A stretch of 64,000 nt of DNA from NCBI GenBank assembly GCA_951406725.2, contig OX597819.1, positions 2,108,001 to 2,172,000 on the forward strand, read 5' to 3'. The stretch is from Octopus vulgaris. Its lineage: Eukaryota. Both the position numbers and the translations under genes were made by a program. Below are positions 1-64,000 of the stretch, piece by piece; position 1 is the stretch's first letter, and every line of letters starts with the position of its first letter. The notes under the pieces are model-generated. The model ran no database searches. It was given only the letters and a program-made list of their open reading frames with translations, and was not told where the DNA came from.

Positions 1-289
1 TATACGTATATATGTATATATAATATTATGTACGTGTATGTTTGTGTGTGTACATTTACGCACCTAGGTACATTATCGGACGATGAGGTGTACATATAAA
101 TAATACGTGTTCATACACTCATACATTTATATACTCAAAACATATAAAGTATATATAGGTACATATAGACGTATATCTTTATACCTGTACACTGATATAT
201 ATGTGTGTCTGTTTCTTTGTGTTTGTGTTTGTTATTTACCAATACTTAAGTTAACTGTTGAAGAAAAAATCGATAGAATAATTATCTGG

Positions 290-402
290 CTTAGAAAATA
301 AGTTATTGGGTCGATATGTTCGACTAAACCCTTCAAGGGTATGTCCTAGCATGGCCGCCATCCAACGAGTGAAAAGAGCAAAATATGTAAAATATAAAAG
401 AT
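290..402 (+). mobile_element. 3' portion of tRNA-type SINE (window family B)
   Basis: gggtcgat..ttcgactaaa...cagcatggccgc...gaaa tail, similar to complete copies at 12931-13340 and 60757-61220. Confidence 0.6.
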
Positions 403-477
403 AATGCATTGTAGCTCTTAGGTCCGGCATTTGAAACTCTGAGTCCTATTATGACAACTTACAGATTGTCTTATATT

Positions 478-507
<30 letters not shown>

Positions 508-508
<1 letters not shown>

Positions 509-985
509 CTCATTTCAGATCTTGACACATACTCCGAAAGGGTATGAAATGTAAAGTCGACCTCGGTGGAGGTTGAACTCAGAAAGTACTGACGATCGAA
601 ATGTCACTAAGCATTATGTCCGGCGTGCTAACGATTCTGCCAATTCGCCACCTTTCCCATGATAATCTTTTCTACTAAAAGCAGAAAGCCTGAAATTTCG
701 CGGGGGAGGACTAGTCGATTAGGTTGGCCCCAGAGTTTCACTGGTATTTAATTTATCAATCTCGAGAGGATGAAAGGCAAAATCGACCTCGACGGTATTT
801 GAACTCAAAACGTAGCGACGGGAAACATACCGCTAAGTATTTCGTCGAGCGTGCTAATGATTTTTTTCAGCTCGCCCTCTTACGCCTTCCCCATAAGGAT
901 TGAAAGACAAAAATCGGTCTCGGCGGAATTTGAACCCAGAACGTAATGATGGATGAAATACAGCCATGCATTTTGGTCCGGCTCG
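508..985 (-). mobile_element. Three partial copies of tRNA-type SINE (window family A)
   Basis: Reverse complement gives ggcgaattggcagaatcgttagcacgccgg and gagttcaaa..ccg.cgaggtcgact..gcctttcatcc (A/B-box-like head plus conserved body), recurring throughout the window. Confidence 0.75.
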
Positions 986-986
986 T

Positions 987-1320
987 CAGTTTAGCCAATG
1001 AAAACACATGTAGTATATATTTGGTGTTCACTTGCTTCAGTTTTATTTTATATTAATCGTATTTCGGCCAGAGTTCTTTCGTCACACTTCTGTGACCTCA
1101 TCAGCGGTCCTTTCCTTTCTTCTTTCTTTTTCGTGTCTCTCCTTACTAACGAGCTGCCAAAATACAATTAATATAAAATAAAGCCGAAGCAAGTGAACAC
1201 CAAATATATATTGCATGTGTTTTCATTGGCTAAACTGGCAGCATGATCATCCCCAAATACAACAATATGTTTCAACACACGGATTCTCATCAAGAATCTT
1301 GCACAACGAATATACAAACG
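987..1320. mobile_element. Foldback (inverted pLTR-like) element with HHR-like motif
   Basis: Arms ~987-1068 and ~1156-1237 are near reverse complements; the right arm runs on into a tail and (TA)n; the spacer carries CTGATGA...GAAA on the minus strand. Confidence 0.7.
1066..1110 (-). ncRNA. Minimal type I hammerhead ribozyme-like motif
   Basis: Minus strand GGACCG CUGAUGAG GUCACA-GAAG-UGUGAC GAAA GAA CUC UGGCC: core, perfect stem II, stem I pairing with one bulge. Confidence 0.6.
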
Positions 1321-1479
1321 TATATATACATAGATATTTATATTATTATATGCACATATGTATTGAAATATACTAAGTTACTACTATGAATTATACTATA
1401 ATATATAAGTAACGTTATATATGTATTTACTATTATTTATAAACACCTTAAAATATACCCTATATACGACTTGATTCCA

Positions 1480-3060
1480 TAAACAAATAAACCAGACAGT
1501 GAAGACGACTACTTCCGAAAAGTAAGTAAAAATAATCTGCCTTTCCTCCAAATCAATATTCAATTGAAAGTAGAAAAAAAAAACAATTACATTAAAAATC
1601 GATAAGGCTAAAACTAAACTTACATCCATTAATAATCTTACTGATTATAGCATAAGAATAAATAGCTATAAGTATAATAACATGACTAAATTCTTTAGTG
1701 AAGATGAATGGAGGACTGTTGATAGGATAATAAATTCACCTAAGTGTCAAACTGTAGCTGAGAAAAGAACAACTACTACAGCTACTCGTTATAAGGGGAT
1801 AAAAGCACATATTAACGTAAACTCTAATTTTAATCTAGTTAATAATGGTATCATTATAAGTGCATCCGATAATATCGTATCCGATAACGGGAAAATGAAT
1901 GGAAGCAATAACTTTAATGTTGGTGATGCTAGACTACATTCTGTGCAAAATTCTAAAAGTAGTGGAAAGAATGGTAACAGACCAAAATCTAAGTATTATA
2001 ATAATAAGATAAGTACTTTGCAAAGAATGATTCTGGATAAAACTTACAGTAAGAAAACTAGATAAAGAAATGTAACATGGTATAACTATGCGTTAAGCAC
2101 GTAATAAGCTAGGTATATCTATTTGATAGATTAATGGAAAACATTCAACTTCGGCATAAATATTGTATTCTTAATGACTTTACAGTGAAAGTCTCATACT
2201 CATCAACAGCTAATATCGTTGATTCTATCGACTACTCCAGTTTCTCTGAAAATTTACCCGTTCACTGAATTTAGCCCTAATTCAATGTGTAATAAAAACG
2301 CTTTCACTCATTCATACAATAACGGAAACATGAACTTTTAGAAGATATAAAAATCCTCAATCTATCAAGAAAGATTCTAGGAATTAAAAGTGATTAGGTA
2401 CCCTCACGCACTCAACTTAATTTTAGAGGTATAAATAGATTGACTAACACGGTACCAAATACCGTAAACCATACATAAAAAAGCGGATGGAATAATAACT
2501 TTTCGAACTCGTATTCAAGCATACAGAATGCTAACACGGAACATTTCTTTAAAAAGATTTTCTATTTCCACTAATCATCAAGACACACACAATATTGATA
2601 TCAAACACACTTATAATTTGAAAGAAAACACGAGAGTAAATTTACTAATATAAATACTACTGTGAGAAACAGCCTGAATAGCTGTATGAAAAGTAAGGAT
2701 ACACAAGTCTCTCAAAGACCACCCAAGATATATTCACCTTTATGTAACTGAACGCTAACCACTCAATCTCCATTTAAAGGTAGTTGCATTATATGTACAT
2801 AGACTGTTGCTGTTATTCATGGGAGGTTTTTTGTGTAGGTGGTGTAGTTGCTAAAGGAGGACATTGTAAGAGGTTCATGGGAAGTGGCGAAAATTTTGCT
2901 CGGATGAGTCATATGAATGTTGACATGCTTCTCCTTAGTTATGGTAATAAATTCACAAATTTTTTCTTTTCTAACTAGCAAACAGTTATATAATCTTACT
3001 TATTAGAAGCAAACCATTTTACTGGTAGTTATATCATATTCGAAGCATTGAAATAACGTC
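1480..3060 (+). pseudogene. Decayed Penelope-like element, C-terminal region; includes ORF 1682-2065
   Basis: Manual translation: RNVTWYN (~2067), HKYCILNDFTVKVSYSSTANI (~2155-2217) and CN*TLTTQSPFKGSC (~2743-2787) resemble the PLE WFNPP...KVSYS and CNC..CPL.G.C motifs. Confidence 0.55.
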
Positions 3061-3194
3061 TTTGTCGCTAAATACTTAGGCCTGTGTAAGCTAAATTATT
3101 TGTATGAAATATTGCAGCTTTTAATTAACTGCAGGATGAATTATACTCAAATTTCATTAATAAATATGCATAGTCACTCCACAAACCTAGACAC

Positions 3195-3643
3195 TGAGGC
3201 TGACTTTTGTCATTCAACCTTTTGGGGTCAGTACTATAATTAACAGTCAAGCACTGGTGTCGATGTAATCGAATACCCGTTTCCCTAAATGCCTGTAATA
3301 GAAAGATTTATTATTGTTTCGTCCGGTTTTTATGTTCTGAGTTGAAACTCCACCGAGGTTGACTTTACCTTTCATCCTTTCGAGGGGTCTATGAAATAAA
3401 TACCATTTGAGCACCGGGGTCGATGTAATCGACTTCTGACTCCCGTCAGAATTATTTGCATATGAGACAAAAGGATTAGTGGCTTTTCTTCCGGCATTTT
3501 ACCTTTATGTACAAATACTGCTGAGATCAGCTTTACTGTTTATCCTTTCGATAAAATAAAAACTTGTCAAGTACTGAGCTTAATGTAATCAATTATCCCC
3601 TCCTCAATTGCTGGCCTTATGATAAAATTTGACCCACCATCAC

Positions 3644-3709
<66 letters not shown>

Positions 3710-3920
3710 GGTGGCGAGCTGGCAGAATGGTTATCATGCCGGACAAAATATTTAGCGGCATTTCATTCGTCTTTACGTTTTTAGTTCAAATTCCGCAGAG
3801 GTTGACTTTGCCTTTCATCCTTTGGGGTCGACAAAATGAGTACCAGTTGCATACTGGGGTCTATCTAATCGATTTACATCTTCCCCGAAACGACTGGCTT
3901 TATTCTAAAATTTAAAATCA
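3195..3920 (+). mobile_element. Cluster of SINE family A copies with a (TTA)n tract at ~3645-3707
   Basis: Near-complete copy 3709-3920 (aaggtggcgagctggcagaatgg...gttcaaattccgcagaggttgactttgcctttcatcc) plus upstream partial copies. Confidence 0.75.
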
Positions 3921-3940
3921 CTATTATTATTATTATTATT

Positions 3941-4332
3941 CTATGTTTGACTTTTGCTTTATATTTGTACAAGTTGGCTCCAAGTCTCACCCAGAGACCT
4001 TAAGAGACAACAGGTTGGAAGTTCATGTTGTTGTTATGCCTAGTGTGCCATATATTTGGGGGGTTTTTTTGGGTGTTGTACTAGTGAATGCCTAAAAAAA
4101 AACCGAAAATTAGGTTTGTTTTAAAACTTGAGGTTACATAGAAAGTATTTTGCGTAGGATATGAGCAGTTCCCATGAGTACTATCTTTTGAATTTCTGCC
4201 ATTTTGGGGTTTCCTGGTATCTGAGTTAGGTAGCGATCAGCCCCTTTTGCTATCATTCCCAGGGCACCTATGACAACAGGTATTGTTTCAGTCTTCAGGT
4301 TCCACATTTTGGTGATTTCTATTTCAAGATCT
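3941..4332 (-). mobile_element. 5'-truncated R4/Dong-like RLE LINE (C-terminus plus 3' UTR) in (TAA)n
   Basis: Minus strand DLEIEITKMWNLKTETIPVVIGALG...EIQKIVLMGTAHILRKILS, typical of the R4-clade C-terminus; TTA repeats on both flanks. Confidence 0.8.
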
Positions 4333-4347
4333 TATTATTATTATTAT

Positions 4348-4905
4348 TGTGTGAGAGAGCAGTTCATGCCATCAAAGTGACACTGGAGTAAAATATACGA
4401 AGCCCAATATACCCGTCATGACTACCCGTCTGATAAGGGTACACCAGGCACATGCATCACAACCATATGTGCGCGACATGGTGATCTCATATCAAGATAA
4501 ACAGCACATGACCTTGCAGGTGGGGCCCAGTTAGAATTTTCTTCAGGTTGAGTAGCCCATCCCGCTCAAAAGGTCCCTGAATAAGGGTTGTTTAAGGATA
4601 TTGAAAGAACCACCCACGTTTCGAGAGGTGAATTATTCAAACCCCAAAGAATCCCTCTCAACACATGGCTATGATGCTCCCCCACTACTTCTGCTCGTGA
4701 TCAGAGATGCACATATCGTCAGCCACTAAGGGACATGCTCAAACGGTTAAAGTCAAACAACTGACAAGCAAATCTGTGGTATTGAGCAGAATATTTGCTG
4801 TAGCCCATCTTTTATACCAAGACTAAACAATGTACATGATAACACTTCGAATCAGTTAAGATCAGAAGCCACGAGAGCCACTGCCTGGTACTGCATCAGG
4901 GCATT
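4348..4905 (-). mobile_element. ~560 bp ORF-less element in (TAA)n, probable non-autonomous retroposon
   Basis: Sharp-edged, GC-richer block bounded by TTA repeats; no ORF; strand inferred from neighbours. Confidence 0.55.
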
Positions 4906-4936
4906 TATTATTATAATAATAATAATAATAATAATA

Positions 4937-4987
<51 letters not shown>

Positions 4988-5038
4988 TTTACTATTATTA
5001 TTATCATCATTATTATTATTTTTATTATTATTATTATT

Positions 5039-5121
<83 letters not shown>

Positions 5122-5137
5122 TATTATTATTATTACT
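4906..5137. repeat. (TAA/TTA)n and (TCA)n microsatellite
   Basis: Directly visible. Confidence 0.95.
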
Positions 5138-5437
5138 CATTCGTAGCACAGTGTAGGTAAAAATGCACCGGAGTCTTTAGTCATCTCTCAAATCGCAACA
5201 AGGATCTCAGACAGATAGTACTTTCCTTAGGGTGTGCGCTGTGTCCAACAAAGCTGCTTTTTGCAAGTCATCAATCTTGCATGGGATTTTCAGTTGCCTT
5301 AAGCAGTCTTGAAGTTTCAATGGAATTGAGACTAACGCTCCGATCACCACTGGTATCACTTTTACTTTACCCTCTCGCATTCCATACAGTCTTGCCATTT
5401 CCAGTTTGAATACGGAGTACTTGGTGATTTTTTCAAC
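5138..5437 (-). mobile_element. Second 5'-truncated R4/Dong-like 3' end (different subfamily)
   Basis: ORF 5207-5398 VIPVVIGALVSIP...LQKAALLDTAHTLRKVLSV; short 3' UTR abuts (TAA)n. Confidence 0.8.
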
Positions 5438-5599
5438 TAATTATTATTACAGTTTGATCTTATACTAAAGCCTTGAGGTATTATGTATACGCATGCACCC
5501 AAACACTCACCCAAGCTCCCCGTAGAAATTTTTGTGATGATGTGTATCCATCGTTCGTGAGGTACATTTTTTCGAAAGACTTTTTCTTGACTGAACTGC

Positions 5600-6055
5600 A
5601 GCCTTAGTTGCAGCTTAGACGGTGACTGGACTTGTGAAATCTGGGATCTCCTCAGATGCTTACTGCTATATATCAGTCAGTTAATCGAGTTGCTATTAAA
5701 ACTACTTTACCTATCTATAGAGTGATATTGAGGGCAGAGTGGAGAGAGCGACGATGTTCTCGAGGAAGATCTGGACGTCGATAAAACGAATTGGCACGTC
5801 CTTTTCGGAGAGTTCTCGGATCAGTGTCTGTTGACTACTCCCAGATGTCCTTGGTCACGCATTTTTATCGAGGGGTTTTACCGGTTTGAGATAGAATCTA
5901 CAGGCACAGAAGTGACATCAGACTTTGTTCAAATACCGCCGAAGGTAAATTCCATCCCTTTAAGAACGATAAAATATAGTATCACCGAAGCACTTGAGTT
6001 AATGAATCGACTAAGCTCTTCTGAAAGCTGCTAGTCTTGTACCTGAATACGAAAT
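5600..6055 (-). pseudogene. Possible old RTE/RTE-X-like LINE remnant
   Basis: Broken translation TRLAAFRRA..SI.. and RDGIYLR, resembling post-RT motifs. Confidence 0.3.
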
Positions 6056-6114
6056 TAATTTTGCAGTTGTTAGTGGTGGTGTCAGTGGTGGTAGCAGTGG
6101 TTGGTGTTGTAGTA

Positions 6115-6927
6115 ATTACTACCCTGCTCGCGTAAGCGGAAGCAGGGCATTGTATTCACTCGTCTTTGCGTGTTTGCAAAATTACTGGAAAACGGCCGAA
6201 CGGATTTTCTCCAAATTTTGCAAAAATACCCATTAGGTGAGTAGCTCGAAATGATGAAAATTTTGTTTGATTATCTCCAAACATACATAAATACACACAA
6301 AGAGATGTGACTGTGTGTGCGCGCGCGCGTGCGTGTGTGTGTGCGTGCACTTACGGATTTGAGGGTTCCGTTTATTTACGAGTTGATTTCACCGCAGTAT
6401 AAATACTTATAGTGGTGAAGCACTTCTCAAATTCTATGCAATATTTTCTGTATTTCATTTTGTTCTCTTTCTTTTTCATATGAATCAACCCTCGTCTGCG
6501 TATGTATAGATCATGGTGTACCGAAGCATGTAGACACCAATGGGTACATACATAAATCCATACATAGATTCTGTGTGTGTATGTGTGCGTATGTGTGTGT
6601 ATGTGTGTGTGTGTATGTGTGTGTATGTATGTGTGTATGTGTGTATGTATGTGTGCGAACGAAAAATTATATTCAGATAATTTCTCGTTCGTACGACGCG
6701 GATTAGAACACCGCTCTCTTGTTTTGGATTCGAAGGCTTCGTTTATTTACGAGTTGATTTCTTAATTTCACCGGATTATAAATACCTATAATGGTGATAC
6801 TTAAAAAAATAATTCCGTTCAATTAAAAAAACATGGGTAAGCAACGAATTCTAAGCTAAACTATATATTGCGAAACAATTAATCTGCGCGCAGGGTATGC
6901 ATCACCCCCTCTGGTACCTTCTTTTTC
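6115..6927 (+). mobile_element. Non-autonomous Helentron/DINE-1-like (HINE) element
   Basis: 5' subTIR taccctgctcgcg with adjacent partial IR gaagcagggca; 3' subTIR gcgcgcagggta followed by a short hairpin and T-run; internal (GT)n and ~65-bp direct repeats (~6355 and ~6725). Confidence 0.55.
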
Positions 6928-6969
6928 TGTTAAATTATTATTGTTATCATTTGTATAACAAGTAACGCT

Positions 6970-7435
6970 AAGACAGCGAGCTGACACAGTCGTTAGCAAT
7001 GCCGAGCAGAATATTTAGCGACATTTCGTCCGTCTTCTCGATCTGGGTTCAAATTCCACCGAGGTTAACTTTGCATTTCATCCTTTCAGATTCGATAAAA
7101 TAAGTAACAGTGGAACAATGGGTCGATGTAATCGACTTTACCCATCCCCCAGAACTTGCTGGCCTTGTGCCAAAATTTGAAACCATTCTTATTATTGTTA
7201 CCAATATTACTAATATTGCAAAGGCAGCGAGATGGCATAATTGTTAGCATGCCGGACAAAATGCTCAGCGACATTTCACCCGTCTTTACGTTCGCAGTTC
7301 AAATTCCGCCGAACTTAACCTTCATCCTTTCGTAGTCGATGAAATAAGTATCAGTTGCGCAGTGGGGTCGATGTAATCAACTTACCCCCTTCTCCCGAAA
7401 ATACTGTCCTAGTGACAAAATTTGAAACTAATATT
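6970..7435 (+). mobile_element. Two tandem SINE family A copies
   Basis: aag.cagcgag.tg.ca...gttagcatgcc heads at ~6970 and ~7221, each with the conserved body. Confidence 0.75.
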
Positions 7436-7618
7436 ACTTCTACTGCTGTTCTTATTCCCTTTGCACTATTTATACAAAGATTTTTCTGCATTACTTCCGC
7501 CATCAAAGTCAAAAATTTTATCTCTTGGCGGAGTTTCATTTAGCTAAATAAGCGGTTACACGCTGTGGAAATGTCAGAGTGAAAAGATACTGCTGAATGT
7601 GTGTGTGTGTGTGTGTGT

Positions 7619-7662
<44 letters not shown>

Positions 7663-7689
7663 ACGCGCTCTAGATCTGTGTTCGGATAA

Positions 7690-8520
7690 ATGGAACGAAG
7701 TAGAAGTCATTCAATATGGGCGTCGCTTTACTGCAAGGGCACATGATGTTCCTCTCCAGCTCATAATATCCATGGACAGAATTGACAGAATTGGAAGTGT
7801 TGTATCGAAACCGGTGAGTATGGGGCCAGTCGGCTAGAACTTGCAGACGATATAGTCCTAATCAACTCCTCCAAAGGTATCTGCGACATGTGCTCGATAG
7901 ATTTGCTGCTGAGTGCTGCCTAGCAGGAAAGAAAATAAGTGCTGCGAAGACAGACGATCGTTTCACAAGGAAGTTTGTGCGTTGCATTCTACACAAGAGA
8001 GGAGTGCCAATGAAGCAAGTGAAGGGGTTCATGTATATCGGGGCCATTTCCACGGATAATACAAGGCAGGAGGTTGAAAATGGTACAAGAACTGCGGGAG
8101 CCAGTGCAGTAACACGCCTGCTTCAGCATCCGGTCATCAGAAACGGGAAGCAAGTGTAACAGTCAAGTTCAATATCTTCAGTTCCATGTTCGTGCCTACA
8201 CTTAATTATGGTCATAGATCATGGATAATGAGCGAAAAAATATTATTGTGAATACAAGCGGCCAAAATGGTATTCCTCGGAATTATCCCTGAAGTAGCTC
8301 TACTCGATAGCATGCAAAGCTCCGACATCAGAGACGCGCTCCATGTAGAGCCCCTCCAGATTGAGAGATCGCAGCTTGGATAATACGGACATGTGGGAAG
8401 AATGTCCCAAGAAAGAATCGCCGAGAAGGTTTTACAGGGAAAATCAACCGGTAGGAGACACGGGGATACACCACGACCAAGATGGTAGGATAACATCCAT
8501 GGTAAGGCGTGAATTTTATA
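7690..8520 (+). pseudogene. Decayed RTE-clade LINE (RT C-terminal half)
   Basis: Fragments LIISMDRI, LADDIVL, LDRFAAEC..KISAAKT, QVKGFMYIG, GHVGRMSQERIAEKVL with frameshifts. Confidence 0.75.
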
Positions 8521-8921
8521 ATTCCCATATAGACAAATGGACTCTCGAAACGGCCGTAGAAATACCTCTTACCTGTTATTATAATCCGTTATATATTTTA
8601 AAACTATTAAAACAAATGTCAATGTAATTTCTAACTTTTAATTTTTAATGTTTTCTTATATTCGCTATATCACTCCACATATCGAATTTTTCGTTGCTTA
8701 TATTTCATGTATATTCTTTTTTCATATATTTCTTATTTCTATTTCTTATTTCTTAAATAATAATTTTAATATGTTCTGAATGTCTTAATGTATATGTTGT
8801 ATTAATGTATGTCATAAATACAAGATAATTATCTAATTTCTGTTTCTTTTTAAATTATATTATTTACTATCTAGCGCCTCGCATCAAACTTGAGCACTTC
8901 GAAGAAGTTCTATAATCTTTC

Positions 8922-8924
<3 letters not shown>

Positions 8925-9009
<85 letters not shown>

Positions 9010-9010
9010 C
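8925..9010. repeat. (GATA)n microsatellite
   Basis: Directly visible. Confidence 0.95.
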
Positions 9011-9084
9011 ACACATTCATACATACACACATGCATGCATACATAAGTACGTATGTAGGTACATAACGCAACCAGGCATCAGTA

Positions 9085-11660
9085 TAGAGAGACATAAGAG
9101 GATCAACAAACATTACAGAAGCCCCTTCACGAGAAGACTTAAACTCCTTCTGGGGGAAATTTGTCTGGAGTGAAAAGAAGATGCTCTGTGACTGGAAGAA
9201 ATCCGAAAAAGTTATTGCTCCTGCGTTACATCAAAGACATACAACATTGATGGTGAAAGTTTTGCAACTGTGATCCAGAAACTCCAGAAAAGAAAAGCAC
9301 CTAGATGAGACTTGATTGTTGGATATTGGTACAAGAAGCTAACTTTCTACCTACCATATCTTATCAATCTGTACCAGCAGGCTTTTATTGGAAACAGTAG
9401 CATACCACACTGGCTAGCTTTGGCAGAGAAGAAAATTGATACCCAAATGCAGAACCACCCACATGGGAAAAACTACCGGACAATTGCATGCCAGAACTTA
9501 ATGTATAATATATATACAGCATGTTTAAACCTCTTCCTCCAAGATCATTGTGAAACCAATAACATTATCCCAACAGAACAAGCAGCTGGGAAGAAGGGAG
9601 TATGGGGATGTGCCGTGCAATTGTTAATCAGCAAAACTGTGATGTCAGAGGTGCGAGAGCATAGGAGGAACCTAGTTTCAATGTGGCTAGACTACGAGAA
9701 AACCTTTTACTCTTCCCCATACATGGATGCTAGAAGCCCTTCAACTTGCTAACATTCCAGTGGGAATAGTCAAAGCCGTAGCTGACCTGACTTTATCGTG
9801 GGTCACTATCTTGAAATTAAACACAAAGAGTGAATGTATTATCACCGATAGAATAAAGTATCGCAAAGGCATATTCCAAGGAGACAGCCTCTCTGTAATG
9901 TTGTTTATACTTTCTGTAAACTCCTTGTCATTCTCGTTAAGGAAGTCTGAAGGATATCTCACTGGTTCACAAGGAAACAGAAATACCAAAATTACACACT
10001 GTTTCTTTGTGGATGATTTAAAACTTTATGCAAAGAATATGCATGAGATGAAAATGAGCCTTGACCTATTTACAACATTTTCAAAGGATGTAGGTTGGAG
10101 TTTGGTTAAGATAAATGTTGTTATATGGTTGTGAAAAGGGGGAAAACTATAAACCAGACTAGTAACATCTCCATCAATGATTTGACTGTTTCCCCTGTAT
10201 CTAGGGGTGTAAGAAAACACGTCACTAAAGAATATTAGAGCCGAATAAAGAAAGTTTGGACCTCAGAACTCTCTGCATCCAATAATAGAGTGGCGCACAA
10301 TGTATTTTCAGTACCAGTACTCATACCAATATTTGGGCTGCTTGATTGGACGCTTGATGAGATACAAGCTATTGATTCGAAAAGCCGAAAAATACTAACA
10401 AGCACAAACAAATTCCACATAAACAGTGACGTAGACCGCTTCTATCTAAAACGCGGCAGAGGTTTAACATCGATCCAAAATGCTTTTGAATGTCGATCAT
10501 ATCTCTTCAACAACATCTTTTAACCACCAAGTGTCCAAGTGCATCCCTTGATCAAGTTTGCATAAATGAGGCTGATAGCATCATTAGATTGGAAGGCAGC
10601 TCCTTGAGCAACACTGCCTGATAATCTAGAATAATGCTCAAAGAAGTCGCACGACTCTACCGCAATATATCATCAGATGAAAGGCTGATTCTATATGAGC
10701 AGAAGACTATGCATGGATATGTTAGTAGAAAGCTACGTGAAGATAGTAACATCAATCCTCTAAGCAGTCTACCATGGACTAATAGCCGGATTACTACCTT
10801 CCACTTTGAAGGTTTTACGTTTGCGATCCAGGATGCAGACTTTATGGAGTTCACACTGAAGATATCACCTACATCATGAGCAGTTGTCCGAAAATATCAC
10901 CACGGCATTATCTACCGATGAGACATCACACTGTAGCTAGGACACTCTATAATGAAATCCGTCGGATATATAATCCCGAGAACAAAAAATAAAAACCCTC
11001 GATATGGTAGGAGCCATAGCCACTCATAATAAAAAGGAACACTGGTGGAATGTAACAGTGAAGACCGCAATAAAAAGTAAGGACAACAGACCTGATATAA
11101 TGATTTGGGATAGAGAAGAGAAACTGTGTACAGTTGTGGAAATTAGCTGCCCAGAGGATATTAAAGCTGAAGATCAGTAAAAAAGAGAACAACTATGCTG
11201 AACTATTAAGAAATTTCCAGTTTCTCCATCCAGATTACAAGTTCAGGTTTATGCTTGTAATTGTTGGCGCCCTAGGATATGTAACACACTACCTAAATAC
11301 CAATCTTAAGAAATTAGGCTTCTCAAAAAGCCAGAAAGGAGAAAGCTAATTCGAATACTACAGATCCAATCTATCACTGGAACTGTAAAAATGACGAAAA
11401 CTTTCCAGAAGTTTATCATTTAAATATGTGTTATGCAACTATAGACCTGAGAATACATACATAAAGCATATAAATCTGCACATACATACATACATACACA
11501 CACACACATACATACACACACACACACACATACACATACAAACAAACAAAAATACCCTGTTGTTGATATTGAAATTCTAATGAAGGAGCCTTGGATCTAG
11601 GTTAGAAACCGGTTCTTTCTCTATTCGCAAGAAATCTTCAAATAAAACTGAATAATGGCA
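9085..11660 (+). mobile_element. Decayed 5'-truncated R4-clade LINE (RT plus restriction-like endonuclease)
   Basis: NYRTIACQNLMY, EQAAGKKG, WLDYEK, GIFQGDSLS, FFVDDLKLY, then RPDI and VEISCP, KENNY, VIVGALG; many frameshifts; ends at (CATA)n. Confidence 0.85.
11571..11619 (+). ncRNA. Degenerate HHR-like motif downstream of the R4-like ORF
   Basis: GAAAUU CUAAUGAA GG-AGCCUUG GAU CUAGGUU-A GAAACCGGUU CUUUC; palindromic stem III ACCGGU; core deviates from consensus. Confidence 0.35.
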
Positions 11661-12930
11661 TACATGCATACATACGTACATACATACATACAAACATACA
11701 TACATATATGCGTGTATGAATTTATGTAGGTACGTATTATGCATTGTATATTATATGATCATTGGTGGGATTTAAGGTCTTCGCAACGGTTCACGTGCCG
11801 TCTATTATGATTTCAAGCTCTGCTGACTTATTCTTAAATCTCCGCGTCTACTCGCATTGTGACAACCAACATATTAAAAACTTAACGAACAGAAACTAAT
11901 AGAAAGTTTTCCCTTCGATGGCTAAATGAAAAGTTAATACGGGAGACGGACTTGTGAGTCGCAGGTGATTGACTTCTGGTTCTTTAAATCTGATTGAACA
12001 TTAATAATCACGCGAATTTCAACCAATCAAGTCGCAGAATCTCTCTTTAGACTATTTTCCTTTCTGAGCCGATCCTGGTCTTCACAAAAACATGAATAGC
12101 TGAGATGGCAATCCTTTGAATCAACCAACTGAACTCCGAAATTAGGAATTTTCCGATAAGCAAATGGCCATAATCTTCATTCTCTGTTCGGAATTCTAAC
12201 ACCTATCATTACTGAAAGAAGAAAGAGCTGATGCAGTAACGGCCAACTTTTTAAAGTTTTTTTACCGTAATTTCTGTTAGTATGTATTCTCTCCATGTTT
12301 ATTCATTTTTGCTAATTTTTTTTTTAATATTTGAATTTTTGATTTGCATTTAGTGATGCGCAAAGTTTTCTAGGAAATTTCCTGAAACGTATTTTGTCCT
12401 TTTGTATTTTAATATTTTCCAAAAAACTCTAGAAATATGAATAACTTTCATCCCCATGTCTGATTCTTCAGTGAAAATTTTATACAGATTTAAATGTTTG
12501 TTCACATTTTTGAATAATCATTAAAACTTATAATTCCGCTTGTCCACATGCATGTTTTACATAGAAATTCCGCATAATTACACGGCTTTTTATTTGCTTT
12601 TTGCGTTAATGTATTTAGTGCATAGTCGCTGTTATAAACTACAACTTTTGTGCATTTGTGGCTGGAAATGAGTATAAGAGGACAAGACCAACGAACACTT
12701 TAGCCATTTCAGGTCAACAAGATGTCATTACTTTTGTGAAAGTCGAAATCAAGGTTTTCTCGTGAACAGTTTTTCTTCATTTGCATCTCAAAAACAAGAT
12801 GCAAAACTAATACTCATTTCTGTTTTTAAATGTCTGGATTTTCAGGAGTTGATAATTTAAACATACCACGTCCTGAAAAACTAAGTATATTGATAAAGTT
12901 TTTAATGCACAAGACAAGAAGGAATACATA

Positions 12931-13340
12931 GGGGTGGCTGTGTGGTAAGTAGCTTGCTTACGAACCACATGGTACCGAGTTCAGTCCCACTGCGTGGCAC
13001 CTTGGGCGAGTGTCTTATATTATAGACTCGGCCGACCAAAGCCTTGTGAGTGAATTTGGTAGACGGAAACTGAAAGAAGCCCGTTGTATATATGTATATT
13101 TATGTATGTGTTTGTATAAGTTTGCGTGTCTGTGTTTGTCCCCGTAACATCGCTTGACAACCGATGCTGGTGTGTTTACGTCCCCGTAACTTAGCGGTTC
13201 GGCAAAAGAGGACCTATAGAATAAGTACTAGGCTTATAAAGCTTAAGTCCTGGGGTCGATTTTCTCGACTAAAGGCGGTGCTCCAGCATGGCCGCAGTCA
13301 AATGACTGAAGCAAGTAATAGAGATAAAGAGAAAAGAGAT
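12931..13340 (+). mobile_element. Complete tRNA-type SINE (family B)
   Basis: gtggctgtgtggtaag A-box, gagttcagtccc B-box, accttgggcgagtg CORE-like block, internal (TG)-rich tract, cagcatggccgcagtcaaatgactgaa tail. Confidence 0.85.
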
Positions 13341-14108
13341 GAAACCATTTCTTCGACAGCAATTCAAAATAATGAGTTTGTGGAAAATAAGAAATATATT
13401 AGCCTTTGTTATCAAAGATTACAGTAATAAGTAGTATAAATATGGGATCCATAGATTGTGACATTATAAAATCAAGAAATAATACCCAAGAACTGACGGA
13501 ATTCATGCCTTGGTAAATATTCTTAATTCAGCTTCTTGGAACATTGAAGTTTTTGTACCATAGAAAGCTGGTGAAGAAAAATTAGACGAATTCTATTAAG
13601 AGTTTTTTCATAAAATTCGTCAACGACATCCTGCATTATGTTGAAAATATTGCTCGATATCACTAAAGATCCCAGCAAGTGTATAAAAGTCTTAAAATAT
13701 GGTTAATAGCGTCGTCAGAAAGGGGATTTTCGATTATGAACATTATATAATTCGTTAAAAGAAATTCCGCTTAAGTATAAAATACGTGACAAATCTTGTG
13801 GTAATTAATTTGATCGTCTCTCATTGAATTTGTGAGGTGGTACGGTTCCTGTTAAAATATGGTCGTGGAAAAAAAATCTCAGAGCTGCCGACATGAAGGA
13901 TAAATACGATGAAAATCATGCTACAATACGGAAATATTTGACGATGATGGTAAATAAATGTATCTTATGATAAAAAAAGATTTTGTCTCTTGTTTATTTA
14001 CTTGTATGTTGCTTTCTGTCTCGTTATTCCATCTAAATTTAGAAACGTAAAAACAGAAGGGATTCGATTGAGTACCAAATAATTTGAATCTCACATTTGT
14101 TATATATA

Positions 14109-14761
14109 CAGGGTAGCCATAAAGTCACCATCATGCAACATATGAAATTACTAACATTCTCTTTTTTTTTTATCTCTTTTCACAATTGTTGATATTACTC
14201 CCAGACCAATCCTAATTGAATGGAGGTTGATAATCAACAAAGCGAGGACATGGTAATAGTGTGATGTGAGATTTGGCACAATCAAGTAATTGGACCATTT
14301 TATTCTGTAACAGGTGATTCGTATCTGAAAATTCGTATCAGACAGGGGAAATCTTGTCTGGTTTTAGCAGGATGGAGCTCGCCCCATCATGCATGACAGG
14401 TTCGCGATTTCCTGAAAGAATATTTTCCAGGGAGATGGCTCGGATGTTGAGGGCCAATTGAATTGGCAGCACCGTCACCAGATTTAACCCCCTTGGACGT
14501 TTTCTTCTGCAGCTACATTAAATCCCATCTGTATTCTGAAAAGATTCGTGACCAAAGACATCTTCAAAGAATTATTGAAGCGTGTGAACAAGTCAACGGC
14601 AATGAAGAGCTATTTGAGAGGGTTCATTGTAATTTCAAATTCTGTATGAACTCTTGTTTAGAGCTGAATGGTCAACACTTCGAACATTTGTAATGGATTA
14701 CCTACTTCATTGCTAATAAAGTATACTTGATATCTTCTGTGGCGCGTGACATTGTGGTCAC

Positions 14762-14765
<4 letters not shown>
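14109..14765 (+). mobile_element. Internally deleted Tc1/mariner element
   Basis: Imperfect TIRs cagggtagccataaagtcac / gtgacattgtggtcactctg, TA flanks, ORF 14463-14693 APSPDLTPLDVFFCSYIK. Confidence 0.8.
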
Positions 14766-14828
<63 letters not shown>

Positions 14829-14956
14829 TCATACATACATACATAGTTACCATTCCCGAACTGGCCACTGGTTACACACACACACACACATATGTATATA
14901 TGTATAATATGTATGTGTGTGTATGTGTGTGCGTATATATATACATATATTATGCT

Positions 14957-15260
<304 letters not shown>

Positions 15261-16039
15261 TATCGGACATTTTTACGTTTACCAACGTCAGTCGCAAGGT
15301 GGATTCGGAGATATAATAGAAAAAACTCGAAAAGTCGCATAGTGGGACTGAAACGCAAACCAGGTGGTTGCGGAGCAATCTTCTGAACCAAACTAGTGAT
15401 ATTTAAGGTAAAGTTCTTCTAAAGTAGACATCATGTAAATTGAAAATGAGGTGTGGAAATGGACGTAAGAAAGACAGAAAACCGTTTACACTTTACTTTC
15501 TATTGCGATACTTTGAGGTTAAAATTCGTTCTTCAAGAAAAAAAAGGATGATACCGAGGTGGTTTCATTTACTCAAATATTTAAGAGGAGTCTGTGACAC
15601 TCGTAGAATGGCATTGTTTAAATAGCTAACATGCGTCATCTAATTCTCGTTTAATTTTGTTAGATGTCTTTGTATGATCTACTTCATCCGCAGATTACCG
15701 ATATTGCACTCTGTTGTCTTTATGGTAAACAAAGGCGTGCATATGATTTTTTATCCAAGTTTCTTAATGATGTGTTTTTGTACACGGAGCAATTATGTAC
15801 CTTTCGGATAGAGCTTCCAATATAGGAACCGCAAGACATAGTGCATCTTATTTGGTACACTATGTAAACCCTTGAATACATGTCTATAATATTGATGGGT
15901 CGTTAGCTAACGTGTACACCTCGTTGCTATATGTTAGTCGGTTTTGAAAACAGAAATTTTCTCAGCGAGCAATAAGATTGCTCTACTTGTTCAGTGTCCG
16001 CAAAATGAAAAACAAAAGTGTGTAAATTTACTTTTATCA

Positions 16040-16560
16040 TATACAATGACATACTGATCCTAACTGAAAACTCTGTGCAGTCCATCCTTCACATGGATAT
16101 CGAACAGTGTACACGCTCAGTTTCGATAGGAACTTCAGCTGTAAATCTCTGTCGAAACATTCTTTAGACAACCAGCTGTTGTATTTTATATCTAGAACAG
16201 TAATTCCATTGAAATAATTACTCTCACTTCACAGATAGTAGGACTACTCAATCTGCATTTGTGAGATTTCTTAACCTCGCACAGAATAACTTTATGGCCT
16301 ATAATGGCAAGAGACAAGTACAAGTGTTAAAACAGGCTAAGCTTACAATGTGTTATATGCGCACTGTGTCTCACAAACTTGCATTTGAGGTCCTCGATCA
16401 TATGTTACATGATCACAGAGGTAAAACAAACAGTATGGATGTGTTTCAGACTTGTTCTCTGGTGACTTCAGGCAAACTATGACAACCATTGCGAAGCATA
16501 CGTTTGTAACTTACTTGACAAGGATGACTGTAGAATACTACAGTTCGTATAACATCTTTC
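16040..16560 (+). pseudogene. Helitron Pif1-like helicase remnant
   Basis: SHKLAFEVLDHMLHDHRG (ORF 16261-16482) followed by GDFRQT in another frame. Confidence 0.65.
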
Positions 16561-16699
16561 CCGTTTTTCTAAGTTGTTAAGGAGCAAATCTTACTAAACG
16601 TGAATGAAGAAACAGCCAATTGCTCTCATGTTAAAAGTTATCGATGACGTTGCTAGAAAGCACATCTAAGCATGCGAGATTAATTACTGGATGATTAAT

Positions 16700-18980
16700 G
16701 CCTTCCTATCACAGCTATTAATCTAACATAACATCTAGGAGAAATCTGCAATGCATATGCTAATGAAATTGCAAAACGGAAGCAAGCCAGTTGGAAAACA
16801 AAACATCAACAATCTGCGACGCCATATTGGATGGTTAACCACGATAATAAAATGTAAGGAGAATAATGAATTCACACCTGACAAATTACATCTTATGCAA
16901 AAAATAACAAAACTCTAGGGCTACTCTTCACGCCAAGCTCTTGGAAAAAAGCTAATCATTTTCGAGCACGAACTCAGAACGCTGAGCGGAAAATTTCGTT
17001 ATCATAGAAAAAAATGTCAGAGTAAGCCAGCTTGAATCGGAAGTTTGCTTTCAATCTACAAGCAGATGAAGAAAAACATTACTGTTAAGAATAATTTTCA
17101 AGATGAGCTTTAATAATTCTAGTCTAAAATCTGGAACAAAAAGCGAATTTTCAACTACAGAATGCATTTTTGCTAAATACAATTAGGAAGGAATATTGTA
17201 ACGACACTAAAACATATACAATCGATTTTGAAATTTTCTCTATAGCAATAGAAAAACTATATTATGGTAAGGTATATTGAAGATAGCTGATAGTTGGATA
17301 CTGATCCAAGAGGCTGACCTTCTTCAGAATGCTTTTAATGCGTATATTTAAGAAACCTATGGGAGGTGAGATTGACACTCCAAATTGACTTGTTGTACAC
17401 AGACGAATCTTGCGAACAACAATGAAACGGCCATGCTGACAGTAAACTATTGGCCCATTGCTTGCATTAACATTGTGTACAAACTTTATACAAGCTCCCT
17501 CAGCCAATTCCTCCGGGATCATAGTGAGTCTAACAACATATTGATTAATGAACAGGCAGGTGAAAAGAAGGGAACACGGGTGAAGCTGAACGAACTTTAT
17601 AAACAATGTTCTGCTTCCCGATGTAAGAAAACACCGTAGAAACCTTATGATAGCGTAGGAAAGCATTCAACTCCATTCCCCTCATAGTTACTAAAGATTG
17701 TCTCTGCACTTTGCAAAAGTACCAGCCAACTCAATCGCTGTCATTGAGAGATTCGCGATTGGGCAACAATTCTTACACTTATAGCTCAAAATGAAACAGT
17801 CGTCTCCGATTTTATAAATATTTCAAAGAGCATAATCAAAGAAGATGGTCTTTCTCTAATTCTGTTTAATTTTGGCATTAAATCCGTTATAATTTATTTT
17901 ACAAAAATCTTATGGCTATATGCTAGAGTCTGCAAATGCTAAAGATAACAATGTAAACCATAATTTCTTGGTAGATGACATGAAGGTTTCTACTAAAAAT
18001 GTTTACCAGCGGTGGTGCCCCAGCATGGCCGTGGCCTTCGGGCTAAAACATTTTTAAGGATTTAAGGATTTAAGGAATGCTAAAAAACAGCTGAAGATAA
18101 TATTTTCAGCCGGCATAGGAATGGAATTTGGCCAAATCATGTATTAGTATTTGATCGTTGAGCGTGAGAAAACAGTCTCTCAAACCCAGAACCTGTTCAT
18201 CAACAGTCTGTCTATCCATTCTGTTCTACATAAAGTATGCTACAAATACCTTAGCATTTATGGGAATATATCATATTAAGGTATTATTACCGGGAAATAT
18301 TACACCAGACTTTTTAAAATATGGTCATTGGAGTTCTCTTACAAGACAATATCCCACAATGCATTTTCTTGCATTATCAATGCTCATCATAACATCTGCT
18401 TGACTGGTCGGTAGATGAAATCTACTCCGTAGACATTAAAAGCTTCAATACCTTGATATCAATCGGAAATCTTCACAGAAACAGTGATATCGACAGACTA
18501 TACTTAAGAGACGGAAGTAAAATCCTGAAATCAGAGCAGGCAGCTTTTGAATGTTGTATAGTATCTCACACAACACTTGCTAAACAACAGAAGCAAAAAC
18601 GCATTAATAGTGATGAAAAGCGAAGAGAATAGCATCTTACGAGTCGACAGTGAGCTCCTCACGGAGTACTCTCTTCCTGGCGATTACTCTGCAGCTCTGA
18701 AACAGCAGTACTAACACACCACGAAGACCTGGATGTGAAACGCTCAATATAACAAAAAGCAAAGAAGGATCATGCGTGGGTATTCTTTCATGCAACTTGA
18801 AGATGTTACTAATTTCGACATGAAATGCAATCTTACTTAAAGCTTCCAGGAAGCTCGTGGTGATGGGAAGAGATGCAACCGAAAATTTACCCGGCTATAC
18901 GAAAAGTCGGATAAATTTTAAGAATTTAAAAACTATACTATCTTCTTAGCCAAAAGCCCGCTTCTCTGCTTTTTTTAACA
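16700..18980 (+). mobile_element. Older decayed R4-clade LINE; SINE tail fragment inserted at ~18008-18075
   Basis: ORF 17385-17639 NYWPIACINIVYKLYTSSLSQFLRDH...EQAGEKKG and FLVDDMK near 17965 match the 9085-11660 element. Confidence 0.7.
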
Positions 18981-19007
18981 AAGATCAAACTGTAGTTTAC
19001 AATTTGA

Positions 19008-21912
<2,905 letters not shown>

Positions 21913-22269
21913 GTATGTATGTATGTATGCATGTATGTACACATACGCACACACACACACACACACACACATTTCTGTAAACCAACCTTCACCGTCACCA
22001 CTATCATCAACACCAAAATAATAATACTACCAAAATAATAATACTTCGACTAATTCTAATCACAGAAAGCTTCCTCCAGCCCCACTCTTTTACCCTTACA
22101 TCCTTACAGTTCATTCTTAAATCCAGGGAAATAGGACAATTTTTTTACTCTCGTAAAACAGTTCTTTCTTGGTGATACTTTTTTCATTACATATTTGTAA
22201 TAGATAACTAGTGAAAGCTGTCGCAGTTAAATTTAACCACAATTCATGTTTGGAAAGAAGCTGTCGAGT

Positions 22270-24197
22270 ACAACTGAATGAAAGTAGTGCGAAAAGAAAC
22301 CGTGGACGCATTGCACTGGATATTAAACTTGATGTTACAAAAAGCTACATTGCCAACAAAAACTGATTAAACCTTGCGCCATCTGCAGTGAAAATAATAC
22401 GTGACAATAGGAAATAAAGCCACGTGCTCTAGAAGCTACTCCTTTAACTGCGCGGACTTTATTTTTTTCATAGATCTAATGTAATGCTTAAAATGGAACA
22501 GCTCTTTAGTGTATTGATCGAGAATCAGATTCGACGTAACGAGAAGCACGATAATAATGAAAAAATTAAATAACTAAAAACTCAACAGTTTGTCCGTCGA
22601 TTTGAAGAAAAAGGGAAATGAAACTTCTAATGGTAAATGTTTTCTAGCTAGTAAAGCTTGTTTTGAAAGTTTAAGAGTTTGAATTTTGCACAGCATAAAA
22701 ATAACTGATAAAGCTGCCGGTGCTACTAATGATTTTGACAAGCTAATAATTAATAAAATGATTGTTAAAGGAGACTACATAGCAAAACTGAATACACTGT
22801 TGATGAAACTTCACTTTTCTGGAAGCTTGTGTGTGCCAGAATATTATTTCTCAAGAAAAAAAAAATCAACACCAGGATTTAAAACATCCAAAAATCGTCT
22901 GGCGCTTCTTCTGGATGGAAATGCCACGGGAGATATAAAATTTTACCCCACTAGTCATGTGTCAGTCCGAAAATTCAAGAGCTTGGTGTTCAAATAAGAA
23001 GGCATGGATGATTAAGAGCTTTTCCAATGAGTGGTTTGCAAGCATTTTTTGTATCACTGAAGAATGGTACAACGCCAGACATAGCAGAGCAGTTGGTTAT
23101 GTTACTTAACAACTATGTAAATCCATATGACGGATTTCCATACTTTTACTTAATTTCACTCTTAAGGTATAGCTTGATTCGATCCTATAGACATAGCATT
23201 TCTAACAAAACATTGATCCATTTAGATATCGCATGAAACCCTGCTGTGAACTTAAAAGAGCTTTCTGATAATATAAGAGTAGGATAGAGCCCCAGAATAC
23301 AACTTCTTTGCTGCAGCCAAAGGCGCAAAGTATGATAACCTTCAAGGTGTATTTTCTGCAATGAATTTTCGAACGACTTACGAAAACAATTAACAGGGGG
23401 ACTAAACCTACAGTTAGAGACTTCTGAGTAAAGTTCAACATTATGTATGCTATGGACAACATAGCTAAGTCATGGGATTTAGTAAAACACTCAGCTTTCG
23501 TGCATGGGAAAACATTGTCACACTATCCGTGATGACGTTGCAAGTTTTCCACAAGCAGAAAGTCTACATTAGCTTTGGAAAGATACTGTGACTCATGCAA
23601 ATGATGATTCGGAAATACCACCAACTCCACTTAAATTGTACGCAAATAATATTGCTAAAAGTTTGATACGTATAGAGAACGGTTTGCAGGTTATTGTTAA
23701 TAATATCCCTAATCATGAACGCTAAATAAAAATTACAAGGGTACTTTACAATGAACTCAGCTCCTACACTGAGCTGTGAAAAAAGATGATGCACTGTCAA
23801 TATCAATTTTGTTTAAGTTCTTCGCCCTTCAAGATGTTGATGATGAACAATAAGACAGATATCGTTCCTAAAACTCCACCACCATTCCATCACACAATAG
23901 CCAGCATCTTTGCTGAAAGGAACATATCCTATTACAACACTACGATTCTTATTTGTTCTCTAATAAGTACTCTACGACTCTACTACTATCTCAATGTATA
24001 CGTTTTGTACTGTGTTTGCTTAGAAATTGTTATTTTCATGCATAAACATAGAGATGTTGTTGTTTTTACAGTAGTAGTTGCCGCTGTTGTTATTGTATTT
24101 TGTTTGTTTGTAGGTTTTGTTTTCGGAAAAATATCGGACAAAATGCATTCTCACTTTATAACATGAAAATCAATGGGTAGGTTTGTTTTACGTTACG
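22270..24197 (+). pseudogene. Decayed pogo/Tigger-like transposon
   Basis: IALDIKLDV, PGFKTSKNRLALLLDGNATGDIK, PQNTTSLLQP motifs in broken frames. Confidence 0.7.
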
Positions 24198-25033
24198 GGA
24201 TCTCGCTCTCTCCCTCTCTTTTTCTCTCTCTTCCTCTGTCTCTCACCCTCTCTCTTTCTCTCTTTCCATATATCTATCTCTCTATCTATCTAAAAACAAA
24301 ATCTGTCGAAAGGATGGATTAACCTCGTGTAGGATCAATGAATATCTACCAACAGCAATACTGGATTGGTGTCCGGTGTCCTGAAAGACCACTGGGTATG
24401 AGGCACCCCTTAGCTTCAGTGAAGCTTATTTCTAGAAGGTCACTCTTATGTAAAGCCATTTACGAAGGGAATAGCATTGAACATTTTGGGGGATCTTTTG
24501 CTTGCATTTGACATCATAGCTCTCCCATATTATACGAAAGCTATAGAGAAACGCTTATCTCAATACTTTTGTAAAAATCGCACATGACCTAATGGTTAAG
24601 GAGCTTGTTCTGCAACTGCCAGGTTCTGGGTTCGACTCTATTGGGCAAGTCTTATTTTAGTCGATTCGATCTATACCTTGTGAGTGAAATTGAGTAAATA
24701 AAAGTATGGAAATCCGTTATATGGATTAACATAGTTATTTATTAACATAACCAAATGCATCAACGATTATTGGTATAGATGTGAATTTACAATCAGAGTA
24801 GAGGAGTTGCATGTTTCGAAGCAGTTCTCTATAGAAAATTGTCTTCTGGTTTATGGTTTACGGAGAGATGTTTTACGTCTGCAGGGGCCGCTAGTTCCTA
24901 TGATAGTAAATGTTTTGCCTTTTCGGTCCCAAATAACTGTTAAGTTTGTTATGCTTCTACTTAGCAAACGTTTTTCATAGGAACATTTCACCAATATTCC
25001 ATGTGTTCATATGTATGTATTCTTTAACGGAGA

Positions 25034-25066
<33 letters not shown>

Positions 25067-25067
<1 letters not shown>

Positions 25068-25320
25068 CACCGTGATCACGATGTTGCTACGCATCGCTGG
25101 TCACAATGCGCTTCGCATTGTTTTAGCCTTCAAATGACGCCACCCCGCTGGCTAAGCGAGCAGGCCAACAGAAGAAAGAGTGAGAGAAAGTTGTGGCGAA
25201 AGAATACGGCAGGGATCGCTACCACCCCCTGTCGGAGCCTCATGGAGCTTTAGGTGTTTTCGCTCAATAAACACTGCAAACGCGAGTCCGCTGCCCTAAC
25301 CACTGGGCCATTGCGCCTCC
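25067..25320 (-). mobile_element. tRNA-type SINE (separate family) in (TA)n
   Basis: Minus strand starts ggaggcgcaatggcccagtggttagggcagcggactcgcg (tRNA-like A-box head); bounded by TA repeats. Confidence 0.75.
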
Positions 25321-25373
<53 letters not shown>

Positions 25374-25374
25374 T

Positions 25375-26145
25375 ATATGAAAGAAGGTTTGAAAAAGCAA
25401 TTTTAAAAGATGTTTATTCACTCTTTTAGAAAAAGATTGTCAAAAGTAACATGTAAAATTTTGTTGTGTTAGGTACAGGTTGTCACAAAATATTACTATA
25501 CATATATACATTCTTTGATAATAATAAGAACATGTTAAAAACAATTTACAAGGGAAAATCTTGGGAAAATATTAAAAAGTTCATTAAAATATATATACAC
25601 AAAAGATTACAATATATATATACAAAAGATTACAATATATGTATATATAATTATAAGTTCAAAAAGGTTACATTTTAGTAGTATAGTTTTAACTGACCTG
25701 ATTCACCATATTACGATAATATGGTGAATCAGGTCAGTTAAAACTATACTACTAAAATGTAACATTTTTGAACTTATAATTTTCTGTGTATATATATATA
25801 CAGATACAATACCAATATTCCTCTGAACATTTTAATAATTCTTTCTATAAACTGTTTTTAACATTTTCTTAAGAATGTCTATATATATTGTAATCTTTTG
25901 TGTTCAATATTTTAATGAACTTGTTAAACTTTTTTTATATTTTCCCAAGATTTTCCCTTGTAAACTGTTTTTAACATGTTCTTATTACTATCAAAGAATG
26001 TATATATCGTAATATTTTGTGACAACCTGTACCTAACACAACAAAGCTTTTACCTGTTACTTTTGACAATCTTTTTCTAAAAAAGTGAAACCGGTCAAGT
26101 AAATAAACATCTTTTAAAATTGCATTTTCAAACCTTCTTTCATAT
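25375..26145. repeat. ~770-bp palindrome (foldback pLTR-like element)
   Basis: Centre at ~25715 with a 3-nt loop; inner ~65-bp arms near-perfect; outer arms diverged; right arm has GAAACCGGTC at 26087-26096. Confidence 0.9.
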
Positions 26146-26196
26146 ATAATTCCACTCGTGCGGTACCTTACAACTCCACTTTGTTATATATATATA

Positions 26197-27035
26197 TATA
26201 GTGTTTAAAAAAATTGATATCATTTTGCAATGTAATAAGTTTCCCAGTTCTTGTTCAAATGAGTTCAAATTTTAACAGCATGTGTAGAAACAGGTCTAAA
26301 ATGTTTGATATGTTTATCCTTCCAGGTATAGAAATGGCAATTACTGGAAGAGAAAAGGCGTTTTGTGTATTGGAGTATGCTCGAACAGTCGAACAAGACT
26401 GTGCAGCGTGCATTTGTGAGAGAGTTTTCTAAAAGGTCACCAACGGCAATGAAGATTTGAACATGGTACAAAGACTTAAAAGAAGAAGGCTGTCTGTGCA
26501 GGGCAAAAGGATGTGGACAGCCATTAACATCGGAAGAGACGGTGGAGTGGGTTCGACAAAAGCTTTTGCGAAGCCCCAAGAAGTTCATAAGAAGAACGAG
26601 TCTGGGAACTTAGATTCCTCAGACGACAATTTGGCACGTTCTGAGGAAACGCTCGCTAATGAAACACTACAAGCTGCATCTAGTTCATGCCATAACGGCA
26701 GATGACAAGCGGAAGTGCAAACAGGGGCTATGTGAAGGGCCTGGTCTAAATCCCACCTCTTCCGCACTGGAGACTGTTACCCAAGATGTGCTGCAGCGTG
26801 TTTGGGAGGAGCTGGACTACCAATTTGACGTATACCATGTCTCAGTCGGTGCGCATATTGAACATTTGTGAAGTCCTTCATGGAATCCACACACCGTTGA
26901 ATAATTTCTTACTCAAATTTTGAGGAATAAATCCTATGTTGCTCAACATTAAGCCTGTTTAGTTTCATTCTCTTTGACTATGAGTTTCCGTGATATTTAC
27001 ATCTCAAATGACACCAAATTCTTTGAAACACTCTG
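26197..27035 (+). mobile_element. Internally deleted Tc1/mariner element
   Basis: MAITGREKAFCVLEYART N-terminus and LQRVWEELDYQFDV..GAHIEHL C-terminus; imperfect TIRs; TA flanks. Confidence 0.8.
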
Positions 27036-27882
27036 TATATTTATCCAAGAGCAGCCTTTTCTCTGTTGTTTTAGGAACACCATGTCGCGGTGGGAGGTAA
27101 TACTCTGATGATTATATTGTTATATCCTCCAAAGAGAAGTGCCATCATCGGCATTTGCGGTTACATCATTTGATGCTAAGGGCTTCACTGTTTCTTTTTT
27201 TAGGAGATTTTTTGTAGTTATCTCCTGTTCTTGGATTGCAAGCGCAACCTTCGGATGTGACATGATGTAGATGTCACGAGTCCAAGAGAGTCCTTTTCAA
27301 GTTTATGGGAAAGATACTCTTACATAACCTTTTCTGTAATTTGCAGAGTGCTTCTCTTACGGTTTTTCTTGAGATGTTCTACCCCAGCTCTTCTGGGTTC
27401 GATTGAGAGTTCATCAGAAAGTGTTTCTTGAGATCTTCCCTACCTACACACAGGATGTTAGTCACTAAATAGATGCCGTTGTTTATGGTGGTTTTGTTTA
27501 TCAGATACTGTCTAGACAATATTTTACAGCACTCAAACGCCTTATGTACTGAACTTCAACCTCTCGCTCACTTTTCTTACAAGATAGATTCAATGTCATG
27601 TTTCTGCGAAAATTTGCGGTCAATGTCATGATCGTGCAGGTTTTAATATCTATAGAACGATACGCAGAAGTAACAGTCTCTCCCAAAATGCGTTACTTTG
27701 TGGCTATCTTAGGAATCCTGGAGTTTATTATAATTTTTATTATATATAGGTATGTATATCCTATCGGATGTAAAGTGTAATGTGTGTATGTGTATGTCCT
27801 AAGATATATACGTTTGACTGTCTGTCTATATATATGTATATATATATGCTTATCGCTAAATACCCTCACACATACATATATG

Positions 27883-27938
<56 letters not shown>

Positions 27939-28026
27939 GATATATTCACATATATGTATAAGCACATGTATACATATATAGAAACATACGCACATTGCAC
28001 CATACACACGCACATATATGTTTCTC

Positions 28027-28097
<71 letters not shown>

Positions 28098-28151
28098 GTA
28101 TGTATGCATGTATGTATGTATGTATGTATGTATGTATGTATGTATGTATGT

Positions 28152-28702
28152 CAGGTCACTTTCGAGTGCTACTGGTAACATGTAACCCAGTACAACCTGT
28201 TGCATGGTCGGGTCGTCGGCAACTAAACCGGCAACCCCACCAAGCTTGCTTGGTGAGGAGGGTGTTTATTGGACACCCTGCGGGATGAAAATTAAAACCC
28301 GTCAAAGGGCGGAGGAACTCTTGAGAGTAAACGGCCATCCAATAAATGTCTTAAGGATGTATCATGCGCGGGGACATAGAAATAATCGGACTGAATACCC
28401 GATCGCGCGGTTAAACCATTGGGAGTGAAGGACTCCTAGCCTTCGTTAGGGCATCCTTCTAGGAGAGGGTAACTCAGGTAACTGGGATAGCTCCGACATA
28501 AAACCTGCGGCTCAGTGGTTACCGATGATGTTGACTTGTTCTCCTTTCAGGATTATGGCTGCTGTTGCTTAGTGAGTGGGATTGACTCAGTGCACAACCT
28601 TTCCTCACTTTAAAAAAAATCTTCTTGCACAGGCATTGCACGATAACAACATTGATCAAGCTTCGTGCAATGGCCATACTCGATAACGAGGGGGCAGTCA
28701 CC
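28152..28702 (+). mobile_element. ~550-bp ORF-less retroposon, probably RTE-derived (5' UTR plus 3' end), in (ATGT)n
   Basis: gggcatccttctaggagagggtaactc resembles RTE 5' UTR motifs; hairpin caccaagc-tt-gcttggtg; (ATGT)n on both sides. Confidence 0.55.
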
Positions 28703-28729
28703 ATGTATGTATGTATGTATGTATGTATG

Positions 28730-28763
<34 letters not shown>

Positions 28764-28825
28764 TGTATGTATGTATGTGCGTGTGTGTGTGTATGTATGT
28801 ATGTATGTATGTATGTATGTATGTA

Positions 28826-28992
28826 TGTGTTTGTGTGTCTGTGTTTGTCTCCCACCATCGTTTGAGAACCGATGTTGATGTTTTAACTTCACCGTAACTT
28901 AGCGGTTCGGCAAAGACCGATAGAATAAGTACTACGCTTACAAAGAATAATTCCAGTGCTCCAGCATGGCCGCAGTCAATTGACTGAAACAA
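28826..28992 (+). mobile_element. SINE family B 3' half
   Basis: cgtaacttagcggttcggcaaa...cagcatggccgcagtcaa. Confidence 0.75.
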
Positions 28993-28998
28993 CTAAAA

Positions 28999-29088
<90 letters not shown>

Positions 29089-29099
29089 ATATATATGTA

Positions 29100-29654
29100 C
29101 AGGGTCAGGCAAAATGATCCGACACATTTGTAGGTTAAATAAAAGGCAAATGAAGTAAAGAAACAAAAAAGTGTTTTTATTTTTGAAAAGTATATATAAT
29201 GCCATTTTGTTTCATTATGTTTTAAAAATTAAATCAGTCAAATGGGATCCATTATTGTCCACACACTGTCGAAGGCGTTCACGAAAGTTGTCAATAACTC
29301 GGCGGGTCATTTCATGTGGAATGGCAGTAATTTCTTGACGAATTGCATCTTTAAGTTCTGGCGGTGCGAGGTCGGCCGGTTGATTTTTGTTTCAATGCAG
29401 ATCCAGTAGCTCTGAAGTTGGTAACCCATAACAAGATCGTGTTTCGAGCTGGTACGGGATCATGTCTACCAAGATTGAAGTGCAAACGGAACGCTCTTTG
29501 TGTTGCAGTTAGAGAATCGTTTGTTTTGATAAACGTTTCCACAATAAAAGCGCGATGCTCACCAGTCCAATTCATGGTAGCAACTGAAAAAGAAACGAAA
29601 AACAATGCCTTTTATTTAACCTACAAATGTGTCAGATCATTTTGCCGGACCCTG
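29100..29654 (-). mobile_element. Non-autonomous mariner-type element with ~49-bp TIRs
   Basis: TIR cagggtcaggcaaaatgatccgacacatttgtaggttaaataaaaggca with near-exact reverse complement; TA TSD; ORF MNWTGEHRAFIVETF...TQRAFRLHF...GRPRTART. Confidence 0.9.
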
Positions 29655-29716
<62 letters not shown>

Positions 29717-29721
29717 AAGGA

Positions 29722-29770
29722 GCTTCTACAGGACTAGAACTGTTTCATTCAAAAGAAATCATCAGGAAGC
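29722..29770 (-). ncRNA. HHR-like motif in a short element within (TA)n
   Basis: GCUUC CUGAUGA UUUC-UUUU-GAAU GAAACAG UU CUAGUC CUGUA GAAGC. Confidence 0.45.
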
Positions 29771-29875
29771 ACTGATTTAATTTACTCTGCTATGTATTGA
29801 GTACCTTATTTACTGTGGTTAACCCCGACTCAACCCGGGACCTACACACATATATATATGTATATATTTCCATGT

Positions 29876-29923
<48 letters not shown>

Positions 29924-29930
29924 ATCTATA

Positions 29931-29980
<50 letters not shown>

Positions 29981-29983
<3 letters not shown>

Positions 29984-30195
29984 GAAAGTTTACGAAAATA
30001 AACAAAAGATGAAGGCAGGTGGAGTATAAACAAGCAAATGTATTAGTATGGCGCTCAGGAATAGAAAAAGTCTTTTACGTTTCGAGCCTACGCTCTTCGA
30101 CAGAAAGATACACAGAAAAAAACAAGGAGAGAAACAAGAGAAAAAAAGGAGAGAAAAAAATGCGTGTAGGAGCTAACGATCTATCATGGCGTCCT
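29981..30195 (-). mobile_element. Solo pseudo-LTR of the Penelope-like family at 41806-43378
   Basis: Highly similar to 41806-42005; abuts (TA)n. Confidence 0.85.
30071..30108 (-). ncRNA. Minimal HHR variant in PLE pLTR
   Basis: UCUUU CUGUCGAA GAGC-GUAG-GCUC GAAAC GUA AAAGA: stems I and II perfect, palindromic ACGU stem III, atypical core. Confidence 0.65.
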
Positions 30196-30239
30196 ACAAT
30201 ATATACATATACTGGAAGTGGATGCGTGGCATTCAATCA

Positions 30240-30291
<52 letters not shown>

Positions 30292-30609
30292 TGTGTGTGT
30301 GTGTGTGTGTGTATACATATGCAGATATGGGTACAGGACGTCACCAACTGTGTAAACAACAAGACGTACGAAAACAAACCAGTTAAATACGCAAACATCG
30401 AGAGAAAAAATGGAAAGCAGGACAAGTAGCAGGGAGAACGAGTATTCATCAGTTGTCGGTTGTCTATCTACTCCTCATGTCCAGCATTCAACGACAATAT
30501 GAGTTTTCGAAGACAGTTGCTTCCATAAATTCCAAAATAAACTTTTGTATTTATGGTGAGTCAACGTTTGAAACAAACATACATGTATGTGTGTGCGCGA
30601 GTATTTAAC

Positions 30610-30649
30610 GATAGCTAGACAGACAGTCAGATAGATAGACAGACAAATT

Positions 30650-30708
<59 letters not shown>

Positions 30709-30718
30709 TGATAGATAT

Positions 30719-30771
<53 letters not shown>

Positions 30772-30804
30772 CAGACAGATAGACATACAGATAGATAGAT
30801 AGAT
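30610..30804. repeat. (GATA)n array, 3' flank of Tx1
   Basis: Directly visible. Confidence 0.95.
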
Positions 30805-31129
30805 AACTTTTTATTGTAGCCACACAGGGCTAAACACAGAATAAAAATGGACGAAATACAATGTAGAATTTTTCTTTTCGAGGTGGGATGGGTGGGGCAA
30901 GAAAAAAAAAATAAATAAATAAAATAAAATAAAAAATAAAAAAAACGTTTGATCAATAGGGATCTGTGGGTTGTGTGGTGTATAAAAAAGCAATATATAT
31001 ATATATATAAGGTTCACAGTTTAGGTGTAGTCTTGGAAAGAAAAACCTACAAAAAAGACCAAGGTCACCTCAGGCAATTCGAAAAAGAACACATGAGTAA
31101 GTCGCCTTACTTCTCGTTGTCTCTTTTGG

Positions 31130-34100
31130 TTACAGATTTATGCTTAAAATAGTGTCGTCTTTCATACTGACCATTTTTGCCACTTTTACCCACTTTTTAT
31201 TAAAACATTCGTTCGACAAAGCCTTCCTCTCTATTCTCATCCTCCTTTTCAAGTGGTACTTGAAAAAGTTGACGAGAGACTGACCAGAGAGGAAGGTGTT
31301 TGTTTGCAGTCCTTTCAAACGCGTCCACCACACACATTCTTTCGCCATAGCCATCAGCGTAACGAAATCCGTTTTCCCTTCCCGTTTAAAGGAAGGTGGT
31401 GGAACAATATTCACAATAGACTCGGCCGATAGGCGAGCCTGACCTACACGTGACAACAGCTGTTCGACGAAGGACCACAGCTCTGAAATATCTGGACACT
31501 GCACGAGTGCGTGCAGAACGGTTTCGTCGCTCTGACCGCATCTCGGGCAGGTCGGTCCGGTGATGGTTTTCGAACCGTGTCTGTAGCTCTTCTCTCGAAC
31601 AGGTAGTGCGTCTCGATAGCACTGCCAAGCCAGGGATTTCTGGAAGTTATCCATAGGCCCCGGCCCGAACGTCGTCCTGAACAGGCGGGTTAGGAATTCC
31701 TCGTCGACGCCCAGGTTTGCCCCGAGTGTGTCGTCGGACCTCCCCTCCACTAGTCCTCTATAGAACGCTTTAGTCGTTTGTAAGTTGCACAAGTTTGACC
31801 CCAGTCGGCAGAGCTGCTGTAGAGCTTGGCGACACTCTCGGTGCCAATCGCCCAGTTTCGGTCTCTTTTTGATCCACGTTTGCAGTTCGGTCAGTGAGAC
31901 GAGCTGCGGGAAGTCGCGCCTCACAAACGGCGCCCACACCTGTTCACCGTCGTCGATGAATTTCCAGAGATGTCGCAGTCTCAGCGCATGCCTGCGCATC
32001 ATCAACCACGGCATGCCCAGTCCTCCATTCAACGGATGTTGACAGCAAATGGACTTCCTCACCATCGGAACGCCACCCTTCCACAGGAAGCGGAAGAGTA
32101 TGCGTTCCAGTTTGGTGATGGTGGCGTCGGGACAAGGTACGACGGTCAGGCGGTAATCGATGACGGATGCGATGTACGCGTTCGCCACCTCCGCCCGGCC
32201 TTTTAGAGACAGCTTTCTCTCGGCCCATGTTTGGCTGAGAGCGACCACTCTACTCGTGATCTCGTCCCAGTTCTTATCCATTTGGAGGTCCGGACTGAAC
32301 CAGACCCCGAGCAATTTAACCGGTCCGTCCGTCCAGCGTCCCACTACTGAGCCGCAGTCGGACGGCATGGGCTTGCTTCTCCAGGTGCCGAGTAGCAAAC
32401 CCACTGACTTTTCCGGGTTAATCTTTGCTCCCGTCACCGTTTCATATTTTCTTAGTGTCTCGCCGACCAGCTCGATGTGCTGGTAGCTCGACACTATGAC
32501 GGTGACATCGTCCGCATATGCCGACACGCTCGTCCCGCAACCCAGTTCCCGTGGGATGCCCCTCAGTGTCGCCAGCTTCCGCAGTAGCGGCTCGAGAGTC
32601 AATACATACAGAAGCGCCGACAGGGGACACCCCTGACGGACCGAACGCGTGATGTCAAACGGTTTAGACAGGTGACCGTTTACCCGAATCACCGATCGGA
32701 TGCCGCTATACAAGGCAGCGATCCAACCGCGGAAGACGGGACCGAAGCCAGCCGCCCTGAGGACGGCCGCCAAGTACCGATGGTCGACCCTATCGAAGGC
32801 TTTAGACTGATCCAAATTTATCAGCGCCCCACCCATGCCAGGATCCTTAACTACCCTGTCCACAATGTAGCGCATCAGATGGAGGTTGTCATGTATGGTT
32901 CTGCCCGGCACGGCGCATGTTTGCGCCCTGTCGACCAGTTTACCAATGACAAGCGCCAACCTCTCGGCTATTACTTTGGCCAAAATTTTCAAATCTGCGT
33001 TGAGCAGAGTGATGGGCCTGAAATTATCTATAAAATTCCCCTTGTTTGAGTCTTTCTTCAGCAACGTCACTGCACCTCGGCTCACGAAACCGGGGATTCT
33101 CCCGTTTTGTTGCCAGTTGCAGTAGACTGATGCCAAGAGTTCGCCAAACAAGTCTGGCATTCGACAATACAGCTCGTAGGGTAAACCATCCAATCCAGGC
33201 GACTTATCCCTCGCGCAGCCCGCCATCGCATCCCACACGTCAGCGGCTGTGATGGGACTTTCACAACACTCCGCCTCTCTTGCCGAGAGCCGCGGCAGGT
33301 CGGTCAGGTAGGCACTGAAATCCATCCCTCGTTCCGACCCACCACTCGCACCAAACAGTCGAGCAAAGTGCTGTTGAAAGGCCTCACACATCCTTTCGGG
33401 TTCGAGTAAACTGCATCCCTGTTGATCTATTAGAGACCGAATGGTTGATCTGTTGCCACGCTGCGCCTCCGCTACCCGGGCCTCTCGCGCAGCTTCAATC
33501 CCTTCGTTCCTTAAGGCACGCATTTTAGCTCTGACGACGCAACCTTCGTGCTTGGCGTTGAGGTGTTGGTCGAGGGCCATCCTCGCAGCTAGCACGTTGG
33601 TTGCGCTGCCAGTGGTAAGTGCCTCTTCTAGTTTCTTAACTAAGTCTCCCTCTACTCTATTTCGTTCTATCGCTAATTCCTTGCTAAACCTAATTGATTC
33701 CGATTTTATTGCCATTTTCAGGGCGTACCACCAGCGGTTGTTAACGACCGCTCCCGTCAGCGCCCTCTTAATTAACTCGCTAATCCGGTTCCTGTAAACC
33801 TGTCGCGCTAACAGCGACGTGTTCAGTTTCCAGTAACCGGGACCCTGCCTATGTGTTTTATCTAAGTCGAGCGTACACGTAACAAATTTGTGATCTGTGT
33901 AGCTGACTATTTTAAATTGTGGACATCCTACACTATCCCTATCCGCTGTCCTGCATAGAATTCTATCTAGATAAGATCTCGACGATCCGACGCGGTTTGT
34001 CCAAGTCCACGTTGGCACGTTCGGATGGTCGAGTCGGAACCTGTCAGACAAATGGAAACGTCTGAGCAGGTCTTTGAGGCTCTTACACCCCCTTCTATTC

Positions 34101-34570
34101 CTATCCCTTCCCACATAATCTAGATGCGTGTCCAAGGTAGCGTTCCAATCCCCTACTAACAGTAAAGGTCTAGACGTACCCAGGAAAACCTCTAGACGTC
34201 TGAAGAAATCCGCCCGACCCGTTAAGGACGGTGCATAAACTGCCATCAGACGGAATGCACACCCATTTCTGCCATCCACGTCCAAGACAACCAGCCTACC
34301 CTCCGGGTCTAGGAATATTGCTCTTACTTTTACCTTTAGACTCTTTCGAAAAAGCACCGCAGTACCTCCACCACCCATGTTCGGCAGACAGGGAGAAAAA
34401 TAAATGTCAAATTGATTGCCAAACATGGACTCGAGGGCCCGCGGCTTACTGAGTCTGGTTTCGCTGATAGCTACTATATCCACGTCCAGTGACTTGATGT
34501 CGTTTAGAAGGTAACCTTGCTTCCAAGCCGACGCCAAGCCACGCGCATTCACACAACCTAATTTAAGCAT
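31130..34570 (-). CDS. Tx1-type ORF2: APE endonuclease, reverse transcriptase, C-terminal Cys/His finger (~1146 aa from first ATG)
   Basis: NARGL, ISET, GDWN, SYLDRI, TDH (APE); KSPGLDGLP, NFRPITLLNAD, DQSKAFD, VRQGCPLS, YADD (RT); CPRC...ETVLHALVQC; uninterrupted. Confidence 0.96.
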   Translation of the reverse strand: MLKLGCVNARGLASAWKQGYLLNDIKSLDVDIVAISETRLSKPRALESMFGNQFDIYFSPCLPNMGGGGTAVLFRKSLKVKVRAIFLDPEGRLVVLDVDGRNGCAFRLMAVYAPSLTGRADFFRRLEVFLGTSRPLLLVGDWNATLDTHLDYVGRDRNRRGCKSLKDLLRRFHLSDRFRLDHPNVPTWTWTNRVGSSRSYLDRILCRTADRDSVGCPQFKIVSYTDHKFVTCTLDLDKTHRQGPGYWKLNTSLLARQVYRNRISELIKRALTGAVVNNRWWYALKMAIKSESIRFSKELAIERNRVEGDLVKKLEEALTTGSATNVLAARMALDQHLNAKHEGCVVRAKMRALRNEGIEAAREARVAEAQRGNRSTIRSLIDQQGCSLLEPERMCEAFQQHFARLFGASGGSERGMDFSAYLTDLPRLSAREAECCESPITAADVWDAMAGCARDKSPGLDGLPYELYCRMPDLFGELLASVYCNWQQNGRIPGFVSRGAVTLLKKDSNKGNFIDNFRPITLLNADLKILAKVIAERLALVIGKLVDRAQTCAVPGRTIHDNLHLMRYIVDRVVKDPGMGGALINLDQSKAFDRVDHRYLAAVLRAAGFGPVFRGWIAALYSGIRSVIRVNGHLSKPFDITRSVRQGCPLSALLYVLTLEPLLRKLATLRGIPRELGCGTSVSAYADDVTVIVSSYQHIELVGETLRKYETVTGAKINPEKSVGLLLGTWRSKPMPSDCGSVVGRWTDGPVKLLGVWFSPDLQMDKNWDEITSRVVALSQTWAERKLSLKGRAEVANAYIASVIDYRLTVVPCPDATITKLERILFRFLWKGGVPMVRKSICCQHPLNGGLGMPWLMMRRHALRLRHLWKFIDDGEQVWAPFVRRDFPQLVSLTELQTWIKKRPKLGDWHRECRQALQQLCRLGSNLCNLQTTKAFYRGLVEGRSDDTLGANLGVDEEFLTRLFRTTFGPGPMDNFQKSLAWQCYRDALPVREKSYRHGSKTITGPTCPRCGQSDETVLHALVQCPDISELWSFVEQLLSRVGQARLSAESIVNIVPPPSFKREGKTDFVTLMAMAKECVWWTRLKGLQTNTFLSGQSLVNFFKYHLKRRMRIERKALSNECFNKKWVKVAKMVSMKDDTILSINL

Positions 34571-34636
34571 ACTTGACAATTACGAAAATTGTGTTTTACA
34601 CACTATATTAGAAGAGACAAGAGGCAAGAAGTGAGG

Positions 34637-36510
34637 TCACTTACTCATTTTAAAAGTTTCATTTTTTTCTTCTTCTTTTGTATCGTTTTTGATGAGGTGT
34701 TTGTATAGTTTTTTTGACAGGTATCGTTGATACCCGCCTACCGCATTCGGAAATAATGTTTTCAGTATGTAGTGTTGTGCTTGTGTTATGTGTAAAATTC
34801 TGATGTGTTTCGGTGGTGTGGTGTGCGGATGATTGTTTGTCTTAAAATCATCTTCACAGACGACCATGTTAGATTTGATGTAGTCCATTAATTCTTTATT
34901 GTCTGTGTCTATTGCAGTTAGTTGTGTGTGTGGTTTTACGGGTTCATTACTTTTTTGATTGTCTAGGGGAATGTTGTCCTGAGTGAGATATCTCCCTGCT
35001 TTAATTCCTTGTTTGGTGGATTTTTTGGATCTTTTTCTTTTTACCCCCTGTGGCTATTTGCCATTCCGTCGAACTTTCGTCGTCCGAGGTATCAGTATGG
35101 GGTAGAGGAAAAAGAACAGGATCACTATGTATGCTTGTATAAATTGTTGATGTTTTGTGCGGTGTTTGTGTTGTTGTGGTGTTAGGGGTAGCATTTGTCT
35201 TCTCGTCAGTGTTTTCTGTCTTTTTAATTGTCGTCCTGGGTGTGGGTGTGGGTCGATTTTTTGAAGATTCAACAAGTTTAATTGGTTGTGACGTCAACGG
35301 TGATTGAGTTGGTACTGTTTTTCTTGGTGATGTTGTTGGGGTTTGTTGTTTTTCTTGGCGTTGTTCCATAATTGAGTGTGTTGGTGTTGGTGTTGGCAAC
35401 AAAGGGATTTTATTTGTTTTCTGAATTGTTCTGTCTTGTTTTTTCTGTACCAGATCGCACTTGGCAATCAAATGTTCGGGGCTGCCACATTTGTAGCATC
35501 TAGGCTTTTTGCCTTCTGCCATAACATATAGGCATTGCCCATTCTCCAAGTATATCTTGTCGGGTAGGCTCTCGATAGAAGCCCCCTCAATCTGGATGGT
35601 CACAACTACTGTTTTTCCACCCCAATTGTCGTTTAGGTACACGGCTGTTTCTAGAATATTGATCTTTTTCAAGTGGTAACAGATTGCCCCTGTTATCCAT
35701 TTGTTCGGCATATCGGGGGGTACATTTCTGATAGTAATTCTACTCACCCTCTGGTTTTTATAATAAGGGACCATGATGATTTCATCATTTCCCAGAGACT
35801 CAGTAGAGTGAGCTTTTGCCACTTCCTGGTTAGGGAAGCGGACCACTACTGTGTTAAACTGTGGACCCCAGTTTATATACTCTTTTTCTTTCATTATATT
35901 TTTTAAACATTTCTCCACATCAGTTTTTGTAATCTGTTCATTTGGTTTTTTGTTTTTTCTAATAATTTTATATACAATTGTCTTATTTTCAATTTCTTGT
36001 TTTATATGTTGAGGTGTATGCAGGACTAAATCTTGTCCACGGGTTGTAAAGAGAGCTCTTGTTTCTATGAGCTCTTCATTTGTGAATGTAAAAATCTCCT
36101 TTTTCTGGCGAAGAATATCTGCGAAATTTACTGTTGTTGACTTTTTTGTGTTGGCATCTTCACTATTAGATAGTTCATTTTTATTGTTGTTCTTGTTGTT
36201 GCTGTTGTTTTTGTCAATAGTTTTCGTTTCAGTTTTATTTTTATCATTTATGTTGGTCGTGGTAGCGGTGGTGGTGGTGGTGGAGGTGGTGGTGGTAGCA
36301 GTTGTTGTCTCGTGGTTGCTGTTGTTAGTGGTGGTGGTGGCGGTGGTGACAGGGCTGTTAACGCACGTGGTTGCAGCGTTCCTTTCACCGAATTTCACGT
36401 TGGCATTTTCCGTGCGAACGTTCTTTTTTTTTCTCTGTCGTTTCCAGACTAGGAAAATTTTGTTCCATAAAAGAACGCGACCAGCGTTCAACAATAAAAT
36501 TTCTAGACAT
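34637..36510 (-). CDS. Tx1-type ORF1 with CCHC knuckle; ~623 aa if two single-base homopolymer excesses are removed
   Basis: CYKCGSPEHLIAKC in ORF 35001-36593. The ATG at 36510 (MSRNF..MEQNFPSL) joins it via the A9 run at 36424-36432; ORF 34637-34888 joins via the G5 run at 35044-35048. Confidence 0.8.
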
Positions 36511-36710
36511 TTTCTAATGTCGAGAAGAAAATAATAGAAATGAAATGGGGTCGAAACTGCCCCTAGGGGCGAATTCCTCCCTTGGAAAAGCACTCAAATG
36601 AAAGTTGGTTGCCTTACACACCTTATTTGCAAAAATCTACACAAAAATTGGCCTATAAATAGTCAAAATAAATGATTACCTTCGGAGCTGAAACGACATC
36701 ACATCCGTCA

Positions 36711-36766
36711 ATAGATAGATAGATAGATAGATAGATAGTTAGATAGATAGTTAGTTAGATAGATAT

Positions 36767-36816
<50 letters not shown>

Positions 36817-36817
36817 T

Positions 36818-36859
<42 letters not shown>

Positions 36860-36880
36860 CAGACAGATAGATAGACAGAC

Positions 36881-36964
<84 letters not shown>

Positions 36965-36965
36965 T

Positions 36966-37015
<50 letters not shown>

Positions 37016-37032
37016 CAGACAGATAGACAGAC

Positions 37033-37122
<90 letters not shown>

Positions 37123-37141
37123 GCAGACAGATAGATAGACA
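36711..37141. repeat. (GATA)n array with GACA/GATT variants, 5' flank of Tx1
   Basis: Directly visible. Confidence 0.95.
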
Positions 37142-38694
37142 TGAACTCTTATAAATTCTAATTTGGCAATGAAATAGAAACAACTAACCTCGTGATGGGA
37201 ATCTTGAAATGTTTCCTTCAGCAGGAAAATACGTTTCTAAAATTAGATGTAAATATTTATCTGCTTTACGGAACATTTAATAAAAGAATGTATTTATTTT
37301 TGTATTCTTTTGGTGGTTTCAGTTATCGATCAGACTGCGGTCATACTGGGGCACCACTTTTCTTCTTATTTTATTTTTTTGTTCTTTTACATTAGAATTC
37401 AAAAGCAAATTAACGACGCGCCTTTCACTTCATAGCAAGATATATTTGACAGTGATAAATTACACTTGGCGAATTTTGCTTTGTTTTGTCTTTTTCTTTA
37501 TTGATGACATATCGTGGAGGAGGAAGGAAAGTAAAGTTGAAGTGTTATATATCTTCACGTTGAGAGGTTTTTTTCTTCTTTATTCTCTCTCTCTCTCTCT
37601 CTCTCTCATAGCAGAACGAGTAAGAAATATTACTTGATAACATTGGAAGGTTCCTTCTTATTTGGATAAGAAGGAGAAAGCAAAGCCAAAGCCAATTGAA
37701 TTGCTTTCCGCTTTACAAATGTTGACAAAAGAATCAACAAAACAACGCAGCATTAACGCCGTCAACAACAAAACATAGCAACAACAACAACGGCCGAGAG
37801 GCTTGTTACGTCTATTAAGGACATTCGATGTTACCATCAATCGGTTGTGCAGGATCAAATTTTTCCAGCATCAATCTTTCTATCGGGCTGAGATGTGTTG
37901 TTGTTGTTGTTGTTGCTTAACCTGAATGAATAGACCTATAATCAAAGGCATTGAAGTTGTGACTCTTTATTTTGTATATCTAGTACTATATTGTCCAATA
38001 TGTCTTACGATTATCTTAGAGTGAAAATTTTAAAACACAGTCAATACTTTTAAGCGACAAGGATGAAGCGGTTCGTGTGAGCAATTACCTCATCTAAACT
38101 GCAGAATACAGTAAACTACTTCGAGAGGGGTGATAGCGGACTGGATGTGTTTATTAATTATATAGAAGCTTGACAGACTTCTTCCTTCCTAATGAATGTG
38201 GAGCGAAACGGTAGACACTTGAGAGGATTCCAATAGTTGAGATGAAAAACGTGAACACGTTGCCTCATCCTAAATTAAAGTTTCAGCCAAGGATCCCGTT
38301 AAGATTTTGGTTCATTAAATAGTGTCATTCAGTGAAGATCTAACCAAGAATGCCACAATTCGTAGAATGTGTTCTACAGGATTGAGGAATTACATCTGAC
38401 CCTAGTAGGGCTTACACCAAGTTCCATCAGTAAAGATCATCTGACAGAAATGACCTTCAGGATCTTGCGTTAAATGAAGCCGAATCAGTTTTACCTTAAG
38501 AAATTGGATTGACAGATTATATATCGATACATTATTGTACAAAGTATTGTCTGTTATATATTCTATAAAATGACTCATTTACCAGTTAATGAGGTATTTC
38601 GCCTTCCAGTTCAGCAGTTCAGTGCGAAGATTATGATCCACTTGTATAAAATGTTGGTGCATTACAATTTAATATTCAAACAAAAATAGATGTA

Positions 38695-38989
38695 TTTGTG
38701 TTACTGTTTGTTCCCCCACCATCGCTTGACACTGATGCTGGTATGTTTACGCCCCCGTAACTTAGGGACAGATAGAATAAGTACTAGGCTTACAAAGAAT
38801 AAATCCTCGGGTCGATTGCTCGACTAAAGGCGGTACTCCAGTGTGGCGACAGTCAAATGACTGAAACAAGTAAAAGAATAAAAGAATATATATACATTAG
38901 GTGCAGGCATAGCTGTGTGATTTGAGGTTTGCTTCCCAGCCACATGGTCACGAGTTCGTTCCACTGGTTGGGACTTTCGGCAAACTGGC

Positions 38990-39033
<44 letters not shown>

Positions 39034-39240
39034 TGTGTGTGCTTTTGAGTGCCCACCCGCCGCTTGACGACCGAGGTTTGCCTGTTTACATCCCCGTAAG
39101 TTAGCGATTCGGCAAAAGACAAATCGAATAATTACCAGATTTTAAAAATAAGCACTGGGATCGATCCATTTAGGCCTCTTAAAAGCGATTTGTCCCAACA
39201 TGGCTGTAGTCCACTGGCTGAAGCAAGTACAGGATAAAAG
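38695..39240 (+). mobile_element. Two SINE family B copies (3' half, then a diverged full copy)
   Basis: Same motifs as 12931-13340. Confidence 0.75.
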
Positions 39241-40179
39241 ACAAACACACGCGCGAGCGCATACATATAGATATACATATATGTATATGTCTAAGTATAC
39301 ATACATGCAAATATACATATACAAACATTTATATATATATGCTTTCGGTGCGAATGGTTTTTTTTTATACGGCGCCATTTTTACAATCCTGTAAATAATT
39401 ATTTCTTTATTGCCCACAGGGCACGTTTCTGCCAGCTCGCTGCCTTAAATCCTGTAAATTATAATAATGGTATTTTCATATAAGCTTTTGGCGATCACCG
39501 TGCAATGACTAAGGAAAAGAGTCTAATAAAGGGGCATATAAGCCCTCGACAGAAAAAAAAAAGGCTTTCCTGCAAGTATTGAGGTAGTAAACTCCATATG
39601 AAGCATTGTCCAAATGAGTTGCAAGTGTTCAGGGAGACTAGTACAAGATGACAATGTAGGATGATAACAAAAGGAAATGAAGAACAAAGGTTTACATCTT
39701 TATCTTGCATTTCATACTTTGACATTTCAAAAATGTCTTTTTATGGAGATAAAAAGAAAGAAGAGACTGAGCTCAGCACATCTATTACATGGTGTTACCA
39801 ATCTGTAATATGCAAACATTATATTACCCAATTAGCATCGTGGTAGTGTTATATTGCCCAGTTAGCATGGTCGACTGACGCTTGATATCAAGATTTACTT
39901 TCTTCATAATAATAGCCTTCTTAATCCTAAAAAAGATTGCCAATATTTCTGTGGTCTTGATAAATACCATGACATCATGGCTATGACGTCCCTACACAAG
40001 TTTTCCAAACAGAAAAACACACATCAATGGGGTCTAAAATTCAGATGTTTGACACGTAAGATCAGCCACATTTATTATATGCAATGTAGTTTGCTACATA
40101 AAACCGCAAGCGTTTTATATGCCTACCTGCATGTGCTCATATATTGTTACCATGCTGTGGCGGATTCTCAAATGTATAT

Positions 40180-40242
<63 letters not shown>

Positions 40243-40943
40243 CACACATATAGGCCCGCAGTTCGATGATTGACTAAAACCAATAAAGGAATAAAACAAT
40301 ACATATATATCGTTATTGAATTCGACATCTCCCTCCTATGGCATTGATAAACAATAGCCAAAAGAAAATAATGGATGCCTCAACATCCCATTTGCAATAA
40401 ACTCGCTAAGAATGTCTTTTGTTAATGGTACTATCAATTGAAATGTATGAGTCTTATTTCTGACCATTCGTGTATAAAACCATTCACCTTCGATCCGTTT
40501 CCATGCTGCCGCACTTGATCACATACCAGTTCGATATTTGTTAAATTACCACTTATGTGTAATATTTACTCCTCTTAAGATGATGCTAATTTTACTTCTC
40601 AGATATCGCATGTGTGTGTGTATGTGTGTGTGTGTGTGTGTGTGTGCCTGTGTATCTGTGTGTGTTGAAAAGATTAAGATAAACACTAGCTTATATTATT
40701 AGTTCCTACGTACGTTTCGACACTATGCTTGCTTGGAACCCCGCATTGAGTGTTCCAAACGCAGTTGGGTGCTAAACTAAAACAGTGCCGGAGGAGACAC
40801 TTTATTGCATTAAGCTACAGAGAACTAGTGAACTAGAAGCAGAACTGGAATATGATAATCTACGTGGAGGTGTAAACATAACATTCGTTCGTATATGTTT
40901 GTATGTATATGTATATATTTGTATGTGTGCATATATATCTATG

Positions 40944-40985
<42 letters not shown>

Positions 40986-41032
40986 AATCTATCTATCTAT
41001 CTATCTATCTACCTACCTCTCTATCTATCTAT

Positions 41033-41085
41033 CCTAACTTGTCCCATCTGTGTGCAGCCCTGTGTGGCCAATAAAGAAACTTATC

Positions 41086-41086
<1 letters not shown>
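41033..41086 (+). mobile_element. ~50-bp Tx1-like 3' terminus inside (TATC)n
   Basis: tctgtgtgcagccctgtgtggccaataaa vs Tx1 end tctgtgtttagccctgtgtggctacaataaa; same orientation relative to TATC. Confidence 0.75.
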
Positions 41087-41156
<70 letters not shown>

Positions 41157-41763
41157 GCTCTATATATGTGTGTGTGTGTGTGTGTATACTGTTGTGTCTG
41201 GAGAGAGTCATTCTCTTTTGGTGCCTTATTACGTAACACACTCACTGGTAAAATTTCCGTTTATTTCTTTTTTATTTTTCTAAAATTTTCGCTGCGTCTT
41301 GCAACCTTTTCAATAGTTTTGCCTCTGTCCGTTACTCACACCGCGTTCCTTTTTGTTTGTTTGTGCGCATGTGTGTGGATCAGTGTGTTTGTGTGTGTGT
41401 GAGTCTGTGCCTATACATGTATGTATGTATGTTTGTATGTATGCATGTGTGTGCATATGTATCTATTTATGTCTGTACATTTGTATGTATGTATTCTGCA
41501 TATTCATGTTTGCATCTCCATGTTTATGTGTTTTTATGTATGTGTATGTGTGTGTTTGTATATGTATGTGTGTACCTCTGTCTCCTTGTGTGTGCATGCC
41601 TAAGTGTGTGTGTTTGTGTTTTGCAACTATGCACCATGTATGTATGGATATGCATCGCCACATGTGTGGACGTGTGTCTCCAAATGCCTCCTGTATATAT
41701 ATATATATTTTAAGTAGGTGAATGAATTATCCTAGTATGGATAATTCGGTTAATCGATACCTG

Positions 41764-41805
<42 letters not shown>

Positions 41806-41806
<1 letters not shown>

Positions 41807-43376
41807 CGGGAAGGTTTACGAAAATAAACATAAGACGAAGGCAGGTGGAGTACAAACAAACAAACATGTATTAGTATGGCGCTCGGGAATAGAAATAGAA
41901 AAAGTATTTTACGTTTCGAGCCTACGCTCTTCGACAGAAAGATACACAGAAAAAAAACAAGGAGAGATAAAAATGCGTGTAGGAGCTAACGGTCCATCAT
42001 GGCGTTCTGACTTCAGAGGTCAGAGGTCAGACGTTAGACGCTAGAGGGATAGTAGGGGAGATAACAGGGTCAAGTGACTTCGCCCCAACACGAAGGTGCG
42101 TGTGTGTATAAGAGAGTATGTATGTGCGTGTGAAGAAGGGCTGGTGGTCTGGACGTGTGTATGTATGTATGTATGTATGTATGTATGTGTGGGTGTGGAG
42201 ATATGGGGATGGGTGTGTGGGCTGTGTGCTGTGGGTGGTGTGTTGTGATGTTGTGGGGAGGTGGGGGCGAGAGTGGGGAAAGCCCATGTGTGGTGTGGAT
42301 TCGGCTGGGGGGTGGGGTAGAGTGGGGGTTGTGGGGAGAGTGAGAGGGGGAGAGAAGAGAGAGGAGGGGAGAAGGGAGGGAAGAGATTAGATGGGGGGGG
42401 GGAGGGGATGATGAGATGAGATGAGGGGGAGGGAGAGGAGGAGAAGGGGAGAGGAGGAGAAGGAGGGGAGGAGAGAGAGGAGAGGAGGAGAAGGAGGGAG
42501 AGGAGGGAGAGGAGGAGAAAGAGGAGGGATGGGCGGGTAGGGGAGAGAAGGGGAGTGAGGGAGCAGAGAGAAAGAGAGAAGGGGGGAGAGGGAAGAAGAA
42601 AGAAGAAGGGGGAAAAAGGGAAAGAAGGGAAGAGGAGGGAAAGAGAGTATGGGTGAAAAGATAAAGGACTGAAGAGAAGTAGGAGTCGGGGAGGTTAGAT
42701 GAAAAGGGGGGGAGAGTTGAGCCCAAATGGCGTGAAAGAGCGAAGAGAGATGATTAATCCCTGTTCCGAACACAGACATGTGTTGCAAGGAGTGACCGGT
42801 GGAGCGGAAATGGCGTGAGACTGGGGTGTCATTGGCGAGGCGGATGTCTCGGAGGTGTTCCGCGAACCGGTCAGCCAAGCGGCGTCCCGTTTGTCCGATG
42901 TACAGGGAATGGCAGAGAGAGCAGGAGATGCAATAGATGATATTGCTGGAGGTGCAGGTGAAGGAGTCGATGATGGGTGCCGGTGAGGAGGGTGGTGTTG
43001 GAGAGGTAAGGGCAAGTGCGGCAACGTGGGCGGGAGCAGGGGAACGAGCCAGGTTGGGAGGTAGGGTCAGGGAAGAAGCTGTGGACCAAGAGGTCTCGTA
43101 GGTTATGGGCTCGTTTGAAGGAGGGGAGGGTCGGTTCGGGAAGAGGTGTGAAGTGGACGGGTTGGACTGGAGATGCCGGAAAGCTCGAAGAATGGTGCGT
43201 TGATGGTTGGGTGGTAAGCTCGAAGAATTGTGCGTTAGTGGTGGGGTGGTAAGTGAGGGGAAAAGGGAAGTGGGAGACTGCAAGGCGGGTTCGGGGGGAG
43301 AGAGTAGATGCACGATCTACAGAACGTGCTCTGGCAAGGGCGGTGTGGATAGTGGTGAGGGGGTATCCACGTAGGA

Positions 43377-43378
<2 letters not shown>
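41806..43378 (-). mobile_element. 5'-truncated Penelope-like element (Neptune-type) with GIY-YIG endonuclease, polypyrimidine 3' region and pLTR
   Basis: PCSRPRCRTC finger, FTCTSSNIIYCISCSLCHSLYIGQTGRRLADRFAEH, EQGLIISLRSFTPFGLN in shifted frames; (TA)n on both sides. Confidence 0.9.
41905..41942 (-). ncRNA. Minimal HHR variant in PLE pLTR
   Basis: Same motif as 30071-30108 with one stem I mismatch. Confidence 0.6.
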
Positions 43379-43419
<41 letters not shown>

Positions 43420-43422
43420 CAT

Positions 43423-43508
<86 letters not shown>

Positions 43509-43534
43509 TGAGCTCACGAGCTGTGGCCATGCAT

Positions 43535-43681
43535 ATTTCAAATTCCGCCGAGGTCGACTTTGCCTTTCATCCTTTCGGGGCCGATTAAATAAGTACCAGT
43601 TACATACTGAGATAGATGCAATCGACTTAATCTCTTAGTATGTCCTTGTTTGTCCCCCCTATGTTTAGGCCCCTGTGGGCA

Positions 43682-43686
<5 letters not shown>
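43535..43686 (+). mobile_element. SINE family A variant with Tx1-like 3' tail
   Basis: Family A body followed by tgtttaggcccctgtgggcaataaa. Confidence 0.75.
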
Positions 43687-43741
<55 letters not shown>

Positions 43742-43835
43742 CGTACAGATCCGTGATAGAAAATTCAACAAAAAAGTGCTCCATCTGGTGAGAGATAAAT
43801 ATTATTTATTTAAAGGTCACAATATATGTATTAAA

Positions 43836-43888
43836 GCGCTACTAATAGCTTCGTATGTTGAGAGAACGCAAACATATTCTTCAGACTC
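43836..43888 (-). ncRNA. Degenerate HHR-like motif
   Basis: GAGU CUGAAGA AUAUGUUUG..CAACAUAC GAAGCUAUUAGUA GCGC; GAAA mutated to GAAG. Confidence 0.5.
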
Positions 43889-44084
43889 AAACCACATATC
43901 ACGAATTAAAGAAATCGAATATATAAATAATTTAATTCAAAGAGAGTTAGAGGTTGTGAATCCAACCAACTAAGGGATACTATCTATCCAATATACTGCT
44001 GGTAGAATACCTAATTATAGAAGTGTTGGTTATTACTGAGTATAATAATTAGGCGAGGGTAATAAGTGGTTTTACCCTTAATTT

Positions 44085-45560
44085 ATATGGCAAGAAGAAA
44101 ATGGAGGGAATCCAAAATTAGTATTCATCAGCTGTTAGCCATTATAGTATGTCTATTTATTTATTTTAAGCAGTTTAGATAATATATAAATATATGTGTA
44201 AAGTATTAGTAATTTCTAGAATAGAGAAAGAAGTGCACTTCTTACAGCTGTTTCAGCCAAGAGGTCACAGTACCCCATATGTTATTTCCATCATTTCTTG
44301 TAGCAATCTGTAGATACAATTAGGGTACTTGGGTATGCCTCTAGGTTTCGTCATAGAGTTTTATAAAATAGACCAAGAGTGGTTAACTATATATATATAT
44401 ATACACACATTTACATATATACATATACACCCATACATAAATATATATACACACATGCATGTATATATGTATGCACATACTTATAACAGAATTAGTTATT
44501 AGTAGGTGTAGTACAATATTCTTATTAGAGAATGCATAAAAAGAGAAAGAGAAATAATAGTATAATGGAAGAAAATAGTTGAATTTGAGAGGGGTACAGT
44601 ATTTTAGAACTGAAAATGCACATAAAAGAACAAATACATATATATACACATACATACATATGTATATACGCCAATATATATACATACATATTTCATGCGT
44701 TAGATAAGGTGTATTCCTGCAGTGGTTCGTATTGTCCTTGCATATAAATGAATAAATGAAGGAAGGAAGGAATGTACACACATAGATATACATATACATA
44801 TACATAAATATATGATGTGTTTATAGTTGAGGGCCTGAAATTATGGCTCCCATTATGGGGTTAAATTTTATATCAATAGTTATGATAGCAGTTGGTACTA
44901 AATAAGTAAATGCATTAAATCTCCGGGCAGTTATCAAGATACCGTTTTATCTTCCGTTATTTTTTTTCGTTATTCTATAGTTGCCAAGTTGCTGAATCCC
45001 TATTGGTAATGGTGGGGGTTGTGGTCATTCACGTAATCTAATTGGTCAGTTATTTTATTTGAAAGGCCATGATGTTGCTATGGTTAGTTGTGGTTAACAG
45101 ATAACATAAACAAACTATATAAAAATTTATATATGCATAAAAACATAGTAACCATAGATAGGTATGAGAGTAAAAATTGATATTGAGACTTATGCTCAGT
45201 GGTCAGAAGTTGGAGGATTATATTAAATTAAGAATTATAGAAGTAAAAATTGATGAGCATATACGTTAGTGAGTATAATACTAGGTTATAGTGATATGAC
45301 TAGGATATGTGGATTTTAGATTGTTTGCAAGAAATAAGGTATTATAAATGTATGAAACCGTATATTATAAATGTGAAAAATTGTATCCCCTTGGCTGAAA
45401 CAGCTGTAAGAAATTGCTCTTCTTTCTTTATTCTAGAAATTACTAATACTTTATACATGTATTATCTGAACTGTTTAAAATATTATAAATAGACATAATA
45501 TAATGTCTAACAGCTGATGAATACTACCTCTGGATTCCCTCCATTTTCTTCTTGCCATAT
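44085..45560. mobile_element. Inverted ~180-bp pLTR-like arms around a ~1.1-kb spacer, HHR-bearing
   Basis: 44085-44264 and 45388-45560 are reverse complements; both carry GAAACAGCTGTA. Confidence 0.8.
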
Positions 45561-45604
45561 ATGTATATATATATTGAATATATTGAATATATATATAATA
45601 TATA

Positions 45605-46060
45605 TTGCATATAATCCGTATTCAATTACTAGATGAAAAGAAATGGAGAGTTGAAAGTTAATAATTATTTATCAATAAATTGTTAATTTTTACTTCCTAC
45701 AGTTGTTTCCATTTGTACTCATTAGATAAATTACAAATTTATGCTTTAAATTTGCATTTATAAGATATGAACAAAGTTTCACCAGGGAAAAAGATATACA
45801 ATAATAGATTACATGTTGACCTCTTAGTTCATACCAGCAGACAAAATATAGGGAGTTCTCTCTCTCCATGATGATATTTTGTTCATATTTTATAAATGCA
45901 AATTTTAAACATAAATTTGTAACTCATTTAATGAGCACAAATGAAAATAGCTGTAAGAAGTAACAATTATCAATTTATTAATAAATAATTATTAACTTTC
46001 TACTCGCTTTTTTCTTTTTTCTTTCTTCTATTAATTGAGTACGGATTATATGCATAATAT
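45605..46060. mobile_element. Foldback element with an HHR-like motif in each arm
   Basis: Minus 45693-45790: UUCC CUGGUGA..long stem II..GAAACAACUGUA GGAA. Plus 45862-45960: CAUGAUGA..GAAAAUAGCUGUA AGAAG. Confidence 0.8.
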
Positions 46061-46189
46061 ATACCTATTGATTAGGGAAATTTTACTTCACCAAAATATT
46101 TGGTATAGAACCAGTGTTTTCTTGGATGTAATCATCCTTTTGAGAGGTTAATATATCCTCTAATTAATTTATACACACACACGCACTCA

Positions 46190-46239
<50 letters not shown>

Positions 46240-46243
46240 CACA

Positions 46244-47512
46244 CGAGGTGGCATGAATAAGTTCCCTGAGTAGTTATTTTTGATTTAAAAATATATATTT
46301 ACCTACGTTTTAACATTGTCTCCTTCGAAATAGTGAACTTGAGCGGCAATACACCGGTCCAACTTTTGGGATCTGGCCTGGAAGTCGTTTTCCGTAATCG
46401 AGTGGAGGACCTTCGGCGATTCGCTCTCGATCTCAACAATGGTATTAAAATGGCGACCATCGAGCTGAATTTTCGTTTTGAGGAAGAGATGGGTGTCCGC
46501 AAGAGCTAAATCTGGCGAATAGGGCTGTTGCGGAAGCGATTCCATGTTTTGGCGAGAAACTCAGGAGTGAGGAGAGCTCGGGGACAGGGTGCATTGTCGT
46601 CCTGAAGAATCCAATTCTTCGCACTCCACAGAACCGGTCGCTTTTGCCGAATGTCCTCCCTCAAACATTTCAAAATGTCGCAGTAGAGCTCTTGATTGAT
46701 GGTCTCGCCCGGGGGGGGGGGGGCAAATTCTCAATACACAATACCGTAGATGTCGGAAAAAACCGATGAGCATGCTCTTGATTGAGCTGCAGTTTTGTCA
46801 TGCCTTCTTCGGTCGTGGAGATGAAGGCCTCTTCCTTCATGATGACGGCTGCTTCGATTCAGGGTCGTACCCGTAGACCCAACCCTCATCACCGGTGATG
46901 ATTCTCGACATGAAGGGTGGGTCATAAGCGCACGCTGACGGAGATTTAGACAGGCTTCGACGCGATGTTCTCTCTGCTCAGTGGTCAGAAGTTGGAGGAC
47001 TAACTTAGCAGAGACACACCGCCTGTTCAATTCAGACGGACCCTTACGACAGACCAACAACATCACCAATGTCGTTGATTGTACCCCGACGATCCTCATG
47101 CACAAATTGATGAATTTTCACCACATTTTCGTGAGTGACGCTTGTGGCAGATCTTAAAGTTTGCTTATAGTCTTCCGCCTTTGAAGCACTCGTGCCACGG
47201 GAAACATTGCGTAAGACCCATTACCTCGACGTTGCAAGCTTGCCGAAGCATGCTCAATCTGTCTGTCGCTGGCTTCCAAAGTTTTCCGATAGCTGTTTGT
47301 TCGAACTTCCTGTCCATGACAAAATTACAGATTACAGCATACACCTGGTCACAAAAACACAAATTTCACATCTTGGGAAGTAAACACAGCGATTGTCATT
47401 TGGGACACTGCCTCACGAAGATCACTGCTAGCTCTCACTCCGCACACAACCGTGTGCTGTCACCTATTGGTGCGCTACAGAACTACTCCGGAAATGTTTT
47501 GATACCACCATC
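46244..47512 (-). mobile_element. Near full-length decayed mariner (Mos1-like) transposon
   Basis: CVSAKLVLQLLTTEQREHRVEAC, PYSPDLA; ~30-bp imperfect TIRs; ~1.27 kb. Confidence 0.85.
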
Positions 47513-47537
47513 TTGAATAATTATTGATCGATATTGA

Positions 47538-48165
<628 letters not shown>

Positions 48166-48273
48166 GCGATGCAATATAGAATGTGTATAATACATATGTA
48201 TAGTATGTGTAGATGGATGTCATTCTATATAGAATACACACAGATATCTTTATATGCATATGTATATATAGGA

Positions 48274-48320
<47 letters not shown>

Positions 48321-48336
48321 CACACATACATATGTA

Positions 48337-48383
<47 letters not shown>

Positions 48384-48760
48384 GTGTGTAAATATATATA
48401 AATATATATATATACACAGCAACACACACATGTATAGAAATATTTAAGTGAGTGTACATGCATGTGTGAGTACATGGCTGTAAGTGTGATGCATTGTGCT
48501 TACGTGCATATACATTTACGGATATATAAATATATAATATACATGAAAATTGGTAATTTCATTATATACTATATCAGAAGTCGACATCTTCGTGAATTAT
48601 TTCACTGGGTAAATATTTCAGAATATAACATTTTCTTACGAGTTCGTTGTATTGTATGTGAAATGTATAGAAACTACTAGCAAGTATATATAAATATACA
48701 TACACATACACATATATACATATATATGCATATCTGTTTATGCGTGTGTGCATTATTATT

Positions 48761-48809
<49 letters not shown>

Positions 48810-48840
48810 TACACACATATATGTATGTAAGTATATATAC

Positions 48841-48871
<31 letters not shown>

Positions 48872-48940
48872 GTATGTAAATACATATGCATATATATATG
48901 TATATATATATGTATGTATCTATCTATACGTATATATATA

Positions 48941-48988
<48 letters not shown>

Positions 48989-49568
48989 TGTATGTATGTA
49001 TGTATAAATATATATATATATTATATATATATATACGTATAGATATATATATATATATATAGATAGATAGATAGATAGATAAACACATACATAAACAGAC
49101 AGACTGATTGCATGTTGCGCATATGTGTGCATATATATATATATATATATCAAATATACATCATAAATATATGTATATAAAATGCATGTGTGTATGTATA
49201 TGTATATACATACACATATATATACACACCATGTATATATACATATATATATATATATGAATATATTTGTATGTATGTATGTATGTATGTATGTATACAT
49301 GCATGTGTAAAATATACTAACGTATAATTAATACATAAGGTATATATAATTTTTAAACAAGAGAAACTTTAAAAAATAAGAAAACATATTTACTCCTGTA
49401 CTTCTGTTCAGTTTCTCTTGTTTACAGAAATTTACAAAAGCTTCAAAGTGCATACAACTCCACGCCCACACGCGCACACACACACACATACATATATATT
49501 TACAATTCATATATAATATATATCGTGTATGTATAAATATATATATATATATGTATGTATATATATAA

Positions 49569-49615
<47 letters not shown>

Positions 49616-49665
49616 GATATGTGTATAAAGCATATATATTTACATACATATATATATATGCATAC

Positions 49666-49748
<83 letters not shown>

Positions 49749-49810
49749 CGTGTGTGTATATATAGATATGTGTATAAATGCATATATATTTACATACATA
49801 TATATATATA

Positions 49811-49862
<52 letters not shown>

Positions 49863-50252
49863 TGAACTATTATATGCATATATGATATATACGATATATA
49901 TATATACATATGTAGGAAAATTCATACAAATATATGGACAAATACGCGCCTGTTTTTAGTTATTTAAAATTATTTGCTGTTTATTCTTATATTTAACAGC
50001 GAGTGCATATAGTGTCAGCTTGCAGCAATTTGCATGCATATATTTATGTATATATATATATATCTAGGGACGATTAGCTGGATGAATAGACGGACGACTA
50101 GAGTTAACGAGTCACGTTTTCCGTTACTCAGATGCATGCGTATGAATATATATGTAGGGCTGTATATAATCACGCATAAACACAAAACACATGTAGACAT
50201 ATAGCCACACACATACACACAATGATATATATATATATATGCGCACACACAA

Positions 50253-50294
<42 letters not shown>

Positions 50295-50830
50295 TAATAC
50301 GCATAGTATAAATCATAGTATAAATGTGGGTATTTAGTTGTTACTTCGAATGATGCATGTATTAGAGAGTAGCAGATGTATTAACACTTATCTACGCGTA
50401 GACAAATCAACTTTCAGTTCAATACGTTGATATACATACATTTATGTATACACCCATCCCACCAACAACTAATCCGTCCAACCATCCATGCATTTCTCCC
50501 ATACATATGTGCATACATACACAGATACGTACATACATACATACATACATACATACATACATACATACATACATACATACATACATACGTACATTCATAC
50601 ATACATACATACATACATACATTTAGACATAGTACATACATACATACATACATACATACATACATACATACATACATACATACATACATACATACATACA
50701 TACATACATACATACATACATACATACATAGACAAACAGGCAGACACGCAGACAGGCAGACAGGCAGACAGGCAGATAAACAGATAGATAGACAGACAGT
50801 CAGGCAGACAGAATATACTGTATGAATAGA
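48166..50830. repeat. Compound (TA)n/(TG)n/(CATA)n/(GACA)n microsatellite field
   Basis: Directly visible; source of spurious YIYI/MYVC ORFs. Confidence 0.95.
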
Positions 50831-52379
50831 CAAAGAACTGGATGTTTTTGTAATAGATTTTGTTTAAAAATATGAATTATTTGAGTTTCTTCAATTTCCT
50901 TAAATTAATATCATTTAAAGGCCTCAAATATATAGTTCATTCTTTCCCCATTTCATTTCTTGTTTCCCCGCTGTTTGATGTTAATTAGAAAAATATAGAA
51001 AATAAATACATCGCAAACATGTAAATTCCTTTTTATCTGCCATATATTACCACTGTATATGAATGTGTGCCTTGTTAACAATATGCTTACACATTTCTGC
51101 TAAGCACGTATCTCCCTCATTCAGCATATGTGTATGCGTATGCGTGGGGTGTGGGAATGGTGATTGCTGGATTGTTTTATCTTAATTCCTTCTAAATAGT
51201 ATTCTATGAAATTGCCAAAAGCAGAAATGAGGAAGTGATGTAGAGTAATTTGCTTTGTAGAATCACATGATGTGCCACGTTTTCAGCCAATCTCTAAGTG
51301 CTAGTGGTGCTACTACAGCTACACGACTATCAATGCTATTCGCTTTCACTACTAAATAGCAAAGAGGGAAAATGAAATTATTTCGAGCTAAAATCTATTT
51401 TGAAAAACAAATAAATTAAATTCTATTTATCCGTTTTCCACACATTCTTCAGAATTAGAGAAAAGAAAACTTTCTCTTAATTTTTACTTCCTCTTCTCCT
51501 GTAACTGAATATTTCATCAGATTACGAGTTTTTAATTCAAGACACTTAATTAGAGAAAAATAGTTAATCTTATATATCAATAAACAAATTAAAATATTTC
51601 ACATTATTTACCGCCCACAGCGTTCACAATAGACTCGGAAGAGATGGTATTTTACATTATTTTATTCTTCAAGTGTACAGGCTTACGAGACTGCATTTAC
51701 AAAATCTAACTGCATTCTATCTATTGAAATATACTTCACAACATCTGTTTAATAAATTACATTCCACTTTCTCTCTATTCACATTGAAACTATTGAAAAC
51801 GATGCTCTTATCTTCTATTTGCATGTTACATTTTTTCAGTACAATTCATTCACACAGATCTGAAATGTATCTGCATTCTATGAATTTAGACCACAGAAGC
51901 AACTTCTTCGATTTTTTTGATTTTTTTACATATTTTGTGTAATATTTCGAATTAATAACAGCAAAAGTGACATAGTTCCAGCATACAATATCAGAGTACA
52001 ATGGTCTTAAGTACATAAGCGGCGAGAATTGTTGAATTGTTTTACTTAAAGTTATACTCTAAAATAAACCCTTTTAAAGAAGCTACAAATTCCTTAGAAA
52101 TAAATAGTACTGTGGATACGAATGAAAGTTAATTTATAAGAAATTTCGTGTTATGGGTTTTTTTAATAGCGATTGTCATATTAAATTAAATTGTTGCTTA
52201 GAAGTCTTGACCAAGCTGTTGGTAATTCTATATCTTCTCTTAAAACAAAGCAATACATAAATTTGACTGTAAAACGACGAAATGCCACTGCAGATTGTAT
52301 GTACGGTATCGAGATTTCTTGGTTGAGAAGACAGGAAGTAATGGAACGGAAGATTGAAGAAAGCTGAACATGTCCACCA

Positions 52380-52470
52380 AAGTTGCTCGCAAAAATACAA
52401 GTGGAAGAAGTTGCTCGCAAAAATACAAGTGGAAGAAGTTGCTCGCAAAAATACAAGTGGAATAAGTTGC
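52380..52470. repeat. 28-bp tandem repeat, ~3 copies
   Basis: aagttgctcgcaaaaatacaagtggaag repeated. Confidence 0.9.
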
Positions 52471-52989
52471 TTGAAGATAAAATTAGTTTCAGACACTGTA
52501 TGTTTAATTTGAAGAAGCAAATGGGGATTGTTTATGTTTATGGTATTTTCATAAAAAGACTTCACAGAACCGAGTATCGTGAATAAAATTCTAAATCGGA
52601 TGTGTCAGACTCATTTGTCTTGGCTGTCCAGATTGAAATATAAGTTAGATCTCACGGACCAGATAGGGGCAATAATTCCTAAAAACTCTATTCATAATAT
52701 AGGCCAAGGTAAATGGATAACGGAATTAATATGCATTATAATAACTTCTATTAGCAATAACCAAAGTAAATATTATGGAGCGGAGTAGCAAATGTTGTGT
52801 GCAGAAGTATGTGGAAAACACTCCTCCACCAAGTGACATATACAGTTCTACCAAGTTAGAGTCTTTAGAGTCAGAACATAGATAAACATATTCAAGTGAT
52901 TGACTGAATGCTCATCTTGTTTCGGCCGATATTGTATGTTGGAACTATGTCACTTGTGTTGTTTTAAACCATTCTATTACTTCAAAATA

Positions 52990-53053
<64 letters not shown>

Positions 53054-54469
53054 GTGTTAAATGCCATTGTACGAATTTGTTTTTAAAGGATCTAATTTTG
53101 TTTTTTGTTCTTTATCGATACAGCAAAATATGGTAATTCAATATTGAAGTATTATTACTCCAGCCACCAATAATTCCGTGTCATTTGTAAACAGATATAT
53201 ACCAAATTGTGCCTTTACTACCATTTATGATAATAGATGTTAACTCTACCGCTGAAGTTATTGTATCTGTAGCTTCAGACAACATTCGATACTGCAGAAA
53301 TTAACGTTCAGTGCAGCTACATATTTGTTCACAAGAAATTGCCTCCATTTTACTGTGTAAACATTAACATTCCTTGCCAGCGATTATCAGTTTAATATGT
53401 TGTGTATTATCAGTAAAAGCTGCACAGAGATGAATGACGTCGGTGGTTAAAGGGGTTAAAAAATATGGAACTGAATTAGATTGTGCCTATTTCTATAAAC
53501 AATTCAAAAAGGAACACAAAAGAAAAGATGTATCCGTTTTAAAGAATTTATGTATATGTTCAAAGTTTTTAATATATCTAGAGCACAATAAAAATATATT
53601 GATAAAATATTATTAATCGAAAGTATTAATAATCGAAAATTAAACATAGAAAAATTTACTCAGAAAAATACGAAAAACTTTTTGAAACAAAAAATTAATA
53701 GATTTTTTTTTATGAAAATAGTCTAGAAAAGTAAATCATTTATCGGAAAATATTAGTTGGAAATAATATAAGAACAAAAGATTGTGGTGGAGCAATATTT
53801 GGGGATGGATGTTATATTGGCAGCAAGCCAAGTCATTTTGGAAAGAAATAATTTTATCTTCGATCGAATTCTGACGAAGCGATTGTGAGCCAGAAGGTCT
53901 CAGTGGCAATATCACTAAAACTTCAGTAAAATACGTTGGTTGGACGAAGCAGAGATAACATACAAACAAAATAGATTTTTTTTTATTTTTAAATTTGTTT
54001 TTCTTTGTTATTATTTTTTTATGTTTCTTTCATTGGCAATAGACAATTTGCAATGCAAACAGAGTAGCTGTAAATCTTCCGATGTAATTCGCAAAGTTCA
54101 AAAGTGATATTGGGAAGATAGATAAAAATATCGCTTACGGCAAAATATTTTTGTTGGTCATGGCCAGCAAAAGAATTATAAATACTCGCAGCTCCCATCA
54201 AAAACTCGTCAAATAGTCCATTGATTTTTTTTTTTTATTTCGCGCCCAACAAAATGTCGATATTCATAACAGGATCTTAAATACATTACGCCTCCTTTTC
54301 CATTCTTCTCCTTCTCTTGCCCCAACTACCCCTGTATGCATGGATATGTATGTATACATACTTACACAAACATACACACACATACGCCAGCGCACGCACA
54401 CTCACACACAGACACACAGACACACAGACTCACAGATATATGATATGTATTTTATCTTTAATGTTTTAT

Positions 54470-54940
54470 ATTTTACTTACTACAGTCACTAGACTGCAGC
54501 CATGCTGGGGCACCGCCTAGACGAATTTTTAGTCGAATATATTGACCTCAATACTTATTTGTTTTAAGGCCTTATTCTATTCTTATTTTATAGCTTAGCT
54601 TTGCTAAACCGCTAATTTACGGGGTCTTACACACACCAGTAGCAGTTGTTAAACGATTGAGGGGACACAAACACAGACACAAAAACAAACAAACATATAT
54701 ATACATATATGTGTGTGTGCGTGTGTGTTTGTGTGTGTGTTTGTGTGTGTTTGTGTGTGTGTGTACAGACATATATATATATATACATATATTTTTTTAT
54801 GTGTGTGAAGGTGCGTGGCTTAGTGGTTAGGGCATTCGACTCACGATTGTAAGTTTGTGAGTTCAATTCCCGGCGACGCATTGTGTCTTTGAGCAGGACA
54901 CTTTGTTTCACGTTGCTCCAGTTCACTCAGCTGGCAAAAA
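54470..54940. mobile_element. SINE family B 3' half (minus, 54470-54680) and another tRNA-type SINE head (plus, 54806-54940)
   Basis: gtggcttagtggttaggg A-box, gagttcaattccc B-box, tgtctttgagcaggacactt CORE-like block. Confidence 0.75.
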
Positions 54941-54976
54941 TTAGTTACTCTATAAAGGAGTCCCTATATATGTATG

Positions 54977-55012
<36 letters not shown>

Positions 55013-55057
55013 TGTATGTATGTATGTATGTATGTATGTATGTATGTATCTATATGT

Positions 55058-55092
<35 letters not shown>

Positions 55093-55094
<2 letters not shown>

Positions 55095-55431
55095 GGGAAG
55101 TATATTCGCCACCTAAATGTGGCTAACCCCTAAGGGTTGATGTTACTGTAGCTTGTAGCCTCAGGAAGACATCTCCTCCAGCTGGCTATTGACACACTAT
55201 CTGTGCCCTATCAGTATTTTCAAAGGGAAGTCATCACTCCCATCTCCAGCCTAACGCGATACCCAAGGACCCGAGTTTCTGGGTCATCAGCGTGTGGCAA
55301 CCACCGGTTGGCAATGGGAAGTGGTTTTAAATGCAAAGCCAGCTGGAGGAGACGTCTTCCTAGGGCTACAAGCTACACCAGCATCAACCCTTAGGGGTTA
55401 ACCACATTTAGGTGGCAAATATACTTCACGA
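55093..55431. mobile_element. MITE-like/foldback element with ~95-bp inverted arms
   Basis: 55093-55190 and 55333-55431 are near reverse complements. Confidence 0.8.
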
Positions 55432-55579
55432 TGTGTTGCAGCTACTGTTTATACATCGCTCAGAGATGTATTATTGCTTGTTTCCACTTTTTCGAGATCA
55501 GTGATTTTCATTACTGGAAAACGTATATATATTTGCATTGAGAACCACTTCCCATCGCCAACCTCTGCTTATCACTCTT

Positions 55580-58500
55580 ATGCGTGCGGCTGCTGTTGCT
55601 TCGTGAGTTTATTTGGTTAATGCATTTTTGTTGTTGTTGATTATCTGTTGAAATTCTTACATTTGAGCTCCAGTTGAAGTCGGACTGTTGTCGTCATTGA
55701 CGAAAATTTTCGCTCTACGGGGTGGAAAATTGTCTTTTCACGACTTCTTGGACTATTTTTTTACCCTTTGCTAGGTAAAAAAAATGTTTTGCCATTTTTG
55801 ACAAAATTATTTACGCTTTTTTCCGGAATTCAGAGGCCATTTGTAAAAATGGAATTAAAATTATTGTCAAATATTGACTTTTTGTACTCACTCGAGGACT
55901 TCCCGGCAATGAAAGAAAATAACCAAGTTTCTAATCAGGAAGAAAAGGAAAAACCCAGTTTCTCTGCTGCTGTTAGTGAAAATGTTTGTGTGTTGAAGGT
56001 GTCCAAGGCACAACTATTTAAGTTTCGAAACCTTATAAAAAAAAGTGGCATCGAAACAAAACTGTCGCCACCACAAGATATGCTACAAAACTTAACTGGC
56101 AGAATGGTAGTCTACAAGATATTCAACAGGGAGGAAAAAAGAATTATATCGGTGAAGAACGAGGTGGTAGAAAAGTGCTGTCGGTCGAAGCGCAAGAAGT
56201 TCTACTGTTGAGTCGCAATTTACCACAGTGATTTCAGATAAAAGAAAAAAATGCCCATGCCCCAGATTCCCCTCCCCTGACAAAGAAAACATCTACACAA
56301 AGCGCAAACACACAGAAAAATCTCCCCAATCCACCCCCAAGTCGAAATCCGCCACCTCCCTGAAACAGCAAAGGAAATATCCACCCAAACGTTAAAGAAT
56401 GAAGAAATAATTTTGCTCTCGACCTACCTAGGCCCGGAGAACTGCAAAAATAACTAAAGAGAAGATACCGGCTGGTTACGACGTAACATGGATGGCAGCG
56501 GCTGTAATTTACGTCGCAGAGGAGGAGATAACAATATTCCAGATGAAAAAGAGAGTCTCTAAAGTGGAAAGGCCCAACATTTGAGACGGTGGTCCAAGCC
56601 TCAAATGACGTGCTTGAATCGAGACCAGATTGCATTTTTATAGGTGGGGACTGAGCGCTAGAGTATCAGTCGAGGGACGTAGAACCAGATGTTTTAAATG
56701 TGAAGAAAAAGGGCACGTCTGCTCGGACTGCGAAAAAATAAAAAGAAACAACACAAAAAGGCTGAAGTCCCTTCCCCAAAACAAAGTAACGAGAAAGCGA
56801 CAGAAAGCGTCACAGAAAACGTCACAGAAAAAGCGAAAGTAACGAATAAAGAAAACGTAGAAAACACACAACAGAAGGAGGCCGAAGAGGAAATGGAATT
56901 TGCCACGGTGGTTTCACATCAAAGAAGAAAAAAACCATGACCCAGACACCCCTCCCCAGATAAAGAAAACATCTACACACAACGCAAACACACAGAAAAC
57001 TCCCCGATCCACCCCCAAGTTGAAACCCGCCACTACCCGCTAAAATGCACGAGGAGAAAGGATTGTTAAGTACAATGAGAAAAATTATGTTCTAGCGAGA
57101 ATAATAACTGCGCATAAAATATCGTGTATTTTACAACCAATACAAGACATGCCACCGAATATACGGTTGGCAAGGATAGAAGCAGACCTATTCGAAGAAT
57201 CTAAAGCGAGGTACCCGCAGGACATAAAAGATGTTAGCCAAGAGTTGGCCAACAAAAGACTTGAGCTTAGCCCAGCGGCTACACCTCAGAAAGAAAAAGA
57301 GGGGGAGACTGGCGAATTCATGCAGCCCCTCCCCATACTTAAAATGTAAGTTTCTTTATTTTTACCATGGAAATTAAGTTAGGTTGTATAAATGTTCGTG
57401 GCCTGGGGTCGAAATGGAAGCAAACTTGTCTCCTGGACGACCTCAGGTCACTAGAAATTGATATATGTGTAGTGACGGAATCCAAACTGAACGGGCCACA
57501 GGTGTTCTCGCCTCTTCTAAATGGCTATGAGAAATTTATTTCTCCTAGTCGACGGAGAGACGGGGACGTGATTGTCTTGTTCAGAAAAAACATGGACGTA
57601 CAGGTAAGTACAGTCTTTCTGGACCCAGAAGGTAGGCTGGTCGTCCTAGATGTGACACACGCAAGAAAGCAGTCCTTCAGGTTGGTAGTTGTTTGCGCTC
57701 CTAGTGAGTGTAGAGAAGCTGGGTTTTTTTCGAGACCTGGAGAGCTTTCTAGTAACTTCAAAAACTCTAGTTTTAGCAAGAAACTTTAAAACTATTCTCA
57801 ACGCACGGGTGGATAGTGTTGGCTTGATTGATAGAAGAGGAAGTCCTGGCCTTAAAAGGCTAGTAGGGAGCTATAACCTAGTAGATCGATATAGACTGGA
57901 TGAACCGCTCGTTCCACAGTGGACGTGGTCTAATAACAACGGTTCATACAGATCTCATTTAGATAGGATATTCGTTAGAGAAATACGGTTGTTACGCTTT
58001 TGTTGTGTCCCTTACACGGATCACAAATTTGTGATGTGTGAGGTGCACCTAGTTAAGTGTCACAGACAGGGACCAGGAAGATGAGCAAGTCTGTTTTGAC
58101 TTGTAAAACCTTCCGTACGTGGATTAAGGAGTTAGTACAGAGGACATTATGTGACACCATCATTTATAATAGATGGTGGAGCGCCCTCAAGCGAGCCATT
58201 CGTTCTGCGTCTCTTAGATTTAGTAACCAGCTAAGTTTAGAGAAGGCTAGAATAGAAGGGAGTCTAATTAAGGAATTAGCGGAGGCCATGGAATCTGGCT
58301 CTTCATCCAGAGTGATAGCAGCGAGAGTGGTGTTATTCCGTCCTCTCAAAGCCAGACACGAAGGTTGTAGAGTCAGGGCTAAAATACGTGCAGTCTGGAT
58401 GGGCACGTCCTGTGGAAGGTCGGAGAGGCAGTGAAGCCTCTGTAAAGTCTTTGATTGACGATCAGGGGCGTACGATCAAAGGACAGGAGGTGATGCAAGA

Positions 58501-60057
58501 GGCTTTTCACCATTTCACCCGGTTCTTTGGGACGAGCGTGTGGAATCTCTAAAAGACTTCCTCGACGGCGGACCGCGACTCTCGGCACGGGAAGCGGAAT
58601 GTTGTGAAGGGCCGATTACACATTGCGGAGGTAGAGGAGGCGCTGGCTGAATACACCGGGGACAAGTCGCCGGGGCTGGATGGTCTGCCGTATGAATTTT
58701 ATCGTAGTATGCCAGTCTTGTTCGGACACTTGCTGGCCTGCGTCTACACGAACTGGCAGCAGAATGGGAGGGTTCCCAGCTCTGTGAGTCGGGGAGTGGT
58801 GATGCTGATCAGAAAAGACCAGAACAAGGGGTATCATATTAGTAATTCTAGGCCCATAACTCTACTCAATGTAGAGTTAAAGAATTTGGCCAAGGTGTTA
58901 GCAAAAATGTTGATGCGTGTGGTGGAGAAACTTGTAGGGAGGGCGCAGACATGCGCCGTCACAGGCAGGTCAATCCAGGACAATCTTCATCTCTTATGCT
59001 ACACTTTAGACAGGGTGGGTAAAGTAACCGGTAAAGGTGGGGCATTGGTCAATTTAGAGAAAACAAAACTTTCGATATGGTAGACACCAGTACCTGGCGG
59101 TAGTCCTTGAGGCGGCTGGGCTGGGCTCGGTTGGGTCAAGGCCATTTATGGCGGCATCGAATCCACAATCCAAATAAACGATTACCTGTCGGAGTCGTTT
59201 AAGATCAAGCGCTCGGTTGGCCAAGGGTGCCCCCTGTCTTTGTTTCTGTATATACTGTCTATTAAGCCATTGCTGCGAAGGTTAGAGTGTTTTAGGGGGC
59301 ATCCCCAATGAAATTAGATGTGGTAAGTCACCATCACTGTGTCCAATGTAGCTCAGCTACCTTGTGTAGAAGATGCAATCAAAGGATACGAGGCAGTGGC
59401 AAGGGCAAAAGTTAACAAGGACAAGTCCATCGGTTTGTGGTTTGGCACTTGGAGCGGCAAGCCGATAACCTTTAGTGCCGTGGGTTACTGGCCGGATGGC
59501 CCTGTTAAGTTGCTCGGAGTTTGGTTTGGACCAGATTCCCAGACGGAGAAGAATTTGAGTGAGGTGGCAGGCAGGATGGACCTGGTCTGGAAGGTCGCTG
59601 TCCCTGAAAGGGAGGGTGGAGGTGGTGCAGGTGTTTATTGCGTCTACTTTCACCTACTGCCTGACCGTTGCCCCTTGCCCTGATTCGTGGCTATGCAAGT
59701 TGGTACGACTTCTTTTCCGCTATTGTGGAAGGAAAACCCGCACTGAGGCTAAGGCATCTCTGGCTCTACCTGGATGGTGAACATGTGTGGAATTCGCTTG
59801 CGGGGGAATTCTTCCCACAACCTGCCTCCTTGGAGGCAGGTTTGCACCCGATTTGATTAAAATACAGAATACGACTGAATGGCAAAAGAAATGCCGAAAG
59901 GCACTCGTGCTAATCCACAGGGCGGGCAAGGCCAGCAGTGGGAATACCACCTCTGTATTTTATAAAGGGATGGTAGAGTATAAGAGTGATGATGTCCTAG
60001 GAGAGGCTCTGGGGTTCGATGAGAACCAGCTAGCCAACTTGTTTCCTCAGGTCGGGG
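55580..60057 (+). mobile_element. Decayed Tx1-clade element related to 30805-36710, 3'-truncated
   Basis: ORF1 pieces (EDFPAM, SFSAAV, CFKCEEKGHVCSDC); ORF2 from 57367 (MEIKLGCINVRGL, FLDPEGRLVVLDV, KSPGLDGLPYE, GPVKLLGVWF), colinear with the intact ORF2 but frameshifted. Confidence 0.9.
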
Positions 60058-60139
60058 TATTTATATATGTATATATATATATATGTGTATATATGTATAT
60101 ATATACGTGTATTTATATATATATATGTATCTATATATG

Positions 60140-60170
<31 letters not shown>

Positions 60171-60184
60171 GTATATATGTATAT

Positions 60185-60756
60185 ATAAATATAAGGGAGT
60201 AACCACCATGTGGTCTACTCTAGCGCTAAAAATAGATCCGCTAGGTTTCAGCCACAAAAGAATTGTTTCCGATGAAAGTTAGCACGACCACTACCGCAAA
60301 CGAACAGGGCAAATAAACATAACAAAAATGCAGATTAGTTCAAGACAATTGTTTCGCTATTAATAAATTATGTAATTTTACTCACATAACATATCTGTAG
60401 CTCTTCAGCCGAACCCGTCCAGAATACAATTTACTCGACCGCACGCTAGATTTCACCATAACCATAAACACACGTGCGGTTCAGTCGATTGCATTCGCTG
60501 TTATAATTCAAGTGCCCCTGCCACGGCCCGCCAAAATTCACGGAAACAGATACTACATCCAAAATTAAATGTAGCATAATTACAATCAACTAATAAGGGA
60601 GAGAAAATTGGATACTAATTTAATAGTACATCCATTTAACACCAAATGGCTTAGTGCATAAAAAACCCGGATTACGATAAATTTTATACATAAATATAAG
60701 AGAGTAACCACCATGTGGTCTATTCTAGCACTAAAAATAGATCCGCTAGGTTTCAG

Positions 60757-60761
<5 letters not shown>
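60185..60761 (-). mobile_element. Retrozyme/pLTR-like ORF-less unit: 505-bp monomer plus ~72-bp terminal redundancy
   Basis: 60185-60256 is repeated at 60690-60761; canonical HHR inside; TA-rich tract at one end. Confidence 0.8.
60338..60414 (-). ncRNA. Type I hammerhead ribozyme, canonical core
   Basis: GUUCGG CUGAAGA GCUA..UAGC GAAACAAUUGUC UUGAAC: stem I GUUCGG/UUGAAC, stem II GCUA/UAGC, palindromic stem III ACAAUUGU, GUC site. Confidence 0.8.
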
Positions 60762-61220
<459 letters not shown>

Positions 61221-61469
61221 TATGTATGCTCATTCGTGTATGTATGTGTTTGTATGCATATAAGTATACGTTCATGTGATGCATGTGTATAGCAGTCTGT
61301 GTCTATCAATGTCTGTTTTTATATGTTTCTCATTTTGTTTCGAGGTATAATCATACATGTGTGCGTGTATGCCTCTTAGTATAAGCGCCTATACACATGC
61401 ATCTATGCACTTTTTAAGCAAGTGCATCAGTGAAGAAGATGTATATACGTAAACACCACACCATATCGA

Positions 61470-62050
61470 TTCCAGGGAAAGTCGAACTGTTGAAAAACTG
61501 GAGGACAGTAGTTTTTCAGTGCGCAGGCTTTGTGAATCTGTAGTATCGGTTCATCAATCTCTTATGATATACAGGAGCAAAGGGAAACGTTATTGAAATT
61601 CTATACAGTCAGTGATTCCAATACACAAATGACTATTAGAAAAGCAATGAAATAAGGTGAGAGTACAGAGCATGATTGAGCGGTGATGGAATGGTCTCGA
61701 CAACGTTGGAGTGATGCAGTGCATTGTTATGCAAATTGATAATGCAGCAGGGCCAGTTGTTCTATAAAGAACCTGAATTAGAAAATAAGTGTGATTATAG
61801 AGCAGAATAGCTCAAGAAAAATCATGAAATTTCCTTCTATACGGTGTGTAGAGAAAAATGCCGAGTTTGTGAATGAATTTGCCAAGCTCATAGCGAAGCG
61901 AACGTGCACAATGTAGATGAAACAGCGTTGCTCATCTACAAAAGCATTAACAAAAGATGAGGATTCAAACATTCCAAGGATAGGCTTGCCATCTTAGATT
62001 GCTCAAACACGGCAGCTACACACACACACTCACATATAAAACATAGGTAA
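61470..62050 (+). pseudogene. pogo/Tigger (CENP-B-like) transposase remnant
   Basis: RKAMK.GE, AVMEW, EFVNEFAKLIA, NVDETAL in broken frames. Confidence 0.55.
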
Positions 62051-63705
62051 TAGGAGAAAGTAAATATCCCTGAGACTTGAAATATAATAATATCTACCCA
62101 GTAACATACCATTTAATAAAAATGATTAGATTACAACAGATTTTACCGTTAAATGGCTTAAAAAACAATTTGTGATAAGTCAGATCACAGTGTCTATCTG
62201 TAGACCTAGCTAAGAGTTTCCTATTCTGAACAGCTGTTCTACCCACCTCGCAGCTGAATTTTTGTGTAAGAAAAATTCTTATACTCTATATTTACCAATT
62301 AGCAATATGTCACTAAACTAAGCCCTAAGACTAACGAATATTGTACTCTCTAAAGAAAAAGGATATGTCAGATGTGCTGAATGTTGGCAAGTGTATACCG
62401 TCGTTTATTAATGAACATGAAGGATGTTCTTTGGCTGATTGCAAGAGCATAGGTGAAGGTAGAAATATCTATACTTAAGAAAGTCTAGTGTAATTTGTGA
62501 AAATGTTGACAATGATTTCAGTCTTTCGTTTATCTTAGGAAAAAGGTGTCCATTAGCTCCTGAGTAGGCAAAATAGATCGTCAATGATGTATAGGCAGAG
62601 TGGATAAATATCCCTGTTTGGCTCCATCTGACAGGTTCGGAAATGATGTACATTGTGCTACATACTGAATGAAGTGATAAAGAAGACAATGTGAACATAG
62701 CTGAAGGATTTTATCATGATGGGTTGTGTTGGTGAATGATGTAATCAAAGAAAGATAATGCAATATCCTGATTTATCTGACAAGAAATTGCTATGACAAT
62801 GTCAGACCGAAGTAATACTATGACTTCGTCAGATGGGAGAACTCACATTTAATCGGGAAGACTTTCGTTGTAGGGTCATCAACGCGCTGTAAAAGCGTAC
62901 GATACATGACGACAATTGCTGCATGAAAAATTACAGGCAGAAATAAAACCCACGAAGCAACCTCACTTGGAAGAAATACTTAAAAGATTAGCCAAAAATA
63001 ATATTTCCTGCTGCTAGAACTTCAAGAATCCCGGGTGTCCCACAACGGCATTAGAAATCAAAGATGTAACGATCATCCATGAAACGGACAGTAAACCTAA
63101 CAGCGATCAACTTTCACAGAACTTCGTGCTTAGTTTTACAGTTCCAATGAAATTCTAAAATTAGCCAATTTAAGAGTAGCAATGCTGCAACATTCTTTGT
63201 AATTACAGTAATTAATAAATTTGCATTTAATGTTTGTTTAATTATCTAGTTTAATGAATCCTGTTTCCCTGATACTGGCAGCTCTACAGTACGCTCTCTG
63301 ACAAAGCCAAATGTAATAGACTTGTCATTTGCATTAAAGTACAGGTACCCGTATTTCATTTAATTTTTGATTAAATTAAGTTTAAGATTCTAGAAGTTCA
63401 TTGTACTTTAGAGACTGGAGGTGTATCGTCAATAAGTTAGAAGGTGTTGACCAGGGACGTGCCTACCTCGAAAAAAAAAATGAGATTGGTAGCAACATTT
63501 CCCATTTATCGCAAAATATGGACCTAATTCAATAAAATTATGAAGGTTACTCTGATTTCTACGCATAAAATGCAAAATATTTTTTTCTGTAGATTAGGTA
63601 GGCATAATTCGCCCTTCCTTTTCAATCTCAGTTTTTAAGCTACCCATAGTACAGCCATAGTACACGTGCTGCGTATAATCCTACAACACCGTTTTCTTTA
63701 CGTGC

Positions 63706-63825
63706 TATAAAGGCAGAAGTAAATCTGTCTTCAACTCAGTCGCGCACCTGTGTTTCGCTTATTTTTTGTGTTTTATTACATAAAGGTCACCAACTGCCTA
63801 CCCTGAGAAATTACTGACGGTACGT
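63706..63825 (+). promoter_or_regulatory. Candidate Pol II core promoter and short first exon
   Basis: TATAAA at 63706, Inr-like TCAGT with its A at 63738 (32 nt from the TATA start), donor-like ACG|GTACGT at 63820. Confidence 0.35.
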
Positions 63826-63963
63826 GTCTGGTGTTGACCAAAATTGACCCTTTCTGGTTCGGCAAAATTGTTCGCCAAATCCAACAAGGCTTTGAAATGA
63901 ATGATGTGCGATGTTCAGTTTTGTATCTGTGTATGTGTATATACATTCATACATGCATACATA

Positions 63964-64000
<37 letters not shown>

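What the first reader, a model, noticed from the sequence alone, without database searches (positions are those of the whole stretch)
30805..36710. Young, apparently complete Tx1 element inserted in (GATA)n
The 3.4-kb ORF2 is uninterrupted with catalytic motifs intact, both UTRs are present, there is no real poly(A) tail, and GATA arrays of the same orientation flank it. A second 3' terminus at 41033 sits in the same repeat in the same relative orientation. Candidate active (GATA)n-specific retrotransposon with a sequence-specific APE endonuclease.
Basis: partly seen in the sequence, partly recalled or inferred. Interest (0 to 1): 0.7.

Follow-up and report, generated by a model that had tools for sequence, protein, structure and literature searches.

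The report
Octopus LINE targeting GATA repeats
This is one full-length copy of a young family of jumping genes in an octopus-like genome whose copies sit almost always inside GATA repeats in one orientation, likely because their enzyme cuts that repeat; relatives that target other short repeats are known, so this is a new landing site rather than a new kind of element.

Summary
Confirmed with one correction. 30806-36710 (- strand) is a 5,905-bp, 5'-complete L1/Tx1-type LINE with an open 1,146-aa ORF2 and no poly(A). ORF1, however, is frameshifted twice at A-runs (real or assembly error). The family has 202 exact 3' ends. Of 100 examined, 76 are full-length, 95 have (TATC)n downstream and none has poly(A). 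Against it, 8 of 20 assessable truncated copies of this family do not. The 41033 end is a 47-nt stub of the sister family (7,690 ends, 82% ORF2 identity). About 10,450 ends of the group exist, about 90% followed by TATC. One oddity: this family is 76% full-length, the sister about 10%, and its 5' end is a heritable repeat-like leader. Microsatellite-targeting Tx1 families are known (TC, TTC, TTCC, TTTC); I found no paper on a TATC target, and Repbase/Dfam could not be checked. This scan already noted GATA-targeting L1/Tx1 copies elsewhere in this genome (e1-9514738). Endonuclease specificity and present activity are untested.

The parts
30610..30805 (+). (GATA)n array, 3' flank of the element (reads (TATC)n on the element's strand)
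   Evidence: period 4, 49 copies, 88% matches
30806..31129 (-). 3' UTR, 324 nt; ends in the tip shared by the whole group (motif 30819-30830, AATAAA 30810-30815), no poly(A)
   Evidence: tip motif + AATAAA occurs 10,455 times in the genome, 0 in the reversed control
31130..34570 (-). ORF2, 1,146 aa: APE endonuclease, reverse transcriptase, C-terminal CCHC; open
   Evidence: Exo_endo_phos 1e-16, RVT_1 5e-30, zf-RVT 27 bits, just under its 27.5 cut-off; human L1 ORF2p E 3e-58
34637..36510 (-). ORF1 (about 623 aa in open copies; Thr/Asn-rich N-terminus, one zinc knuckle), broken here by two +1 lesions in A-runs
   Evidence: (zf-CCHC E 0.0016, under cut-off)
36511..36710 (-). 5' UTR, 200 nt, starting at the junction shared by the young clade
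36711..37139 (+). (GATA)n array, 5' flank; its first 8-12 nt may belong to the element's own repeat-like leader (inferred from sister subfamilies)
   Evidence: 107 copies, 94%
41034..41081 (+). about 47-nt 5'-truncated 3' end of the sister family, inside the (TATC)n array 40944-41156

Best explanation
This is a full-length copy of a young L1/Tx1-type retrotransposon family whose copies sit in (GATA)n microsatellites in one orientation, likely inserted there by target-primed reverse transcription after its endonuclease nicks the GATA strand. Shown: anatomy, copy number, youth, repeat on both sides of full-length and truncated copies, fixed 3' junction, no poly(A). Inferred steps: (1) ORF2p binds its RNA at the conserved 3' tip; (2) the endonuclease nicks the GATA strand; (3) the RNA, cut 10-30 nt past AAUAAA and so ending in a few UAUC units before any poly(A), pairs with the nicked strand and reverse transcription starts there, which would explain the missing poly(A) and the in-phase junction; (4) the cDNA joins the other strand inside the same array, without needing microhomology when truncated. 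This copy could supply ORF2p but, as assembled, not ORF1p.
For: 3' side: 95 of 100 ends TATC-rich, 97 of 100 start with TATCT/TATTT within 3 nt, no poly(A); genome-wide 9,449 TATC matches for 10,455 ends, a few counted twice. 5' side: 70 of 76 full-length copies; sister family truncated copies 18 of 21 within 1.5 kb, none in reverse orientation, plus 5 of 6 longer ones; 31 different truncation points abut TATC directly; background 0.5%. L180 lies in (TA)n on both sides and L162 has (TA)n downstream, with no TATC tail, so the repeat is target, not tail. Catalytic residues align with human L1 ORF2p; dN/dS against the sister 0.15, 0.13 in the endonuclease. Precedent: Kibi (TC)n, Koshi (TTC)n, crocodilian (TTCC)n/(TTTC)n Tx1 families (PMC4494074, passages); endonuclease swap changes the target and RNA-target pairing can set the start in SART1/TRAS1 (PMC7265360, passages).
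Against: 8 of 20 assessable truncated copies of this family have no TATC upstream, and for six of them 6-9 kb more sequence held no missing 5' part; later deletion is possible but not shown. Six full-length copies scored low: one is an alignment offset, the rest have (TA)n, (TC)n, (TTTA)n or unique DNA upstream. No empty site was seen, so pre-existing arrays are inferred. No RNA end was seen. The 3' tip does not fold better than shuffles (z -0.07 and 0.54). Samples are the first-listed matches, not random: 100 of 202 for this family, and the first 30 of 7,690 (first 3.4 Mb of C1) for the sister.
Confidence: 0.75

Rival explanations
1. Targeting is real but comes mainly from RNA-DNA pairing: a loosely specific endonuclease nicks many sites, and only those where the RNA's UAUC end can pair are productive.
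For: No poly(A) and a fixed in-phase junction; off-target copies in (TA)n keep the TAT match at the 3' junction (L162, L180); internal RNA-target pairing is described for SART1 (PMC7265360, passages). Earlier scan notes suggest target switching with little endonuclease change in other Tx1 families of this genome (not checked by me).
Against: In SART1/TRAS1 the endonuclease swap moves the target (PMC7265360); the endonuclease is conserved between two families with the same target (82.5% identity, dN/dS 0.13), though that is also expected of any working enzyme.
Confidence: 0.25
2. The element does not target GATA but seeds it: TATC is a tail (and head) of the element, as in microsatellite-tailed LINEs.
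For: The 5' leader is repeat-like and inherited; 8 truncated copies have TATC only at the 3' side; RTE LINEs carry microsatellite 3' ends (PMC9115989, passage).
Against: Truncated copies broken at 31 different points abut TATC at the 5' side; copies in (TA)n carry no TATC tail; GATA arrays without any tip exist in the window (only two tips for six or more arrays).
Confidence: 0.07
3. This very copy is an intact, active source element and its two ORF1 frameshifts are homopolymer errors of the assembly.
For: 51 of 63 frame lesions in ORF1 of young copies lie in homopolymer runs; ORF2 is open; nearest copy differs by 0.31%; contigs of public runs lack both extra bases.
Against: Those contigs pool all copies, so they say nothing about this locus; reverse-transcriptase or replication slippage also hits A-runs; the copy is a tip, not a hub, in the tree (terminal branch 0.0014).
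Confidence: 0.2
4. Copies insert at random and are merely retained or spread by conversion in GATA-rich regions.
For: GATA arrays are common here; passive accumulation is proposed for Drosophila Waldo-A/B (PMC3812793, passage).
Against: Strict orientation (0 of 21 reversed), base-exact 3' junction, and the youngest copies are as repeat-bound as older ones.
Confidence: 0.02

Closest known systems
Kibi (TC)n, Koshi (TTC)n and crocodilian Tx1 families on (TTCC)n/(TTTC)n (PMC4494074, passages; PMC3812793, passages)
   Same: APE-type two-ORF LINE of the Tx1 group, inserted in a microsatellite; as written, those targets are pyrimidine-rich, like TATC on this element's strand.
   Different: Target (TATC)n is not in either list; host is a cephalopod-like genome; the group has about 10,450 ends. 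I had no sequences of Kibi or Koshi, so direct kinship is untested.
Keno (U2 snRNA-targeting Tx1; PMC4494074) and Mutsu (5S-targeting; name and target recalled)
   Same: U2-flanked (L247, L249, L255) and 5S-flanked (L253) metagenome elements fall in the same large clade as this RT.
   Different: About 30% identity; different target; the octopus group has its own long branch with an Argonauta hians protein (68% RT identity).
SART1/TRAS1, Waldo, Mino, Dong (repeat-specific LINEs of other clades; PMC7265360, PMC3812793, passages)
   Same: Insertion in short tandem repeats, head-to-tail arrays, RNA-target pairing at priming.
   Different: Other clades and repeats; SART1 keeps a poly(A) at the junction, this group does not.
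L1-Tx1 families of the Octopus vulgaris repeat annotation (PMC13282606, part 1 of 3 read plus term search)
   Same: 13 recently active L1-Tx1 families, 421 near-full-length insertions are counted; this family is probably among them if the host is that species (inference).
   Different: The text has no 'target' or 'GATA'; its library and supplements were not seen.

Membership tests
APE-type non-LTR retrotransposon (L1/Tx1 group) | ORF2 with N-terminal APE endonuclease, RT and C-terminal CCHC | tested here: met
APE-type non-LTR retrotransposon (L1/Tx1 group) | Separate ORF1 upstream of ORF2 | tested here: met
   Open at 622-629 aa in 10 of 35 young copies; broken in this copy
APE-type non-LTR retrotransposon (L1/Tx1 group) | Fixed 3' end, variable 5' truncation, no LTRs | tested here: met
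Tx1 clade | RT phylogeny with known Tx1 families, apart from L1 | tested here: inconclusive
   Quick IQ-TREE (careful search unfinished), 86 rows: groups with U2- and 5S-flanked elements and a protein named 'Transposon TX1', apart from plant L1, SH-aLRT 93; no named Tx1L, Kibi, Koshi or vertebrate L1 was in the tree
Tx1 clade | Zinc knuckle in ORF1 (feature recalled) | tested here: inconclusive
   zf-CCHC E 0.0016, 18.8 bits against a cut-off of 20.8
Target-specific LINE | One sequence type in more than 20% of flanks (criterion of PMC4494074) | tested here: met
   95 of 100 3' flanks, 70 of 76 and 23 of 27 5' flanks
Target-specific LINE | Sequence-specific nicking by the endonuclease | not testable with these tools
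   needs a biochemical assay
Target-specific LINE | Target-site duplication or empty site | not testable with these tools
   a duplication cannot be read inside a microsatellite; no second genome is held
Kibi/Koshi lineage | (TC)n or (TTC)n target | tested here: not met
   target is (TATC)n; only single copies touch (TC)n (L186, L338). Works like them, not filed as one.
Active retrotransposon | Insertion polymorphism or de novo insertion; transcript | not testable with these tools
   only assembled contigs of runs whose RNA status is a guess were offered

The most novel reading that the evidence does not exclude
Two sister LINE families with the same GATA target and 82% identical ORF2 differ about sevenfold in full-length insertion (76 of 100 against 3 of 30; 501 heads for 7,690 tails genome-wide) because one carries a target-mimicking 5' leader: its RNA starts with 8-12 nt that copy the repeat, so finished cDNA anneals to the target. 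The leader is shown to be heritable (CTCTGTCTAT-type leader in 12 of 25 heads of one subfamily, TGTC variant in 19 of 25, against 0 of 70 other copies), while the sister's head matches the target for only about 3 nt. This would be a natural experiment on what makes LINEs truncate.
Probability: 0.2. Interest if true: 0.62.

Novelty: new variant of a known kind. Interest (0 to 1): 0.4.

Why it matters
It adds a tetranucleotide target, (TATC)n, and a cephalopod host to the short list of microsatellite-specific APE LINEs, whose targeting mechanism the review read here calls not well understood (PMC3812793, passage). The ORF2 is naturally open, so the endonuclease can be assayed directly. About 10,450 ends make this group a notable shaper of GATA arrays in this genome, which matters for microsatellite markers there. 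The contrast in full-length fraction between two sisters offers a clean system for the open question of why LINEs truncate. It does not define a new class of element.

Tried and rejected
Microhomology as a requirement for 5' joining: rejected for truncated copies (mean 0.65 nt in 31 junctions against 0.61 simulated); this weakens the leader idea. A stable 3' stem-loop: no better than shuffles. Inherited variants in the 3' flank (read-through evidence): a few shared variants, not consistently on sister branches, inconclusive. Array-length asymmetry: none (medians 92 and 87 nt in 76 copies); slippage has probably erased any signal. Expression: no RNA holder listed on record; contigs of four runs cover 29-30 of 30 bins but cannot show ends or strand; the RNA 3' end remains unseen. 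Close relatives with flanks in metagenomes: best 42% identity, none with GATA flanks in the 23 of 80 loci printed. ORF1 fold family beyond Pfam: not obtained. Literature: eight answered searches gave no paper on a GATA/TATC-targeting LINE; the library lacks most subscription journals, Repbase Reports and Dfam, and the supplement of PMC4494074, which lists Tx1 targets, could not be read. ORF1 start at ATG 36468: rejected, most copies start at the ATG equivalent to 36510.
Full report
Setting. The window is G000:C6:2108001-2172000 in a 2.8-Gb genome of 227 contigs. The nearest named relative of ORF2 comes from Argonauta hians, 68% identical over the RT region, so the host is inferred to be an octopod.

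Anatomy. The element spans 30806-36710 on the - strand (5,905 bp) between GATA arrays at 30610-30805 and 36711-37139. ORF2 runs from ATG 34570 for 1,146 aa, hits Exo_endo_phos and RVT_1 above cut-off and zf-RVT just below it, and aligns with human L1 ORF2p over residues 7-874 (E 3e-58) with the endonuclease and RT motifs in place. The UTRs are 200 and 324 nt. AATAAA lies 4 nt before the TATC flank and there is no poly(A). ORF1 starts at ATG 36510 but stops after 41 aa; two +1 lesions sit in A-runs near 36424-36434 and 35032-35040. So 'complete' holds for length and ORF2, not for ORF1. Whether the lesions are real is open: 51 of 63 ORF1 frame lesions in young copies are in homopolymers, and pooled contigs lack the extra bases.

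Family and age. The 28-nt 3' end occurs 202 times. I fetched the 100 listed places, the window included. 76 reach within 35 nt of the 5' end. 35 of these are at least 97.4% identical to the window copy, with median pairwise substitution 0.75% and minimum 0.05%; ORF2 is open in 25, ORF1 in 10, both in 7. With the calibration quoted in PMC13282606 (distance 0.09 = 25 My) the window copy parted from its nearest copy (0.31%) about 0.4 My ago; this is an inference. Runs under three organism codes and seven studies hold the sequence.

Target test. 3' side: 30 of 30 top hits and 95 of 100 listed ends run into (TATC)n, none into poly(A). 5' side: 30 of 30 top hits and 70 of 76 full-length copies. Because a full-length copy could carry its own 5' repeat, truncated copies are the real test. 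Of 24 non-full-length ends, 4 were set aside (internal duplication, N gap, cut by my fetch, chimera with the sister); of the other 20, 11 have clear TATC (two are one duplicated event), 1 a degenerate repeat and 8 none; further sequence for six of the 8 showed no missing part. The 41033 end belongs to a sister family with 7,690 exact ends, ORF2 82% and ORF1 39% identical. In its first 30 listed copies, 27 are truncated; 18 of 21 broken within 1.5 kb and 5 of 6 longer ones have TATC directly upstream, none of the 21 reversed, against 0.5% background. One copy lies in (TA)n on both sides without TATC (L180), so the repeat is not an obligatory tail. Genome-wide, 10,455 ends share the tip motif and 9,449 matches have TATC 3-8 nt after AATAAA, with a few double counts. 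Targeting is therefore established as a pattern; pre-existence of the arrays is inferred, since no empty site was seen.

Mechanism. Shown: fixed in-phase 3' junction without poly(A); variable 5' breakpoints joined to TATC with no more microhomology than chance (31 junctions, 0.65 against 0.61 nt); purifying selection on ORF2 (dN/dS 0.15). Inferred: nick on the GATA strand by the endonuclease, priming on UAUC units that read-through leaves between AAUAAA and the poly(A), and joining within the same array. Precedent comes from SART1/TRAS1 (PMC7265360, passages) and from R2, where target sequence added to the RNA 3' end raised efficiency and upstream target sequence is used to favour full-length insertion (PMC6530143, passages). 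The share of endonuclease versus RNA pairing cannot be told from sequence.

The oddity. This family is 76 of 100 full-length; the sister is 3 of 30 (Fisher p 7e-11; neither sample is random) and has 501 heads for 7,690 tails (the head pattern may miss subfamilies). Truncated sister copies are often 97-99% identical to a full-length one, so age alone does not explain it. In a tree built without the first 60 nt, copies with an imperfect repeat just upstream of the head cluster. Of 25 heads of that subfamily on 13 contigs, 19 carry the TGTC variant and 12 the longer CTCTGTC form, against 0 of 70 other full-length copies and 0 of 953 unit pairs in 3' flanks. So the element's 5' end extends 8-12 nt into what looks like flank. 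In the young clade that leader would match the target perfectly; sister heads match for about 3 nt and show ragged TC-rich junctions. That the leader causes the full-length excess is a hypothesis (0.2): truncated copies join without homology, and ORF1 or RT differences could do the same.

Placement. A quick tree of 86 RT rows (careful search unfinished) puts this element, its sister and the Argonauta protein in one clade, next to unnamed metagenome proteins, inside a group (SH-aLRT 93) with U2- and 5S-flanked elements (Rfam) and a protein named 'Transposon TX1', apart from plant L1. No named Tx1L, Kibi, Koshi or vertebrate L1 was in the tree, so Tx1 membership is likely, not proven.

What is known. 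Microsatellite-specific Tx1 families on (TC)n, (TTC)n, (TTCC)n and (TTTC)n are described (PMC4494074, passages; PMC3812793, passages). The O. vulgaris annotation counts 13 recently active L1-Tx1 families without target analysis (PMC13282606, part 1 of 3 and term search); the octopus brain LINE paper concerns RTE (PMC9115989, passages). Eight searches found no TATC target in print (other papers seen as listings only); Repbase, Dfam and the supplement of PMC4494074 were not available and may already list it.

Verdict. A real, young, GATA-specific LINE group: a new target variant of a known kind. Interest 0.4.

Noticed in passing
L095, L110, L227, L228, L231 (for example G000:C1:18500-34000): Head-to-tail chains of this family and its sisters, separated by as little as one or two TATC units, all in one orientation.
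   Followed up: partly
genome-wide: At least four tip variants and two or three sister 5' heads (different 5' UTRs on near-identical 3' parts; L229 matches L227 only from about 1,540 on) point to 5' UTR/ORF1 replacement within the group.
   Followed up: partly
L125, L193, L203: Chimeras with a sister-family 5' part and this family's 3' part, suggesting template switching or recombination between the sisters.
   Followed up: no
ORF1 A-run near window 36424-36434: Length of this one A-run differs from the open frame in about 18 of 34 young copies: assembly error, slippage hotspot or both.
   Followed up: partly
L143 (G000:C7:65809850-65816850): Copy with an internal inverted 207-nt duplication.
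   Followed up: no
window 9691-10131 (+) and 58553-59080 (+): Short decayed reverse-transcriptase fragments of other LINEs (RVT_1 E 6e-8 and 1e-4).
   Followed up: no
window 30172-30197 and 5' flank of L161: The left flank shares a short motif with the site where an off-target sister copy (L161) sits, probably a dispersed repeat.
   Followed up: no
L247, L248, L249, L250, L255, L257 (U2) and L253 (5S): Metagenome contigs with Tx1-type elements beside or carrying U2 snRNA or 5S rRNA sequence; some hold a U2 match upstream of the ORFs.
   Followed up: partly
P0039-P0107: A large unnamed sister clade (45-52% RT identity, clusters of up to 732 members) from metagenome assemblies; host and target unknown.
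   Followed up: partly
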